Positions 1 through 64,000 of a stretch of DNA of 64,000 nt are shown piece after piece. The notes beneath the pieces were generated by a model. That model was given only the letters and a program-made list of their open reading frames with translations. It did no database searches and was not told the DNA's origin. The translations under genes were made by a program, and so were the position numbers. The stretch is from Torpedo marmorata (lineage: Eukaryota). The stretch is from positions 27,280,001-27,344,000 of the forward strand of contig OZ360246.1 of assembly GCA_977017645.1 (NCBI GenBank). The letters run 5' to 3'. Each line of letters opens with the position of its first letter. Positions within the stretch are counted from its first letter, which is position 1.

Positions 1-1911
1 TCTTGCAAAGTTCAAGTGATCAAATTCATACCTTGTAACAGGTTGTTATATTTCAGATATACTGTATGTCGTTATGTCGATTGTGCATATGTATTTAGTT
101 GCCTGAATCAATTTTAGGGAGTAAATTTAAACACCAAAACATGACCAAAAAAAAAATCTACGGGCATTAAGATGGGCACTGTTAGGCTGATGCAAGTATA
201 ACAGTAGTCATATTCAGAAAATAAATCTGAAGGTGCCTTTCTGAAAGAGGACTGGGATAAGAACTCCTCAAGTAAAACAGGAAGGAAGCTATAACTAACA
301 GTACTTTACAACTATCCTGGTTTAGTCTTGGTATTTTGAGCTTGAGAATCAATTTCTTCTGTTACTATCTCAGTTTGAACGTTCTAAAGCTTTAAAAGTT
401 TGCCAGGTTTAAATCATTAGTGCCAGTTCGTTGTGAGATTACAGATGTTTGGGGGATAATTCAAGTTTGAAGTGTGCTTTATTTGCAGCTTCACATTTCT
501 TGGTTAGAGAGAATCTTTGACAATTTAATAAGATAGCTGAATGAAAAATCTTCTGATGATTGCATAAAACTAATTAAACTGTATGAACTTCCTTGTAAGT
601 ATTCATGACTGAAGCAAAACCTGAAATCTTCACAGTTATTTGAATAATCGTGACATATCGGCTGGTAAAATGATATCTCATTAATTTTTAATCTCTGACG
701 TTTAAGGACTGTAATTTTGATATTTACGTTTGTTGATTACTAGCTTGTGTGACAAGAATTGGTTTGATTTCAATTATGAGCAGAAAATGCTGAAAATAAT
801 AAACAGGGCAGGCAGCATTTGACCTTAGTATGTCCACCATGTTGTTTTTATTTTAGATTTATAGCATCTGCAGTATTTTGCTCTTGGGTCCTAATTTCCA
901 CTACGAGCATGTTCTGTTAGCCTTTCCCAATATGGTTGATGCAATATTTCAAGTAGCCTCAGGTTCATCATGCCGAGTGATTCATGGGCGTGGAGAGGTG
1001 GAAATCAGCCCTACTTTCTGCTCTATCCTACAACTCTGCATCAGGAGCTCTGATACACGAGCTGTTCAATATCCATCTGATACGCAATGTGAAGATTCCA
1101 AGGTCAAGAACGGCCACTTCCCTCAGACGCTGGAGGCTTGGCAACAACGATTGAATCATACCTTCTGCAAAGAGAAGAGTTTAAAATATTGGAAGAGAAA
1201 CCAAGGAAAAAAATGCAACTGGAAAGCAAAGTAGAATGGAAACAAACAAAAAAAGACTTCCATTGAAAAGCGAATGGCCCTTGAATGGCCATTCATTATA
1301 AACGAACAATTCTCCATTTTGTTTCATTTTGTTCTGCAACTTATTAAATTGCTGTTTGTTTTTTTTTTTTCCATCTGGTCTCTGTAGACGTTTGGGTCCT
1401 CTGGGAGAAGTTGGGCCCAATTTAAAGGCATCGGAATTGTATTTGGATAACTCACATTGCAAATGTGACCTCCTGCTCATTTACAGCAACATATTAATGC
1501 TTCATCAGAAAAGCATGCGAACTTTATAATCTGCTTGCAGGTGGAATGTTAATCGGATGGAAAGGTCACACTGCTGATTTCAAATTTAAAATATCTTGGT
1601 GTGATAATGACTCATGCTGTTTAGCAAAGTGCTGTAAATATCATTCACTTATTTGGTACCGGATTGCTAACTTATCATCATCACACATGTATAGAACCAT
1701 CACAAACTCACCTATAATTTCTCAATGTGATGATCCTGAGCCTATTTGAGAATCTGCCAACCACCATCCAGGTTGAGATTGGTTAACACAAGCCAGTGAC
1801 TGAATTTAGGAACCAAAAGCAAAATAATGCAGATGTTGGAAATCAGAAATGAAAATAGAAAATGATGGAAATACTGGGAATATTAAATACTGCCTGACTA
1901 TTTCCAGCTTT

Positions 1912-2074
1912 AATTTAAAGCTACAGCAGGGTACAGCGGCTCATGAGCCCGCGTTGTCCAAATACACCCAAGTGACCAATTAACCTAAACCCGTACGTCT
2001 TTGGAATGTGGGAGGAAACTGGAGCACCGGGAGGAAGCCCCCGCAGACATGGGGAAAATGTACAAACTCCTTAC
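1912..2074 (-). mobile_element. 5'-truncated tRNA-derived V-SINE (HE1-like)
   Basis: Reverse complement has the V-domain core (gtaaggagtttgtacattttcccc...ggtgctccagtttcctcccaca), shared with the copies at 4872, 8736 and 52668. Confidence 0.75.
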
Positions 2075-2492
2075 CTTTTGTAATAAAAATCAGGACCTTC
2101 CTTGACAGCGTGAATTGTGGCACTGCAGTCTAAACTTGCCAACAGAATCCTAAGGAATGCTTCATTTTTAACATTACACTCAAATCACATTTCATTCTAA
2201 TGCCTTTCTACCTTTTCCATGCATGTAATACACTGAGCAACATTTGATATTCACCAGTTTTTTTTGTGCATGTGGCTACACTGGATGCTGCATTTTGTTA
2301 TCAACAAACACGAACAAAGTTACAAACCTTGTAAATGAAGGACTAAGCCGGGCACTAAATTACTAAATACAGTGATTTGTTCCTATGTGGACTGCACCCA
2401 TTCACAAAAAGGCACAGTCAGACTCATCTGACTCTTTCATGCAAATGTTGTCATAATTGATGGGATTGGACGTTGTGTTTTTATCCAACTAG

Positions 2493-2626
2493 GCCGCCCA
2501 GGAAACATGGGCAACGTAAAGACCCTGGGAGACAACTATCAATTCACAGTGGACGTGAACGATTTCTCACCCGAAGACATTATTGTTACCACTTCCAACA
2601 ACCAGATTGAAGTCCATGCCGAGAAG
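2493..2626 (+). CDS. HSPB7: HSPB7 (small heat-shock protein beta-7), penultimate coding exon
   Basis: AG at 2491-2492 and GT at 2627. Translates (x)[44 protein letters not shown], matching the HSPB7 alpha-crystallin domain as I recall it (human [39 protein letters not shown]). Phase 1 to phase 0. Confidence 0.96.
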
Positions 2627-3451
2627 GTGAGGCGTTATTATTGAGCTCCTGATCTCTGTCACGTCCAAACTCAGTAAATAAGGAGAAAATAAAATCTACA
2701 TTGAGTTTCAGCTGGTTTGATTGTTACCACCTCCAGGATATACAGACTGCTATTCCAATGGTTCTTCCACCATTTTACTTAAGAGAGCCAAAGACACTTA
2801 ATTTAAGAACATCTGTACACCTCAGCTTCTGGCATCACACACACAGAATATAAGGCGTAAAGACCAACTCTCAAACATGCATTCCATAACTTTCTCAATT
2901 TACCTTAAAGCTTAAAAACTGTAAGAAAATAGATTGCTGTTCTCTGTCACAAGATTTCATATTCTGCTTCACACGTGGCTGTCATCATGAAAAGTGTCAG
3001 TGACACTTGCACTGCTGAGGGGTTAATCCTACGGTGAAAATGTGAGAGAGTGTAGTGTCACCCTCCATTTTCCACCCTCATCCCACCTTCCTCACCACCA
3101 TCACCTCACCATGACCTTTGAATCATGTTGGATTTTTAATCATCGCCCTCAGATTTGGAATTCGTTTTTAACGAGTATTTTTTCCCTTTACATCCCATTA
3201 TTAACTATAACCAGATGTGCTGCATCTCATCAGTTCTGAAAATAACTGGCTCTATCTCAGACTTGTGATCGCAGCAAAGTCAGGCTTGATGTCGGGAATG
3301 TATTCCGAGAATTATACATTCCAATTGCATTTGAAGCCATTTTCAGCTGGAGTTGTTTACTTTCCAAAAGTGCCAAATATTCAGAGGATCCTAGAATGAT
3401 AAGGCGCAGAAGGAGAGAATTTGGTTCAATGTGCCCGAGACTGCTCTTTGC

Positions 3452-3862
3452 AGAACAGAGAACATTACAGCACAGTACAGGCCCTTCAGCCCCACCATGT
3501 TGTGCCGACCTATGTGAACCTTCCAGAAGCACAAACAAGTTGGGCCGAAGGCTCTGTTCTTTCTCCGGCACAAGACCATAAAACATCTGTACAATGTGAG
3601 GGGAGGAAGGTTTAGGGGAGACATCAGTTGTAAGTTGTTCTTTTTTTTTTTTTACACAGAGAGTTGTGGCTGCCTGGAATGTGGTGGTGGTGGAGGCTGG
3701 AACATTCGGGGCATTTAAGAGACTCTTAGACAGGAACATGGATGAAAGAAAAATAGAGGGTTATGAGATAGGAAGGGTTTAGTTTTTTTTTGGTAGGAAT
3801 ATATGGATTGGCACAACATTGAGGGCTGAAGGGCCTGTACTGTGCTGCAGTGTTCTATGTTA
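3452..3862. mobile_element. Two CR1-type LINE 3' ends in opposite orientation
   Basis: The CR1-like tail ggcacaacat..gggctgaagggcctgtactgtgctg..tgttct is on - at ~3452-3511 and on + at ~3806-3862. The + copy is preceded by the ORF2 3' remnant (acacagagagttgtggctgcctggaat...). Confidence 0.75.
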
Positions 3863-4871
3863 AGTTACTCAATTAATCCCACACCTTCGTTTTCTCCTGT
3901 TTACCCTGACATTTCCCCTTCAAGTATATCTCTCCTGAAATTTCTGATTGAATCCACTACCATCGTTCTTTCAGCTAACACATTTCAGATCACAGCTCCA
4001 GCAATAAAAAAATGCCAATTGCAACAAAATACATCCAAAATTAAAATTTATTTCTTTGAACTTTTCTCCACATTTAACATGAAAAGATGGAAAACTCTGC
4101 CACTTTTATGCATCTGAACAGGGTTTCCCTTCTCTGTAAGTAAACTGAGGTTCCATCTGCCCCTCAGTAAAGCCCACACCACCCCCTCACCTTTCCCCAA
4201 TCCTACCCCTCAGCCCACTGAGCTACGCATTCTTGACATTCTGGTTCAGCTCACCACATTGATCCTTTCCTGCCAAAAAATTCCACTAAATACTCGCTGG
4301 TGGTGGCTGTTAAAACATAGACAGGAAAGCGGAAGAGCCATGAGTGGAAGAGGTAAGGTAGGGTAATGCGGACTGGTGGTCTGTAAGTACAGGTCACAGC
4401 TTGCAACTGAGAATGATGCCCATTGCCACCTACAATGGCACACACCTGGAAAAGTTCCCAACCAAAATTCCCTTATTTGGTCAGTTTGCTTCCTGTTTAT
4501 CTGTCACAGGACGATATTCCAGATGTTGGTTTCTGTATAGCACGTGTGCAACTATCGACAATTTCATTTATTCTTACTGTTATTTCTCCCCTCTCATTTT
4601 ATGCAATGATTTTATGAAGCCGCCCAATGATGCCTCATGATGTTTTACTTGATGCCTCTCCACTCCTGGCGATTTTGCACTCACAAGCCCATTGAGTGAG
4701 CCTTTTGTACCTTCAGCACATTATCCAATGCATTTCTTCAACTCTTCAGCAGGAGGAAGATATTGAAATCTCATCTAAAGCTTATTAAATCCCTCAAAGG
4801 AATTTATCACCATCAGCTCAGCTCAGCAATTGCTGCATCCAACTATTACTGAAAAAAAAATTTTATTAAAA

Positions 4872-5116
4872 AAAAATTTAGACATACAGCACGGTAACAG
4901 GTCATTTCAGCCCACGAGTCTGTGCTGCCCAATTTACACCCAATTAACCTACACCGGTACGTTTCGAACGGTGGGAGTAAACCGGAGCCCCTGGGGAAAA
5001 CCCACGCAGTCACGGGGAGAACGTACAAACTCCTTGCAGACAGCACGGGATTCGAACCCCGGTCCCGATCGCTGGCGCTGTAACAGCTGCTAACTGCTAC
5101 GCCAACCGTGCCGCCC
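4872..5116 (-). mobile_element. Full-length V-SINE (tRNA head, V core, LINE-derived tail)
   Basis: Reverse complement begins gggcggcacggttggcgtagc (A box), has a ggttcgaatcc B box and the V-domain, and ends tgtatgtctaaattt. Confidence 0.85.
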
Positions 5117-6491
5117 TAATCTTCGGTGATTTTATGTCAGCCAGGCTTTGTCAGATTAACTCAACCAACTTTGAGGAAACAATTTCTTCGTAAAGTCAGA
5201 TTTTTTTTCCACAGTTATATTTATTCCCAACTTAAAATTCTGGGCCTACCTTGCCCAGCCTGATGTATGATTTACCTTTAGTTTTGTAGTGTATAGAACA
5301 TCAGCTTTAACATTTTAAGAAACTGGTTACGATCCCTTAATCATTATTTCACACCTGAAAATAAAATCACCTCAATAGTTCAATAAAAACAATAAATACT
5401 GACCAGTGCTATAGTTAATCGACTTCAGGGAAAATAACATACAACCATATCTTGCCGTAACTTACATTAGATTCTAGTTCAGTTGTTTTTGTCCACACCT
5501 GAAGTGTACTAGCAAGCTGCTGATTTGTAGAAAAGAAATATTAGAAACACATTCATCACATTTTAAATGTTCATTTTTATAATGTGAATAATATCGGCAA
5601 GGCAACATTAATTGTGCAATTCCCAGGAGAAATTGAAAATAATTGAAATTCAGAGCCATTCTCAATTCACCCCCTAAGGGCCATTCATGAATTTGCTGGA
5701 TATTTTAATAATCCTGCATCTCCCAGAGTAATGTTTGAGTCTACTACATAGATAAACTTTCTTGAGCTGCCATAATGCAAATGTAAATTCATAAACACTG
5801 TGTTACTGATTCAGACCTATGGCCCCTGTGCCACTGTCTGCAAAGTATAAGGAACATGCAATTGATAAACTTTAACCAGTGTCCAACCTGTCTCAAAATA
5901 TAAAACAAAATAAAAATAACTAACTGACTCAAAGCAACACACAAAGTGCTGGAGGATCTCAGACAGCATCCATGGAAAGCAATAGTTGCAGAAAATTTTG
6001 TTTACCAGAATTACATTTTGGGCATGGAACATATGGAGTGTGCGCTGCCTACAACTTTCAAATTGTTATGATCAAAAAGCGGAAAAACAGGGTTGGACAA
6101 ATGTTCGTTCCAAAAATGCACTGCTTAGTGGATGTTTCCAGGGTCCTTAAGACAAAATATTCACCCTCCAACACACTGAATCCAAAAATGATCCTCCCTT
6201 TCCCACCCCCAAAATACCAGCGCTGGGTAGAGGTGGCATGTGCCTTTCATTTGACCCTGGAAACATTTCTATCTCAAGACAAAAACAATTAAAATGTTGA
6301 GAATCCTTGTTCCTTTAGATATTGTTCAATATCAGTGATAGTTTCTTCAAGATTGACACTTCTCACTCTCTCAGATCTGTAGCACGGCAAGTACACATGC
6401 CCTTGTCCAATTACGAAAGGAGTCCTTCGTTTTCCCCATGGTTAAAATTTATCACCTGTACAAATGCAAAGCAATTGTTTTTCAATTTCAG

Positions 6492-6677
6492 CTTGCTGCA
6501 GATGGAACTGTAATGAATACGTTCACACACAAGTGTCAGCTACCAGATGATGTGGACCCCACCTCTGTGACCTCTGCCTTGGGAGATGATGGGACGCTGA
6601 CCATTAAAGCAAAGAGGCATCCGGCCAAGCATACTGAGCATGTGCAACAGACTTTCAGAACTGAGATTAAGATCTAA
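6492..6677 (+). CDS. HSPB7: HSPB7 last coding exon
   Basis: ttcaatttcAG acceptor, then [64 protein letters not shown]. This is the characteristic HSPB7 C-terminus and is in frame with the previous exon. Confidence 0.97.
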
Positions 6678-7224
6678 GCGGAGAGCACTGAGGCCGGCTT
6701 TATTGTAATGCTGAATGGTGTTTAGTAATGCCAGTAGTAGTGTATCAGTGTGTGCTGGTGTTTATCACTGCTTCCTGCCAATATATTATTGTAAAATATC
6801 ATCTCAACTCTTTTAAGCAAGGAAACATTGAGCAAAGCCTGTGAAACGGGATAATTGACACTTCAGCTCATTACTTAGTTACTTCATTTATATTACGCTT
6901 CCATTGCTAATCTCTGATTTGCAATATAGTGACAGCCACGTTTGAATGCTTTGTTCCACAACTGTGGCATAACTGATAAGTTCACTACATGCAGTGATAA
7001 TGGAGATAATGAATGTTCTGTGTGTGAATGGTCTTTTACTGTAAAATACAAAGATCAGTAACATAGGTAGCAACTCTTTTTAGTTGACATCTTAGGTCTA
7101 AATGTCCTGTTTATGTTATTTTGTATATAGATTTGCATCATTCATTATTTGACAAGAATTTAATTTCTGTGACTAAGACAGGTGTAAAAGCATGTGTACA
7201 TTGCTAACGATATTCCAAAGGAGG

Positions 7225-7460
7225 AACACAAAAGCTGCAGATGCAGAAACTTTGTGCAAACAATGAACTGCTAGAGGAGCTCAGTGGGTCAGGCAAACAA
7301 TAGACTACGGGAGGAACTACGTCCGAAATCTTGATGAAAGGTTCTATCCCGAAACGTTGACTGTTCTTTCTCTCCCACTGATCCTGCTCGACCCATTGAG
7401 TTCCTCCAGCTAATTGTGTTTAGCTTCAAGTTCCAGTGTCTGCAGCCTCCTGTGTCTCTC
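7225..7460. mobile_element. Penelope-like terminal-repeat (pLTR) remnant with inverted structure
   Basis: Inverted ends (gctgcagatgc.../...gtgtctgcagc; gctagaggagctcagtgggtc/gacccattgagttcctccagc). Contains ttgatgaaaggttctatcccgaaacgttgac. Confidence 0.65.
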
Positions 7461-7664
7461 GAGCTTCTGTTCCTCTCTGACAATGACAAAGTTAACTGAT
7501 AAACCCATAAATCCAGAACATTTGATGAAATGAGGTGCTGTGATGGATAAAAGAACACCAATTGACCTTGCCTCAGATGACCATGGATTAAACCGTCACT
7601 CCAAAGTTTTAGCATTAATGGAATTGAATTCAGACCCTCTTTATTCTTAAAACATACCCTCTTT

Positions 7665-8060
7665 TAAAAAAAAAATATTTTCTTTTTCATTTTCAGAAAT
7701 TTTCACAAAACCTTAATAAACCATCACGAAATATACACAAGTTTCAAATGTATCGAATACAGAATACATTACCCCCCTTAACCCTCCCTTCCCCATCAAA
7801 AAAGGAAAAAGAATAAAACCAAGACAAAAAGAAAAAGAAAAGAAAACTAAACGTACCGTCAGTGCTTTGTTCAAATATTTGGGGATGTCACACCCTTAAA
7901 ATAATTATACATTACATTATATCATACCTCAGGGGTTTGATTACAACTGAGCACCAATGTGCTCCAAGTACGGTTGCCACACTTTAACAAAGTTATCATA
8001 TTTATTTCTAAGACTATATGTAATTTTTTTCCATGGGGATACAGCTGTACATTTCCGTAG
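7665..8060 (-). mobile_element. L1-clade LINE 3' end fragment
   Basis: The - strand reads roughly MYSCIPMEK-ITYSLRNKYDNFVKVWQPYL (frameshift in an A run), homologous to the ORF2 C-terminus at 34045-34326, followed by a G-rich 3' UTR and A-rich tail. Confidence 0.8.
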
Positions 8061-8735
8061 ACCATCGAGTGATGAGAAGGGGGGAGTTGGACAGAGCAAC
8101 TTTTACAAATTGAATTTGGAATTTGAAAACATATCCTCTTAAAGAAAGTGAGAGGATCTGTAGGCATTGAGCCCCAAGTTTAATCTTCAGCTATCACCAC
8201 CACAAAAGCAGGTTACAGGTGGTTTATCTCACCTCTATGAGGGGGACCTCTGTGAGTAAATTAACAATGACAGTTCTTTACACCACAACAATGCCGACAT
8301 TTTAAATATAATAATTAATTAGCTGTGACATGCTTGAAGCATTAGAGGTTACAAAAAGTGTTTTTTAAATGCAACTTTGACTTTTTTTCTGTGCTCCCCT
8401 AACTTGTAGCAGCCAGTTTTATCTGGCTGATTAACAAGTATTAATTATTTCATAAGTTGTTAAGTACAAAAAAGCCTAAATTTATCGGTCATTCATGTGG
8501 TACTACTTGTTTTCTTTAAATTTCTATTCTCTTTATCTTGCCCATGCTATTCAGCAAGTATTAAGAACATTAACATTCTTCCTTCTCAATGTAAAGAGCA
8601 TAATTTCCATTCATTTTCCTCACACAAATCCTCTTTATAATCATCAAGTTTTATTAATTATGTTATTTTTTCTGGTGACAGCATCTCAGCACATCATTCA
8701 AAGTATTTAAATTTAAATTTTTATTAAAAAAAAAA

Positions 8736-8983
8736 AATTTAGACATACAGCACGATAACAGGCCATTTCGGCCCACGAGTCTGTGCTGCCCAATTTACAC
8801 CCCGTTAACCTACACCCCCGGTACATTTTGAACGGTGGGAGGAAACCGGAGCCCCCGGAGAAAACCCACGCAGACACAGGGAGAACGTACAAACTCCTTA
8901 CAGACAGTGCGGGATTTGAACCCCGGTCCCGATCGCTGGCGCTGTAAAGGCGTTGCGCTAACCGCTACGCCAACCGTGCCGCC
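8736..8983 (-). mobile_element. Full-length V-SINE
   Basis: Closely similar to 4872-5116, with intact A and B boxes on the reverse complement. Confidence 0.85.
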
Positions 8984-9160
8984 TTTCATTATTATACATC
9001 ATATTATCAAACATCAAGGGGAAATTTACTTCTAGCCACAACTATTAATACTTGTGGGTGTATTGCTAGTCAATTATACTCACAACTCAACACTCAGTTT
9101 TATTAACCTCAGTGGAACTGAATGTACAGAGGCAAATACAACTGGGGACCAATATTCTCA

Positions 9161-10086
9161 ATATTGTTACATATCTGCTCCCAAGATAAGGTCTTCCAGT
9201 CCAGATTATCTAAGATGTTCATCTTCGATTCCCCACCACCACCATCAACTCAGCCCTTACCTGCATCTCCTCCATTTTCCGCTCATCTGCCCTGGCCCCC
9301 TCTGCCCCGAGGCTGCAAAAACAGGATTCCTCTTGCCCTCACGTACCACCCCACCAGCTTCTGCATCCAACATATTATCCTCCACAATTTCTGTCACCTA
9401 CAACATGATCCTACACCAGACACATCTTCCCCTCTCCTCCCCTCTCCGCTTTCTGCAGGGACCACTCTCTCCATGACTCCCTCGACCACTCATCCCTCCC
9501 CACCAATTCCACCCCCCACCACCGGCACCTTCCCCTGTGGCCGCAGGAAGTGCCACATTTGCGCCCACACCCAATGGCCAACCACTTCAATTTTGCGCCC
9601 CACTCCCGCACTGACATGTCTGTCCATGGCCTCATGCACTGCCAAACCAAGGCCACTCGTAAATTGGAGGAGCAACACCTAATATTCCATCTGGGCACTC
9701 TCCAACTGGATGGCATTAACATCGACTTCTCTGGTTTCTGCTCGTCTACTCCCCGTTCTCCCTCTTCCTCATCCCTCTGTCTTCTTTCCTCCAGCTCTCT
9801 ACCCCCTTCCCTCTCCATTCGCAGAGTCATCCCTCCTCCCCCTGCTTGCTGGTGTTCCCTCCCTCCCTTATCCACCTATTACCTACTCCCTATGGGACTG
9901 TGCTCCTCCCCCTGCCCCTCCCGCCCCCTCCCCCCACCATTATGTTTGGCCACTTGCCTACGTTTTGCTCATACCTTGATGAAGGGCTCAAGTCCAAGAT
10001 GTTGGTCATGTATCTTTATCTTTGCTACATAATGTACACTGTTTGACTTGCTGAGTTTTTCCAGCATTGTGCTTTTACTTTTATAT
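9161..10086 (+). mobile_element. 5'-truncated, internally deleted Penelope-like retroelement (GIY-YIG region plus terminal repeat)
   Basis: Translations RIPLALTYHPT...ILHNFCHLQHDP and ANHFN..HS.TDMSVHGL..CQ..ATRKLEEQHLIFHLGTLQ.DGINIDFS are typical of PLE linker and GIY-YIG C-terminus. Flanked by an 11-bp direct repeat CAATATTCTCA (9150-9160 and 10087-10097). Confidence 0.85.
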
Positions 10087-10563
10087 CAATATTCTCACAC
10101 CTGCTGGTAAAGATTATTTTTCCCCATCTTTGGAACACCTCAGACCATTCTACTGGGCACTCCCTTGCATCAAAACACCAAGCCTTCTTCTGATTCAGTC
10201 CATTTGGAAAGGAATTCCATTTGTCCTTGCTGAGAATGCAATGAATTGTGATGAATTTTCTTGAAGACATGTCGTAATGTTACAAAGCCCACAGCCTTTC
10301 TGGGCCTTACACCCGAGACATTGATTATTAGTCAAGGTAAGGATCCTGTGAATCTGCAATTACCTCTCCTACACACACAATTAACTTGATCAAAGATGAC
10401 AGCAGAATTAAGCTGTACTTTCACTTCACGGCAGATTCTTCATCAGATTTACTAGTGCAAATGGTACCGTTTTCTGTGAACACCTTTGCTCTATTTTAGA
10501 CAGTGCTGTAAAGGGAAAGAGTCATCAATTCAATGTTAACACTTGCCTTCCTATTGAGAATGT

Positions 10564-10720
10564 TCAAGTCAAGTCAAGTTTATTGTCATCTGATTGTACA
10601 AGTACAACCCGACAAAACAGCGTTCTCCGGTCCTCGGTGCAAAACATGCAGACACACAACCAGACATAACTCACATACAGACACACAATACATATACAAT
10701 GCAAGAATGTTCTTGTTCAT
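10564..10720 (-). mobile_element. Short LINE 3' tail with (CAAGT)n end, Rex1-like
   Basis: tcaagtcaagtcaagtttattgtcat is the reverse complement of atgacaataaa plus a short tandem tail, the same terminal motif as the Rex1 copies. Confidence 0.55.
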
Positions 10721-12899
10721 CTTTAGCAAGGTCAGTCATGGATGTTGATATTAGACCTCACATGTACATGAGAAGATAATTAAACGTGATTGCCTCATAG
10801 AAGTATCAATCAATCAAAGTAACTTTGGATATTTGAGACTTAAACTGAATCTACATTCACACTTGCAAATATATTCAGTACAAATAGAACTTTTTATTAA
10901 AGAAATTCTGGAAATTTGAAGCCAATTTTTATTCCACTCTTAATATTTTATTCATTTATGATCAATGCAAGTGCTGGTGTTACTTTTACATAAATATATT
11001 TTCCTTCCTATTGTATCTAACAGAATTCTACTGTATTTGAGATTTAATAAATAGCACCTTTAATAAATGTCTTAAATTGTGGAATTTTAATTTTATTAAG
11101 TTTAGCCTTTGCTCATCTGGAGGAGATATACAGCAGCTCATTGCCAGACGCTATGAAGGTTGGTCACAGGCACTGACTTCCATTACTTGGGAATACTGCA
11201 TATTGTCCCTTTCTTTGAACTCCTTGTGCTCCTGCATGTCTAAGTTGAAGTTGCAGCGATAGCTGGTAGCAGTCACAAAGAGGTAACATTAGTGTCAGAG
11301 GGAAGGGAAGTCCATAGAAAGGAGAGTGATAGGATCTCAAAGCAGAGCCAACAAAAGGGAAGGGCAATAATTTAAGTTGTATTTTGTCATTACCATCGTG
11401 TATCGCTGCACGGTCACATACGACAGGAGTGCTGAGGACCACCACACCGCTTCAAACTTTTGATCGACTTCTCAATGCTTCCACTTCTTCCCATTTCTTT
11501 TCTAATGCATACCACAATACTCCCATCACACATCCTTGCCCTTTCATAGACTCCACTCCAGAAAGGATGTTGTTAACTTCACTGAAATTGCCACAATTCC
11601 TATTTTGGTTTGCTTCAGAACCTATTAAGTGTTTAGCAGGAACCGTGGCTTCAGGGCATCACTGGACCTCTGATTCAAATAATCCTCCTATTCCCTGGCA
11701 AGGCTTATAGGTATGAATCTATTTAAATACACATCTCTATTTAAGGTTGTTCTTTGGTGTCTGACAATTTTATGGGTAGTCTGATGAACCAATGGCTAGG
11801 CAATGTGTTGGGATGGAGGCTAGACTATGTACAGTGCTCTCACCACATGGAGAAGGTCTATTTTTCATCCCTGAGTCAGCCCCAGCAAACATCAAATCCT
11901 GTCCAAGGCTTTCATCAGACCATTTTGCTCGAACACTGAAGCCAGATCTTCATGGCAGGCTGTCTGAAAATTGTTGAACAAGCAAGCTAATTTCTGGCTG
12001 CACCTGGACCTCCAACTGCACTTGCCTCTCTCTGACCCTCCCAATGGCAGCCGCACCAACCAATCGTTCAGTCTCACGTTATCCACTCAGCAAAGCAAAT
12101 ATGGTTGGCAGAGCATCCGGCAGGTCTCAGTGGCTGAAGTCACTGTCACAATTGGCAAAACGTTAAACTACACAGAACCGAAACCCACAGCACGGGACTC
12201 TACGTCACTCATTCAGCCAGGTTAGCAGTTTTGTTCCCTAATTAACCACAGACCTAGATGAAGAAATATCAACTAGCCCTTGGTCCTGTCACTGTGATGC
12301 TGCCTATAGTAAAAAAAGCTAGCCAGTATGCCTGCTTGAGCAGAAACATGAAGAAGGAGGAACGACAGCTAACTGCTGTGGCCCAGAAAGCAGCTGCAAT
12401 CCATCTGCTATTTCCTCTAAATCCTCATTTAGTCCAGTGGCTGGCAATAACTGAGGAAATGCAGCAATTTCGAAAGAGTAAATCAGCAAAAGAAAATGCG
12501 AGTCAGGAAAATAAATGTCCTAAGCAAAGTAAAAACAGAAGAAAACAATTAAAGTCTAGTGTGAAAGATTGAAAATAAGGATAAATAGTGTCTAGGGCTA
12601 CAATACCCCATTAACAAGTAAAAAAAAAGTACTCAATAATAAATGGGCTTAAACAATAAAAACAGAGAAAGGAGGTGTTAAAAAGGAATTTTAAAAGTCT
12701 AGAATAATTTGAGAAAGGGAGGATATAATGAAAGGATATACAATGTTTTACAGACACAATTTAACAGAGAAGAAAAATCAAGGTAAGGGAGGATAATTAA
12801 GGATAAACACAAAGTTAATGACAACAAAGCAGCAGAAATATTTAATAATAATGTTCCCTCAGCATTGCCAGGGAAACAAGCATGGCAGACACATCGTTA

Positions 12900-13340
12900 G
12901 AGGGTGCAATCAGTAAAGATAAAACAAAAATCAAGATAAAAAGTGCAGATACAAACTATTCAAATTTGGAGGAGAAAACCCTTGAACCTGTGAAATCCAC
13001 CTGCATTTATAAAAAATTAGAGCAGGGAAGCAGAAGCAATAATTATACTTGGAAAGGAGGATTAGTGAGCATTTAATGTGGCTCCAAAAAAGAGAGAAAT
13101 AATTCAGGAACTAGAGACCAATTAGCTTAACATACTGTAGATGGTAAGAAAAATTTTGAGATCCTGAATCAAAGGCGTAATGGCAAAATATCAACAAACC
13201 AAAGTTATCAGAACAGACTTTAAAAAAGATAATTCTTTGACCAAATTTCTTTAAATCTTTGAAGAAGGGACCGAACGGAAAGTTATTGGAAGCATAATTG
13301 TTGGAGTAAACTCAGCTTCAATTCGAAGTAAACATCTTTA
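12900..13340 (+). mobile_element. Highly decayed CR1-like RT fragment
   Basis: ggaactagagaccaattagcttaaca resembles the GNYRPISLT motif. Many indels. Confidence 0.4.
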
Positions 13341-13454
13341 AAAAGCAAGATATGAGAGCAGAGAAAGGCACTTGAAAAGAATGAGAGGGAATAGGAAAGA
13401 AATTGAAATATTGAATCAACAGGAGAAAGAGATGCCAGAGATATGGCAGCTCTG

Positions 13455-13630
13455 CCATCAGATTCCTGAATGAACAATGAACCATACACACTACCTTACT
13501 TTGTCTTTTTCTTGCACTATTTTTATTTATTTTATAATGTGGTTTATGTGAATGTTTGCACTGTGATGCTGCTGCAAAACAATGAATTTCGTGACATGTT
13601 CATGACAATAAATTCTGATTCTGGTTCTGA
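13455..13630 (+). mobile_element. Rex1/Babar LINE 3' end
   Basis: gccatcagattcctgaatgaacaatga...catgacaataaattctgattctg, the same end as the copy at 27560-28162. Confidence 0.8.
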
Positions 13631-14038
13631 GATATGCAAGGCCAGAAGGGCAGTTCCTTTGTAAAGTATCAAACATGCAACTATCTTCAGCCTCAACAGT
13701 ATGACACTGGCAAAACAGGATGACAGTTTTGGCAGCAGATTTTGTTTCCCTGTAAACTGTCAACTAGCTGATGACTCTTGTTACTTTCATAAACAACACT
13801 AGTTTCGGATTTGGACGGGGAGAGAAACGGGTACAGTGAGGCAGTCCTTGACATGGCTGTGTCACCTCCAAACAACATTCATCGCACTTACTGAGCTCAT
13901 TCTGAAATTCTGAGCGTGTTACTGCTGCCGGTTTAAAAACATCATTGCCTCAATCTAGTCATTATGAAAAAACACATCAGAAATGTTCTTCTAAAGTTTA
14001 TCACCTGGGACTTCAAAATGAAATATTGTGGCAATTAT

Positions 14039-14265
14039 TGTGGTAAACCACTGTTGTGGCCGGGTGAGATGTCTGGACATGCCCCTCTGCTGACTGTTCC
14101 TGTGGCTCCTCCCACAGACCCCCTGAATAAAGGCAATTGTGCCACTGCTCCTCCCCCAGTCCAGGACAGATCACCAGCATGGATGTGACTCCATTCTATT
14201 GCTAATAAAAGCCTTTCAGTTCAAGTACAACTTCTAGTCTTTTGAAGTTATTGATGGGCTCATCA
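14039..14265 (+). mobile_element. Solo LTR (227 bp)
   Basis: TG...CA termini, internal AATAAA, and a 5-bp TSD ATTAT (14034-14038 and 14266-14270). Confidence 0.75.
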
Positions 14266-15339
14266 ATTATATCAGTCCCTTTGAGTAACATGAGCCAACA
14301 TGCTATCCACAAAATGTTTAACAATAAATTTACAAATGCACAGGAGCAGTGGTGCGGCATCAGGAGATAGATCTGTGAGAATTGCGAATGTGGAGGAAAT
14401 ATTCATACAAATGTCTATTAGACATGATTTATCCATCCCCACCCCCGCTGGCTGGTGCCCCTTTCTGACACCATTTTAAATTCCAACCTTCTTGTGTGTC
14501 CAGCACTGGTCTTTCTTGGTGCGGAGAGCTATTTTCGGATCCTGACTCACTTATTCCTTGCATTATTTTAACATGATGAGCTGCATTCCCAGAATCCATC
14601 GAGAACATAGAAACACAATAGCAGGGGTAATCTTTTGTATCACGAGACATATTCAAACCCAAGTGGAGAGAAAGGGAGGGTGAGAGAAAAGCAGATGATG
14701 ATGGTGGGTTGCAGTAAACTTGGCCTCAAGTAACTCCTACTGAGCTCAGAGGATCCAGGGAGAGTATTAAAGATGATAAATTGGAAAAGCTCCCCATAAC
14801 CTGCCAAATACTCACGATCAATTTTATAGTATAGAGTTTATGTGATGCAATTATCTCACTGTAAGGATACAGAAATTTTTATCAATATAATTAAATCAGG
14901 TTCAGATGGCAATTCGGAGTCTGGTTTAAATTTACCAATAGCCTAATGACTTGCCAGGATACTGATAACTTGGAAAGGTAGAAGTGGCAGGAGTTGTCAA
15001 TACAAGATAATAGTGCAATACACAAACGTGCTGGAGAAACTCAGCAGGTCATGCAACATCCACAGGAAGTAAAAGGCAATCAACATGAGGATAATAGCCC
15101 TTGTGCAACAGCAGTACAGCCCCCCTGACCCCTCAAGGAAGCCTCTTGCCCTTCTGATGATCAAGGCCTCTATCTCCTCCTCTCCAATATCTCGCTCTCT
15201 CCCCGCCTCAGTTCCCGATGGTTTCGTCACCCTGCAACCAGCTGGCCTGAAAATGTGACCAGGTGCTGAACCAGAAACACTACATAAATCATTACAACCG
15301 AAGATCAGGTATTAAATATGGTAACCAGCCACTTCCCAG

Positions 15340-15910
15340 CCTTGCTGTTCTGTACAGGGCTCAGGAGCACAGAACAGGGATCAGGAGCAGGAACGGAGTC
15401 CAGGAACATAGGATCGGGAAGAGGGATCAGAAACAGGGTCCAAGAACACAGCACAAGTACAGGGATGAGGAATAGGATTATAAACAGGGGTCAGGAACAG
15501 GGCCAAGGAATATTGGACGAGCCAAGGGATCAGGAATAGGATTATAAACAGGGGTCAGGTATAGGGTCCAAGAACACAGGACAACTCAGAGATTAGGAAC
15601 AGGGACAGGTTCCAGGAACACAGGACGAGTCAAGGGATCAGGAACAGGATAAGAAACAGGAACAGGGTCCAGGAACATAGGACACCATAGGGATCAAGAA
15701 CAGGCTCCAAAAACACAGTACAGGCATGTGGATCAGGAACAGGAATAGAAACAGGGAACAGGAACAGGGTTCAGGAATAGTATAAGCCAAGGGATCAGGA
15801 ACAGGAATCTGGAACAAGGATCTGGAACAGGATTATAAACAGGGATCAGGAACAGTTTGCAACAACACAGGACACCACAGGGATAGGAACAGGGATCAGG
15901 AAGAGGGCAC
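15340..15910. repeat. Degenerate purine-rich minisatellite built on a ~12-nt (CAGGAACAGGGA/T) unit
   Basis: Dozens of caggaacagg, gggatcagga and attataaacagg variants. Strong A/G bias on the + strand. Confidence 0.85.
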
Positions 15911-16789
15911 AAAAAGCAGAAAATTAAAATTACAAAGCTAGGGTTGCCTATTTTTAACATTTTGAAGTCAATTAGCCACATCGGCAGTGAACATTTAAAC
16001 TCAGTCTGTGATTGCAGCAGGGTGCATGCACTGCTCTCATGTTGGACACATGATGGAAAAATATGAAAGTTCGTTAAGCTTGGAGGAAGTAGAGCATAAT
16101 GCAGCACTAACAGTTTTGCACCAATGTGTGTCACGTGATCTCCCGTTGAAGGGAAAGTCTTGCCAAAGGAAAGCAGTTGATACTAGTATTATATAATGTA
16201 CCATGATCAAAGTTGAAATGTTGTGATGTTGTGCATCTGTCTGAAGGTTACATAACAGTATTTTATCAGAATCCCAACTGCCATCAAATACTCAAAGCAC
16301 ATGTTGCGTGTTTTGGGTCCTCTGTGTTTATGGTACACTGGTGTATGAAGACAGCTGGACCTGCACAGCACCAATGTTCTGTAGGATGTCACCCCTGTAA
16401 AATCCTTTTGGAGGCTCATGAGTGACACTGGCTACTCACCCAATAACCGGTCTTCACAATGCATGTGTGAGAGGTGTAACATTTTTGAAGCTTCACTGAT
16501 ACATATGTTTTGGGAATGCCCCAATTTGGAGAGATTTTGGAAGGATATTTTCAAAACTTTAACATTGATTTTTAAGATTAATATAGAACAATGTCCTTTA
16601 ATTTCTCTGTTTGGATTTTCACGTGAACCAAATATACCTTTGTCTGCATCTCAGGAAAAAGTTTTAGCTTTTTCCACGTTGATTGCCAGACGAGCAATTT
16701 TATTGGAATGGAAAGATGAATCACCACCGACACATAGACAGTGGTTACAGGATGTAATGTCTTCTCTGAGTTTGGAGAAAATTAGATAT

Positions 16790-17124
16790 TGTAGCGGCCC
16801 GCAGGCCGATCGGCGACCCGCGACACAAAATGGCGATCGAACGCGGCGATCGCACCAGGGCCACGGACTAGATGGCCTCCTTACAGTGGATCCAGCTCCG
16901 GCTGGAAAACCGACCAACCAGCAACCGGCCCATGACGTCATTCCCACTGGCGGGAAAACCGGCCAATCAGCGGCCGGTCCGTAACGTCATCTCGGCCGGA
17001 AGAGGCGGGTCTCTCCTGGGAGCTGGCCCTATATAAGCAGAGCCAGAACCTCAATAAAGTCAGACCTGTTTGAGCTAACCTTGAGTGCAGCAGTGTTTTT
17101 CAACGCAGCAGCCGCAGCGCTACA
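16790..17124 (+). mobile_element. CpG-rich solo LTR (Gypsy-like)
   Basis: Inverted termini TGTAGCG...CGCTACA, TATATAA at ~17030, AATAAA at ~17053, 4-bp TSD ATAT/TTAT (1 mismatch). It splits the L1 reading frame cleanly. Confidence 0.85.
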
Positions 17125-17286
17125 TTATAGTATTAAAGATAGAAAGTTTCAATTTTTAAAGATATGGGGGCCATTCATTGAATACTATCATGATTGGAAT
17201 AAAGCTGATTATCCCGATGAGTCTTTGTCCGATGCCTGGAGGTCGCTACAGGATCCATATTTTTTTCCCTTTTTTTTTTCCAATAT

Positions 17287-17613
17287 TGAAGCAGCCCGCG
17301 ACCTACTCCGCAGGCCGACACAGGGAGCCGTGGTCAAACACGGTGATCGCGCAGGCGGCACATGATTCGGACGGCCCGTTCCCATAGGCCACAACGGCAA
17401 GGAGGGACCGACCAATCCTGGGCATCGCGCCTTAGGCCACGCCCCATCAGAGACGCAGCAGTCAGGCTCAGCCCGCCTATAAAAGGCAGAGCCGACGGCA
17501 GAATAGGCAGTTCTGTCTTGACACTCAGAGGGTGTGTATCTCTCTCTTGAGCTCCAGAACTGGAGCGACGACCGACTCAACGCGCAGAGCTATAACCGTA
17601 GCGATGCGCTACA
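17287..17613 (+). mobile_element. Second CpG-rich solo LTR, related subfamily
   Basis: TGAAGC...GCTACA termini, TATAAAA at ~17478, perfect ATAT TSD (17283-17286 and 17614-17617). Shares ccgcaggccga with the 16790 LTR. Confidence 0.8.
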
Positions 17614-17787
17614 ATATAAAGGTAACCTTGTTTAGAAGGAGGGGTTAGATTAGAATAGTTTTTAGTGGTTTTGCTTTTTTTTTTGTTCTTGTTTTTTTAA
17701 AATTTTATTTTGGATTGTTTTTTTAGAATAATTACATGTAATAAGAGTTTTAACTTATATTTAGAACTTGGTTAAGATGACTTATTT

Positions 17788-17834
<47 letters not shown>

Positions 17835-18827
17835 CACACACACACACATGTATAAATACCAGATGAATTTTGAAATGTTGTTCTTAATTTGTTATTCTGT
17901 ATACATGTTTATTTGTTGAAACTCAATAAAAATATTTTAAAAAGAAAAGAGTGGCCTGCAGCAGATAAATTTCATCAGGCCTGCCTGACCCAGACCAGGG
18001 CCAATGCTGTGGAGTATGGCAATAGGAACTATAGGTCCCCTTTAAGTTAACCGGTTACCTACCCCCCTGTTCCCACTCAATTCCCCAACCCTTCACTGCA
18101 GGCCTCCTTTTGGTCCCCAGCTGACACCGCTTTGATACAACACCAAGCATGTAGCATACAAATGTCAGCCTGGCCCATCCTTCGCAGGACTCCGTTCTCC
18201 ACAGCCCAAACCTCATCTCCAAATGGAGCTCCAATAAGCTTCTTCTCACACTCCAAAAGTAGCTCTGACTTCCCCAGCCCCCTTAATGATAATGACTTTG
18301 TTATCACATACATCGTACAATATACACCAAAATTCTTATTACTGAACAGATACTTCATAAAAAACAACTACAATAGCATACTTAATTGAATTAAAAAGAA
18401 AATAAATTCAAAAAAGTGATATCCTATGCCTTTCACCATCACAATCCATCCCCCAAAGCATGATCAGTGCACACACACATACATGAATCCTCCACTTGCT
18501 TTTCAATAGCCAAGGAAGGAGTTCATGCACATCAATCTGAACCATTACAAAGATACTGTGGGAATGGTACATAATAAAATACCGCAGCAGAGAACCCAAC
18601 TGCTAGAGTCACCATCTGGTACTATTTTAACCTGTCTTTCGAAGCACAGAACAATTTCTGAGCTAATTTTCAATAAGCGTATATGCTTGGATGTTTTTGG
18701 GTGTCCTTTGATGCTTAAAACTCTAAAACACCACTCATTGTTCTACTTAGATTGAGCATATTTAAATACAATGTATAGATGAAGCTACTCCAGTACATAA
18801 AACACTCACAAAAATTAAGAATAATTA

Positions 18828-19070
18828 AAGGTAAAGGTAAAGGTTCCATTATTGTCATGTAATACTACATTTAGAATGTAACATACATGAAATTCTTTAA
18901 TTTTTGTCTACCGTAAGGCAGACAGAGGGTTGCTACTTTGTCCAGCGCCCCTCACAGAAACCTACAGCACCTGGTGTTCCTTGGCGGTCTCCCCTCCAAG
19001 TACTGACCAGTCCTGTGCCTGCTTAGCTTCCGAGATCAGACAATCCCAGTCGTATTCAGGCTATTGGTGC
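18828..19070 (-). mobile_element. 5S rRNA-derived SINE (SINE3-type)
   Basis: Reverse complement has a 5S-like head (gtctgatctcggaagctaagcagg...tggtcagtacttggaggggagaccgcc...ggtgctgtaggttt), a ~120-nt body and a (CCTTTA)n tail. Confidence 0.85.
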
Positions 19071-19759
19071 TGAAAAAGACACCACAAAGAGAAAAAAGAT
19101 AATAAATATGAAAGGAAGAGAAAAATAATATTCGAAGTATTTTAGGGTTCAACAAATGTTTCACGTTTATGTAAGGTGTCAAAGAAAACCACTCACACAG
19201 GGTGGTTTTCAAATGAATCTGGATGGAGAGTTATCAAAACATTCCCAAAATGTCCTTTCAGTGAGGAGGCCTCCAGAGGTTCATACAGTACATGAAAGAT
19301 TGCATTTCTTGCTCAGAGATTTTTCAACCATGGCCTTAGTCATCTCCTCACCCAGTACCCAAGTCGGTCATCTTTCAAGCAGGAATCCTTGGAAAAGAGG
19401 TCAGGAGTAGGACAATAGAAAGGAGCAGCTAACGAGTACAAGGTGAGGGAATGAAGAGCGGAATCTTCTTTGTCTCTCAAGGATACTGTCACTCATCACT
19501 CCCAGTATCCACGGGCAACGTGGCAGAGTAGCGCCTATCCCTCTGACCTCTGCATCCTTGGTGCTCAGCACTCTGCTGGAGACATTGCATCCAAATGCCA
19601 GGCTGGAAATACATTTAGTAGCTGAAACACTGAGGCGTACAGAGAGTTTATATGTTAGTGTGCACACATATACAGTATTTTCTGTAAGGTCATCTTCAAT
19701 TATGTTATAAAGGCATATCCCAATTTTCTTACTGTGTTGCACATTATTCCAGAACCAAG

Positions 19760-20010
19760 CTGGGAAAAAGGTACAGGAGCCTAAAGACGAGCACTCAACG
19801 GCACAAGGACAGCTCCTTCCCCGCTGCCATCAGATTCCTGAATAATCAATGAACCAAAGACACTGCCTTACTTTTCATGCACTATTATTTATAATTTTTA
19901 TAGTAATGTCGTAAGATGGTTAATATGAATGTTAATTGCACTATGATGCTGCTGCAAAACACCGAATTTCATGACTTGTTCATGACAATAAATTCTGATT
20001 CTGATTCCGA
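19760..20010 (+). mobile_element. Rex1/Babar LINE 3' end
   Basis: GKRYRSLKTSTQRHKDSSFPAAIRFLNNQ*, then the 3' UTR and (TTCTGA)n tail. Confidence 0.85.
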
Positions 20011-20625
20011 TGTATTGCCGAGAGCACGGCTACCAGTACTATAAATACACGGAACTGACCCCAACAGCCAATTTATCAAGTTAATGGAAGGTGAGACATT
20101 GCCTCTATTCCCGACCAGTGTACACTGTTGCTTAGTAACGTCACACAACATTATTTCTCCTCTTAGGTAGTCCCTTGGGATCAGGGATGACTAGTGGGAT
20201 CCGCAGATTCTGGGACAGGTGTGTGTGTGAGGTAGGATGTGTGTACTCAGTCCACAGGCCCTCAGCCTGAAAGTACCCACTGTACAACACCACCCTCCAA
20301 TAATCACACTGGACAACGAAGATTTTGCTTCCTGAACACTTTTGGGTGTATTTTATGGATTTTGGACTGCTGATCACAAAAATCACCTAAACGTTTTCCT
20401 ATCACGTTCTGTTTTTTAGATATAATCTATTTTTGTGATTTCCTGTCATATTCTAAGCATGCTTCAAGCATACAAAACCATTAAGTGCAACATGTCATTG
20501 AAAATTCATTTTCTGCATTCGCACTTGGACTTCTTCCTTGCGGATCTTGTTGCAGTCAGTGACGAACATGGTGAAAGGTTTCACCAGGACATTGCGACCA
20601 TGGAAAAGCAGTACCAGGGCAACTG

Positions 20626-22742
20626 CAGGGGCGTAGCTTGGTGGGGGAACAGGGCTCCCCCTGCCTTTTCAGCCTGGCAGCGCCCCTGACCCCACTGCCC
20701 TCCCACACCGCATATTTTTGAACTGTGCTGTGAGACCACAGCATCTGCGGCAGATGCCGTGGTCTCACAATTCAAAAACAGGCGCCACTGAATCCCTCGG
20801 CCTACACCGGAGCACCCGACGCCTGTCTGGTGTGCGTGTGCGGTAAGAGGTAGGCCGAGGGGAGGGTTCAGAGTCGGGCGTCGGGAGCTCCGGTGACCGG
20901 AGCTCCCGACGCCCGACTCCGAACCCTCCCCTCGGCCTACACCAGAGCTCCATTTCAAACCACAGGCAACAATCACTGAAAGGAATACACAACTGCTCTA
21001 CTCAACCCCTCCCAAAAAAAAGACAACAAACCGGCAGGTGCGTAGCGGAGTTCATTTGTAAATGATTATTTTGACAGGCTTTTGTGTGCACCCATGCACT
21101 GGGATGGTCCGTTGCAGCTTTTATTTTATATATCCAATAATTGAACGTGGCCTTGGATTTTTTTTCCTCTTGAATTAAAAAATTCAGAATTAATAGTATA
21201 TTTCATAAAAGTCCATTCTTGGGTGAGGTGGATTTGATTCTGTTTGTAAGCCAATTTATTAGCTGCACAGTGGTGGATTTAACTCCCTTTTGAACATTAA
21301 GATTTTCTCAGATGTTGTGTTGGAAAAGTGTCAGATTTTTTTTCATAGCTTGCCTCCTTCCCCGCGGTCCATCGCTAAAGCCGCATGACATTTCCTAAGA
21401 GGTTATAATGCCTTTTTGCATTTTTATGATGAAAAATGCAATCCTATATTTTGTTTTGAATCAAGGTAACATTGTTGTTCGTTCTATCAATGTGGCCAGG
21501 CCTTCAGGAGTATTACAGGCTGCAACGAATTTGCAAAAATAAAAAAGGAATAATGAAATGTACAAAAGGAATTCCTTGCAAAGCCTGTTTCGTTTTATTA
21601 TTTTGACTTCAGTTTAAGAAGCTGACAGAGCCGAGACATGTGCCTTCACGTTGTCGGGTTATTTCCATCCCCTCCTTCCTCACTTCCCTAGCCAGTACTT
21701 ACAATTTTGCCTTGTGGGAGATTCTCAATCTGCAGTTAGTTGTGTTCCTGCAATCTACTCTTCATCTGTTATTGGTGACTTTTCACTGGGAAATTCCCGC
21801 TTTTGCACCAATAGCCTGAATATGACTGGGATTGTCTGATCTCAGAAGCTAAGCAGGACTGGTCAGTACTTGGAGGGGAGACCGCCTAGGAACACCAGGT
21901 GCTGTAGGTTTCTGTGAGGGGCGCTGGACAAAATAGCGACCCTTTGTCTGCCTTACGGTAGACAAAAATTAAAGAATTTCATTTTTGTTACATTCTAAAT
22001 GTAGTATTATGTGACAATAATGGAACCTTTACCTTTTACCTTTACCTTTTGTTTTAAATCGCATAAAATAAAAGCATATTTTTTAAAAAAAAACTTCATT
22101 CCTATCTCTGTTTTGTAAACTTAGTTTTAATATTGTATTTGGAGTTGGGTTTTTCTGTTTAAGATAGGATGGAAGGGAGTCTCAAATGCCCACTGTTCTC
22201 TGTCTGAGGAAGTATTCCATGACTTCACTCCTGAAAACCCTGTCTTTAAATGTTGGATTATGTCTGCTAATCTCTACACTTGGACCAGGACTTCTTGATC
22301 TTTTCCCTTCAGTGACTAGAAAACTTTCATCGGAAGTGAGAATAAATTGTTTTATTTTAAGTAGTAGTGTTTCTAAACTGGACCAATTAATTCTGAAGCT
22401 AGAAAATTTGTGTAGAACTGTTTTCGAGTTGGCAGCAGTGAAACTGCAATACTATTTATTGCACCTTTTGATGATTTGGATGCAGCTTCTCTCCTTGTTT
22501 AATGCCTAATCATGGAGCCAGCTTGTAAACAGAATAAACAATATGCATTATCTCGTGTTATTTGGAGAGAGTGTGTGTGTGTGTGAGAGAGAGAGTGTGT
22601 GTGTGTGTGAGAGAGAGAGTGTGTGTGTGAGAGTGCGCTGGTTGCAAAACATGTGCGTGCGCACACGCGCACAGCTGTGATCGTGGCGCCTTTTTTAATT
22701 TGCTCTCGCTCCCCCTAAAATTAAAACCTGGCTACGCCCCTG
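20626..22742. mobile_element. Non-autonomous hAT DNA transposon (2117 bp)
   Basis: 12-bp TIR CAGGGGCGTAGC / GCTACGCCCCTG with a perfect 8-bp TSD GGCAACTG (20618-20625 and 22743-22750). Confidence 0.9.
21807..22050 (+). mobile_element. 5S rRNA-derived SINE (SINE3-type) nested in the hAT element
   Basis: Same 5S head, body and (CCTTTA)n tail as 18828-19070. Confidence 0.85.
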
Positions 22743-23859
22743 GGCAACTGGAATCCATCAATGCTGCCCGACGATTGTTGGACACTAACATGAGAGGCAT
22801 CAGATGCTGAGTACAAACAAAAATCAGCAGCAAAACATTTTTAGGTCAGTTGAACTAACGTAATGTGTCAGCATCATCATGCGATTAAACATGCTAAATT
22901 CAATAAAAGTTAATTTAATGTTTCTCCAACTTCCTACATGATACAGCAAATCTGAAATTATCTTTGTGTTCAACTTGAAGTTGTCTATCATAATCCCCAT
23001 TTTCTTTTCAGGAAGCAAGCCATCTGAAAAAATTTGTTCTCCAGTGTTATTGGTCAATATAAGTACAGAGAACCCTCACATCAATGTAAGAAGCGCACAA
23101 CCACTGCAACAGGAAGCAAAGTCTACCTATTAAATTTTATCCTCTAATGCACTAATATGTTGTGCTAAACAATTAGATTTCTAGGCCACTATTCCCACAA
23201 AATTGGGTAAAGCATAATACCCAGACTTTGGTGAAAGAATCGGAGAGCAGATAAGTTTTTAGTTCTTGCGCAATGCTTTGACCTGGATGCAATGCACCTT
23301 TGCACTTGACCCAAGGTGATTTGCCTTGTGCTTATTCACAGCACAAGCATTCCCCTCCCAATTTGCTGCTTTGTTCAAGTCCACCTGCATAACCGTTTAT
23401 TCCTTTCTCTCTGTACATACCGAGCTTCCTTCAATTTTACTGTGTGGCAATTAATCATCTTTTACACATTTAAAATTCTAGTTTAAATCTTACTTCCTCA
23501 ACCACTGTCCAGAAATTTGTGAAATACCACAGATATTAGACTGGAATGCCTAAAGGATGGTGGAAGCAGATTCAGTTGAAACATCTGGGAAGGAAAAATT
23601 GGAATAATACGTCCCCATTTCAAAACTCCAACCCCCTTGCAACAAGGACAAATACATCATTTTCTTTCTTAATTACCTTGATAGTTCTAACATAAATATG
23701 ATGGACTGAATGGCCTCCTTAACACCATATGGCAGGAAGTAGCTAATACTGCCCACAAAGTGCAGATTGTATTCAGGTTTGTCTGCACAGCAAATTCCAT
23801 TTCCACGGCGTGCCTTCAGACCTCATGTTGCTGCCCATTACCAAGCCTTCAGCAAACCA

Positions 23860-24210
23860 CTCAGCTGTGCTCTTGCCTCTGAATTAGAAGGTTGAGGAAT
23901 CAAGCTTCACTCTTAGGATCCGAGCATAGATTTCCCAACTGACACGTCATTGAGATGCTCGGAGAGTGCAGCACCATCAGCAAGGTTAAACTGGAGCCCC
24001 AGCCGAACGCTTAGGTCAACATAAAGAATCCTGCAGCATTACTTTGATGAAAGGCACAGAGTTGTGGCAGATATTTAACCCAAACCAGCAGGACTGAAAG
24101 ATTATCTCACTGCAATCCGTAGGAGCATGCAGTGCACAAGCTTATATTTTCCACTCTAAAGCACTTCAGGATGTCCTGACAAAGACATTTTATAAATGCA
24201 AAGTCTTTCT
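23860..24210 (+). mobile_element. Ancient Deu-domain-like SINE (SacSINE1/AmnSINE-like)
   Basis: Degenerate tRNA-like start (ctcttgcctctgaattagaaggtt) and a typical end (taaagcacttcaggatgtcctga...tataaatgcaaagtctttc). A similar 3' part lies at ~8200-8390. Confidence 0.45.
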
Positions 24211-24507
24211 ATCTCCCCCTTACCTTTGGGATTAGAGCACATCGCAGCAGTCTTTGCATATTTTGGTGATGGTGATTTGATCCATAACCACCTGCTCCCC
24301 ATTAACTGAGCTGTGCTTTGAGTTCATGATGCCCTCCCCAACAACAATATTCCTGAAAGCTCCATCATTACATTTCACTCAGCAGCATAAACAGAAAATG
24401 CTGGAGGCATCCAGCATCTGTGGACAAAGAATCAAAGTTCATATTTCAGGTCAAATATCCTTCATCAGTCAGGAAGTCTTGAACCTGCAATGTTAACGCT
24501 GTTTCTT

Positions 24508-24850
24508 AGAACATTACAGCACAGAAAACTGGCCCTTCGGCCTTTCTAGTCTGTGCCGAACTATTATTCTGCCTTGTCCCACTGACCTGCACCCAGTCCA
24601 TATCCCACTATACCCCTCCAATCCATGTACCTGTCCAAATTTTTGTTAAATGTTAAAATTGAGCCCGCATTCACCACTTCAGCTGGCAGCTTGTTCCACA
24701 CTCCAACCACTCTCTGAAGAAATTCCCCCTAAACTTTTCCCCTTAACCCATGTCCTCTGCTTTGTATCTCACCTAACCTCAGTGGAAAAAGCACTATACC
24801 CATCATAATTTTGTTTACCTCTATCAAATCTCCCCTCATTATTCTATGCT
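24508..24850 (-). mobile_element. CR1 LINE 3' fragment inserted into a pLTR remnant (~24385-24950)
   Basis: The - strand reads MRGDLIEVNKIMMG..SRGH.L plus the CR1 tail (agaacattacagcacag...ggcccttcggcc). The pLTR halves flank it. Confidence 0.75.
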
Positions 24851-25994
24851 CTCCCCTCACTCTTTCTACAGATGCTGCCTCATCTGCTGAGTGTTTCCAG
24901 CATTTTCTGTTTTTACTTCCAATTTCCAGCATCTGTGGATTTTTGATTTTCACCGCTCAGCAGTGCTCAGGACTGTTCCCCTCACTGATCAGTTTCTTGA
25001 CCTCCCAGGGTATCTCATCCTCACTTCCAAAATCTCTAATGCAGTATATTGTAAGCAAGACTCTGGATTTTACATTAAAGGCCATGCTCTGCACTCTTTG
25101 ATTTACTTTAACACTACACCCTGCACTTTTGTTTTATTACCTGCTGAACTTCTGAACTTGTGTAGGTTAAGTTGCCTGGATAGAATGCAAAATAAAGGTT
25201 TTCGCTGTTTCTCAGGATAGTGACAAAAAATTAATTAATTCAAAGATCAGTCATGATGATGGAACAGTCCCCGGGGATTAATGGCCCCTCCTACTTTTCT
25301 TGGGGTTTTTTTCTTTGAAGAATTTGTTGCCAGTACACCTGCCCCTTTCAGGAGGCAAGAACCAAAGACAAAGTTCAGCAATAAATGAAAATGTTAGGAA
25401 TCTCCTGGTGGGTCTGTGACTTGGTCCAGTAAGTAGCTGAACCGTTCAATGAAAGCGCATATTTGAAACGTAGTTTGCATTGGCAATTATTTTTTAAAAC
25501 AACTGCAGATGCGGAAAATCTGAAACTTAATCTGAAAATGATGGAAACACTCACCTGGTCAAGCTACTTTCATGGAGAGAGAAAAATAGAGGTCAAAAAC
25601 CTTTGGTCAGAAACTAGCTTGCAGAAGGCAACTTAAAACTAACCTCTCTTTCCAAACTGGCCGAGTCTTCTTCCAAAAAAAACTGATGTTTCCATAGTTT
25701 TATCTCTTCATTGCGTTAATATTTCGGTTAGATTTTGCTCGGTGATACACTCAACCGCAGTGTTAAATAATGGGGCTAAACAGTAAAGATAGGCTCCATA
25801 CTACTACATTGTATGCACTAATTTCCACATGGATCTAGATTTATTGATGTTCAGAATTGTTCTGGGCTGGAATATTTTTCATGGTTCAATATGCTGTCGA
25901 AACTCGCAAATGTACCGAATTATGTACCGAGGAGCTCCCGGCAATAATCCGTAAACCCAGTGAGCATTTTAACAGAGATGATACACTGCATTTT

Positions 25995-26205
25995 GTAAAA
26001 ACACAATGCTGGAGAAACTCAGCAGGTCAAACAGTGTACTTTCTATTGCAAAGATACATAACCAACGTTTGGGGCTTGAGCCTTTCAAGGTATGAAGGTA
26101 CCTTGATGAAAGGCTCTTTATCTTTGCTACATAAAGTACACTGTTTGACCTGCTGAGTTTCTCCAGCATTGTGTTTTTACTTCAATCACGGCGTCTGCAG
26201 ACTGC
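25995..26205. mobile_element. Palindromic Penelope pLTR-derived insertion
   Basis: gtaaaaacacaatgctggagaaactcagcaggtcaaacagtgtactt has its exact reverse complement at ~26134-26180. Confidence 0.8.
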
Positions 26206-26429
26206 ACCTTCAATGATACAATTCATTCCATTCACCTGTTATACCTCCGTAAAACCTAGAATTGTCTGAACTGGGTTATTTTTTTATTAAAATTTTTTCA
26301 AGTGATAGCTCAATTGCACCATCTGGAGGTCAAAAAATAAACAGTGCATTCATCAATGGTTTAATTTGACCAGCTGGTTCGTTGTAATCCAGTTCCCCCC
26401 CATTGCAGAGCAATTAAGAATGAATGGCA

Positions 26430-26790
26430 GATTAAGCCCCGCCTCATGAGGTCTTTGTTGATCGCGTGTCAATCACAGCGACGAGCCCCGCCCCTGTGGT
26501 CCTCACGCTGTCCCAGGCAGCGCGAGCCGGCGTCCCTGCGGTGCCGTCACTTCCAACAGGCGAGCGGGCGGTGCTGACCACGGGGCGGTGATGAGGATGC
26601 GTCCACTTCAAGAATGGAGACCCTGAAAGTGAAGGACCGGATCCTGGAGAACATCTCGCTGTCGGTGAGGCAGGTGAGAGGCCAGGGCGGAATCTTTGAC
26701 AGTCAGGGCCGGGTGGCACGGTGCCCGCTTCTGCTGGTGAGGCCGAGGTGCCACAGCCTGACAAAGATCTGTGCAGAATACGGAGCCGGT
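26430..26790 (+). promoter_or_regulatory. CpG island / PLEKHM2 promoter
   Basis: Sharp GC and CpG rise around exon 1. GC boxes gccccgcc (~26436, ~26485) and ggggcgg (~26582). ETS/CRE-like composite cgtcacttcc (~26545). No TATA box. Confidence 0.8.
26614..26673 (+). CDS. PLEKHM2: PLEKHM2 (SKIP) coding exon 1
   Basis: agaATGg Kozak context; METLKVKDRILENISLSVRQ then GTGAG donor. The human N-terminus is MEPGEVKDRILENISLSVKK. Confidence 0.95.
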
Positions 26791-27019
26791 CATTATTTTT
26801 TATTTAGGGGAGTTCCACTGTTTTGGGATCACATTCCAAGGTCTTTGCCATTTTCCCAGAGAAACTGGATAACTGGGAGTGAGGTGGATATTGGTGGGTG
26901 GAATGCTCCACCGTTTTTAATTCAATGTGTTGTTTCAGCAGTAATTCACTGTAAAAATGACTAAAATACAAAAGTCTGTAAAAATGTTGCCTTTTCTGTT
27001 GAGCAGGTTGGAAAATGCT

Positions 27020-27260
27020 GAAGTAAAACATGACAGTCTGCAGACACTGAAGTAAAAACACAATGTTGGAGAACTCAGCAGGTCAAATAGTGTACTTTAT
27101 ATAGCAAAGATAAAGATACATAACCAATGTTTTGGGCTTGAATCCTTCATCAAGGTGTGAAGGGCTCAAGCCTGAAACATTGGTTATGTATTGTTATCTT
27201 TGCTCAATAAAGTACACAGTTTGACCTGCTGAGTTTCTCCAGCATTGAGTTTTTATTACA
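27020..27260. mobile_element. Palindromic Penelope pLTR-derived insertion
   Basis: ~100-bp inverted arms centred near 27155. Each arm carries the gaagggctcaagcc.gaaac motif. Confidence 0.8.
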
Positions 27261-27559
27261 AAATATTGCTGTAAATGCTTTATAAATTATAAAATGGTTC
27301 TCAGTAGTTAGAGTGCTCAGAATTTAATAAAAAAATTGCTGCAAACGTTCAGCAGGACAGTCAACATCTGTGGAGAAAAAAACTTTCAAATTTTCAGTCA
27401 GTGACAGCATTGGCAGCTACATGCCAAGAGGCTATTTTGTCAAAATCAGGGGACATATCTTCAGAATTATGGGTTGCCTGTTTAAGACTGAAGAATTTCT
27501 TCTCTCAGAGGGGTTATCAAACTGGAATTTTCTACCTCTGAGGTGAAATCATCAGAGAT

Positions 27560-28162
27560 ATTAAAATTCCTGGGTTTCAACATCTCCGAGGATCTGTCCT
27601 GGAACCTCCATGTTGATGCAATCACGAAGAAAGGCTCGCCAGCGGCTATACTTTGTGAGGTGTTTGAGGAAATTCGGTATATCACCGAAGACTCTCGAAA
27701 ACTTCTACAGGTGTACCGTGGAGAGCATTCTAGCTGGTTGCATTACTGTCTGGTACGGAGGTGCCAACGCTCAAGACAAGAAAAAACTCCAGAGGGTTGT
27801 TAACTCGGCCTGCGACATCACGGGCACCAGACTTCACTCCATCAAGGATATCTACAAGAGGCGGTGTCTTAAGACAGCAGCCTCTATCCTCAAAGACCCC
27901 CACCACCCAGACCATGCCCTCTTCACTCTGCTACCATCAGGGAAAAGGTACAAGAGCCTAAAGACGAGCACTCAGCGGCACAAGGACAGCTTCTTCCCTG
28001 CTGCCATCAGATTCCTGAATGATCAATGAACCAAAGACACTGCCTTACTTTGACTTTTCGTGCATTTTTTTTTGGTAAGGTGGTTTATATGAACGTTTGC
28101 GCTGTGATACTGCCCCAAAACAAATTTTGTGACTTGTTCATGATAATACATTCTGATTCTGA
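27560..28162 (+). mobile_element. Rex1/Babar-clade LINE 3' part
   Basis: FLGFNISEDLSW..HVDAITKKARQRLYFVRCLRKFG...FYRCTVESIL.GCITVWYG...KDPHHPDHALFTLLPSGKRY...FFPAAIRFLN*, ending in a (TTCTGA) tail. Confidence 0.85.
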
Positions 28163-28399
28163 GGTAAATATTGACAAACATTTGAACTATAAAGGAAGTT
28201 AAGGGAAATGGGAAGAGGGGTGTGAGGACATAATGTTCAATGGTGAACCGCTTTTGCGAAACAAATTGGCCTACTCAAGCTACTGTTTCTTATGATGTTA
28301 GAAATGAAGCATATTGCAGTGAAAAATCATGGATGAGATGGGTAGAATGGTGGAGTGAAGGTCTGTGAATTAAGGTACAGACCAGGCTGTATTGAATGA

Positions 28400-29010
28400 C
28401 ATGAATGGTGGTGCTGGGTGAAAGAGGGTGGTAAAGGAATAAATGGAGGAGGACTGACTGAGGATATGAATTAAGCTTGATATATGAGAAGAGAGGACTA
28501 GGAAAACTAGTGAAATACAAGACAAGACTCAAATGGCTGATTATGGAATTATTTAATACTGACTGGAAGATTCTTTAAACTTGCATGGTGGCTTGTTGGA
28601 ACAAAGTAGGAGATTAAAGACCTGTTGCAATGGGATGGAGAATTGAAGTGATTGGCAACTGGAAGTAGAAAGTCACACTTGTGAATGGAACAGAGGTGAC
28701 CAGCAAAACAATCATTTGATTTCCCCAATGCAGAAGAGACCACATTGCAAGTCAAATTGCAGTATATTAAATTGGAAGAAGTACAAGTAAATTGTAGCTT
28801 TGCTTAAAAAAGTGTTTGGATCATTGGCCAATGGGAAGGGAGGAAGTCCAAGGGCCAGTGGTGCAAATTTTGTGATTGCCATGAGGAGAGTTGCTATTGG
28901 TGGAGAAAGAAGAATGGATCAGTGTATTCAGAAGCGAACAGTTCCTTTGGAACGTTGAAGAGAGGAGGGAAAAGGTATGTCTGGTATTGGCATCAAATTT
29001 AATGGTGACA
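28400..29010 (-). mobile_element. Old, decayed Penelope-like fragment
   Basis: The - strand reads FAGHLCSIHK...LPVANHFNSPSH (GIY-YIG region), with multiple frameshifts. Confidence 0.6.
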
Positions 29011-30231
29011 TTATCACCAAAATTTTCACGTCGTAATGCAGAAAGTTGTCTTGGGTGCTTGGCTATATTGGCCAAATGAGGTTCACTCTTCCCCATTACA
29101 AATACAAAAGCACTTCTTGTCTGCTTATTCAGTAGATTTAAGGTGGTATCTCATTTGTGGTGTTGGTGATTGGCTGGAGGCATTTATAGGAGGAGAAGCT
29201 TTTATAATGCTAACAAATGGAACTGTGTTCCTTTGCACTTCACTTTTACAAACATATACAGTACACTTTAAATATTGTTAGGTGCATCAATTTGATCAAT
29301 ATGTCACTAATTTTGGCCTTTTGAATATGTTTGTGCATTAGTTACCACACAATACATTGATGTTTTACAGTTTACTGTCTTTGTAGTTGTCAGAATTGTG
29401 TTAACCCTAACAAACTGTCATTAGGCAGTAAGGATTTTTTTAAAATCATTCTAAACTATCTGTGGAGCTCCACCATTTTTATTAACACCTTTGAAGTAAA
29501 GGCTGAGATTGCTGGAGCACAGAGTGTTTTCAATCATGCTTTCCCAGTCTTAAGTTTGGCACATTTTTTGCGTCATGTTTTATGAAGAATGTTAATTCTA
29601 GAAGAGTTTTTATTTTGGACTTAATGTGTCAATTTCAAGCACTCCCAGCTCTGAACAACAGGTTGAATGGAGAGTAAAGATCCTATGTATTGTTTCCTGA
29701 AATTTAAAAATAAACACCTGTGACCGAAATTGAAAATAAATTTCCATTTACATCATCACATCCAATACCCCCAGATTGGTTATTGCGTGGTATAAATGCA
29801 CTATAAAAGGACCTGTACTTTGCCACATCAAGCTCTCCAGATCAGATGTTGAATAAATGGGTTTGAGAGATTCATTCTGTCCTATGAATGTGTCCTAGAG
29901 ATTAATGACCACTAGTGTCAAAAATTCTTAGTTTAACCGTGAAGTGAATTTTGTTGTGTTACTGTGATGCCTGGCCTCCAGAGAATTGGTTTTTCTATTT
30001 AAAATGCTTGCCTTTAACTCTTTTGAGACATACCATTTGTTGTATTTTGATTGTAATTAACCTCCAAGACTGTCATTGAACATGGAAACTGGAAAAAATA
30101 TCTGCTGACACAAAGGCCGTTCCAGGTCTTGTGTGTAAGGATGATGCATGACCTTTATTATCAGCAATATCCATTTGTGCTTTATTTCCAGTGGTGATTT
30201 TGTATTTGATTTGTAATGTTAACATTATTAT

Positions 30232-30927
30232 TGTTATGGACCATGACTGACCATTTGGACTGCGGACGGTCAGCAGGAAGGATGAAGTCTTTTGGAGTAC
30301 ACACTGGGACCTGGTACTGAAAGAGTTAACTTGCCCAGGACTTCTTGTACTCACAGAGAGAGAGACACCAGAGAGAGACAGACTGTGGAGAGATACTTTG
30401 TTGCACTTTTGCAAAAGCAGGTGCAAAACTCTGCAAAAAACATTCAGTTGGGAGTTGCAAAGGCTGGAGAACACAGCAAAATCCAGGCTTGTGCATCCCA
30501 GGGGAAAAGGCTGGGAGAATAGCACATGGCCTCCTGTCTCTGAAAAATCCTGAGTTAAAACCACTTTTGTGAAGAACAGGCGTGGGATCAGCGAGACCGG
30601 CTGTGAGATCCAAGTACATGCCTCAATCAGTGGTATACTGATTTGGAGTCGCAATCCTTGTGAATCTACCAAAAGGGAAAGTCATCAGACAAGAAAAGCA
30701 GGCCAAGCATTCGTAAGCTTAAACAGTCATTGTCTCTCTCTCCAACGTTCATTAAGAAGTCCTTCTTGCCAGCACACAGAGCTGAATTTGGACCCTGAAC
30801 ATAGAGAGTGAATTTTTGTGGACTGTATTTTTGGGACTGTCTTATTTTTATGACTGACCTGGGGATTTTGTGGAAGGTTTTCCATTTTCACATGAGGGTT
30901 GGGCACAGACTGTAATGGTCTGGACTT

Positions 30928-30958
<31 letters not shown>

Positions 30959-31105
30959 TCTTTAGATAAGAATAGTGTTTATAGACGTTTATAGTGGGGT
31001 TAATTGTTGTGAAATTATATGTTTAATTGTCTTTAATAAATATAAATTTCAATTTTACCCTTTTTGCATTGCGTCTTCTGTTGTTGCTGGTTTGAATTTG
31101 TAACA
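30232..31105 (+). mobile_element. Solo LTR (874 bp)
   Basis: Inverted termini TGTTA...TAACA, AATAAA at ~31035, internal (CA)n, and a perfect 5-bp TSD ATTAT (30227-30231 and 31106-31110). Confidence 0.85.
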
Positions 31106-31449
31106 ATTATGCAGAACCCAGCTTTCAGCTTGACCTTCAGAAGCTAATAGGGTTCTAGGTTTGCTCCTTAGTAAGAGAGTGCAAATTAAACTTTATTCTC
31201 AATCACACCCACGTTGTGCAACGTCAGATTGTTGGTCCAGTAGCAGAGTCCTGGTTTTGAGACACGATTAACATTTTTTTTCCAATAACAACAGTGGAGG
31301 ACAACACTTGAGGAATCGCACAATGAGCCAGTGCCGATATTGGAACGAGTCACTGAGGAGCTGCTCAGTTACTGCAATTGACATAGCAGATGAACAATGA
31401 CAATCAGGATCACTGAAGTTGATTTCCTACAGCATTGAGACAGAAACTA

Positions 31450-34400
31450 TTCGTGGCGTGATGGCGTAGGCTGGAGACGTGGGAATACACCTCTCCCAAC
31501 AGAATTAATTAAAAACTGTATTTTTTAAAAATTATTTTGTTATTAAAGAATTCAAGATCGCTTATTAACTATTGAAGAATGTCTACAAGAAAAGGGAAAG
31601 AACAAAAGTCAAAGAAAACAGTGATTAAAGAAAGTGTAATTGATGCAGAAGTTGGGCCTACCTCCGTGATGGCGCCTCGAGATCGGCTTTCTCTCCCTCC
31701 CAGGACGACACGGGCGAAGACAGCTAAAGTAACTGTAGCGCCAGCGCCACCTTCCTGGGGAGCTGGGGAAGATGGCGCTGGAGCTCGAAGGAAGACTAAA
31801 GAACTACAGAGGGAGAATGAACAACTGTACATGTGCGAAAAGGAACGGGAACTGTCAACTAGTGTTGACAGCCAAAGAAGAATCTTTCATTCAATTCAAT
31901 ATGATGTCGGAGAAGAACTGTCAACGTTGACGGATTCAGAAGACAAAGGGAGAAAGAAGAAAATATATGAAGAAATGGAGAGAGAGGTAGAAGAGATGGA
32001 GGGAGAGGAAAGAGAAATAAGTGGAGGAGAGGAAACTCAGTTATTTCAAGGTAAACAGGAAATATCATTAACTCTTATCCAAGCTATGAATAACTTAACA
32101 AAACAAGTGTCTACAATGAATCATCATATGGATATAGATTTACAGTTATGGATAGTAATTTTACTGAGTTTAAGGAAGAAATGAAAGATATTAAACATGA
32201 TATGTAAAAATATGCAACTGTTAAGGCGAAAATTTTAGCAAATAGAGTGGCAATATATTTACCAGATTTAATACATGCAGATCAAGTGGGTTTTATTAAG
32301 AATAGATATTCAAAGGATAATATTGCCAGATTGATTTGTTTAATAAATGTGGCACAAAAGAAAGGAATTAGCACTAGTATTAACATTAGATGTCGAAAAG
32401 GCTTTTGATAGATTAGAATGGAATTATTTATTTAAAGTGTTGGAAAAATTTGGTTTTGGAATTACATTTAATAATTAGATTAAAACTATATATAAAGAAC
32501 CCTCTGCTAAGGTGGTGACAAATGGACAAATTTCTTCAAAATTTTTGTTGACTAGGTCAACTAGACCAGCTTTGTTTATTTTAGCAATAGAACCTTTAGC
32601 AGAGTTAATTAAAGTTGGAAAAGAAGAACATAAAATTAGTTTATTTGCAGATGATGTATTGATTTACATGATAAAGCCTATTAATTCTTTAACACAATTG
32701 ACTATTATTGAGAGAATATGGGGAAATATCTGGTTATAAGATTACCGTAATTCTGATAAAAGTGAAATTATGCCATTGACACAGGGAGACTATAATAAAT
32801 GTAGAGACTACACGATTTAAATGGTCAAATAATGGAATTAAATATTTGGGAATAAAAATAGATACAAAATTATGTAATTTATATAAATTAAATTCTTTAC
32901 CTTTATTTATTAATATTAAAAAGGATTTAGACAGTTGGAAAGATTTACCTATAACTTTAATAGGAAGGATAAATTGTATTAAAATGAATATTTTTCCAAG
33001 AATTCAATACCTTTTTCAATCAATTCCTTATGAAATTCCTCAAAAGTTCTTTTTAAATTTAGTTATTAGGAAATTTTTGTGGAAAGGAAAGTTGGCTAGA
33101 GTAGGTATGGAGAAATTAACTTGGAATTATGAATTGGGAGGATTAAAACTTCCAAATTTTCAAAATTACTATAAGGCAGCTCAATTAAAATTTATTAATG
33201 AAATGTTTGATTTAGAAAAATCTTCTGCTTGGATTAGAATAGAATTAAATAATATAGGAGAGGATTTAAAAGAAGTTATTTATAAATGGAATTCTAAATT
33301 ACTATTAAGAGGAGGTAAAAATTCTCCTATTTTAAGGCATTTGTTAGAAATATGGAATAAACTGGATAGGGAGATAGGAGGGAAAGGGTTAATTTCTTGT
33401 AAAATGCCTTTATATCAAAATAAACTTATCCCATTTACTATTGATAATCAATTGTTTAAAATTTGGTTTCAAAAAGGGATTAAAAAGTAAATGATTGTTT
33501 GAAGCTAGTAAATTTATTAATTTCCAAAGAATGAAAGAGAAGTTTAATGTACCAAATAATACACTTTTTGCTTATTATCAAATAAGAACATTTTTAGTTG
33601 GAAAGTTGGGTCATAGTTTAATTTTACCAAGACAAAATGAATTGGAATCATTAGTTACTAATGGGGGTATAAATACATTTATTTCTCAAATGTATAGATT
33701 GCTACAGGAAAAAAAGCCTAAACCAGGAATTCATAAATCAAGATTAAAATGGGAATCAGATTTGAATACAATAATAGATGAAGAACATTGGAAAGAAATA
33801 TGTAAACAAAGTATGACGAAAATTATTAATGTTAGATATAGGTTAGTGCAATACAACTTTTTGCAGCAATTATATTTAACGCCTAAGAAACTAAAAAAAT
33901 TTAATTTGAGATTATCAGATTTATGTTTTAGATGTAATAGAGAGGAAGGCTCCTTCGTACGTTCTACGTGGCTTTGTCCAAAGGTACATGCTTTTTGGCT
34001 GAAAGTTGAAAAGTTTTTGAAAAGTATTAAGAATTATACTCCCAATGAATCCTATGATATTTTTGTTTGGAGATATTAAAAGAATTAGTATTAAAATGAG
34101 ATTAAATATGTATCAAATAGAATTTTTGCGAATTGCTTTAGCTGTTTCAAATAAATGCATTGCTATTACATGGAAGTCTGATGTAGATTTAGGGTTAGAA
34201 AGGTGGCATGCAGAACTCCGTTCATGTATACCACTTGAAAAAATTACTTATAATTTACATAATAAATATCATTTCTTTTTGAAAATATGGAGCCCATATA
34301 TAAAGACTGTGGGTTTGAGGATTTGAGAATCTCTCAATATCAGGTCTGACTGGTGAACCTGTCTGTGTTCCACAATAAAATTAATTTATAGTTGTTTTTT

Positions 34401-34588
34401 CTTTAGATTGACATTCTCCAATTACTATTCCTTTTTTCTTTCTTTCTATATTATATTAGAGTAGTAGGGGTGGGTGGGTTTAGGGAGGGGAAAGGGAGGG
34501 AGTGGAGGGTAAAAATATATCACATGTATTCTGATAATTTTACATTTTATAAACATGTATTAACGTGTGATTTTTTTAAAAAAATAAA
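31450..34588 (+). mobile_element. L1-clade LINE: 5' UTR and ORF1 start fused to frameshifted ORF2 RT/C-terminus
   Basis: ORF1-like 31579-32184 (MSTRKGKEQK..., acidic/coiled). From ~32225: [62 protein letters not shown]. Then a G-rich 3' UTR and A tail. Confidence 0.9.
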
Positions 34589-36435
34589 TTTTTTTTGGAA
34601 TATTTTATTTTAAATTTTAAATTTTCACACAGTAATACAAACGTAAATAATATATATTGTTAATTTCGGTAAAATCACAATTGTATTTGTATTACATAGT
34701 GTATCTATCCCTTTCCTTAACCCCCCAAACCCTTATAACATTTCAAACACTTCAAATTAAAATTATTACTTAATATTTAATATTTCTATCCCACCTTCCA
34801 CCCTTTCCCTCCCCTTAAATTCCCTCCCCTTCCTAAAAACTAAAAAAAAAGGAAAAAAGAAAGTAATATAATATTACTTATTAGAAACATCTGTACGGAT
34901 CACCCGGGTGTCCACAGCTCAACGCAAGGTCTTCAACAGTATTTTTATTATTTAAATTTGAGAGAGTCAGCAGGGTCTAGGATGTAGAGCAACACATTTA
35001 CATATTCATACCTAATGATTGGATATATGGACGCCAAATTTGCAAAAATACCTCATATTTATTTCTCATATTATATGTTATTTTTTTCCAATGGAATACA
35101 ACTCTGCATCTCTGTATTCCATCTATCCATACCTAAATTTGTATCTGATTTCCAAGTTACTGCTATACACTTCCTTGCTACTGCTAAAGCGATTTTTAAA
35201 AATTTCAATTGATATGTTGATAACTTCAACTTTGGTCTAGTTCCTTCCACATTCCCTAATAAAAATAAATCAGGGTTTTGTGGAAATGTAACACCCGTAA
35301 TTTGTTTTAACAAATTCCCTAACTCCATCCAAAAGAATTTTGCCTTGGCATAACCATGTTGAATGTAAAAAAAGTTCCCTCCTCTTCACCACATCTAAAA
35401 CACTTGTTTGATAATGTAGATTTTATCTTATTCAATTTTTGTGGTGTAAGATATAATTGGTGTAAAAAGTTATACTGTACTAATCTATATCTTACATTAA
35501 TAGTATTGGTCATGCTATCTTGACATAAATCCGACCATCTTTTTTTCATCAATTATTTACCATTACTTAAAAAGGTTAAAGAAGATTTGGAAAAATTGAT
35601 TGATTTACCTATAACATTGATAGGAAGAGTTAATTGTATTAAAATGAATATATTTCCAAGAATACAATATCTGTATCTAACCATACCTATTTTATTACCA
35701 CAGGGCTTTTTTCAAGAATTAAATAAACAAGTGAGAAAATTTCTTTGGAGAGGTAAAATGTCAAGAGTCTCTATGGAACGTTTAACATGGAAATATGAGT
35801 TGGGAGGTTTACAACTCCCTAACTTTAAAAATTATTATCGAGCGACACAAATTAGATTTATTACTTTTTTTGAAAGTGAAGAAAAACCTGCATGGGTTCA
35901 AATAGAGTTAGGAGAAATAGGAGAGAAAGTAGCAGAAGAATTTATATATAAATGGAACTCAAAATTACTGGTAGGAGTTAAAGAAACACCATTATTAAAA
36001 CACTTGATTATTGCTTGGAACAAGATTAATGATGAGATAGGGACGAAAGGAACTATATCACCTAAAACGCCATTGATACAGAATAATCTCATACCTTTTA
36101 CAAAAGATAATCAATTTTTAAATATATGGTCACAGAAAGGAATTAAGAAGATAGAAGATTGTTATGAAGGGGATCAATTGATGTCGTTTGTACAGCTAAG
36201 AAACAAATATGGAATACCGAACAATACTCTTTTTGTTATTTTCAATTAAGAGGATATTTAAGGGAAAAATTAGGTTCGGATATGCTGTTACAAAATTGTA
36301 GCGAAGTGGAAACTCTTATTAGGAAAGGAAATACTAAAAAATTTACTTCTATAATATATTCCTTGTTACAAAGGGGAGCCTTAAAACAAGGACTTCACAA
36401 ATCTAGTTAGAGATGGGAACAAGATCTTAATGTGA
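34589..36435 (-). mobile_element. Second L1 with 5' inversion
   Basis: The 3' portion is on - (35555 to 34589: IDEKRWSDLCQDSM..CFRC..EK plus A tail). The adjoining upstream ORF2 portion is on + (35555-36435: LPITLIGRVNCIKMNIFPR...RWEQDLNV). Confidence 0.88.
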
Positions 36436-36489
36436 TTTAAAATTTTAAATAAAATTTTTTTAAAATTTTTAAAAAGGAGAAAGAAAAAG

Positions 36490-37435
36490 GAGTGGAGAGG
36501 TTCAAGTTCTTGTGAGTTCACATCAGAGGATCTCTCCTGGAGCCAGCACATCGAGGCCACTGTGAAGAACTCCTCTATTTTTCAAGAAGTCTGAGAAGAA
36601 TTAGCATATCATCGGATGACGGCCTGGTTTGGAAACACGATACCGAGGAATGCAGAAGGCTGCAGGAAGTGGCAAACCTAGCCAAGTCCATAGTAAAAAT
36701 GTAGACAGGCGCCCTCCCCCCCCACCCCCCCCAACCGTTTTGATCAGGCGCCTGCCTACGTTTTGCTCATACCTTGATGAAGGGCTCAATCCTGAAACAT
36801 TGGTTTTTATCTTTGCTATATAAGGTACACTGTTTGACCTGCTGAGTTTCTCCTGCATTGTGTTTTGACTTCAATCTCGGTGTCTGCAGACTTTTGTGTT
36901 TTACTCTAGAAATACATTGCACAGGATCTGTAGTTAAACAAGAAAGTGTGCAGATGCTGTGATTTTAGTTTTACAAAATTGCTGGAGAAACTCAGCAAGT
37001 CACACAGCATTCTTTATATAGCAAATCATGGGCACTGACCTCCCGTCCATCAAAATCATCTATATGAGGCGCTGCCTCATGGGCTGCCAATATGAGAAAG
37101 GACCCCCATCGCCCTGGTCACAATCTCCTCTTGCTGATCCCTTCAGGAAGAAGGTACAGAAGCCTGAAGTCCAACACCTTCAGGTTCAAGAAAGTTTTTA
37201 TCCAACAGCTATCAGGCTCTTGAATCTCCCCATACTGTGAAGACCTGAACCATATATTACCCCATGACTACCAAAAATTGAATATTTATTTATCTATCCT
37301 TTGATATTTAACATCTCTTTTTCTATCTTGCATTTGTGGTAATTAACTCTTGTAGCTGGTATATCTTGCATACCTGTTTGCTGCAGCAAGTAAGGATTTC
37401 AGTGCATCTGTATGTGTGTATATTTCAATAAACTC
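36490..37435 (+). mobile_element. Rex1-like LINE fragment interrupted by pLTR pieces (~36692-37024)
   Basis: VERFKFL.VHI.EDLSWSQH...AKSI resumes after the insert as MGTDLPSIKIIYMRRCL...SFYPTAIRLLN. Confidence 0.7.
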
Positions 37436-38144
37436 AAATTGGGTATTGAACATACTACTTTGAGGGAGGAATGTTTCTCACCTTTTAATAGTTTGAATCG
37501 TCAGCTGTGCTGAATGACTTCCAGAAATGCAGCAATTGAAGAACAACTCAAAACTTAAATGGCAATGTTCTCTGAACAGATGAACCTGTTCTTCGTAAGG
37601 TGGAACTTGTCATTAATACTGTGCATTTAAAAAAATAAAAAAAAAAAATTATCCGTTCAATTGGAGTAAGAAAGGTGTACAAGCAAAAAACACTTCCTCA
37701 CTATAGTTTAATCATTTAGAATTCAATTAAATTTGATTTGACACAAAAAATTCAGTGGATCGTGAGCAAGAGAATGCTGATTCTACAGCATTTGTATAAC
37801 TAGATGACTCTTCTCAAGCAATCATTTGGGATCCAGTACGGTTTCTGTCTACTCAGACATAATATATACCATCCATGAAATGCACACTAAAGCTCCTGTG
37901 GTACCTGTAAGAGTCGGTACCTCTACCATCTAGAAGAACTTGGGCAGTAATTGCATGAGGGAAAACCACTGTTTCCATGGCATAAACAATCCTGACAGAA
38001 ATGTCTTGCACTCTGTTGCTGGGTCAAAACCTTGGACTTTCCTACCTAATCATAGTGCGAGTGCAACTTCCCAATGTATATTTACCACCCCACCCCCCAA
38101 ACAAGAAACATCTGAACAATTGTGAATGATCACTAATTGGTGGT

Positions 38145-38706
38145 AAAAAACACAAATGCTGGAGAACTCAGCAGGTCAAACAGTGTCTTTTATGTAGCAA
38201 AGGTAGAAATACATAACTGACGTTTCAGGCTTGAGCCCTTCTTCAAAGTATGAGAAAATGCCGGCAGACGTCCGAACAAAGGAGTGAGGGGGGAAGGGTG
38301 GGTGGGAAAGGCAGAAGATAATAGGTGGAGACAGGAGGGAGGGGACAGTAGCAAAGAGGGGGAGGAGGGATGGCTGGGTAGCTGGAGAAACACAGGAAGG
38401 ACACACCTGTCCTTCCTGTGTTTCTCCAGCTACCCAGCCATCCCTCCTCCCCCTCTTTGCTACTGTCCCCTCCCTCCTGTCTCCACCTATTATCTTCTGC
38501 CTTTCCCACCCACCCTTCCCCCCTCACTCCTTTGTTCGGACGTCTGCCGGCATTTTCTCATACTTTGAAGAAGGGCTCAAGCCTGAAACGTCAGTTATGT
38601 ATTTCTACCTTTGCTACATAAAAGACACTGTTTGACCTGCTGAGTTCTCCAGCATTTGTGTTTTTTACTACATTATTACGGTGTCTACAGATTTTCGTGT
38701 TTACTT
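38145..38706. mobile_element. Young Penelope-derived palindromic insertion
   Basis: Perfect inverted arms 38143-38403 and 38408-38668 with loop CACC. 13-bp TSD ACTAATTGGTGGT (38132-38144 and 38707-38719). Sequence is homologous to the 3' end of the PLE at 9161-10086. Confidence 0.92.
38559..38599 (+). ncRNA. Candidate minimal type I hammerhead ribozyme (PLE-associated)
   Basis: CATACT-[TTGAAGA]-A-GGGC-TCAA-GCCT-[GAAA]C-GTC^AGTTATG. Stem I and stem II are present, with a palindromic ACGT in place of stem III. Departs from the canonical core by C3>U and an extra A. A mirror copy lies on - at 38212-38252. Confidence 0.55.
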
Positions 38707-39577
38707 ACTAATTGGTGGTGGTCTCTCAGTAATACCTATGTCCCATAGCTCCCATTGTCCCATCACTGTTGGCCTGATGATTGCCTATGGCATTGTCACT
38801 TGTATTTCAGCATGTATCTCATCTGGAATTCTCTGGGCAAGACATCTGCAATTCCTTGGCTGAGTCATGTGCATTTTGATTTCCCCACGGTTCCAGCCTT
38901 TGTTACTTCCTAATTCATTGTAGTTTCAAATGGAGACTTGATGAAAGGCCAGTCATATAAAGTAGTTTATAAGGAATATTTGCCGCTCTTTGATTTGGAT
39001 TTGCCTGTGTGGTAAGATTGATGGAGAAACCAATGTGATGATCAGGAGGAGTCACTGAGTTTATTGAGTGGATACTTCTCATGATGTAAGCATCACATGA
39101 TTGTAATTGATTGAAAGAGGCAGTGAGTCACAGACCTTGTGTCAGAATTTGGCAGGATAATTGGGTGATTCACGAAAATGTCTGCCTGGCAGAATTTTCC
39201 GCATTTATGAATGTCAATGTTGCATTGTTTCAAATATGGTTGACTAGAATCTGTTGTGGCTTTGCTGATGATAAGGTTTTCAGATTAAATGAGGCACTCT
39301 TGAATTCAGCAAAAGCCACCAGATTAAATTCCATTGTATATCTGATTTGTGGAAAATTGAACGTGGAGTTGTCAAATAATCATTGCATTTAATTTGTTTA
39401 TTTACAGTTGAAGCAGACATGAGAAAAAACTTAGTCGTGAATTATATTGGGAATGTTTTTAACTTTGTTCCTCATTCCAAGAATGGCACATTTATCCCCA
39501 TTTGCCAGATGTCCTATTCAAATTGTGCCATATTTCTAAATTGAATCAGTCCTGCAATTGTTTTTAAAATATCTGCT

Positions 39578-39657
39578 TCCATTGTCACCATATAGCTGCT
39601 TGTCCATTGTCACCATATAGCTGCTTGTCCATTGTCACCATATAGCTGCTTGTCCAT
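39578..39657. repeat. Perfect tandem repeat, 3.2 x 25 bp
   Basis: (TCCATTGTCACCATATAGCTGCTTG)x3 followed by TCCAT. Confidence 0.97.
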
Positions 39658-39969
39658 GCCACTCATTCCCTGAAATAATATTTTCACAGATTTGTGATGA
39701 ATAGCTTGCTTTTGTACAGCTGTGGTTCTGGTTCTCTGAAGAAAGTGAAATAGCTGTTTTGTTGTACATCGAGTCTTTTTGGAATAATAATAAGTTAAAA
39801 TGTGTCTCTAAATTTCAAAATCTCTGAATTTAACATGTTTTCCAAATGTTCCTCATATATTAGGAGTTGATGGTCAGCTTGTTTTAAGTAATCACGAGGG
39901 CACTGGCTCTCCTCTGTTCACATTGGCATTGAATGATTTCGTTTCCTTCTTTATCAACTCCAACCGCAG

Positions 39970-40076
39970 CTCCAGGGTTACTTTGCTGCCTGTGAAGATG
40001 AAACGCCGTCAATTCGAAACCATGACAAGGTTCTACAAAAGCTATGTGAACACCTGGACCATGCCCTGCTATATGG
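39970..40076 (+). CDS. PLEKHM2: PLEKHM2 exon 2 (RUN domain region)
   Basis: cAG|LQGYFAACEDETPSIRNHDKVLQKLCEHLDHALLYG|GTGAG; 107 nt, phase 0-2. Confidence 0.96.
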
Positions 40077-40440
40077 GTGAGGAAGAACTTCACAAGATTT
40101 AGTAGGATTTTACCATAGTTCTTGAGTACATATCAAAGTAGTTGATCATTCCTTGTTTGCAGTCATTGAATAAGATTACAGTTGAGTTGAGCTTTATTCT
40201 GATTTCTCTTGTGCATTGTGTCCAAGACAATTCCCACGACCAAGTTCATGCTTCCTAGTAGCTGGAATGTGCTAACCTATTAGTGTACTCAATGGCATAT
40301 TTTAAGACCATAACCTGTGTCCACATCCATGATGTAAAACTACTGTGAAGCCTTGCTTTCTAAAATTTTCATATTTCTTTCACATAAGCTTCAAATATAA
40401 TAATACAAAAATAAGTGAACTACAGTAAGGTTATTCTTGA

Positions 40441-40771
40441 GCAATGCACAAAAGTGCTGGAGAAACTCAGCAGGTCATGCAGCATCTATAGGAAGTAGAG
40501 GGTAACCGATGTTTTGGGCCTGAGCCCTTCGTTAAGACCTGCTGAGTTTCTCCAGCACTTTTGTGTATTAAAAAGGTTCCATTATTATCACGTAATACTA
40601 CATTTAGAATGTAACATACATGAAATTCTTTAACTTTGTCTACCGTTAGGAAGACAGAGTCGCCACTTTGTCCAGCGCCCCTCACAGAAATGCGACCCCT
40701 GGTTTACAAGACCAGTGCTCTAACCATATTGCACTATAATCACAGTGTCTGCAGACTTTCCTATTTAACTC
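40441..40771. mobile_element. Palindromic pLTR insertion containing a nested chimeric SINE
   Basis: Arms cacaaaagtgctggagaaactcagcaggtc / gacctgctgagtttctccagcacttttgtg. 15-bp TSD TAAGGTTATTCTTGA (40426-40440 and 40772-40786). Confidence 0.85.
40570..40726 (-). mobile_element. Chimeric retroposon: tRNA-Thr(UGU) fragment joined to the SINE3 body and tail
   Basis: Reverse complement of 40692-40726 is TGGTTAGAGCACTGGTCTTGTAAACCAGGGGTCGC, the D arm through variable loop of vertebrate tRNA-Thr-TGT as I recall it. It joins the tttctgtgaggggcgctggac body. TSD TATT. Confidence 0.8.
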
Positions 40772-41193
40772 TAAGGTTATTCTTGATATGGTTCCCTTTC
40801 CATTTGAAATTCAGCCATCAATTTAGCATATAATTAGATTCATCTCGTGCATAAACAGTTTTTCAGAACAAAAGAAGGAGGTATATTCAGTTGAAAGCAT
40901 GAGCTTACATTAATATATAGTTTCATCACACCTTGGCTCCAGCTATACATTATCTTGAAAAAGATCCTGCCAAAATGATTTGTCTAGAAATGTAGCAAAA
41001 GAAGTGTTTAAAAATAAATTGTGATGACCAAAATGCTTTGTTTGCTGAATACTGACATCATTTAGTCATCTATCATAGCAATGCCTTTGATATTTCTGAC
41101 ACTTGTACTTGCTAGGTCTTAGTTCTGTCAACAAGTACCGGTACATATTTTCAGTTAGAAGCAATCTCTTCAATGAATGAAATTTTCCATTGA

Positions 41194-41382
41194 CGCTTTG
41201 GACTTCGTGTCCCTGTTTTCCAGGACTACCAACAAGCGCATATACTCCGTGTCCCAGTTTTTTGGGGCTGGTTTTGCCCCAACCACCAGCTGGTTCATAC
41301 TGGTGTTCGTACTGTAGTTTACCTATGGACCCAGTCCGGAGTATATATTATGAAAGGTTAAAAATGGTCAGGGTCCAAAGGG
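41194..41382. mobile_element. piggyBac-like MITE, degenerate copy
   Basis: TTGA|cgctttggac...gtccaaaggg|TTAA; homologous to 50519-50748. Confidence 0.75.
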
Positions 41383-42128
41383 TTAATCCTTTGCTAAACT
41401 GAAGCATTCTCTTAAAAAGCTAGTGAATATCCTTTAAAACTCTAACCCATCTGATCTTTCTGTATAAATTAACGCACACCGAAATGGAGTGAAGTGTAGC
41501 CCTCGAGAAAGTTTCACACAAAACCAGTCATCTTTGTTGGAATGCAATACATTGCCAAAACTACAGTCTGAATTTTCAATAACAATTGGTCATTTTTTAA
41601 TCTTGTTAGAGCTTCTGAATTATATAACTACATAGAAAAATAATTAACAGTTTTATATCAACACAATGAAAGAAAATTACATTTTCTTTAAAATTACATT
41701 TTACAAAACTACATTCCCAGTGCGCTTTTGAGATTTTTGTTTTAATAGCAGTTCCTACTTTCACCTTTTTATTTTGAAATTGGGAAAGTTGTTGTTGATG
41801 ATCAGTTGTTGATGATCCGCTAATTCCATTGTGTGGTACGTGCTGGGGCCAAGCTCTCAAAGTGTGATTATTATAACTGACACCTCTACAATTTGAACAA
41901 AGCACAAGTATGCAGATCCCGTCTGCTCTCATTGTTCGTTTATGCAAAGCTCTAGAATTTGTACAATGCACAAGGTATGTGGACGGGTTCAGTCTGCTCT
42001 CGTTGTATTTTTATATAAACCTGACAATGACTATTTGTGAAGTAATTCAGGTGTTCCACTTAGATGATAAATTGTTTTAGTGCGTCCATGAATGCTTCTG
42101 GTTATTATCGTATTTTATCCCCATTCAG

Positions 42129-42238
42129 TTTGCAGGATATTTCCTCTGGGTATTGGGTGTTGGTTGTGCACTTTACCCGCAGTGATGCAGTGAAGCAGAT
42201 TGAGGTGTTGCAGCATGTTGCCACAAATCTTGGGCGTA
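42129..42238 (+). CDS. PLEKHM2: PLEKHM2 exon 3
   Basis: cAG|LQDISSGYWVLVVHFTRSDAVKQIEVLQHVATNLGR(S)|GTAAGT; 110 nt, phase 2-1. Confidence 0.97.
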
Positions 42239-42564
42239 GTAAGTATCGTGCTCTGTAGAAGTAATCTACACCATAACTCTTGAGTTTGTAGCATTAATTT
42301 TAAAATTAAACTATTTGTTTCCTTGGATATGTATTTTTTCCAGTTATTTTTCATCCTTTTTAAAATCTCATGTGTTCTCCATCATGGAGCTATCTCAACC
42401 ATGTATGTCCTGTTGTTAAGTAGTGCACATACACTACCTTTTACAGCAGATTAGAAAGGGGAACTTTTTTGTAAACAACCACTCAACTGAGCAGTTTTGA
42501 GACCCAATGCAAACCCATTTAATTCCATTTTTTGTTTTTTACATTGTCTTTTTATTCCCCTCAG

Positions 42565-42664
42565 GTCGAGCCTGGTTGTATCTTGCATTAAATGAGAATT
42601 CATTAGAGAGCTACTTGCGGTTATTCTGGGAAAATCAGACCCTGCTTCATAAGTATTACTTCAA
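42565..42664 (+). CDS. PLEKHM2: PLEKHM2 exon 4
   Basis: cAG|RAWLYLALNENSLESYLRLFWENQTLLHKYYF(K)|GTAAGT, containing the RUN-domain RAW motif; 100 nt, phase 1-2. Confidence 0.97.
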
Positions 42665-43499
42665 GTAAGTCCATCTTGGTTAGATCAAGTAGAATTATCA
42701 AGACTTTCAGCAGATGACTCTGGAATGAATGATTAACTGTAGATTGTAAGAATATAGATGTAAGAGGTCATCTTGCCCATCAGGCTTGCTGTGCAAATTT
42801 CTCTTGTGGCACTGTGGGGCAGGCTTAAAAAAAACTGGTGTGATGTGAAACACACGTCGCAATAGGAATTTGATGTTGGATAGTTTCTGATGTGATAGTT
42901 TGTTATTCCGCACTCCTCTCCTTAAAATAAAATCCTCAAATTGCAAGGGAAAATTCATCTAATATTATTGGGTTTTTTTTTTAGGAAAGTACAAAATTTC
43001 AGGAGCATAGCATTTTGGGAGATTACACAAGGATGGGGTCACAGCAAGAAGGGAAAGTCAAATTATTATTAACTGCCAGAAAGGTATACTGGGGGTCGCC
43101 AAATTCTGGCGATAAGTGAGTGTAAAGATGAGCTTGTTAGTGTTGACTCTTGCACCCCCAGTTAGTGTTTTAGAGAGCTGGTTAGGTAGGAACCACTTTT
43201 TTTTTCTTTCTTGGAACGACAGCCACACTTGCAGGAATTATCCCCAATGAGAAAGCATGGTGTAACAGCACTGATTTACCACAGCTTTCAAACAAATAAA
43301 GAATACACTCACTCGTTTCTTTCAGCACACCATGAAGTCGACTTTCCTTATTATTCACTAGACACAACATTGCATTCTTCAACTCCCCAAACGCCACCCA
43401 GCTAAACCCCTCTGACCTTCTCATTAGCTCACTGCCACACGGGTGATCCTGACACTCTCACTCTCTTCCTCCTGCATCTGAGATCCATCACCCGTATAC

Positions 43500-43612
43500 T
43501 GACGCTTAACATACCCGCGCAGGCACGTTATTACTCGCGCGTCGCATCGCTTACGTCATCAGTGGCGACCGGCACCGCTCCCGACGAAGGTAAGTACGCG
43601 ACCGCGACCATA
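43500..43612 (+). promoter_or_regulatory. Small intronic CpG cluster with ATF/CRE-like site and consensus splice donor (candidate alternative first exon)
   Basis: Dense CpG in an otherwise CpG-poor intron. TTACGTCA at 43551-43558; AAG|GTAAGT with GT at 43590-43591. Confidence 0.45.
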
Positions 43613-44419
43613 GCTTGTGCACACTTTTTCCAGTCTGGGTTAATATCCTAACCAGCAGTTTCGTAGCATTGAAACTAGAGTTGTCGTTATAACTGCATAT
43701 ACTTCATTTCTATTATTTTTATCTTGTGGAATATTAAGGCCCAAAACCTGAAGAAAGCACATTGTGCTCACACTGTAATCATACACTTAACAGGTTCTCA
43801 TCAATAAGATTGTATCTGCTGGATGAAAGCTTCCAGCACACCTTTGGTAAGGGTCTCCATGGCAGCAAAACCATGCACGTCATGATTCAGTCACATCAAC
43901 GGAACAGAATTGTTGCACCCCAGAACTGCAGGAACAGCTATAACAGTTGATAAAGCTATAGTCCCATCTTTGCCATTTGTGAAAGCTATCAAGTTTTTAA
44001 AATGTTTTTAAATGCTCTAGTTATTTAGAAGAATTCTTAAAATATGAAATATCAAACTGTGAAATTAATTAAAGACTGTCAACTTTTAAATAATTAAAAA
44101 CATTGAACAAAATTCACAGAATTTAAAACATAATTTTACCATCCATAAAATCATAATTCAAAAGTATTACCTCACAAATTCTGGGCCAGGTCTAACCTGA
44201 CGTTTTGCGAACATGTTCCCTGGTGCAAGTGTTGTTTTGAGGTGCCTAGTGCCAGGGATCTGGTTATCATTTCTGTTTCAGTTGTCAGTTTATAAACCCC
44301 ACTGTGCATGAAAGAATATCCAAAGCAAGCCTCCACTTTTGCAGCATAACAAATGTATATACCTTGTTTTATGTAAAAGGTGATGGTCTTATTGATCTGT
44401 GTTTCATTCAAATCCTAAG

Positions 44420-44507
44420 GAATGCCCTGGTCTGTAGTCATGATCACTTGACCCTCTTCCTCACACTTGTTTCTGGTCTGGAATTCATCAGATTTGAATT
44501 GGAGCTG
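44420..44507 (+). CDS. PLEKHM2: PLEKHM2 exon 5
   Basis: aAG|NALVCSHDHLTLFLTLVSGLEFIRFELEL|GTAAG; 88 nt, phase 2-0. Confidence 0.96.
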
Positions 44508-45264
44508 GTAAGAAAAATGCCACCTTTAAAGCACTGAAAAGAATAATGTAAATAGTTAATTTGGCCATTTATGCAGAGGAGAGGTGAATGGTCAGTAGTT
44601 CTTAAGCAAGAAAATGTTTTCCTTAGTGTTAATTTAGAGCTATGAGAAAACAGCAGGGGGTAATTGTATAACTCATTTAAAAAGCCAGTACTCGGTTGAA
44701 TGACCTTTGTCATGATTGGAAATGTACGATAAATGTGTGCACTTGAAAAATATCTCCCAGTGCCTGGTTGCACTAAGCCTTTCTTTGTTCCAAACAGTTC
44801 CTGATGTAGACTTTCACAGAGCTGTTTTCAACCTGGAAGCAAAGTTACCAAGAATGGCTTTAACATTGTATTTGAGTTTAGGGATTCCTAGCAAATGTAG
44901 CTGCCTTCGAAGCAGCCATCAATAGCCAGTATAAATTATGTGATTTGTTCAGAGTAAAAATAGGTTTATTGTATCACGTAGTATTAGTGATTGTATACGG
45001 TCTATGGAAAGCTCTGGTATAATGAACTGAAATGCCTTCCACTTCATTATATTCTGATATCCTGTAATGCTGTTTGATTTTAAATGTAAATTATCCCTGT
45101 TAAAAAGCACCCTGAGCTATTCATTCTGGAGAGCCAGTCGGTTAAAATGCAGGTTTTGTCAACAGGATTTATTTTGTATTTGATCTTCACAAAAACATTG
45201 TAAAATGTTTGGTTTAGGTCACTGTCCACTCTTTAAGCAATTTGTTTTGTTTTTCTAATTCTAG

Positions 45265-45451
45265 GATGTTCCTTACCTTGACTTGGCGCCATACATGCCT
45301 GAATATTACAAGCCACAGCACTTGCTAGACTTTGAAGAGCGTTTGCCCAATTCTATGCATGGTTCTGACAGCCTCTCACTCAATTCATACAACTCTATCA
45401 CCTCTACCAATCTGGAATGGGATGATAGTGCCATCGCACCCTCCAGTGAGG
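45265..45451 (+). CDS. PLEKHM2: PLEKHM2 exon 6 (kinesin-light-chain-binding LEWDD motif)
   Basis: tAG|DVPYLDLAPYMPEYYKPQ...TSTNLEWDDSAIAPSSE|GTAAGT; 187 nt. W falls at codon 207 of the assembled CDS. Confidence 0.97.
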
Positions 45452-48400
45452 GTAAGTGTCAGGTTTTGCTTTAACCAAACAGAGCTTTTAAATCTAATTA
45501 CGAACACCTTCCTCTTACATTAAGTAATATCCTTGAGCACTAAACTGATTTTGATGAGGGTTTGGACCGAATAGATGGTATACGTTAAATTTCTATTAAG
45601 TGCCAGCGTCACTTCTGGGAATACCTGGCCAGTGCTTCAAAATGAAGGCTGTGCATTATGAGAGTAGTCATGCCTGCGATGTCTTTTGTGACAGAATAAG
45701 CCTATTGATACTTGCAATCTCAGCATCTGAGTGGAATAAAATGGCAAGTACATCAAGTGTCAGGAAGCGAGATAAATGAAGGGTTATTGATTTTGATGCT
45801 TTTCCACATGCTGTGCATTTCTATTAAGGGAGTGAGGGATTTCTTTTGATTGTTATTTAGTAAAATCTTCAAAGCAATTATCATTAGCAGAGATAATGTT
45901 TTAATTTCTAACCTGATGATCAGGGAGAAATGCATGTACCACAAAATAATTCTGGAAATAATAGCCAAAATAAATAGAGTTATTCAAAATGTACATATAC
46001 CTTCGCAATGAGGAAATGACTTTATTCTGTCTTTGTCAGCACTCTTCATATAGGGTGTTGTACTGCAGTGGGCCTTTTTATGAATTCATAACATTTGCAT
46101 TGTTCAATGGCCAGATTGTGTATGTTCTCTGGGACCTATGTGGTTTAGCACATTCAGTTTGCATAGTTGTGGATTTGCAATAGGCTAATGGAAGATAGTT
46201 CACCAGAGGCATAGGTTCTAACATATCTCCCATGCTGTTTACAACAGTAACTTGCATCCATATTCTGGTATCATTCTCTAGTTTTCAATGATGGATAGAA
46301 GTCGCTTGTGAAAGTTGGGGAGAGTTACGCCTTGTTTGGTGTGCTTGAACTATATGATTTTGTTACAAGTACGAACAAATGGTAAATGTAAATTTGTCTC
46401 AATTTCTGTGAGCACTCTTTGAAATTAGTGTGCTTACTGAGTGTTCTAAAGAACAGTAACTAAACATTGGATCCACATTGTAACTAGGAATACAAGGAGC
46501 TGTCAAATGCTGTGCTGTCCTTGGCACAAGTCAAGTGTGTGAAAGCTGGACTATCATATTGCCCATTCACCATCAGCTGGTGACACCTGTACCTGTGCCA
46601 TGATGGGACCCAACAATCAATTTATTAAGCTGCAGACAAAACCCTTATTTTGTTTTTCTGCCTTCTGTGCAGTCCATGCCATGCATATCATGAACTCTGA
46701 ATCTTTTCAAGTTAAGGTTCATTTTTTACTGTATGTCAAGAAATCCACCTCCATAAAATGGGTGCAGCACTACCATCACAAGAATGCTTCAGACACATCA
46801 ACTACAGTACCTTGATCCAGAGTATGCCAGTGGCACACTTTGACATATCGCTGCAACCTGTGGAAATTTCATCACGTAGAACCTTAACCTTATGAAGCAG
46901 GCTTGGAAGGCTAAGTATTGGGGTAGAGAAATTTATTATTGAATCAACAGGATTTCTTGATCTTTCTAATGCTTTCAGCAGTCAACTTTGTATATCCTGA
47001 CATTTGATGTATGTGCTATAATTTCATCAAAAGGACAATAATTTCTAATGTGGAACAATTCCTCATCTTGTTTTGGACATTTGCTGGTGCTTCGTCAAAA
47101 CCTTAGTCTTGGCCAGTTGCACTGCAGCAATTAACCAACATCTTGCCAGTGGCATTAAGGAAAGGAATTAAATGCTGGCCTTGTCTGCAATGTCCTTTCC
47201 GGATAAAAATAAACTAAGATTTTAGTGCAGTGAAGTATCATGCTGAGGAAGGTTCATATTCGACACTATCACCAGCAAAATCATGGTGTTGGCCAGTGGT
47301 TCTGGCTGTGTCTCTAAGTGACAACCTACACACTTGCAGCAACATCTAAAACACTCACTCCCACAAATGTGCAAAGGGAACATCCTATACATCATAACCT
47401 ACCCTAAATTCTAAGAAAAGACTTTGTCTCGCTAGGCACTGCAGCTGATACCATGATATTAATGTAGCATTAGTAAGAAGTTTTTTTTTTTGTGTTGCAT
47501 TTGATCTCTGTCGTTTCTAACCTATTAAAAGGAAAGGATTTAGCATATCAGAGGGGAATGCGGATGTAATGAATTGAAAGGGAATATAACAAATCAATAA
47601 TTTGAACAGATAAAGGTAAGTCATAATCAGTTGATGAAGATTGCAAGAGAACTGATTTAAAAAAAATATATATTGAAACCATGCTTTAATTGTGGAAATC
47701 CATAATGGATGTTAATGACACTGTAAATTAAAGAAGACACCGAGGAAGATGAAGGAACCCACTGGCACACGGGATGGAGACATCGATTTATCGTTATACG
47801 TTGTGTGGATTGCGTCCAGCCTGCAGTTGAAATGATCTACACCACTTGCACCAAATATCTCTTAATTCTACAAACTCCTTAAGATTGAATTTATCTACCA
47901 AACGCTAACTTACTAAATGGGAAAATAAAGCCATGAAATGGCATATCATCCCATTGCCAATCTCTGTATAGTGTGAACATTTTTACATTTGTTCCTGCAG
48001 TGCGTTGGAGGGACAGCAATTTTACAGGGCCACGTGCAGGTATGTACCATCTTCTCTGAGAAGAGACAGAATATTTCCCTATCACCTTGGAGATGCAGAT
48101 CAGACTTTTGCCTGTCAACATCACAAATACCGGTATATAGAATCCAATGATTTGGCTACTGAATCCTTTCCTTTCTTTACAAAAATGCAGAATAAATTAT
48201 TAGGACTTGGATTTCTCAGGTCAGGAGAATTGATGTCAAAGAAACAAAGACTTTATGATGCTGTGATACCAGTAAAACTAAGATTCAACATAAAAGTGAA
48301 GATGAACATTGTGATAAAAGTAAAAACACCATGCTGGAGAAACTCAGCAGGTCAAACAGTGTACTTTCTATAGTAAAGAAAAATATACATCACCAACATT

Positions 48401-50012
48401 TCGGGCTATTGTGATTTTTATCTTCAAAATAAGATGGTCTGAATAGAGTCCTCATTGTGGTAACAGTGATGCCAGTGCATTGAATAGCCTTTCAACATAT
48501 TTCTTTGAAAATATGATGGGTGGGAAATACGAAATTGAAAAGCCTTGACTTGAGCTTTAACCGAACCCTCAACCATCGGAACAGTTGTGAAGATGACACC
48601 AAATGTTTGAGTTTGGTTTAAAAATAGCAGTAAATAGTGGGTTTGTTGGGGGAAACTGGATTGCCGAGATAATACGAGTTGTTGCTTTTCAAACAGATTT
48701 TATCACATTGATAGATGGAAGATAGTTCTCAGTCATATTATGCTGTTTCATGTTCTGACCCTTGTGTTATTTACACAGTCATCTAATGTCTCCCTCAAAG
48801 AATGAATTCCTTCTATATTAGGATCTTTCATATTAGAGTTCCCACACTGAGTAAATAGATATGAGAATAGAGATCAAGATCTAATGAGAACTTTTTAATT
48901 GTTGCTTCATTAAGGAGATCTGTGTAATACTGCAGCTGTTATTTTATCCTTGATATAATACCATGCTTGTATCTGGCCTGTGTGCGTGTGAGGGACTGAA
49001 GGTAGTGTACCTGTGGAGCTTCCTGCTATTGTGAGTTAACAGTTTTAGAATTCGGATCAAACATTACAGGATGGATTAATTCCAATGATTTTCAAACTAC
49101 TTTGCACTGTCCCAAGACTTTGAGGTGCTGTTTGAAGCTTTTGTCAAAAGTGCATGTGTACTTGAGCCACTGTACATGTGGTAACCGTGCATTTTACATT
49201 TCAGATATTTTGTTTTAAATTCATGGGATTTTGTCATTGTGAGCCAGGGCTCAAATTTCCATTGAGAAGTTTTTATGTAGGTACTTCCGCTGATCTTTTT
49301 GGAGTTTCAGCATTTTAGCACGCCAGAATGTAGCATATGAACTATTAGGTTGAAGATTGTAGTTAACTAAACTAAGCTCAATTACATTATTTATCACAAG
49401 CACAAAGTATATTGGACCTACGTCAACCAGTAGTTGCTCTCTGATTTTTTTTTTCCAAGTGTTTAGTTTAAAGGGGAATTTGTGTATGTATTAAGTGCTC
49501 AAACCTCTGATCTTGCTTTATTCTAGTGAGTTCTGCACTATTCAAGATAAAATATTAAGTGATACGAATGGCGCTTTTACTTATTTCAGTACTCTGTATC
49601 ATCAGGTTAGATGTAAAGTAAAAATAGCTTCCATCTGAAACAAAATAACATTTCACTTTTTCAATTTCTGTTTTAAGTGAGATTGTCAGTTAAGGAATAG
49701 TTTTGTAAAAGGATTGGGTTGAGATCAACTAATGGAACTTTCAATTACAAACTTTCAAACCCAAAGTTCTTGGAAATGTAAAAAAAATTGTTCTCTGCTC
49801 TTAAAGGAAAGACAGGTGCTCAGTATTGTAGGTCAACACAATACAGATGGTTGAAGGGCCAGTCTGAATGGATTTATCTGTAGGTGGAGTGAAATTGCCA
49901 AGGATGTTTTTACTTCTGAAATAAGATGGGGATGTCATATTATTTGACGGTGGTTTGTACAGTTACCGATTTTTTTTTTTTTTTTTTTTTCTTTCTCCTC
50001 TTTCAATTATAG

Positions 50013-50072
50013 ATTATGATTTTGGAGATGTGTTTTCTGCAGCACAGTCCATACCCAGCACTGACTGGGAAG
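50013..50072 (+). CDS. PLEKHM2: PLEKHM2 exon 7 (second W-acidic motif)
   Basis: Long poly-T tract, then tAG|(D)YDFGDVFSAAQSIPSTDWE|GTGGGA; 60 nt, phase 1-1. Confidence 0.93.
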
Positions 50073-50518
50073 GTGGGACTTTCTCAGATTTGTGTTCGCA
50101 TTCTGCTGACTGCTGCATGCTCTGTCCCTAACCCTGTCTGTCAGACTTGCTGCATGCCTGCCAGGGCTGCTTCCAGTGGTTGTATATGTTTGCATTTGGG
50201 AGTGTGTCAGACAGTATTTGAATATTGTGATCTGAAAACTATAATCTAAATGCTCCATAATATGGTGGTGGGCTTCAGACTACAATCAGACCTGGTATAA
50301 TTTGGCTGGCTTGCAGAAATCTTCATTGCAATTTGTTTTCTTTTCAGGAGGCAATTAATATAATTCTTCACACATTTCAAGATTTAAAAAAAAATTAATT
50401 TGATGTCACAGCACAAGAGAACTATCAGACATATCTTGGATAAGTAACCAGAATCTGATGCTCATTGGGAAGGGTTCAATTAAATAGATCTACTATTCAT
50501 TGGCACAGGTGTGTTTAA

Positions 50519-50748
50519 CCCTTTGGACTCTGTGTCCGTTTTCAGGGACTACCAACAAGCCCGTACACTCCATGTCCTGGATTTCAGGGACTACCAACAA
50601 GCGCAATATACTCTGTGACCCTGTTTTCCAGGACTGGTTTTATACCCGACCACCAGCTGGTTCGTACTGATGTCGTACTGTAGTTTACCCATGGACCCAG
50701 TCCGGAATATATATTATGAAAGGTTAAAAATGGCTGGAGTCCAAAGGG
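50519..50748. mobile_element. piggyBac-like MITE (230 bp)
   Basis: TTAA|CCCTTTGGACTC ... GAGTCCAAAGGG|TTAA, with an internal ~42-bp tandem duplication. Confidence 0.88.
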
Positions 50749-51337
50749 TTAAGGAAACGTATCTCTCCTGTTAGCCTCACTTGTTACTTTAAATGATAAC
50801 CTACCACTAAAACTTGATGCATACGTAATAATATGATTTGATTGCCACTGATCATGATTTTGGCTTTGAATGTCTTTAAATAACTTTTAAGACAATGTTC
50901 AAGGATATTATTTTTAATTTGGATTGACCCTTGACCTATTTTAGTTTTACATTTACTGTAATATTTTGTCCAAAACTTTAGAAATCCAGTCTTACCATGA
51001 ACAAAGTCTGTAACATGGAGTTAATCGTGACTCAAATCCATTTCCCCGTCTACCAGCCATAAATCAGGAGTCTGATGGAATACTTCTAAGTTCTGGTAAT
51101 TTTAAGATTGTCATTACCCCTGAGTTGAGTCGTCTGAAGCCCTGTGATCCTTCTTATTACTTTCCAGATCAAGGTAGTTTTAAATGGTATGGGATTTTCC
51201 TCAAGTGCAATTTCAGTAATACTTGAGGAACTCTGCACCATTGGGACAAAGCCACCTGCTTGATTGACACCCCATCCATCATTCTAAACACTAATTTCCT
51301 TCCACAATGGCTGCAATCCATGCTTTTCAGTTACTCA

Positions 51338-51672
51338 CAGAATCAGAATTTATTGTCATGAAATTCGTTATTTTGCGGCAGCATCAGTGTAAACATTTCT
51401 ATAAACCACATTTCAAAATAAAGAAAATAGTTCAAGAAAAAAAGAGGTAGTGTCTGTGGTTCATTGTTCATTCAGAAATCTGATGGCAGAGGGGAAGAAG
51501 CTGTCCTTGTGCCGCTGAGTGCTAGTCTTCAGGCTCCTGTACCTTTTTCCTGATGGTAGCAGAGTGAAGAGGGCATAGCCTGGGTGGTGGGGGTCCTTGA
51601 GGATAGAGGCTGCTTTCTTCTGCCTCTTGTAGATGTCCTCAGTGGAGTGAAGACTGGTGCCTGTGATGTCCC
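51338..51672 (-). mobile_element. Rex1/Babar LINE 3' end
   Basis: DITGTSLHSTEDIYKR...KDPHHPGYALFTLLPSGKRY...FFPSAIRFLNEQ* plus tail. Confidence 0.85.
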
Positions 51673-52667
51673 AAGCTATTTCCACAGCACCTTCTAAACC
51701 ATCAAGATGAATAGGACCAAGCTCATGAGGCCCACCTTCCACCCCTATCTGCAGATTCCCCTGCAAGTCCTATACCTTGATTGAAAATAATTCCCTCTTC
51801 TTTCATTATCTGAGAGCACGTTCATCAAAAGGATTGAAGCAGAAGGGCCAGCACCTCTACCTTCTCAAGGCCATTTAGGATTAGACATTAAATCCTGGCC
51901 CTGCTGATTCTTTGGATTAGCTGTTATTAATTTGAAAGAGCAATCAATTTGGTCCAAGCCCAAAGTTGGCATTCTCGTTGATGGTGAAAAGGGCGGGGGT
52001 GGGGGGGTGGTTGGAATTCATCAATTAGTTCTTGTGTCGTGATGCTTTAAAGTTTTTTTAAAAATGGAGGTTTTGAAGGATCTTCTCAATACCCTCAGTC
52101 ATCTCATGATTATTTCAATACATTGTGTGTTTGACTCCTTCCCAGAATGAGTTACCTGGAAAGACGGTATGCAAATATCTCCCCAAGCTAGGTACCCATA
52201 ATCACAAGCAGTGACTCTTCTGTTGTATTATTGCTAACTGCCTATTTGCCATCGTTATTTCTTATGGTTCAACTTCATTCACAGGTTTTGTGTGACCAGA
52301 TTGGTGCTAATTGGCTCCAGATTTGAAAAATGAATAGTTTGTAGTCAACCCTTTGTCTTATTTGGCACTAAGCAAGGGATCTTTCAGTAAAATGTATTAA
52401 TAGGCAGCTCACATAAAGGAAATCACAACATCTTTTATTGACATTGCACTTCTATCATTTGGTGATTATAAATTTACTTACTACTCATGTAAAATATTCT
52501 CAGATTGCATCAGATTCCAATCGATAAATCAGATTTAATTTTTAGTGAATTTTTTTCCTCATTTTAAGTATTGCATGTTTAAATGCACTCCTATTTCCCT
52601 ATCCTGTTAGGCTTGTTAGTGTTTAAGGTCATCATAGGTGACCTTGTTTTATGAGGATTGAGCACCA

Positions 52668-52905
52668 AGGTTAGCATAGCGGTTAGCTAACGCTGTTACA
52701 GCGTCAGCGACCCGGTTCAAATCCGGCACTGTCTGTAAGGAGTTTGTACATTCTCCCCGTGCCTGCGTGGGTTTCCTCTGGGTGCTCTGGTTTCCTCCCA
52801 CACTTCAAAAGCGTACTGAGATTTGTAGGTTGATCGGGGTATTTGGACGGTACAGGCTCGTGGGCCGGAAGGGCTTGTTACCGTGCTGTATGTCTAAATT
52901 TAAAA
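52668..52905 (+). mobile_element. V-SINE
   Basis: A box, ggttcaaatcc B box, V-domain and tgtatgtctaaattt end. Confidence 0.85.
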
Positions 52906-53050
52906 TCCAGAGCCACTTGGTCCTCCTTACCAACTGTCAGATCATGACAATCATAAATGGTATGGGATTTTCCTTGGTGAGTACCTTATTATATCAGTGG
53001 AGACATAGAGCCCACCAAGTCCACCGTAACCATGAAGCACCCGTTAGAAC

Positions 53051-53838
53051 TTTAAAAATGGCAGCGCTGCCACTGGTATGGACCAGGGAGAGCGGGGAGT
53101 GGAGATACAGCGCACCTCCGGTGGGTTCTACTGTCCAGTTCCAGGATAAACAGCTCCCTACAGGCTTTAAACAGCCAGTTAAAGGAGCCGACAGTGTTTT
53201 ATTTTAAAATCCTGCGACTGTGGAGTCTGGGCGAGGGGTTGCAGACTCCAGAGAAGCAGAGGACTGGCGCAGTGCACCAGAAAATGGGGAGACACCCCAC
53301 CCCACCCCTGTTTGAGAAGGAGAAACAGAGGAGGCGACCCTACAAGACGGTGACAATGGCGGCGGACCAGTGAGTGGCTCTGCGGCAGAAGAACACACAT
53401 GTGGCGGACTGTTGACAACCTGCAGTCAAAGGACTCGCACCAGGCTGCGGACTGCTGGAGACTAGCTTAAGAGTGTGTAAAGGGGTACCAGGTATCGGAA
53501 CTGGGATGGAAGAGGGAGCCGAGGCGGGAGGGACTCCTGAGGGGCCTCGGACGTTGAAGGCTTCCTGATCGTGTCGGAGGTTTGGATCTGGAGCTCGGGT
53601 GGCTGATGGTTTGCACTGAAGTCTGTGTGACTGCAGAGGCTACAGGAGCACTGGAGGTGAATCCACGGACACTCAGTGACTTTGAAGGGGCTCTATTTTG
53701 CTTCTCTTTCTCGGACTGTGAGGGGCACTGGGCAATTTCTGCTGATGGCGAATCTTTATGTGCCTTATGGCCAACTAAATGCAATTTTGTGTAATATTAC
53801 ATCTGTTTTATTACATGACAATAAAAGAATCTTGAATC
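53051..53838 (+). mobile_element. GC-rich ~800-bp non-autonomous retroposon, divergent copy
   Basis: Starts aaaaatggcagcg and ends atgacaataaaagaatcttgaatc. Colinear with 56050-56916. Confidence 0.75.
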
Positions 53839-54670
53839 CCTTTTTATCGTTCACCCCACCACCCCTACTTGTTGAATACCAAGGATACTTTATAGGGGTC
53901 AATTAACCTACTAACCTACAGATCTTTGGGATGTGGAGGGAAACTGGAGCACCCAGTGGAAACCCATGAAGTCCCAAGGATTATGTGCAAATTCCACATC
54001 CCAAACAGGAAACGCTAGTGGTCAGAGTTGAATCACAGGAGCTCTACTAGCTGCACCACTATGAAGCAAGGGCTTTGGGTATAAAGCTCTCAGTACAGGG
54101 CTGGCTCTCTGTAACCTTTTACTTGAAGTAAATGAATATAAAATTTGTTCAAAATAGACACTGGTTAAGAGAAGTAAGTGTACAGAAGCTACTGAATTTG
54201 GGTGTTTATGCCTTCTGTTTTTCACCCTTACCCAATGAATTATAGCAAAACATTTTATCAGGGACCATATTAATTTATTAGATATAGTTTTTCACCTGCA
54301 TGCAGTGCATTCGAGCTCTCAACAAGGTATTGCATTTAGATCGGGATCTTTTGGGAGCAAAATCATTAAAGCTGGAAATTTATTGTGAATTCTACAAATG
54401 TGAATGTTTATTGTGACCACTTGCTGTCAAATGAGTGCACTTGTGATTGTAAATGTAGGGTTAGAGATACATTTCTAATCTGTGCTGAGATCCCTGAATT
54501 TGAGATTTCTACTGCACACTAATTTATCACTTTTTTTCTGCCTCAAATAACTAATTCTCATTGCTACTCTGGCATTTTATTTAATGAAGAAAAATATATT
54601 CATTCGATTAAAAATAATCTGAGAAATAAACATTGACCCCTGTGTTTTTGTGATAACTTTTTATCTGTAG

Positions 54671-54914
54671 AGGGTGAATTGACGGACACAGTCAGCAGCT
54701 GCCCTCGATCTGGAACCTCCGAGAGTTTGCTATTAAACAACAAGGTGAACACAAGGAGCCCCACCGAGCGCTATAACCCCTTTAACAGTGAGAAAACAGA
54801 ATCTCTACATGCACCAGAAGGCAATGTGGTGCAAAGCACTGAATCCAAGGGAGAGGAGAACACATCAGATCTCCAGGATACCACCGAGAATACCATGGAA
54901 CTCGAAGTAATCAG
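54671..54914 (+). CDS. PLEKHM2: PLEKHM2 exon 8
   Basis: tAG|(E)GELTDTVSSCPRS...TRSPTERYNPFNSE...MELEVI(R)|GTCAGT; 244 nt, phase 1-2. Matches the human DLTDTVSGPRS...RSPTQRQNPFNEE...ELEVIR. Confidence 0.93.
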
Positions 54915-56049
54915 GTCAGTCATTATTGTTAGCGGCTTTAGTAGGAGGTGACAAAGAGGCAGGAATTTTGCAACATGTTAACTTTCTATTTGATTCCAGC
55001 CTTTACTAGAGACAGCCATTAACTTGCACGTTGCCTTTTGAGATTTTGTTGGGAGCTTTCCCATCTTTGAGTGATTGGGTTCTGAAATCAAGTCAGACAC
55101 ATCGTAATGTATGTTGACACTCCAGTGATTCCCAGGGTGTACTTTTATGTGCCAGGACACCATTTCAACATTTCCAGTATCAACCAATGATACCGGTGTG
55201 CAAATTGGTGGTACATTTCTCAGATAACATCTGATCGTGCACTGAGTTTTTTCTTGACTTTGAAGCCGCGCTGGTGCTGTATAACTTTCTTTCTGTGATT
55301 CCTGCACTGCACATGGCAGAAGTAACCTCCTGTGTTTCTGTAAGCTGCTTTGGACCAGTTTGAGGAACTGTTGCAAAACTATACTGGAATGCAGAATTCA
55401 GAATTAAATATAAACCCAGGGCTTATTTAATTCTTCTGCATCCATGTACTATGCTGCTGTGCTGTTTTTTTTTTGTTTTTTGTTTTTGTTTTTTTTTGTT
55501 TTGTTTTTTTGCTGCCTTTCAGTTTTATAATTCCTGATAAATTATTTTTCTACAAGAGAATGAACTATGAAGCAGCTTCACTAAAAATTAGTACTGTCCA
55601 TGCAGAGTGCTGGTGATCTTCATTGGGCAATATCTTTTGTCTAATTACTTCTGGGTTTCCAGAAACAATGTACCTTCAGAATAAGGCTAATGTTGGTCTT
55701 TGTGAATTTCGATTTCAAATTCATTCTCTCAGCCCCTTGGGTACATGAGGCAGTGCTATGGAGAGAGAATTCCAAATTGAACTGTTGGCGCATTTATTTC
55801 CATTATAGCATTCCTTCCAATTCCAAATGGCCTTTATTTTTTTCATTTGTAAGCTTAACTGCAGAATGTCAAGCTGAGTACAATACTTGTATCCAAGCAC
55901 ATTTTTTTTCCTTGTATGAAAGAGGAGACAGAAGGCTGTCTGCCTTTTCCTCTCCCTAGCTAAGCGACTAAGATTGTTCATTGTGCTAACTGATATCCTG
56001 GTTACAGCTAACTCTGAACCGACGAAAGATGCAACCTGGATGTTTCCCT

Positions 56050-56916
56050 AAATGGCGGCGTTGCCGGAGCCGCTGTAGCGGCAGCACTGGTGCGGACCCG
56101 TGGGGAGCTAGGGAGCGGAGATGCAGCGCTCCCGCGGGGTCCAACCGCCCAGTCAACTGCCGTCGGCTCCGCACGGGCTTTGAACGGCCCGTTGAGGGAG
56201 CCGACAGTGGTTTTATTTGAGATCCCGTGACCGCGGGGTCTGCGCCCAAGATGTGGCTGCTGCCGATTAATAGGTGCTATCGAGGGGCTGCAGACTTCGG
56301 GGAAGCGGAGGACTGGAGCAGGGCACCAGAGGACGGAAATATCACCCCCCCACCCCCCCCCCCACCCCATGTCTGAGAAGGAGAAGCAGAGGAGACAACC
56401 CACGGGACGGTGACCACGGCAGCGGACCAGTGAGGGGCTCTGAGGCTAAAGGACCAGTGCATGCGGCAGGCTGCTGGCGACTTGAGGCGAGGAACCCGCG
56501 GAGGCTGTGGGCTGCTGGACGCTGCTGTTGGGAGACTCACGCCGGGCTGCGGACTGCTGGAGACTGGCTTGAACTGGCTGGAGGAGTACCAGGTATTGGA
56601 ACCGGGATGCAAGGGGGTGCCGAGGGCGCCGAAGGGTTCCTGACCGTGTCGGAGGTTCGGATCTGGAGCTCAAGTTGCTGATGGTTTGGACTGGACTCTG
56701 TGTGGCTGCGGAAGCGCTGGAGGCGAATCTACAGACACTCGGTGACTCTGGGGGGACGACTCTCTTTTGCTTCTCTTTCTGTGACTGTAAGGAATGTTAG
56801 AGGCGCTTAGGCAATTTCTGCCGGTGGCGAATCTGTCTGCCTTGCAGCAGGCAAAGAGAAATTTCATGTAATATGACACTGTTTTGTTACTATGACAATA
56901 AATTGAATCTTGATCT
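56050..56916 (+). mobile_element. GC-rich ~870-bp non-autonomous retroposon
   Basis: Starts AAATGGCGGCG, is CpG-rich, and ends atgacaataaattgaatcttga. Near-identical inverted copies at 59939-60717 and 63688-64000. Confidence 0.85.
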
Positions 56917-56998
56917 TAAAAAGTTTGGTGGATGGTATAATTACCATCACAAATGAATGAGAAACTGATACTAATTGTTTCTGGGTTCAACTCCACAG

Positions 56999-57850
56999 AT
57001 TGGCAAAGAAGAGGAGAACACCCAAAAAGAAGAGAGCCAAACCTGAGGAACTTGATATTAAAAATGCAGAAATACACCAGTCAAAGGAAGAAGATGCAAA
57101 GATTGCGGAGGATTGTGGTTTGGAAACACAAGATGAACAAAGTATGAAATTGGATATGCAGAAATCAACTGAGATTCCTGGTACTGAGGAGGACACTAAT
57201 CCTGAGGACGAGGTGTTACGAGTGACTCGACGAGAGTCCGATGCAGATGCTTCCCAGCCAGGTTTGCAGATACCACAGATGAAGGACACATCCATGAGCA
57301 GCGTAGGGCATCCTTTGAGCAAGGTAATGGAACAGCTTAATGAAGCAACTGATGCCAACACTTGGATGTCAGGTGATGGTCATCTCGAGCAGCCCTTTCG
57401 GACTTGTGCCCCGGGGAAAGCCCCGGATGAGCCTCCATATAGCGAGTATAGTGAGCGGATACAACCTGCCATGGAGTTCTACAGGTTTGCCCTCGAGAGT
57501 CCAGGTGCTAGTACAACAGGTAGCTGCAACTATGACCTTGCAGGGGATGGCCAACCAACGAATGTTTTTAGTAGCCATGAAACTGTTGGCGCAGAAACGT
57601 GCAAAGAAATCATACCTGACTCTGTAATGGTGCAGGGGATCACAGAGGAAGTTGATGTCCCAGTGAGTCAAAGAACAGAGAATGCAGAGGCTATTTCAGG
57701 ACACGATAACCAGTCTGATAATGTAAATGGTATGGTGGGTGAGACTGGTCTGGAGCAGTTGGAAATTCAGACTTTGGCTTCTGAAGATGTAGTGGAAAAT
57801 GACGCAGCTCAACGTAGTCCCTCAGAACTGACCCACCCATCAGACTTCAG
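56999..57850 (+). CDS. PLEKHM2: PLEKHM2 exon 9 (large central disordered region)
   Basis: cAG|LAKKRRTPKKKR...QPGLQIPQMKDTSMSSVGHPLSKVMEQLN...MEFYRFALESP...SPSELTHPSDF(R)|GTAAAG; 852 nt, phase 2-2. Confidence 0.95.
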
Positions 57851-59446
57851 GTAAAGTGCATTGGATTATTTAAATGCTTCTATGTTTACCGGTAATTGGA
57901 AATGTAGCTAATTCATAAAATAGCAAAGAAAATTTAGTTTAATATTTGCCTTAGAATCGTACACCATGAATTAACTTCTGTAACACTGGTCTGGCATAAC
58001 TATAGGTTCCCCTAATTTGTACTTGGAAGTTTGGACATGGAGGTTATGGGAAGTTTTGTGATGCTCTTATTTTTGATCTCCAAACGGGTCATAGTTTACA
58101 TTACACATACTGAAACATTGAATACATTAAAATACAGAATGCAGTCCACCCGATAGTTCCAAAATGTCCTGAATAGTGCTATTTCTTCAAGATTTTTTTT
58201 GTAACCACTTTGAATTGATTCATGCCAGAGTGTCCCATATCTTGACCAACTTTGATTTAATCTGTGCGAAGTGTTCAATTTGTATGTGTGGAGTTGTTTT
58301 GTTCACCTCTGGTTGAGAGAGTAAATCAAGCTACTAATGAGCTGTGATGTTTAAGTAGTGTGCTGGATTAAACGCTGGCCTTGCACTCAAACAAGATTCC
58401 AGAGGTGAATCTCAAACTGATACAATGACAGTTTTCCTATGACTGGATGCCAGCTGATCAAAAGGAAAGTGATGCACTCCTCAAATGTTCCTCAGTGAAG
58501 AACAAAACATAACACCTTTTTTCTTCCAATTGCCTTCCCATGTCTTCTGAAAACACCAACTTCTCCTCTTCGCTGGATTGAGACCATTCTCAACAATGCT
58601 TTTCATTCTTGTCCTAACTGTTTTGATCAAAATTCAGATTTATTATCAGAGTACATACATGACATCACATACAACCCTGAGATTCGATTTCCTGCAAGCC
58701 AGGCAGAATTTCTACTTATCGTAGTGCAAAAGTCTGTACTCAAGAAAAGATGCGTATAAAAAGAGAGAAATGTAAACAAAAAGGAAGTGCAAACTGTGTA
58801 ATACAGAAAACAAATATTCAATAATAAATACAGGCAGTCCCCGGGTTAAAAACGAGTTCCATTACCTAGGTCTGTTTTTAACTCGAATTTGTATTTAAGT
58901 CGGAACGAGTACATTTAGCGTCAGTTAGTCAAATGTTTATCTTAGTATATAGCATATATAGTATATATTTTATGTTTCTATGCATGTAAAACACTTAAGA
59001 AACACTTCCAAATACACTACAACATCTTAAACATAATAATACAGTACATAATTGGATGATGTAGGAGAAGATGGAGAGATGGCGACTGTTGGAGAGGATG
59101 GACCTGGTGCTGGAGAGTCAGGGTTTGATTTTTGCCACGTGAAACTTGGAGGTGGAATCAGCTGCAAAGAAGCATCTTTTCATTTCGAGCTGCCTTTAAC
59201 CCAATGAGGCAGTAAAGAGTCATCAAACTATTGTTTCACGAATCACTTGTAAACCAGACGAAATAAGAGTACAACACGGTTAATACGTTCCAAGCAAGTT
59301 CAGTGCTATGGAAAACCACTGTTCAAAGCATTATTACAATGCACTTTAACGTAATACGATCCAATGCTATAAAAGGGATATATAAAGATCTTTATTGGCA
59401 ATAAGTAACATCGTTTATTTAAGAAAAAATTTGTCTAATGTAGTTC

Positions 59447-59937
59447 ACCCCTAACCCTAATGCGTTGTTCAGTGGTTTGGAAACTCGTTGGTCTAACCCT
59501 AACCCAGGTGTTCCCCTCCATACAAACTGGCATTGTTCAGTGGTTTGGAAACTGGCTGGTCTGCCGCATCAGAGCAGAGACAGAAAAAAACAGATTCCCA
59601 TCAGTGTAAGGCAGCGTGCTGCGGGATAGTGCAGGGAGCCCGATCACAGTGGGGACAGCAATAACTTTCAACACAGCCACTTAACTCTCTCTATTCCACA
59701 GCTCAGTGCCCATACAAACTGGCGTTGTTCAGTGGTTTGGAAACTTGCTGGTCTGCCCCCTAACCCTAATGTGTTGTTCAGTGGTTTGGAAAATCGCTGG
59801 TCTGCCCCTAACCCTAATGCGTTATTCAGTGGTTTGGAAACTCGCTGGTCTGCCCCTAACCATAACTCTAACCCAGGGGTTCCCCTCCATACAAACTGGT
59901 ATTGTTCAGTGGTTTGGAAACTCGCTGGTCTGCCGCA
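59447..59937. repeat. Tandem array of 6 cores (ttgttcagtggtttggaaactcgctggtctg) with CCCTAA telomere-like linkers
   Basis: Six core copies at ~59465, 59533, 59725, 59775, 59822 and 59902, with CCCTAACCCTAA between several of them. Confidence 0.9.
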
Positions 59938-59938
59938 T

Positions 59939-60717
59939 TCAAGATTCAATTTATTGTCATAGTAATAAGACAGTGTCATATTCCATGAAATTTCTTTTTG
60001 CCTGCTGCAAGGCAGACAGATTCGCCACCGGCAGAAATTGCCTAAGTGCCTCTAACATTCCTTAGTCAGTTAAAGAGAAGCAAAAGAGAGTCCCCCCAGG
60101 GTCACCGAGTGTCCATAGATTCGCTTCCGCAGCCACACAGAGTCCAGTCCAAACCATCGGCAACCCGAGCTCCAGATGCAAACCTCCAACACGGTCAGGT
60201 CGCCCTCGGCACACCCTCGCATCCCGGTTCCGATACCTGGTACTCCTCCAGCCAGTTCGAGCCAGCCTCCAGCAGTCCGCAGCCTGGCGTGAGTCCCCTG
60301 ACAGCAGTCTCCAGCAGCCCACAGCCTCTGCGGGTTCCTCACCTCGAGTCGCCAGCAGCCCGCCGCATGCACTGGTCCTTCAGCCTTAGAGCCCCTCACT
60401 GGTCCGCCGCCGTGGTCACCGTCCCGTGGATTGTCTCCTCCGCTTCTCCTTCTCAGACGGGGGTGATCTTCCCGTCCTGTGGTGCCCTGCTCCAGTCCTC
60501 CACTTCCCCGGAGCCTGCAGCCCCTCGTGGCTGCTGCCGGTTAAAAGGCGCTGCCATCTTGGGCGCAGACCCCACAGTCGCGGGATCTTAAATAAAACCA
60601 CCGTCGGCTCCTTTAACGGGCCGTTTAAAGCCCGTGCGGAACCGACAGCAGTCGACTGTATCTCCGCTCCCACGCTCCCCGCGGGTCCGCACCAGCAGCA
60701 GCGCTGCCGCTACAGCG
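59939..60717 (-). mobile_element. GC-rich non-autonomous retroposon, nested in the Tigger-like element
   Basis: Reverse complement of ~56071-56912. Inserted between ccgcat and cagcgcagac, a junction that is intact in the duplicated block at ~59561-59580. Confidence 0.85.
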
Positions 60718-61276
60718 CAGACACGAAAAAAAAACAGATTCCCATCAGTATAAGGCAAGCGTTCTGCGGGATAGTGCAGGGAGCCCGATCGCAACGGCGA
60801 CAGCAATAACTTTCAACACAGCCACTTAACTCTCTCTATTCCACAGCTCAGCACCTATATTTCAAATATTTTAAACTAGAGTCTTGCAAAGTATTATGAG
60901 GTGGTTTAAATAGCAACAACAATAAAACTTTAATGTTGCAAATTTAAAACTGCGGGTCAAAAAGTGTATCGTACAGCATACTCTCTCGCGATGCTGACTC
61001 AACCACGCTCGAACTGGAAGTGGATGGCATTCTACTTCCGGCCAGCTTGTCGGTTCGTAAGTACGAGTTGTTCGTAAATCGGATGTTTTTAACCCGGGGA
61101 CTGCCTGTAATGTGCAAAGTAAGAGTCCTTAAATGAGTCTGAGTTTGTTGTTTAGGAGTCTGATGGTGGAGGGGTAGCAACTGTTCCTGAGCCAGGTGGT
61201 ACGAGACTTGTGGCACCTAAACCTCTTTCCTGAAGGCAGCAGCGAGAACCGAGCATGTGCTGGTGGTGTGGATCCA

Positions 61277-61930
61277 TCAGAATCTGAATTTATTGTCATG
61301 AACAAGTCATGAAATTCGGTGTTTTGCGGCAGCATCATAGTGCAAACATTCATAATATAACCATCTTACGACATTACTATAAAAAAACATATAAATAATA
61401 GTGCACGAAAGTAAGGCAGTGTCTTTGGTTCATTGATTATTCAGGAATCTGATGGCAGCGGGGAAGAAGCTGTCCTTGTGCCGTTGAGTGCTCGTCTTTA
61501 GGCTCCTGTACCTTTTTCCCGATGGTAGCAGAGTGAAGAGGGCATGGCCTGGGTGGTGGGGGGTCTTTGAGGATAGAGGCTGCTTTTTTAAGACACCACC
61601 TCGTGTAGGTGTCCTCGATGGAGTGAAGTCTGGTGCCTGTGATATCACAGGCCTAGTTAACAACCCTCTGGAGTTTATTCTTGTCCTGAGAGTTGGCGCC
61701 TCCATACCAGGCAGTGATGCAACCAGCCAGAATGCTCTCCACGGTACACCTGTAGAAGTTTACGAGAGTCTCGGTGACATACCGAATCTCCGCAGACATC
61801 TCACAAAGTATAGCCGCTGGCGAGCCTTCTTTGTGATTGCATCAACGTGGAGGCTCCAGGACAGATCCTCTGAGATGTTGATACCCAGGAATTTGAAGTT
61901 CTTGACCCCCTCCACGACTGAGCCCTCGAT
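61277..61930 (-). mobile_element. Younger Rex1/Babar LINE 3' part
   Basis: IEGSVVEGVKNFKFLGINISEDLSWSLHVDAITKKARQRLYFVRCLRRFG...FFPAAIRFLNNQ*, with a 3' UTR nearly identical to 19850-20005. Confidence 0.88.
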
Positions 61931-63051
61931 GATCCTTGACAATTGCTGCTGAGCCCTCGATGATCCTTGACGATTGCTACTGCTCTCCAATGGCAGCGAT
62001 CCATGTAGATTTTCTCAATGGCGGGAAAAGCTTTGCCTGTGATGTACTGGGCTATGTCCACTACCTTTGCAGGGCTTTCTGCTCAGAGATACTAGTGCCC
62101 CCATACCAGGCTGTGATGCAGCCGGTTATCACGCTTTCCACTACACATCTGTAGAAGTTTGTCAAGGTTTTCAATGTCATACCAAACCTCCTCAAACTCC
62201 TGAGAAAGTCAAGGTGCTAACGTGCTTACTTCACGATGACATTCGTGTGTTGGGTCCAGGAAAGATCCTCCGAGATGGTGACTCCCAGGAATTAAATTTG
62301 CTCACCCCCTCCATCTATGATCCCCCAATGATCACTGGATTGTACACCTCTGGTTTTCCCCTCCTGAAGTCCACAATCAGCTCCTTGGTTTTGGTGACAT
62401 TGAGTGTGAGGTTGTTGTTAGTACTCCATTCAGCCAAGTTTTCAATCTCCCTCCTGTAATTTTATTAAAGTACTTCTGACCTAACCTTATTTGTATTCAA
62501 ATACCAATGTTTGGGCTATTCCTTGTGCTCTTTCTTACCCAGCAACAAGGGTCATTAGCCCATGATTACACCTCACTACTTTTGCAATGAAAGCAACATA
62601 ATACATAGATTTAGAACTGAACGAAATGAATAGTCAAGCTTGCATCTGATTTTTCTGTTGTGTGCTGGACCTGTGGAGATACCTAACAAATGCATGTATC
62701 ATTCAAACATGAGTTTCAGTTGCAACTAATTCCAGATAATTCAGTGTTTACAGTTAGGATTGCATTTAAAGTTACATTTTTGTCAAGAAGTAATGTTGCA
62801 TTATTATCCATTCACTACATGTGCCTCTCTTGTTGTTGGACTCTGGTTTGACATTAAGTTCAACCCGAAATTCTGCAACATGAAGCAAATTAACTTTCTA
62901 ACCGTGAGGACGTTAAGGGAAGATCAGCGGCAGCAGCCTTTTTAAAAAGTGTGTATCAGGTGAGGAGTTCTTGGTTTTCTCAGGACCTAGCCGTGAATAA
63001 AAAATAAGGCAAGTTCTAACAGAATGGCCATTTTGAGAAGGGCAGCCTTGA

Positions 63052-63688
63052 AGAATCAGGTTTATTGTCATGAACGTGTGTTGCAAAATTTGTTGTTTTG
63101 CAGCAGCAGTATTGTGTATTACAGATGCAAAAATGCTATAAATTATGGTTCTGTAAATACAATACAGGTATTTTAAAAATAATAATAATTCATGCAAAAA
63201 GGAGAAAAAGGTGAGGTAGTGTCTATAGGTTCATTGTCCATTCAGAAATCTGTTTTTGTAATGTTGGGTGTGCGTCTTCAGGCTCCTGTACCTCCTTCCT
63301 GATGGTAGCAGTGAGAAAAGGGCATGGCCTAGGTGGTGAGGGTCCTTGATGATAGAAGCTGCTTTCTTGAGACACCACCTCTTAAAGATGTCCTTAATGG
63401 AGTGAAGACTAATGCCCATGATGGTGCTGGCTGAGTTTACAACCCTCTAACCTTTTCCTGTCCTGTGCATTGGCACCTCCATACCAGACTGTGATGTAAC
63501 CAGTCAGAATGCTCTCCACGGTACACCTGTAAACTTTGCAAGTCTTTGGTGACATACCAAATCTCCTCAAACTCCTAATAAAATGTATCCGCTGGCGAGC
63601 CTTCTTCATGATTGCATTGACATTTTGTGGTCCCAGGATAGATCTTCAGAGATGTTGACACACAGGAATTTGAAGTTCTTTACCATCT
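63052..63688 (-). mobile_element. Rex1/Babar LINE 3' part
   Basis: MKKARQRIHFIRSLRRFGMSPKT..YRCTVESILTGYITVWYGG...KDPHHLGHALFSLLPSGRRY. Confidence 0.85.
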
Positions 63689-64000
63689 TCAAGATTCAAG
63701 ATTCAAGATTCAATTTATTGTCACAGCAATACGACAGTGTCATATACCACGAAATTTCCCTTTGCCTGCTCCAAGGCAGACAGATTCGCCATCGGCAGAA
63801 ATTGCCTAGGCGCCTCCAACATTCCTTACAGTCAGAGAAAGAGAAGCAAAAGAGAGTCCCCCCAGAGTCACCGAGTGTCCATAGATTCGCCTCCAGCGCT
63901 TCCGCAGCCACACAGAGTCCACTCCAAACGATCGGCATCCCGAGCTCCAGATCCGAACCTCCAACACGGTCAGGTCGCCCTCGGCAGCCCCTCACATCCC
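63688..64000 (-). mobile_element. GC-rich non-autonomous retroposon 3' end, running off the window
   Basis: (TTCAAGA)3 tail, then the reverse complement of ~56600-56905. Confidence 0.85.

What the first reader, a model, noticed from the sequence alone, without database searches (positions are those of the whole stretch)
38143..38719. Perfect 261-bp-arm palindrome made by a Penelope-like insertion in PLEKHM2 intron 1
Seen: arms 38143-38403 and 38408-38668 are exact reverse complements around a 4-nt loop (CACC). A further ~38 nt of terminal repeat is present on the right side only, and a 13-bp TSD encloses the whole unit. Known: PLE insertions often have inverted partial terminal repeats. Inference: no mismatches between arms means a very recent insertion by fold-back or self-primed second-strand synthesis, or ongoing arm-to-arm conversion. 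In DNA it is a cruciform or fragile-site candidate. In the pre-mRNA it is a 261-bp perfect dsRNA stem, a possible ADAR/Dicer/dsRNA-sensor substrate.
Basis: partly seen in the sequence, partly recalled or inferred. Interest (0 to 1): 0.72.

Follow-up and report, generated by a model that had tools for sequence, protein, structure and literature searches.

The report
Young head-to-head Penelope retroelement insertion
This perfect DNA palindrome is a very recent, cut-short insertion of a Penelope-like jumping gene in a shape already described for that group, probably one of hundreds in this genome, and its sister copies suggest it was likely made by copying the element's RNA onto both ends of one DNA cut and then closing the middle with a hairpin-like turn.

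Summary
Observation confirmed: exact 261-bp arms, 4-nt loop, one-sided 38-nt tail, 13-bp target-site duplication (TSD), in PLEKHM2 intron 1. Contigs of two related organisms carry the empty site with one TSD copy. The arms are the 3' end of an abundant, very young Neptune-type Penelope-like element (RT plus C-terminal GIY-YIG; 6,460 exact 27-mer hits). The shape is published for this class.

Youth explains the perfect arms: 43 of 163 sampled loci hold the same arm letter for letter, and older pairs diverge independently (150 private vs 7 shared changes), so there is no sign of general arm-to-arm conversion. All 51 clean head-to-head pairs have one tailed and one tail-less arm, TSD mode 14. The tail-less arm is longer in 21 of 28 lopsided pairs, which single-primer fold-back cannot give. 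Near-symmetric centres like this one are enriched (7 of 26 vs 0.5 expected).

Best model (inferred): both ends of a 14-nt staggered cut prime reverse transcription at two RNA sites about 39 nt apart, and a snap-back or near-register switch closes the centre. Raw reads across the filled allele and any RNA effect are untested. The scan reported the two-ended form before, in this and other genomes.

The parts
38132..38144 (.). Left copy of the 13-bp target-site duplication; its last 2 nt also match the element's 3' end (microhomology)
   Evidence: single copy in empty-site contigs
38145..38403 (-). Inverted, tail-less arm: 259 nt of the element's 3' terminal repeat (pLTR), ending at the inner start site (unit position about 3808)
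38404..38407 (+). 4-nt loop; it is the element's own sequence and belongs to the tailed arm; no microhomology at the turn
   Evidence: other copies read the same 4 nt before the arm
38408..38668 (+). Sense arm of the pLTR, identical letter for letter (259 nt) in 43 of 163 other sampled loci
38558..38600 (+). Minimal hammerhead-like motif of the pLTR (mirror copy at 38211-38253, minus strand); core has U at position 3 in the commonest family versions, and G-U instead of G-C at the base of stem II in the youngest subfamily. Read by eye against PMC4209133; activity untested
   Evidence: 195 arms tallied; no Rfam hammerhead hit; MFE fold does not form it
38669..38706 (+). One-sided 38-nt 'tail', ending at the outer start site (unit position 3848); in full-length copies it runs on into the element body
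38707..38719 (.). Right copy of the 13-bp target-site duplication
26614..26673 (+). Host context: PLEKHM2 first coding exon
   Evidence: located with short recalled motifs; name rests
39970..40076 (+). Host context: PLEKHM2 second coding exon, 1,251 bp downstream of the insertion

Best explanation
This is a very young, 5'-truncated, head-to-head insertion of a Neptune-type Penelope-like retroelement, likely made when both 3' ends of one staggered cut primed reverse transcription on the element's RNA and the middle was closed by a hairpin-like turn. SHOWN: architecture, TSD, empty site in relatives, parent element with RT and C-terminal GIY-YIG, youth, one tailed plus one tail-less arm in every clean pair, TSD mode 14, short target-template matches at both ends, excess of near-symmetric centres. 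INFERRED: (1) the GIY-YIG enzyme, probably a dimer, nicks both strands about 14 nt apart, leaving 3' overhangs; (2) one end primes at the outer RNA site (tailed arm), the other about 39 nt upstream (tail-less arm); (3) both cDNAs stop early; (4) here the tailed cDNA, about 300 nt long, turned back on itself with a 4-nt loop (or jumped to the partner cDNA at almost the same position), and the new sense strand paired with the partner cDNA; (5) gap filling made the TSD. The product is a passive, non-coding intronic insertion. It would form a 261-bp stem in pre-mRNA and could form a DNA hairpin, but no function is implied.
For: 51 of 51 clean pairs (window included) are tailed plus tail-less; 21 of 21 in the part not selected on end type. 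TSD 13-17 bp in 46 of 51, 14 bp in 26. Tail-less arm longer in 21 of 28 pairs offset by more than 20 nt (p = 0.013) and in 6 of 15 near-symmetric pairs with a non-zero offset, including zero-mismatch pairs L042, L044, L119, L169: the tail is absent from the longer arm, so neither arm can be a whole copy of the other. Target 3' ends match the template by 2 nt or more at 19 of 34 tail ends and 9 of 15 unselected tail-less ends, against about 6-7% at random. Centres within 12 nt of symmetry in 7 of 26 long pairs, against 0.51 under permutation (max 5 in 20,000 shuffles). In vitro, an anole PLE protein cleaves and extends both strands, starts at two sites bounding the tail, and is predicted to be a dimer (PMC11167929). 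Parent ORF: RVT_1 E 3e-6 and GIY-YIG E 3.5e-4, both just under Pfam cut-offs, with CX4CxxC linker and CxxC within GIY-YIG.
Against: In this copy the tailed arm owns the loop, so a single-primer fold-back cannot be excluded from this locus alone. End microhomology is also expected if a free end is joined by microhomology-mediated repair. Lopsided centres could be early central deletions of once-symmetric palindromes; the age test is small (4 of 15 young vs 3 of 11 older symmetric, p = 1). Cis snap-back and trans switching give the same sequence. Most sampled loci were not clean pairs (50 of 163), and complex centres were left out. The in vitro data come from a Poseidon-clade, not a Neptune-clade, element. 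No raw reads span the filled allele.
Confidence: 0.65

Rival explanations
1. Single-primer fold-back (self-priming): one cDNA, or an antisense-templated copy, folds back and copies itself; the endonuclease resolves the free end about 39 nt short; lopsided copies arise later by central deletion.
For: Proposed in PMC3846280 from junction palindromes. Near-symmetric centres are enriched. In this copy and in 9 of 15 near-symmetric non-zero pairs the tailed arm owns the loop. Long palindromes are known to be unstable (PMC7999016).
Against: Zero-mismatch pairs already have the tail-less arm longer, by 5-550 nt (L042, L044, L169, L043, L168, L192, L180). Unbiased central deletion would not give 21:7. 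The symmetric share does not fall with age.
Confidence: 0.22
2. The arms are kept identical by ongoing arm-to-arm gene conversion.
For: 7 rare variants are shared by both arms of a pair, in 4 of 51 pairs (L034, L112, L135, L139).
Against: 150 variants are private to one arm against those 7. Near-symmetric pairs L046 and L139 carry 32/1810 and 37/1747 mismatches. The window arm is identical to arms in 43 of 163 other loci, so no homogenisation is needed.
Confidence: 0.04
3. Fold-back chimera from long-read sequencing or assembly.
For: No read or contig spanning the filled allele was available. The two empty-site runs are of relatives, so they do not show the filled allele.
Against: The flanks are distinct and join through one TSD copy in two other organisms. 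The tail is one-sided. Fifty other loci share the TSD and tail rule, and near-symmetric ones with about 2% arm divergence cannot be read fold-backs.
Confidence: 0.03
4. A non-autonomous palindromic mini-element (MITE-like) that moves as a unit.
For: Short palindromes cluster at unit positions 3690-3720 (34 of 123 arm starts in the second sample).
Against: The 22-nt centre of this palindrome occurs once in 6.2 Gb. Centres differ from locus to locus and arm lengths run from about 40 to 3,100 bp.
Confidence: 0.02

Closest known systems
Endonuclease-bearing Penelope-like insertions with inverted pLTR, one-sided tail and TSD, e.g. Pen2a_Av of Adineta vaga (PMC3846280; passages read) and Fig. 2 of PMC8557442 (passages read)
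   Same: Head-to-head inverted 5'-truncated copy, 30-40-bp tail on one end, TSD round the whole unit, palindrome at the junction.
   Different: Here both halves are pLTR-only stubs. The TSD is longer and tighter (mode 14 against 8-10 bp in those examples). The family is large and young enough to count junction types.
PAc (Poseidon of Anolis carolinensis) in vitro (PMC11167929; first two of four parts of the text read)
   Same: Two RT start sites bounding the tail; both target strands cleaved and extended; predicted dimer.
   Different: Poseidon rather than Neptune clade. The parts read do not link two-strand priming to the inverted form or describe the centre junction. AT-rich ATT cut preference was not tested here.
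L1 twin priming (recalled; no paper read)
   Same: Both target 3' ends prime reverse transcription, and the two cDNAs are joined with microhomology.
   Different: In L1 the second primer anneals internally and gives an inversion without duplication. Here both primers start near the 3' end at fixed sites, so the same sequence is laid down twice as a palindrome.
Minimal hammerheads of metazoan PLE pLTRs (PMC4209133; first two of four parts read)
   Same: Position in the pLTR, extra nucleotide before stem II, near-absent stem III.
   Different: U at core position 3 opposite G8, and G10.1-U11.1 in the youngest subfamily. In the palindrome the motif is predicted to be locked in the long stem.

Membership tests
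EN+ Penelope-like elements | Single ORF with RT followed by C-terminal GIY-YIG endonuclease in the parent element | tested here: met
   L045 and L032 ORFs: RVT_1 then GIY-YIG, both slightly below Pfam gathering scores; ORF ends directly upstream of the arm sequence
EN+ Penelope-like elements | CCHH motif with two cysteines between GIY and YIG | tested here: met
   Seen in the translation of L045; definition from PMC8557442
EN+ Penelope-like elements | Partial-tandem pLTRs flanking full-length copies | tested here: met
   L077, L109, L174, L195: truncated 3' piece with tail followed by a whole unit
EN+ Penelope-like elements | Inverted 5'-truncated copy with a 30-40-bp one-sided tail | tested here: met
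   Window and 50 further pairs
EN+ Penelope-like elements | Minimal hammerhead motif in the pLTR | tested here: inconclusive
   Motif recognisable by eye with non-canonical U3 and G-U changes; no Rfam hit; not the MFE fold
EN+ Penelope-like elements | RT grouping with PLE/telomerase RTs in a tree | not tested
   No tree was built
Neptune clade | CX2-5CxxC linker between RT and EN | tested here: met
   CX4CxxC upstream of GIY-YIG; shared with Nematis per PMC8557442
Neptune clade | Phylogenetic placement apart from Nematis | not tested
   Assigned by motif and by Neptune and Poseidon being the widespread vertebrate clades (10.64898/2026.07.22.740005, passages)
MITE / self-mobile palindromic unit | Many copies with the same ends and the same centre | tested here: not met
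   Centre 22-mer unique in the genome; centres vary
Known miRNA precursor | Rfam match at gathering score | tested here: not met
   All hits below gathering scores, driven by the hairpin alone

The most novel reading that the evidence does not exclude
Penelope-like elements integrate by a two-ended reaction: a 14-nt staggered cut, both ends priming at two fixed RNA sites, and in about a quarter of long two-armed cases a snap-back turn on either cDNA. This accounts for the inverted pLTR, the tail and the junction palindrome at once. It has left roughly 300 near-perfect palindromes with arms up to 1.8 kb and loops of 12 nt or less in a vertebrate genome, which persist to 2% divergence without central deletion or conversion.
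Probability: 0.45. Interest if true: 0.62.

Novelty: new member of a known kind. Interest (0 to 1): 0.38.

Why it matters
The locus itself is an ordinary intronic insertion of a known form. Its value is as one of many clean, young junctions. How PLEs make their inverted repeats and tail is described as undefined (PMC8557442), and these junction counts give direct predictions for the existing in vitro system (PMC11167929). The family also offers a natural series of long, near-perfect palindromes of graded age for testing palindrome stability in a vertebrate germ line and the handling of intronic dsRNA.

Tried and rejected
DNA search of the own genome with the 299-nt arm returned nothing because common words are skipped; short exact patterns were used instead. 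A genome-wide count of short-loop palindromes with one gapped pattern could not be run, so the genome-wide number is an extrapolation. No RNA holder listed: not evidence on expression, editing or small RNAs. No contig spans the filled allele: short-read contigs cannot, so it is no evidence either way. Rfam miRNA hits rejected as hairpin artefacts. Arm-to-arm conversion rejected as a general process. Loss of symmetric palindromes with age looked possible in the first sample but was not borne out (4 of 15 vs 3 of 11). The idea that symmetric pairs lack subfamily differences between arms was inconclusive: 8 in 8,481 bp vs 26 in 16,526 bp. Rows dropped before the count of 51: L039 (duplicated centre plus nested older copy), pairs with a centre gap over 20 nt or overlap over 15 nt, and arms not reaching unit position 3780 (e.g. 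L033, L055, L056, L083, L086, L090, L099, L130, L136, L137, L142, L171, L177, L182); a looser filter on the first sample gave 29 pairs. The second sample (80 of 312 hits) was selected on tail-less ends followed by fixed letters, so its tail-less ends were left out of the microhomology test and it cannot show both-tailed pairs. Literature searches for a printed two-ended PLE model listed none, judged from titles and abstracts plus the passages read. Older subscription papers (Arkhipova 2006; Evgen'ev and Arkhipova 2005; Pyatkov 2004) and all supplements were not seen and may contain it.

Full report
Observation. The window holds an exact 261-bp inverted repeat (38143-38403, 38408-38668) round CACC, a right-only 38-nt extension (38669-38706) and a 13-bp direct repeat at 38132-38144 and 38707-38719. 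As RNA it folds at -567.5 kcal/mol, z = -50. It lies between coding exons at 26614-26673 and 39970-40076; the second matches PLEKHM2 in the PDB at E 1.3e-17. Contigs from two other organisms join the two flanks through one copy of the 13-mer (X1, 617 nt; X4, 365 nt), so it is a true TSD and the insertion is absent in those two samples. No read spanning the filled allele and no RNA run was available.

What it is. A 27-mer of the arm has 6,460 exact matches in the 6.22-Gb genome; two motifs at the 3' end have 10,861 and 2,702. The 22-nt centre is unique. [quoted passage not shown] By PMC8557442 (passages) this marks the Neptune or Nematis clade; no tree was built. Full-length copies have the partial-tandem pLTR form. 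The loop CACC is the element's own sequence, so the tailed arm is 4 nt longer at the centre. The palindrome is two 5'-truncated 3' ends head to head: the form drawn in PMC8557442 Fig. 2 and described for Pen2a_Av in PMC3846280.

Samples. Sample 1: all first 100 listed places, as 83 loci. Sample 2: 80 of the 312 tail-less ends. Clean head-to-head pairs: 20 of 83 and 30 of 80; complex centres were dropped (listed under Tried and rejected). Positions below are on a 3,848-nt reference unit made from L047 and the window arm.

Why the arms are perfect. The 259-nt arm stands letter for letter in 43 of 163 loci and the 299-nt tailed arm in 19. Across 51 pairs, 150 variants are private to one arm and 7 are shared by both arms. 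Arm-to-arm distance tracks the distance to the nearest other locus. Youth is enough, and conversion is at most occasional.

Ends. All 51 pairs have one arm ending at about 3844-3851 and one at about 3805-3811; 21 of these were not selected on end type. TSDs are 13-17 bp in 46 of 51, and 14 in 26. The target's 3' end matches the template by 2 nt or more at 19 of 34 tail ends and 9 of 15 unselected tail-less ends without inserted bases, against 6.7% and 5.7% at random. In the window the tail-less end has a 2-nt match and the tail end none.

Centres. Among 28 pairs offset by more than 20 nt, the tail-less arm is longer in 21 (p = 0.013). A cDNA begun at the inner site lacks the tail, so its fold-back copy cannot supply it; a shorter tailed cDNA cannot supply the extra sequence of the longer arm. 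Two primings are needed unless the centre was deleted later. Many such pairs have no arm mismatches, and the symmetric share does not fall with age (4 of 15 vs 3 of 11, a weak test). Yet centres within 12 nt of symmetry are far more common than independent stops would give: 7 of 26 long pairs against 0.51. In near-symmetric pairs the loop belongs to the tailed arm in 9, to the tail-less arm in 6, and to neither in 5.

Mechanism (inferred). Both strands are nicked about 14 nt apart. Each 3' end primes on the RNA, one at the outer and one at the inner site, in line with two-strand cleavage and extension, two start sites bounding the tail, and a predicted dimer for the anole element (PMC11167929). 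The cDNAs stop early and are joined by short overlaps (1-12 nt in 37 of 51 centres) or by a tight turn. Here the tailed cDNA appears to have turned with a 4-nt loop and no microhomology, the copy pairing with the partner cDNA. Cis and trans turns cannot be told apart by sequence. For this copy alone a single-primer fold-back also fits.

How common. Five near-symmetric pairs with arms of 364-1,828 bp lay among the first 100 of 6,460 matches, which scales to about 320 genome-wide (my arithmetic; roughly 100-750 on Poisson grounds). Inverted Alus with a 12-bp spacer stall forks and break chromosomes in model systems (PMC7999016, passages), so fragility is plausible. But L046 and L139 have lasted to about 2% arm divergence with 10-nt loops. 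Effects on PLEKHM2, RNA editing and small RNAs are untested.

Artefact. Distinct flanks that rejoin in relatives, a one-sided tail, a family-wide TSD rule and diverged symmetric copies argue against read fold-back; spanning long reads remain the direct test.

Novelty. The architecture is in print. The two-ended model for PLEs was not found in searches, though older subscription papers and all supplements were not seen. Earlier scan notes reached the same two-ended reading in this and other genomes. They are unchecked AI notes; my reading was recorded before I saw them and rests on my own counts. What this locus adds is the measured excess of tight-turn centres, owned by either arm, and the absence of general conversion. 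Verdict: real, a new member of a known kind, interest 0.38.

Noticed in passing
window 25995-26203, 27021-27279, 36690-37025, 40443-40569, 9825-10076, 48304-48407: Older, diverged relatives of the same pLTR; four look like short decayed head-to-head palindromes.
   Followed up: partly
L117-L196, unit positions 3690-3720 (window equivalent 38548-38578): 5' truncation hotspot at the upstream edge of the hammerhead-like motif: 34 of 123 arm starts. It is not at the predicted cleavage site; an RT stall at RNA structure or an RNA 5' end are both possible.
   Followed up: partly
L045, L038, L046, L139: Very long palindromes: arms of 3.1 kb (41-nt offset), 1.64 kb (8 nt), 1.83 kb (10 nt), 1.77 kb (10 nt); the last two have about 2% arm divergence with the centre still near-symmetric.
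   Followed up: yes
L142, L145, L086, L039: Short stretches of the element repeated in tandem at the centre or 5' junction (e.g. a 38-nt piece about six times in L142, a 264-nt piece about seven times in L145), suggesting repeated RT template jumps.
   Followed up: no
L051, L112: The two arms differ at 6 and 9 non-CpG sites that also vary among other copies, as if the arms came from two subfamilies.
   Followed up: partly
G000:C1:136116902-136117268: Three minus-strand then two plus-strand copies of the tail motif at 78-101-bp spacing.
   Followed up: no
runs X2, X3 on window 38172-38646: Contigs identical to the arm (0 differences over 87-186 nt) in runs of two other coded organisms that showed no flank; close relative, contamination or transfer not told apart.
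   Followed up: no
window 59426-59938; 39578-39657; 15428-15868: A repeat with CCCTAA telomere-like units interspersed; three perfect 25-bp tandem units just upstream of exon 2; a degenerate purine-rich tandem array.
   Followed up: no

Follow-up and report, generated by a model that had tools for sequence, protein, structure and literature searches.

Several pairs of short interspersed elements (SINEs) have been reported in which a 5S rRNA head and a tRNA head are carried on a common kind of tail. In the part of the report available to us, the coelacanth families CoeSINE4 (tRNA head) and CoeSINE5 (5S head) have similar LINE-derived 3' sequences, and the moth families HaSE3 (5S) and HaSE1 (tRNA) have tails from the same LINE (PMC5786205). 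The springhare families Ped-1 (5S) and Ped-2 (tRNA) were likewise described, in the excerpt available, with tails from the same LINE (PMC3747384). For the hagfish family SINE1-1_EBu, the accessible text proposed a birth in which a new small-RNA head was placed on the 3' part of an older SINE by recombination or template switch (PMC7245038), and module exchange was termed well known in the accessible portion of a chimaera SINE paper (PMC5499810). Head swapping between SINE families is an already known route of SINE birth.

In the present study, we analyzed a window of 64,000 nucleotides from Torpedo marmorata (contig OZ360246.1, positions 27,280,001 to 27,344,000) together with its genome. With high confidence, we regard the SINE copy at 40570-40726 as a damaged copy, unique in its form, from a tRNA-Thr(UGU)-headed family of more than 1,100 copies. 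The tail of this family is also that of a 5S-headed family of more than 13,500 copies, and the tRNA-headed family likely arose once by head replacement on an older 5S SINE. The pair represents sister families of the SINE2 (tRNA head) and SINE3 (5S head) types, derived from one likely head swap. It resembles CoeSINE4/5 in that a SINE2 and a SINE3 with similar LINE-derived 3' sequences occur in one genome; in the coelacanth, however, the shared part was described in the available text as a bipartite RTE segment (5' and 3' UTR), whereas the Torpedo pair shares a single 3' end of about 120 nt (PMC5786205). As far as the available texts go, the springhare and moth pairs also combine 5S and tRNA heads with one LINE tail, but they have BovB/RTE partners (PMC3747384, PMC5786205), whereas no coding partner LINE of the Torpedo pair was found in the 30 loci read, and the Ped-2 head came from an ID SINE, whereas the Torpedo head is a near-intact tRNA-Thr (PMC3747384). 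SINE1-1_EBu is similar in the proposed addition of a head, with parent and daughter families active together in hagfish, but in the excerpt consulted it differs in its 7SL head, RTE tail and multi-part body (PMC7245038). No description of the tRNA-headed family was found by title or abstract in the literature searched, which largely excludes subscription journals; judged from those titles and abstracts rather than from repeat-database consensuses, the SINE2 family is probably undescribed.

The sequence at 40570-40726 is one insert of 157 nt on the minus strand. The earlier note had described it as the body of two 5S-headed copies joined to a tRNA-Thr(UGU) fragment without a B box and enclosed by one 4-bp target site duplication (TSD), and this description was correct. 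The head remnant occupies 40692-40726 (minus strand); read from 40726 to 40692, its 35 nt were identical to positions 16-50 of the 73-nt tRNA-Thr gene L152, so that the proposed match to a tRNA-Thr of this genome was found. The reference consisted of four gene-like tRNA-Thr(UGU) loci found by pattern and called by ARAGORN, L152 being among the genome's genes. The remnant contains the last A-box bases, the 3' strand of the D arm and the anticodon arm, while positions 1-15 are missing and the B box is absent. ARAGORN called no tRNA in the window, and Rfam gave the remnant just 17.3 bits (E 0.8); the identification of the head therefore rests on comparison with the genome's own gene. Directly after the remnant, 40691 (minus strand) is the last base of a 2-nt linker that joins the tRNA end to the body in the family, whereas gene L152 continues with G after position 50. 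The shared body and tail (40570-40690, minus strand) comprise TTT, a LINE-type 3' end of about 115 nt with a predicted terminal hairpin, and an eroded ACCTTT tail.

The target site was resolved by comparison with host copies. The insert interrupts a small palindromic host repeat (40426-40785), which has its own 14-bp direct repeat at 40426-40439 and 40772-40785. Uninterrupted copies of this repeat (window 15006-15046, L047 and L026) carry a single TATT, and the insert is flanked by two, at 40566-40569 and 40727-40730. For the left copy, contigs from four public runs gave further evidence, since they pass 40569 into the letters that follow the right-hand TSD. The result confirmed the 4-bp TSD, a single pair around one insert of 157 nt. 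As to presence in other organisms, none of the public-run contigs on the left flank and body bridged the insertion. Relatives of the palindromic host repeat are numerous in the window (for example 25995-26203, 27051-27279 and 36806-37033).

To place the insert among related elements, it was compared with the two 5S-headed copies in the window, at 18828-19072 (minus strand) and 21807-22050 (plus strand), both recognized by alignment and by Rfam 5S. The 5S match at 18959-19077 (minus strand) scored 45.6 bits, above the cut-off of 38, and that at 21807-21910 (plus strand) scored 34.3 bits (E 0.0028), under the same cut-off. The alignment confirmed that the same body starts from the same base in both copies and in the insert. 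Genome-wide, the body start had 17,134 exact matches, the 5S junction 13,581 and the full tRNA-Thr junction 868. These counts are lower bounds because they come from exact-match patterns, and all reversed-pattern controls gave 0. When the spacer between the anticodon arm and the body was allowed to vary, 1,143 places had a spacer of 31-40 nt and 20 had one of 1-30 nt. A DNA search with the insert, in which 40 of 1,455 candidates were scored, retrieved 29 other loci, all tRNA-Thr-headed; most of them have the T arm, acceptor end and 2-nt linker before the body, and the retrieved copies with a full-length spacer carry the whole tRNA. The tRNA-headed copies are dispersed: the junction matches listed are spread along contigs C1 and C2, and other copies lie on further contigs. 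ARAGORN called tRNA-Thr(tgt) in four of six full-length copies and tRNA-Lys(ttt) in one, with no call in the sixth. The family 3' ends are an (ACCTTT)n microsatellite, and a crude automated scan of 93 copies gave TSD candidates of 4-9 bp in 36, the other 57 having none. One of the two readings put forward in the earlier note, a sister SINE family with an exchanged Pol III head, was thus supported by the 868 exact full-tRNA junctions and the 1,143 full-length spacers.

The two families also differ within the body. Among 56 tRNA-headed copies, of which 30 (the window copy included) were picked by likeness to the window copy and in which unreadable cases are counted in the total, body position 41 was T in 52 and body position 58 was G in 50, whereas neither base was found in any of 105 5S-headed copies. 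The T at position 41 was also present in 23 of the 26 tRNA-headed copies not picked by likeness. Taken together, the junctions and the linked alleles show, at the level of sequence, that there are two families, each with its own fixed junction. With T at body 41 and G at body 58, the window copy carries the two alleles of the tRNA-headed family. Further variation was observed inside the tRNA-headed family: G at body 27 occurred in 15 of the 56 copies, all within the 30 picked by likeness and including the window copy, while 100 of 105 5S-headed copies have A. Among the tRNA-headed copies in L002-L030 and L048-L197, one subfamily combines this G with the gene's base at tRNA position 48, the commoner subfamily has T48 and A27, and some copies show paired changes in the T-stem. 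Two side observations concern individual loci: an inverted body duplicate lies at the 5' side of the SINE in L084 and L125, as expected from twin priming or fold-back, and L175/L176 and L187/L188 are pairs of identical SINE loci that lie 18-23 kb from each other and are likely segmental duplications.

These alleles bear directly on the other reading in the earlier note, in which, during this insertion, reverse transcription began on a 5S-SINE RNA and jumped at the head/body border to a tRNA-Thr fragment. Such a one-off switch would account for a junction that is unique in the genome and for 35 nt identical to a tRNA gene, and tRNA-fragment/LINE-1 chimeras do exist in primates according to the accessible part of a recent preprint (10.1101/2025.02.02.635956). 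The body alleles of the window copy, however, occur in none of the 105 5S-headed copies, and this linkage refutes the switch. The linker base is supplied by neither the 5S family nor the tRNA gene, which leaves the switch unsupported, and is explained by the full-length tRNA-headed family alone. Moreover, 19 other shortened copies were found in that family. The published chimeras share with 40570-40726 a tRNA piece 5' of a retroelement and one TSD, but in the available text they are one-off products, mostly of antisense 5' tRNA halves (positions 1-37) rather than sense positions 16-50, whereas the window copy belongs to a family that was amplified and has itself decayed (10.1101/2025.02.02.635956). 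We consider a switch at this insertion extremely improbable, since body alleles and linker base both belong to the tRNA-headed family.

The damage to the window copy was then described relative to a full-length copy, L018. The alignment showed that the window copy corresponds to a full-length tRNA-family copy without its first 15 nt and without a further 24 nt from the T arm to the acceptor end, with a few other small differences. Its 35-nt head is accordingly read, on sequence evidence, as a truncated and internally deleted form of the full tRNA head and not as a product of capture. The 24 nt equal the exact spacing of two G-runs that open imperfect 8-nt direct repeats in the head. A 25-nt deletion in L003 has nearly the same register, the breaks in five of the 20 shortened copies fall at direct repeats of 3-4 nt (judged by eye), and 5S heads show similar deletions (L183, L191 and L193). 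From the G-run spacing and these similar deletions, we infer slippage: the 24-nt deletion would have arisen by a slip between the two G-runs, during reverse transcription or later in DNA. The window junction occurred once in the genome (exact pattern) and is the shortest of the 20 shortened ones. At 40570-40726 the features of an active source are absent: there is no B box, little of the A box is left, and the junction has no second copy. Because the B box is missing and the junction has no second copy, the copy is predicted to be inactive.

The earlier note had further suggested a body that acts as a portable module and picks up different small RNAs. In favor of such repeated capture, the same base of the body serves as the joining point for two unrelated Pol III heads, and 2,685 of the 17,134 body starts had neither exact junction. 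A sample of the body matches was read. Among 90 copies from the first 100 listed body matches on contig C1, unselected for head, 80 had a 5S head, 7 a tRNA-Thr head and 3 no head. An upstream dinucleotide fitting neither junction was found in 63 matches, and the 30 read comprised 17 tRNA-Thr-headed, 4 5S-headed and 9 headless copies. Body matches without the last T numbered 243, and the 30 read comprised 21 5S-headed, 2 tRNA-Thr-headed and 7 headless copies. Thus, a third head was seen in none of the 150 copies, neither among the 90 unselected ones nor among the 60 chosen for odd junctions. The 19 headless loci gave no match in Rfam or ARAGORN, both of which can miss short RNA fragments, and their upstream sequences were unrelated to one another except for one duplicated pair; these loci resemble 5' truncations, apart from one that resembles an inversion. 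The proposed tabulation of 5' neighbors, carried out on this sample, yielded 5S, tRNA-Thr or no head, with the tRNA junction recurrent. With just two heads in 150 copies, repeated capture is very unlikely. The coincidence of the breakpoint with the 5S/body boundary, which had been taken as a sign of portability, is explained by the one fixed junction of the whole family.

Two families that share a body from the same base raise the question of which came first. The tRNA head was identical to gene L152 at 71 of 73 positions (97%), and the 5S head to its gene at 93 of 115 (81%). In addition, the TTT at both junctions matches the U-run that ends the 5S gene and is absent at this place from a LINE-like element of 850 nt related to the body. 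On these two grounds, the greater divergence of the 5S head from its gene and the match of TTT to the 5S gene end, the 5S family is probably the older one, and a single event at the U-run, either a template switch or a ligation, would have supplied the tRNA head. In this process, a LINE reverse transcriptase copying the 5S SINE RNA would have reached the U-run where 5S and body meet and then switched to a tRNA-Thr transcript, or been handed a ligated one. The resulting founder would have possessed A and B boxes and been transcribable by Pol III. Some observations weigh against this order. Divergence of copies from their own consensus was equal in the two families, at 2.1% for 80 5S-headed and 2.2% for 7 tRNA-headed copies, and the G at body 27 of the tRNA-headed subfamily is the base of the 850-nt element, which does not fit a clean nesting. 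Instead of 5S, a pre-tRNA trailer could be the source of the TTT. The same two families might have formed with the tRNA-headed one first, or with both heads joined independently to a LINE-derived tail. The G at body 27 agrees with such a history, as does the fact that both Pol III transcripts end in U-runs. Against it stand the divergence of the 5S head from its gene, which greatly exceeds that of the tRNA head, the position-41 allele that the 5S family has in common with the 850-nt element, and the hot spot that independent joining at the same base would require. We therefore consider these other orders unlikely. A tandem 5S rDNA array with a spacing of about 3.1-3.8 kb was observed elsewhere (L156-L167, G000:C25:86.20-86.56 Mb).

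Under the preferred order, with the tRNA head added to an older 5S SINE, the tRNA head itself may retain traces of its source. In the tRNA-headed family the A box is intact, and tRNA position 58, within the B box, was T in 43 of 43 readable copies, whereas it was A in the four gene loci. T58 departs from the B-box consensus, and A58 is the site of m1A. This modified base, m1A58, is misread by reverse transcriptases. A-to-U changes at tRNA position 58 have been counted in 499 versus 453 reads, although in the accessible text the authors doubted an explanation by misincorporation (PMC2359750). T58 may tentatively be read as a fossil: an actual tRNA-Thr molecule with its methyl group, joined at the 5S U-run, would have been the template from which the founder head was reverse-transcribed. 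We regard this as somewhat doubtful. The same pattern would be left by a simple mutation in the founder or by selection against m1A. The 2-nt linker could be a remnant of CCA or a decayed gene trailer. A possible short leader was seen before the tRNA, with T at -1 in 17 of 23 copies and G at -2 in 12 of 23; it points more to a precursor or a genomic flank than to mature tRNA as the source of the head. If the fossil reading were true, T58 would be direct sequence evidence that a SINE head swap took place on RNA rather than through recombination of DNA, in an unusually young and clean case.

The origin of the body was examined by alignment with the 850-nt element. The body aligned end to end with its 3' end over the last ~120 nt, with scores of 113-114; shuffled controls had means of 42-44 and maxima of 60 and 73 in 300 shuffles. 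The alignment thus shows homology between the SINE body and the 3' end of this LINE-like element, which is non-coding and reaches ~850 nt. Since the body aligns from end to end in this way, little room would appear to be left in it for a central conserved domain of the Deu, CORE, V or Meta type. The element (L198-L222 among others) is abundant and dispersed, has a GC-rich 5' part, is often 5'-truncated and ends in (TTGAATC)n. Its copy at 53057-53835 (plus strand; start approximate) is about 780 nt long, and the SINE body is homologous over its whole length to the last ~120 nt of this copy. Further copies in the window lie at about 56030-56915 (plus), 59937-60700 (minus) and 63700-64000 (minus). 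Inspection of frames longer than 150 aa in 25 loci revealed no reverse-transcriptase-like frame, and neither a Pol III head nor a coding frame was seen in the element. A derivation of the body from the 5S spacer or a tRNA-gene flank was tried and rejected; six loci gave weak matches, the best of which was a neighboring 850-nt element.

Regarding the partner LINE, none of 30 loci read from 243 matches was a coding LINE sharing the SINE tail. The window contains a LINE that we call Rex1-type, a name assumed from its motifs; a frame of this LINE in L186 matched PF09004 above the cut-off and RVT_1 just below it. Its 3' UTR scored 43 against the body and 45 in the shuffles, which is no better than chance sequence. 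A predicted hairpin and a short conserved motif, together with a microsatellite, nevertheless form the end of the SINE, of the 850-nt element and of the Rex1-type LINE, although the hairpins were no more stable than shuffles (z -0.6 to -1.1) and RNAalifold found no compensatory pairs in nine tails. A Rex1-type LINE is a plausible partner of the SINEs, and a LINE machinery common to both families would copy them by recognizing the terminal hairpin. Separately, a headless SINE body was observed at L186:1500-1640, where it interrupts the frame for reverse transcriptase in a Rex1-type LINE copy.

The locus 40570-40726 itself matters little, as a dead and damaged copy. The family pair adds a further case in which 5S and tRNA heads have been exchanged over a common LINE-type tail. 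As it is young (about 2% divergence) and its tRNA head is nearly unchanged, it is a convenient case in which to ask how heads are swapped, whether by a template switch on RNA, by ligation or by recombination of DNA. It also allows one to ask if A58 was lost by a copying error or under selection because m1A58 would stop the reverse transcriptase. Words of a full-length tRNA-headed copy were present at a share of at least 0.5 in six public studies, a weak signal with none marked as a possible source, and the sequencing runs listed for these words included no RNA. Among the other repeats in the window, a perfect inverted repeat with 264-nt arms 4 nt apart (38140-38671) was the source of most spurious Rfam miRNA matches, and two short-period tandem arrays lie at 15422-15867 and 59426-59938, the second with telomere-like TAACCC units.
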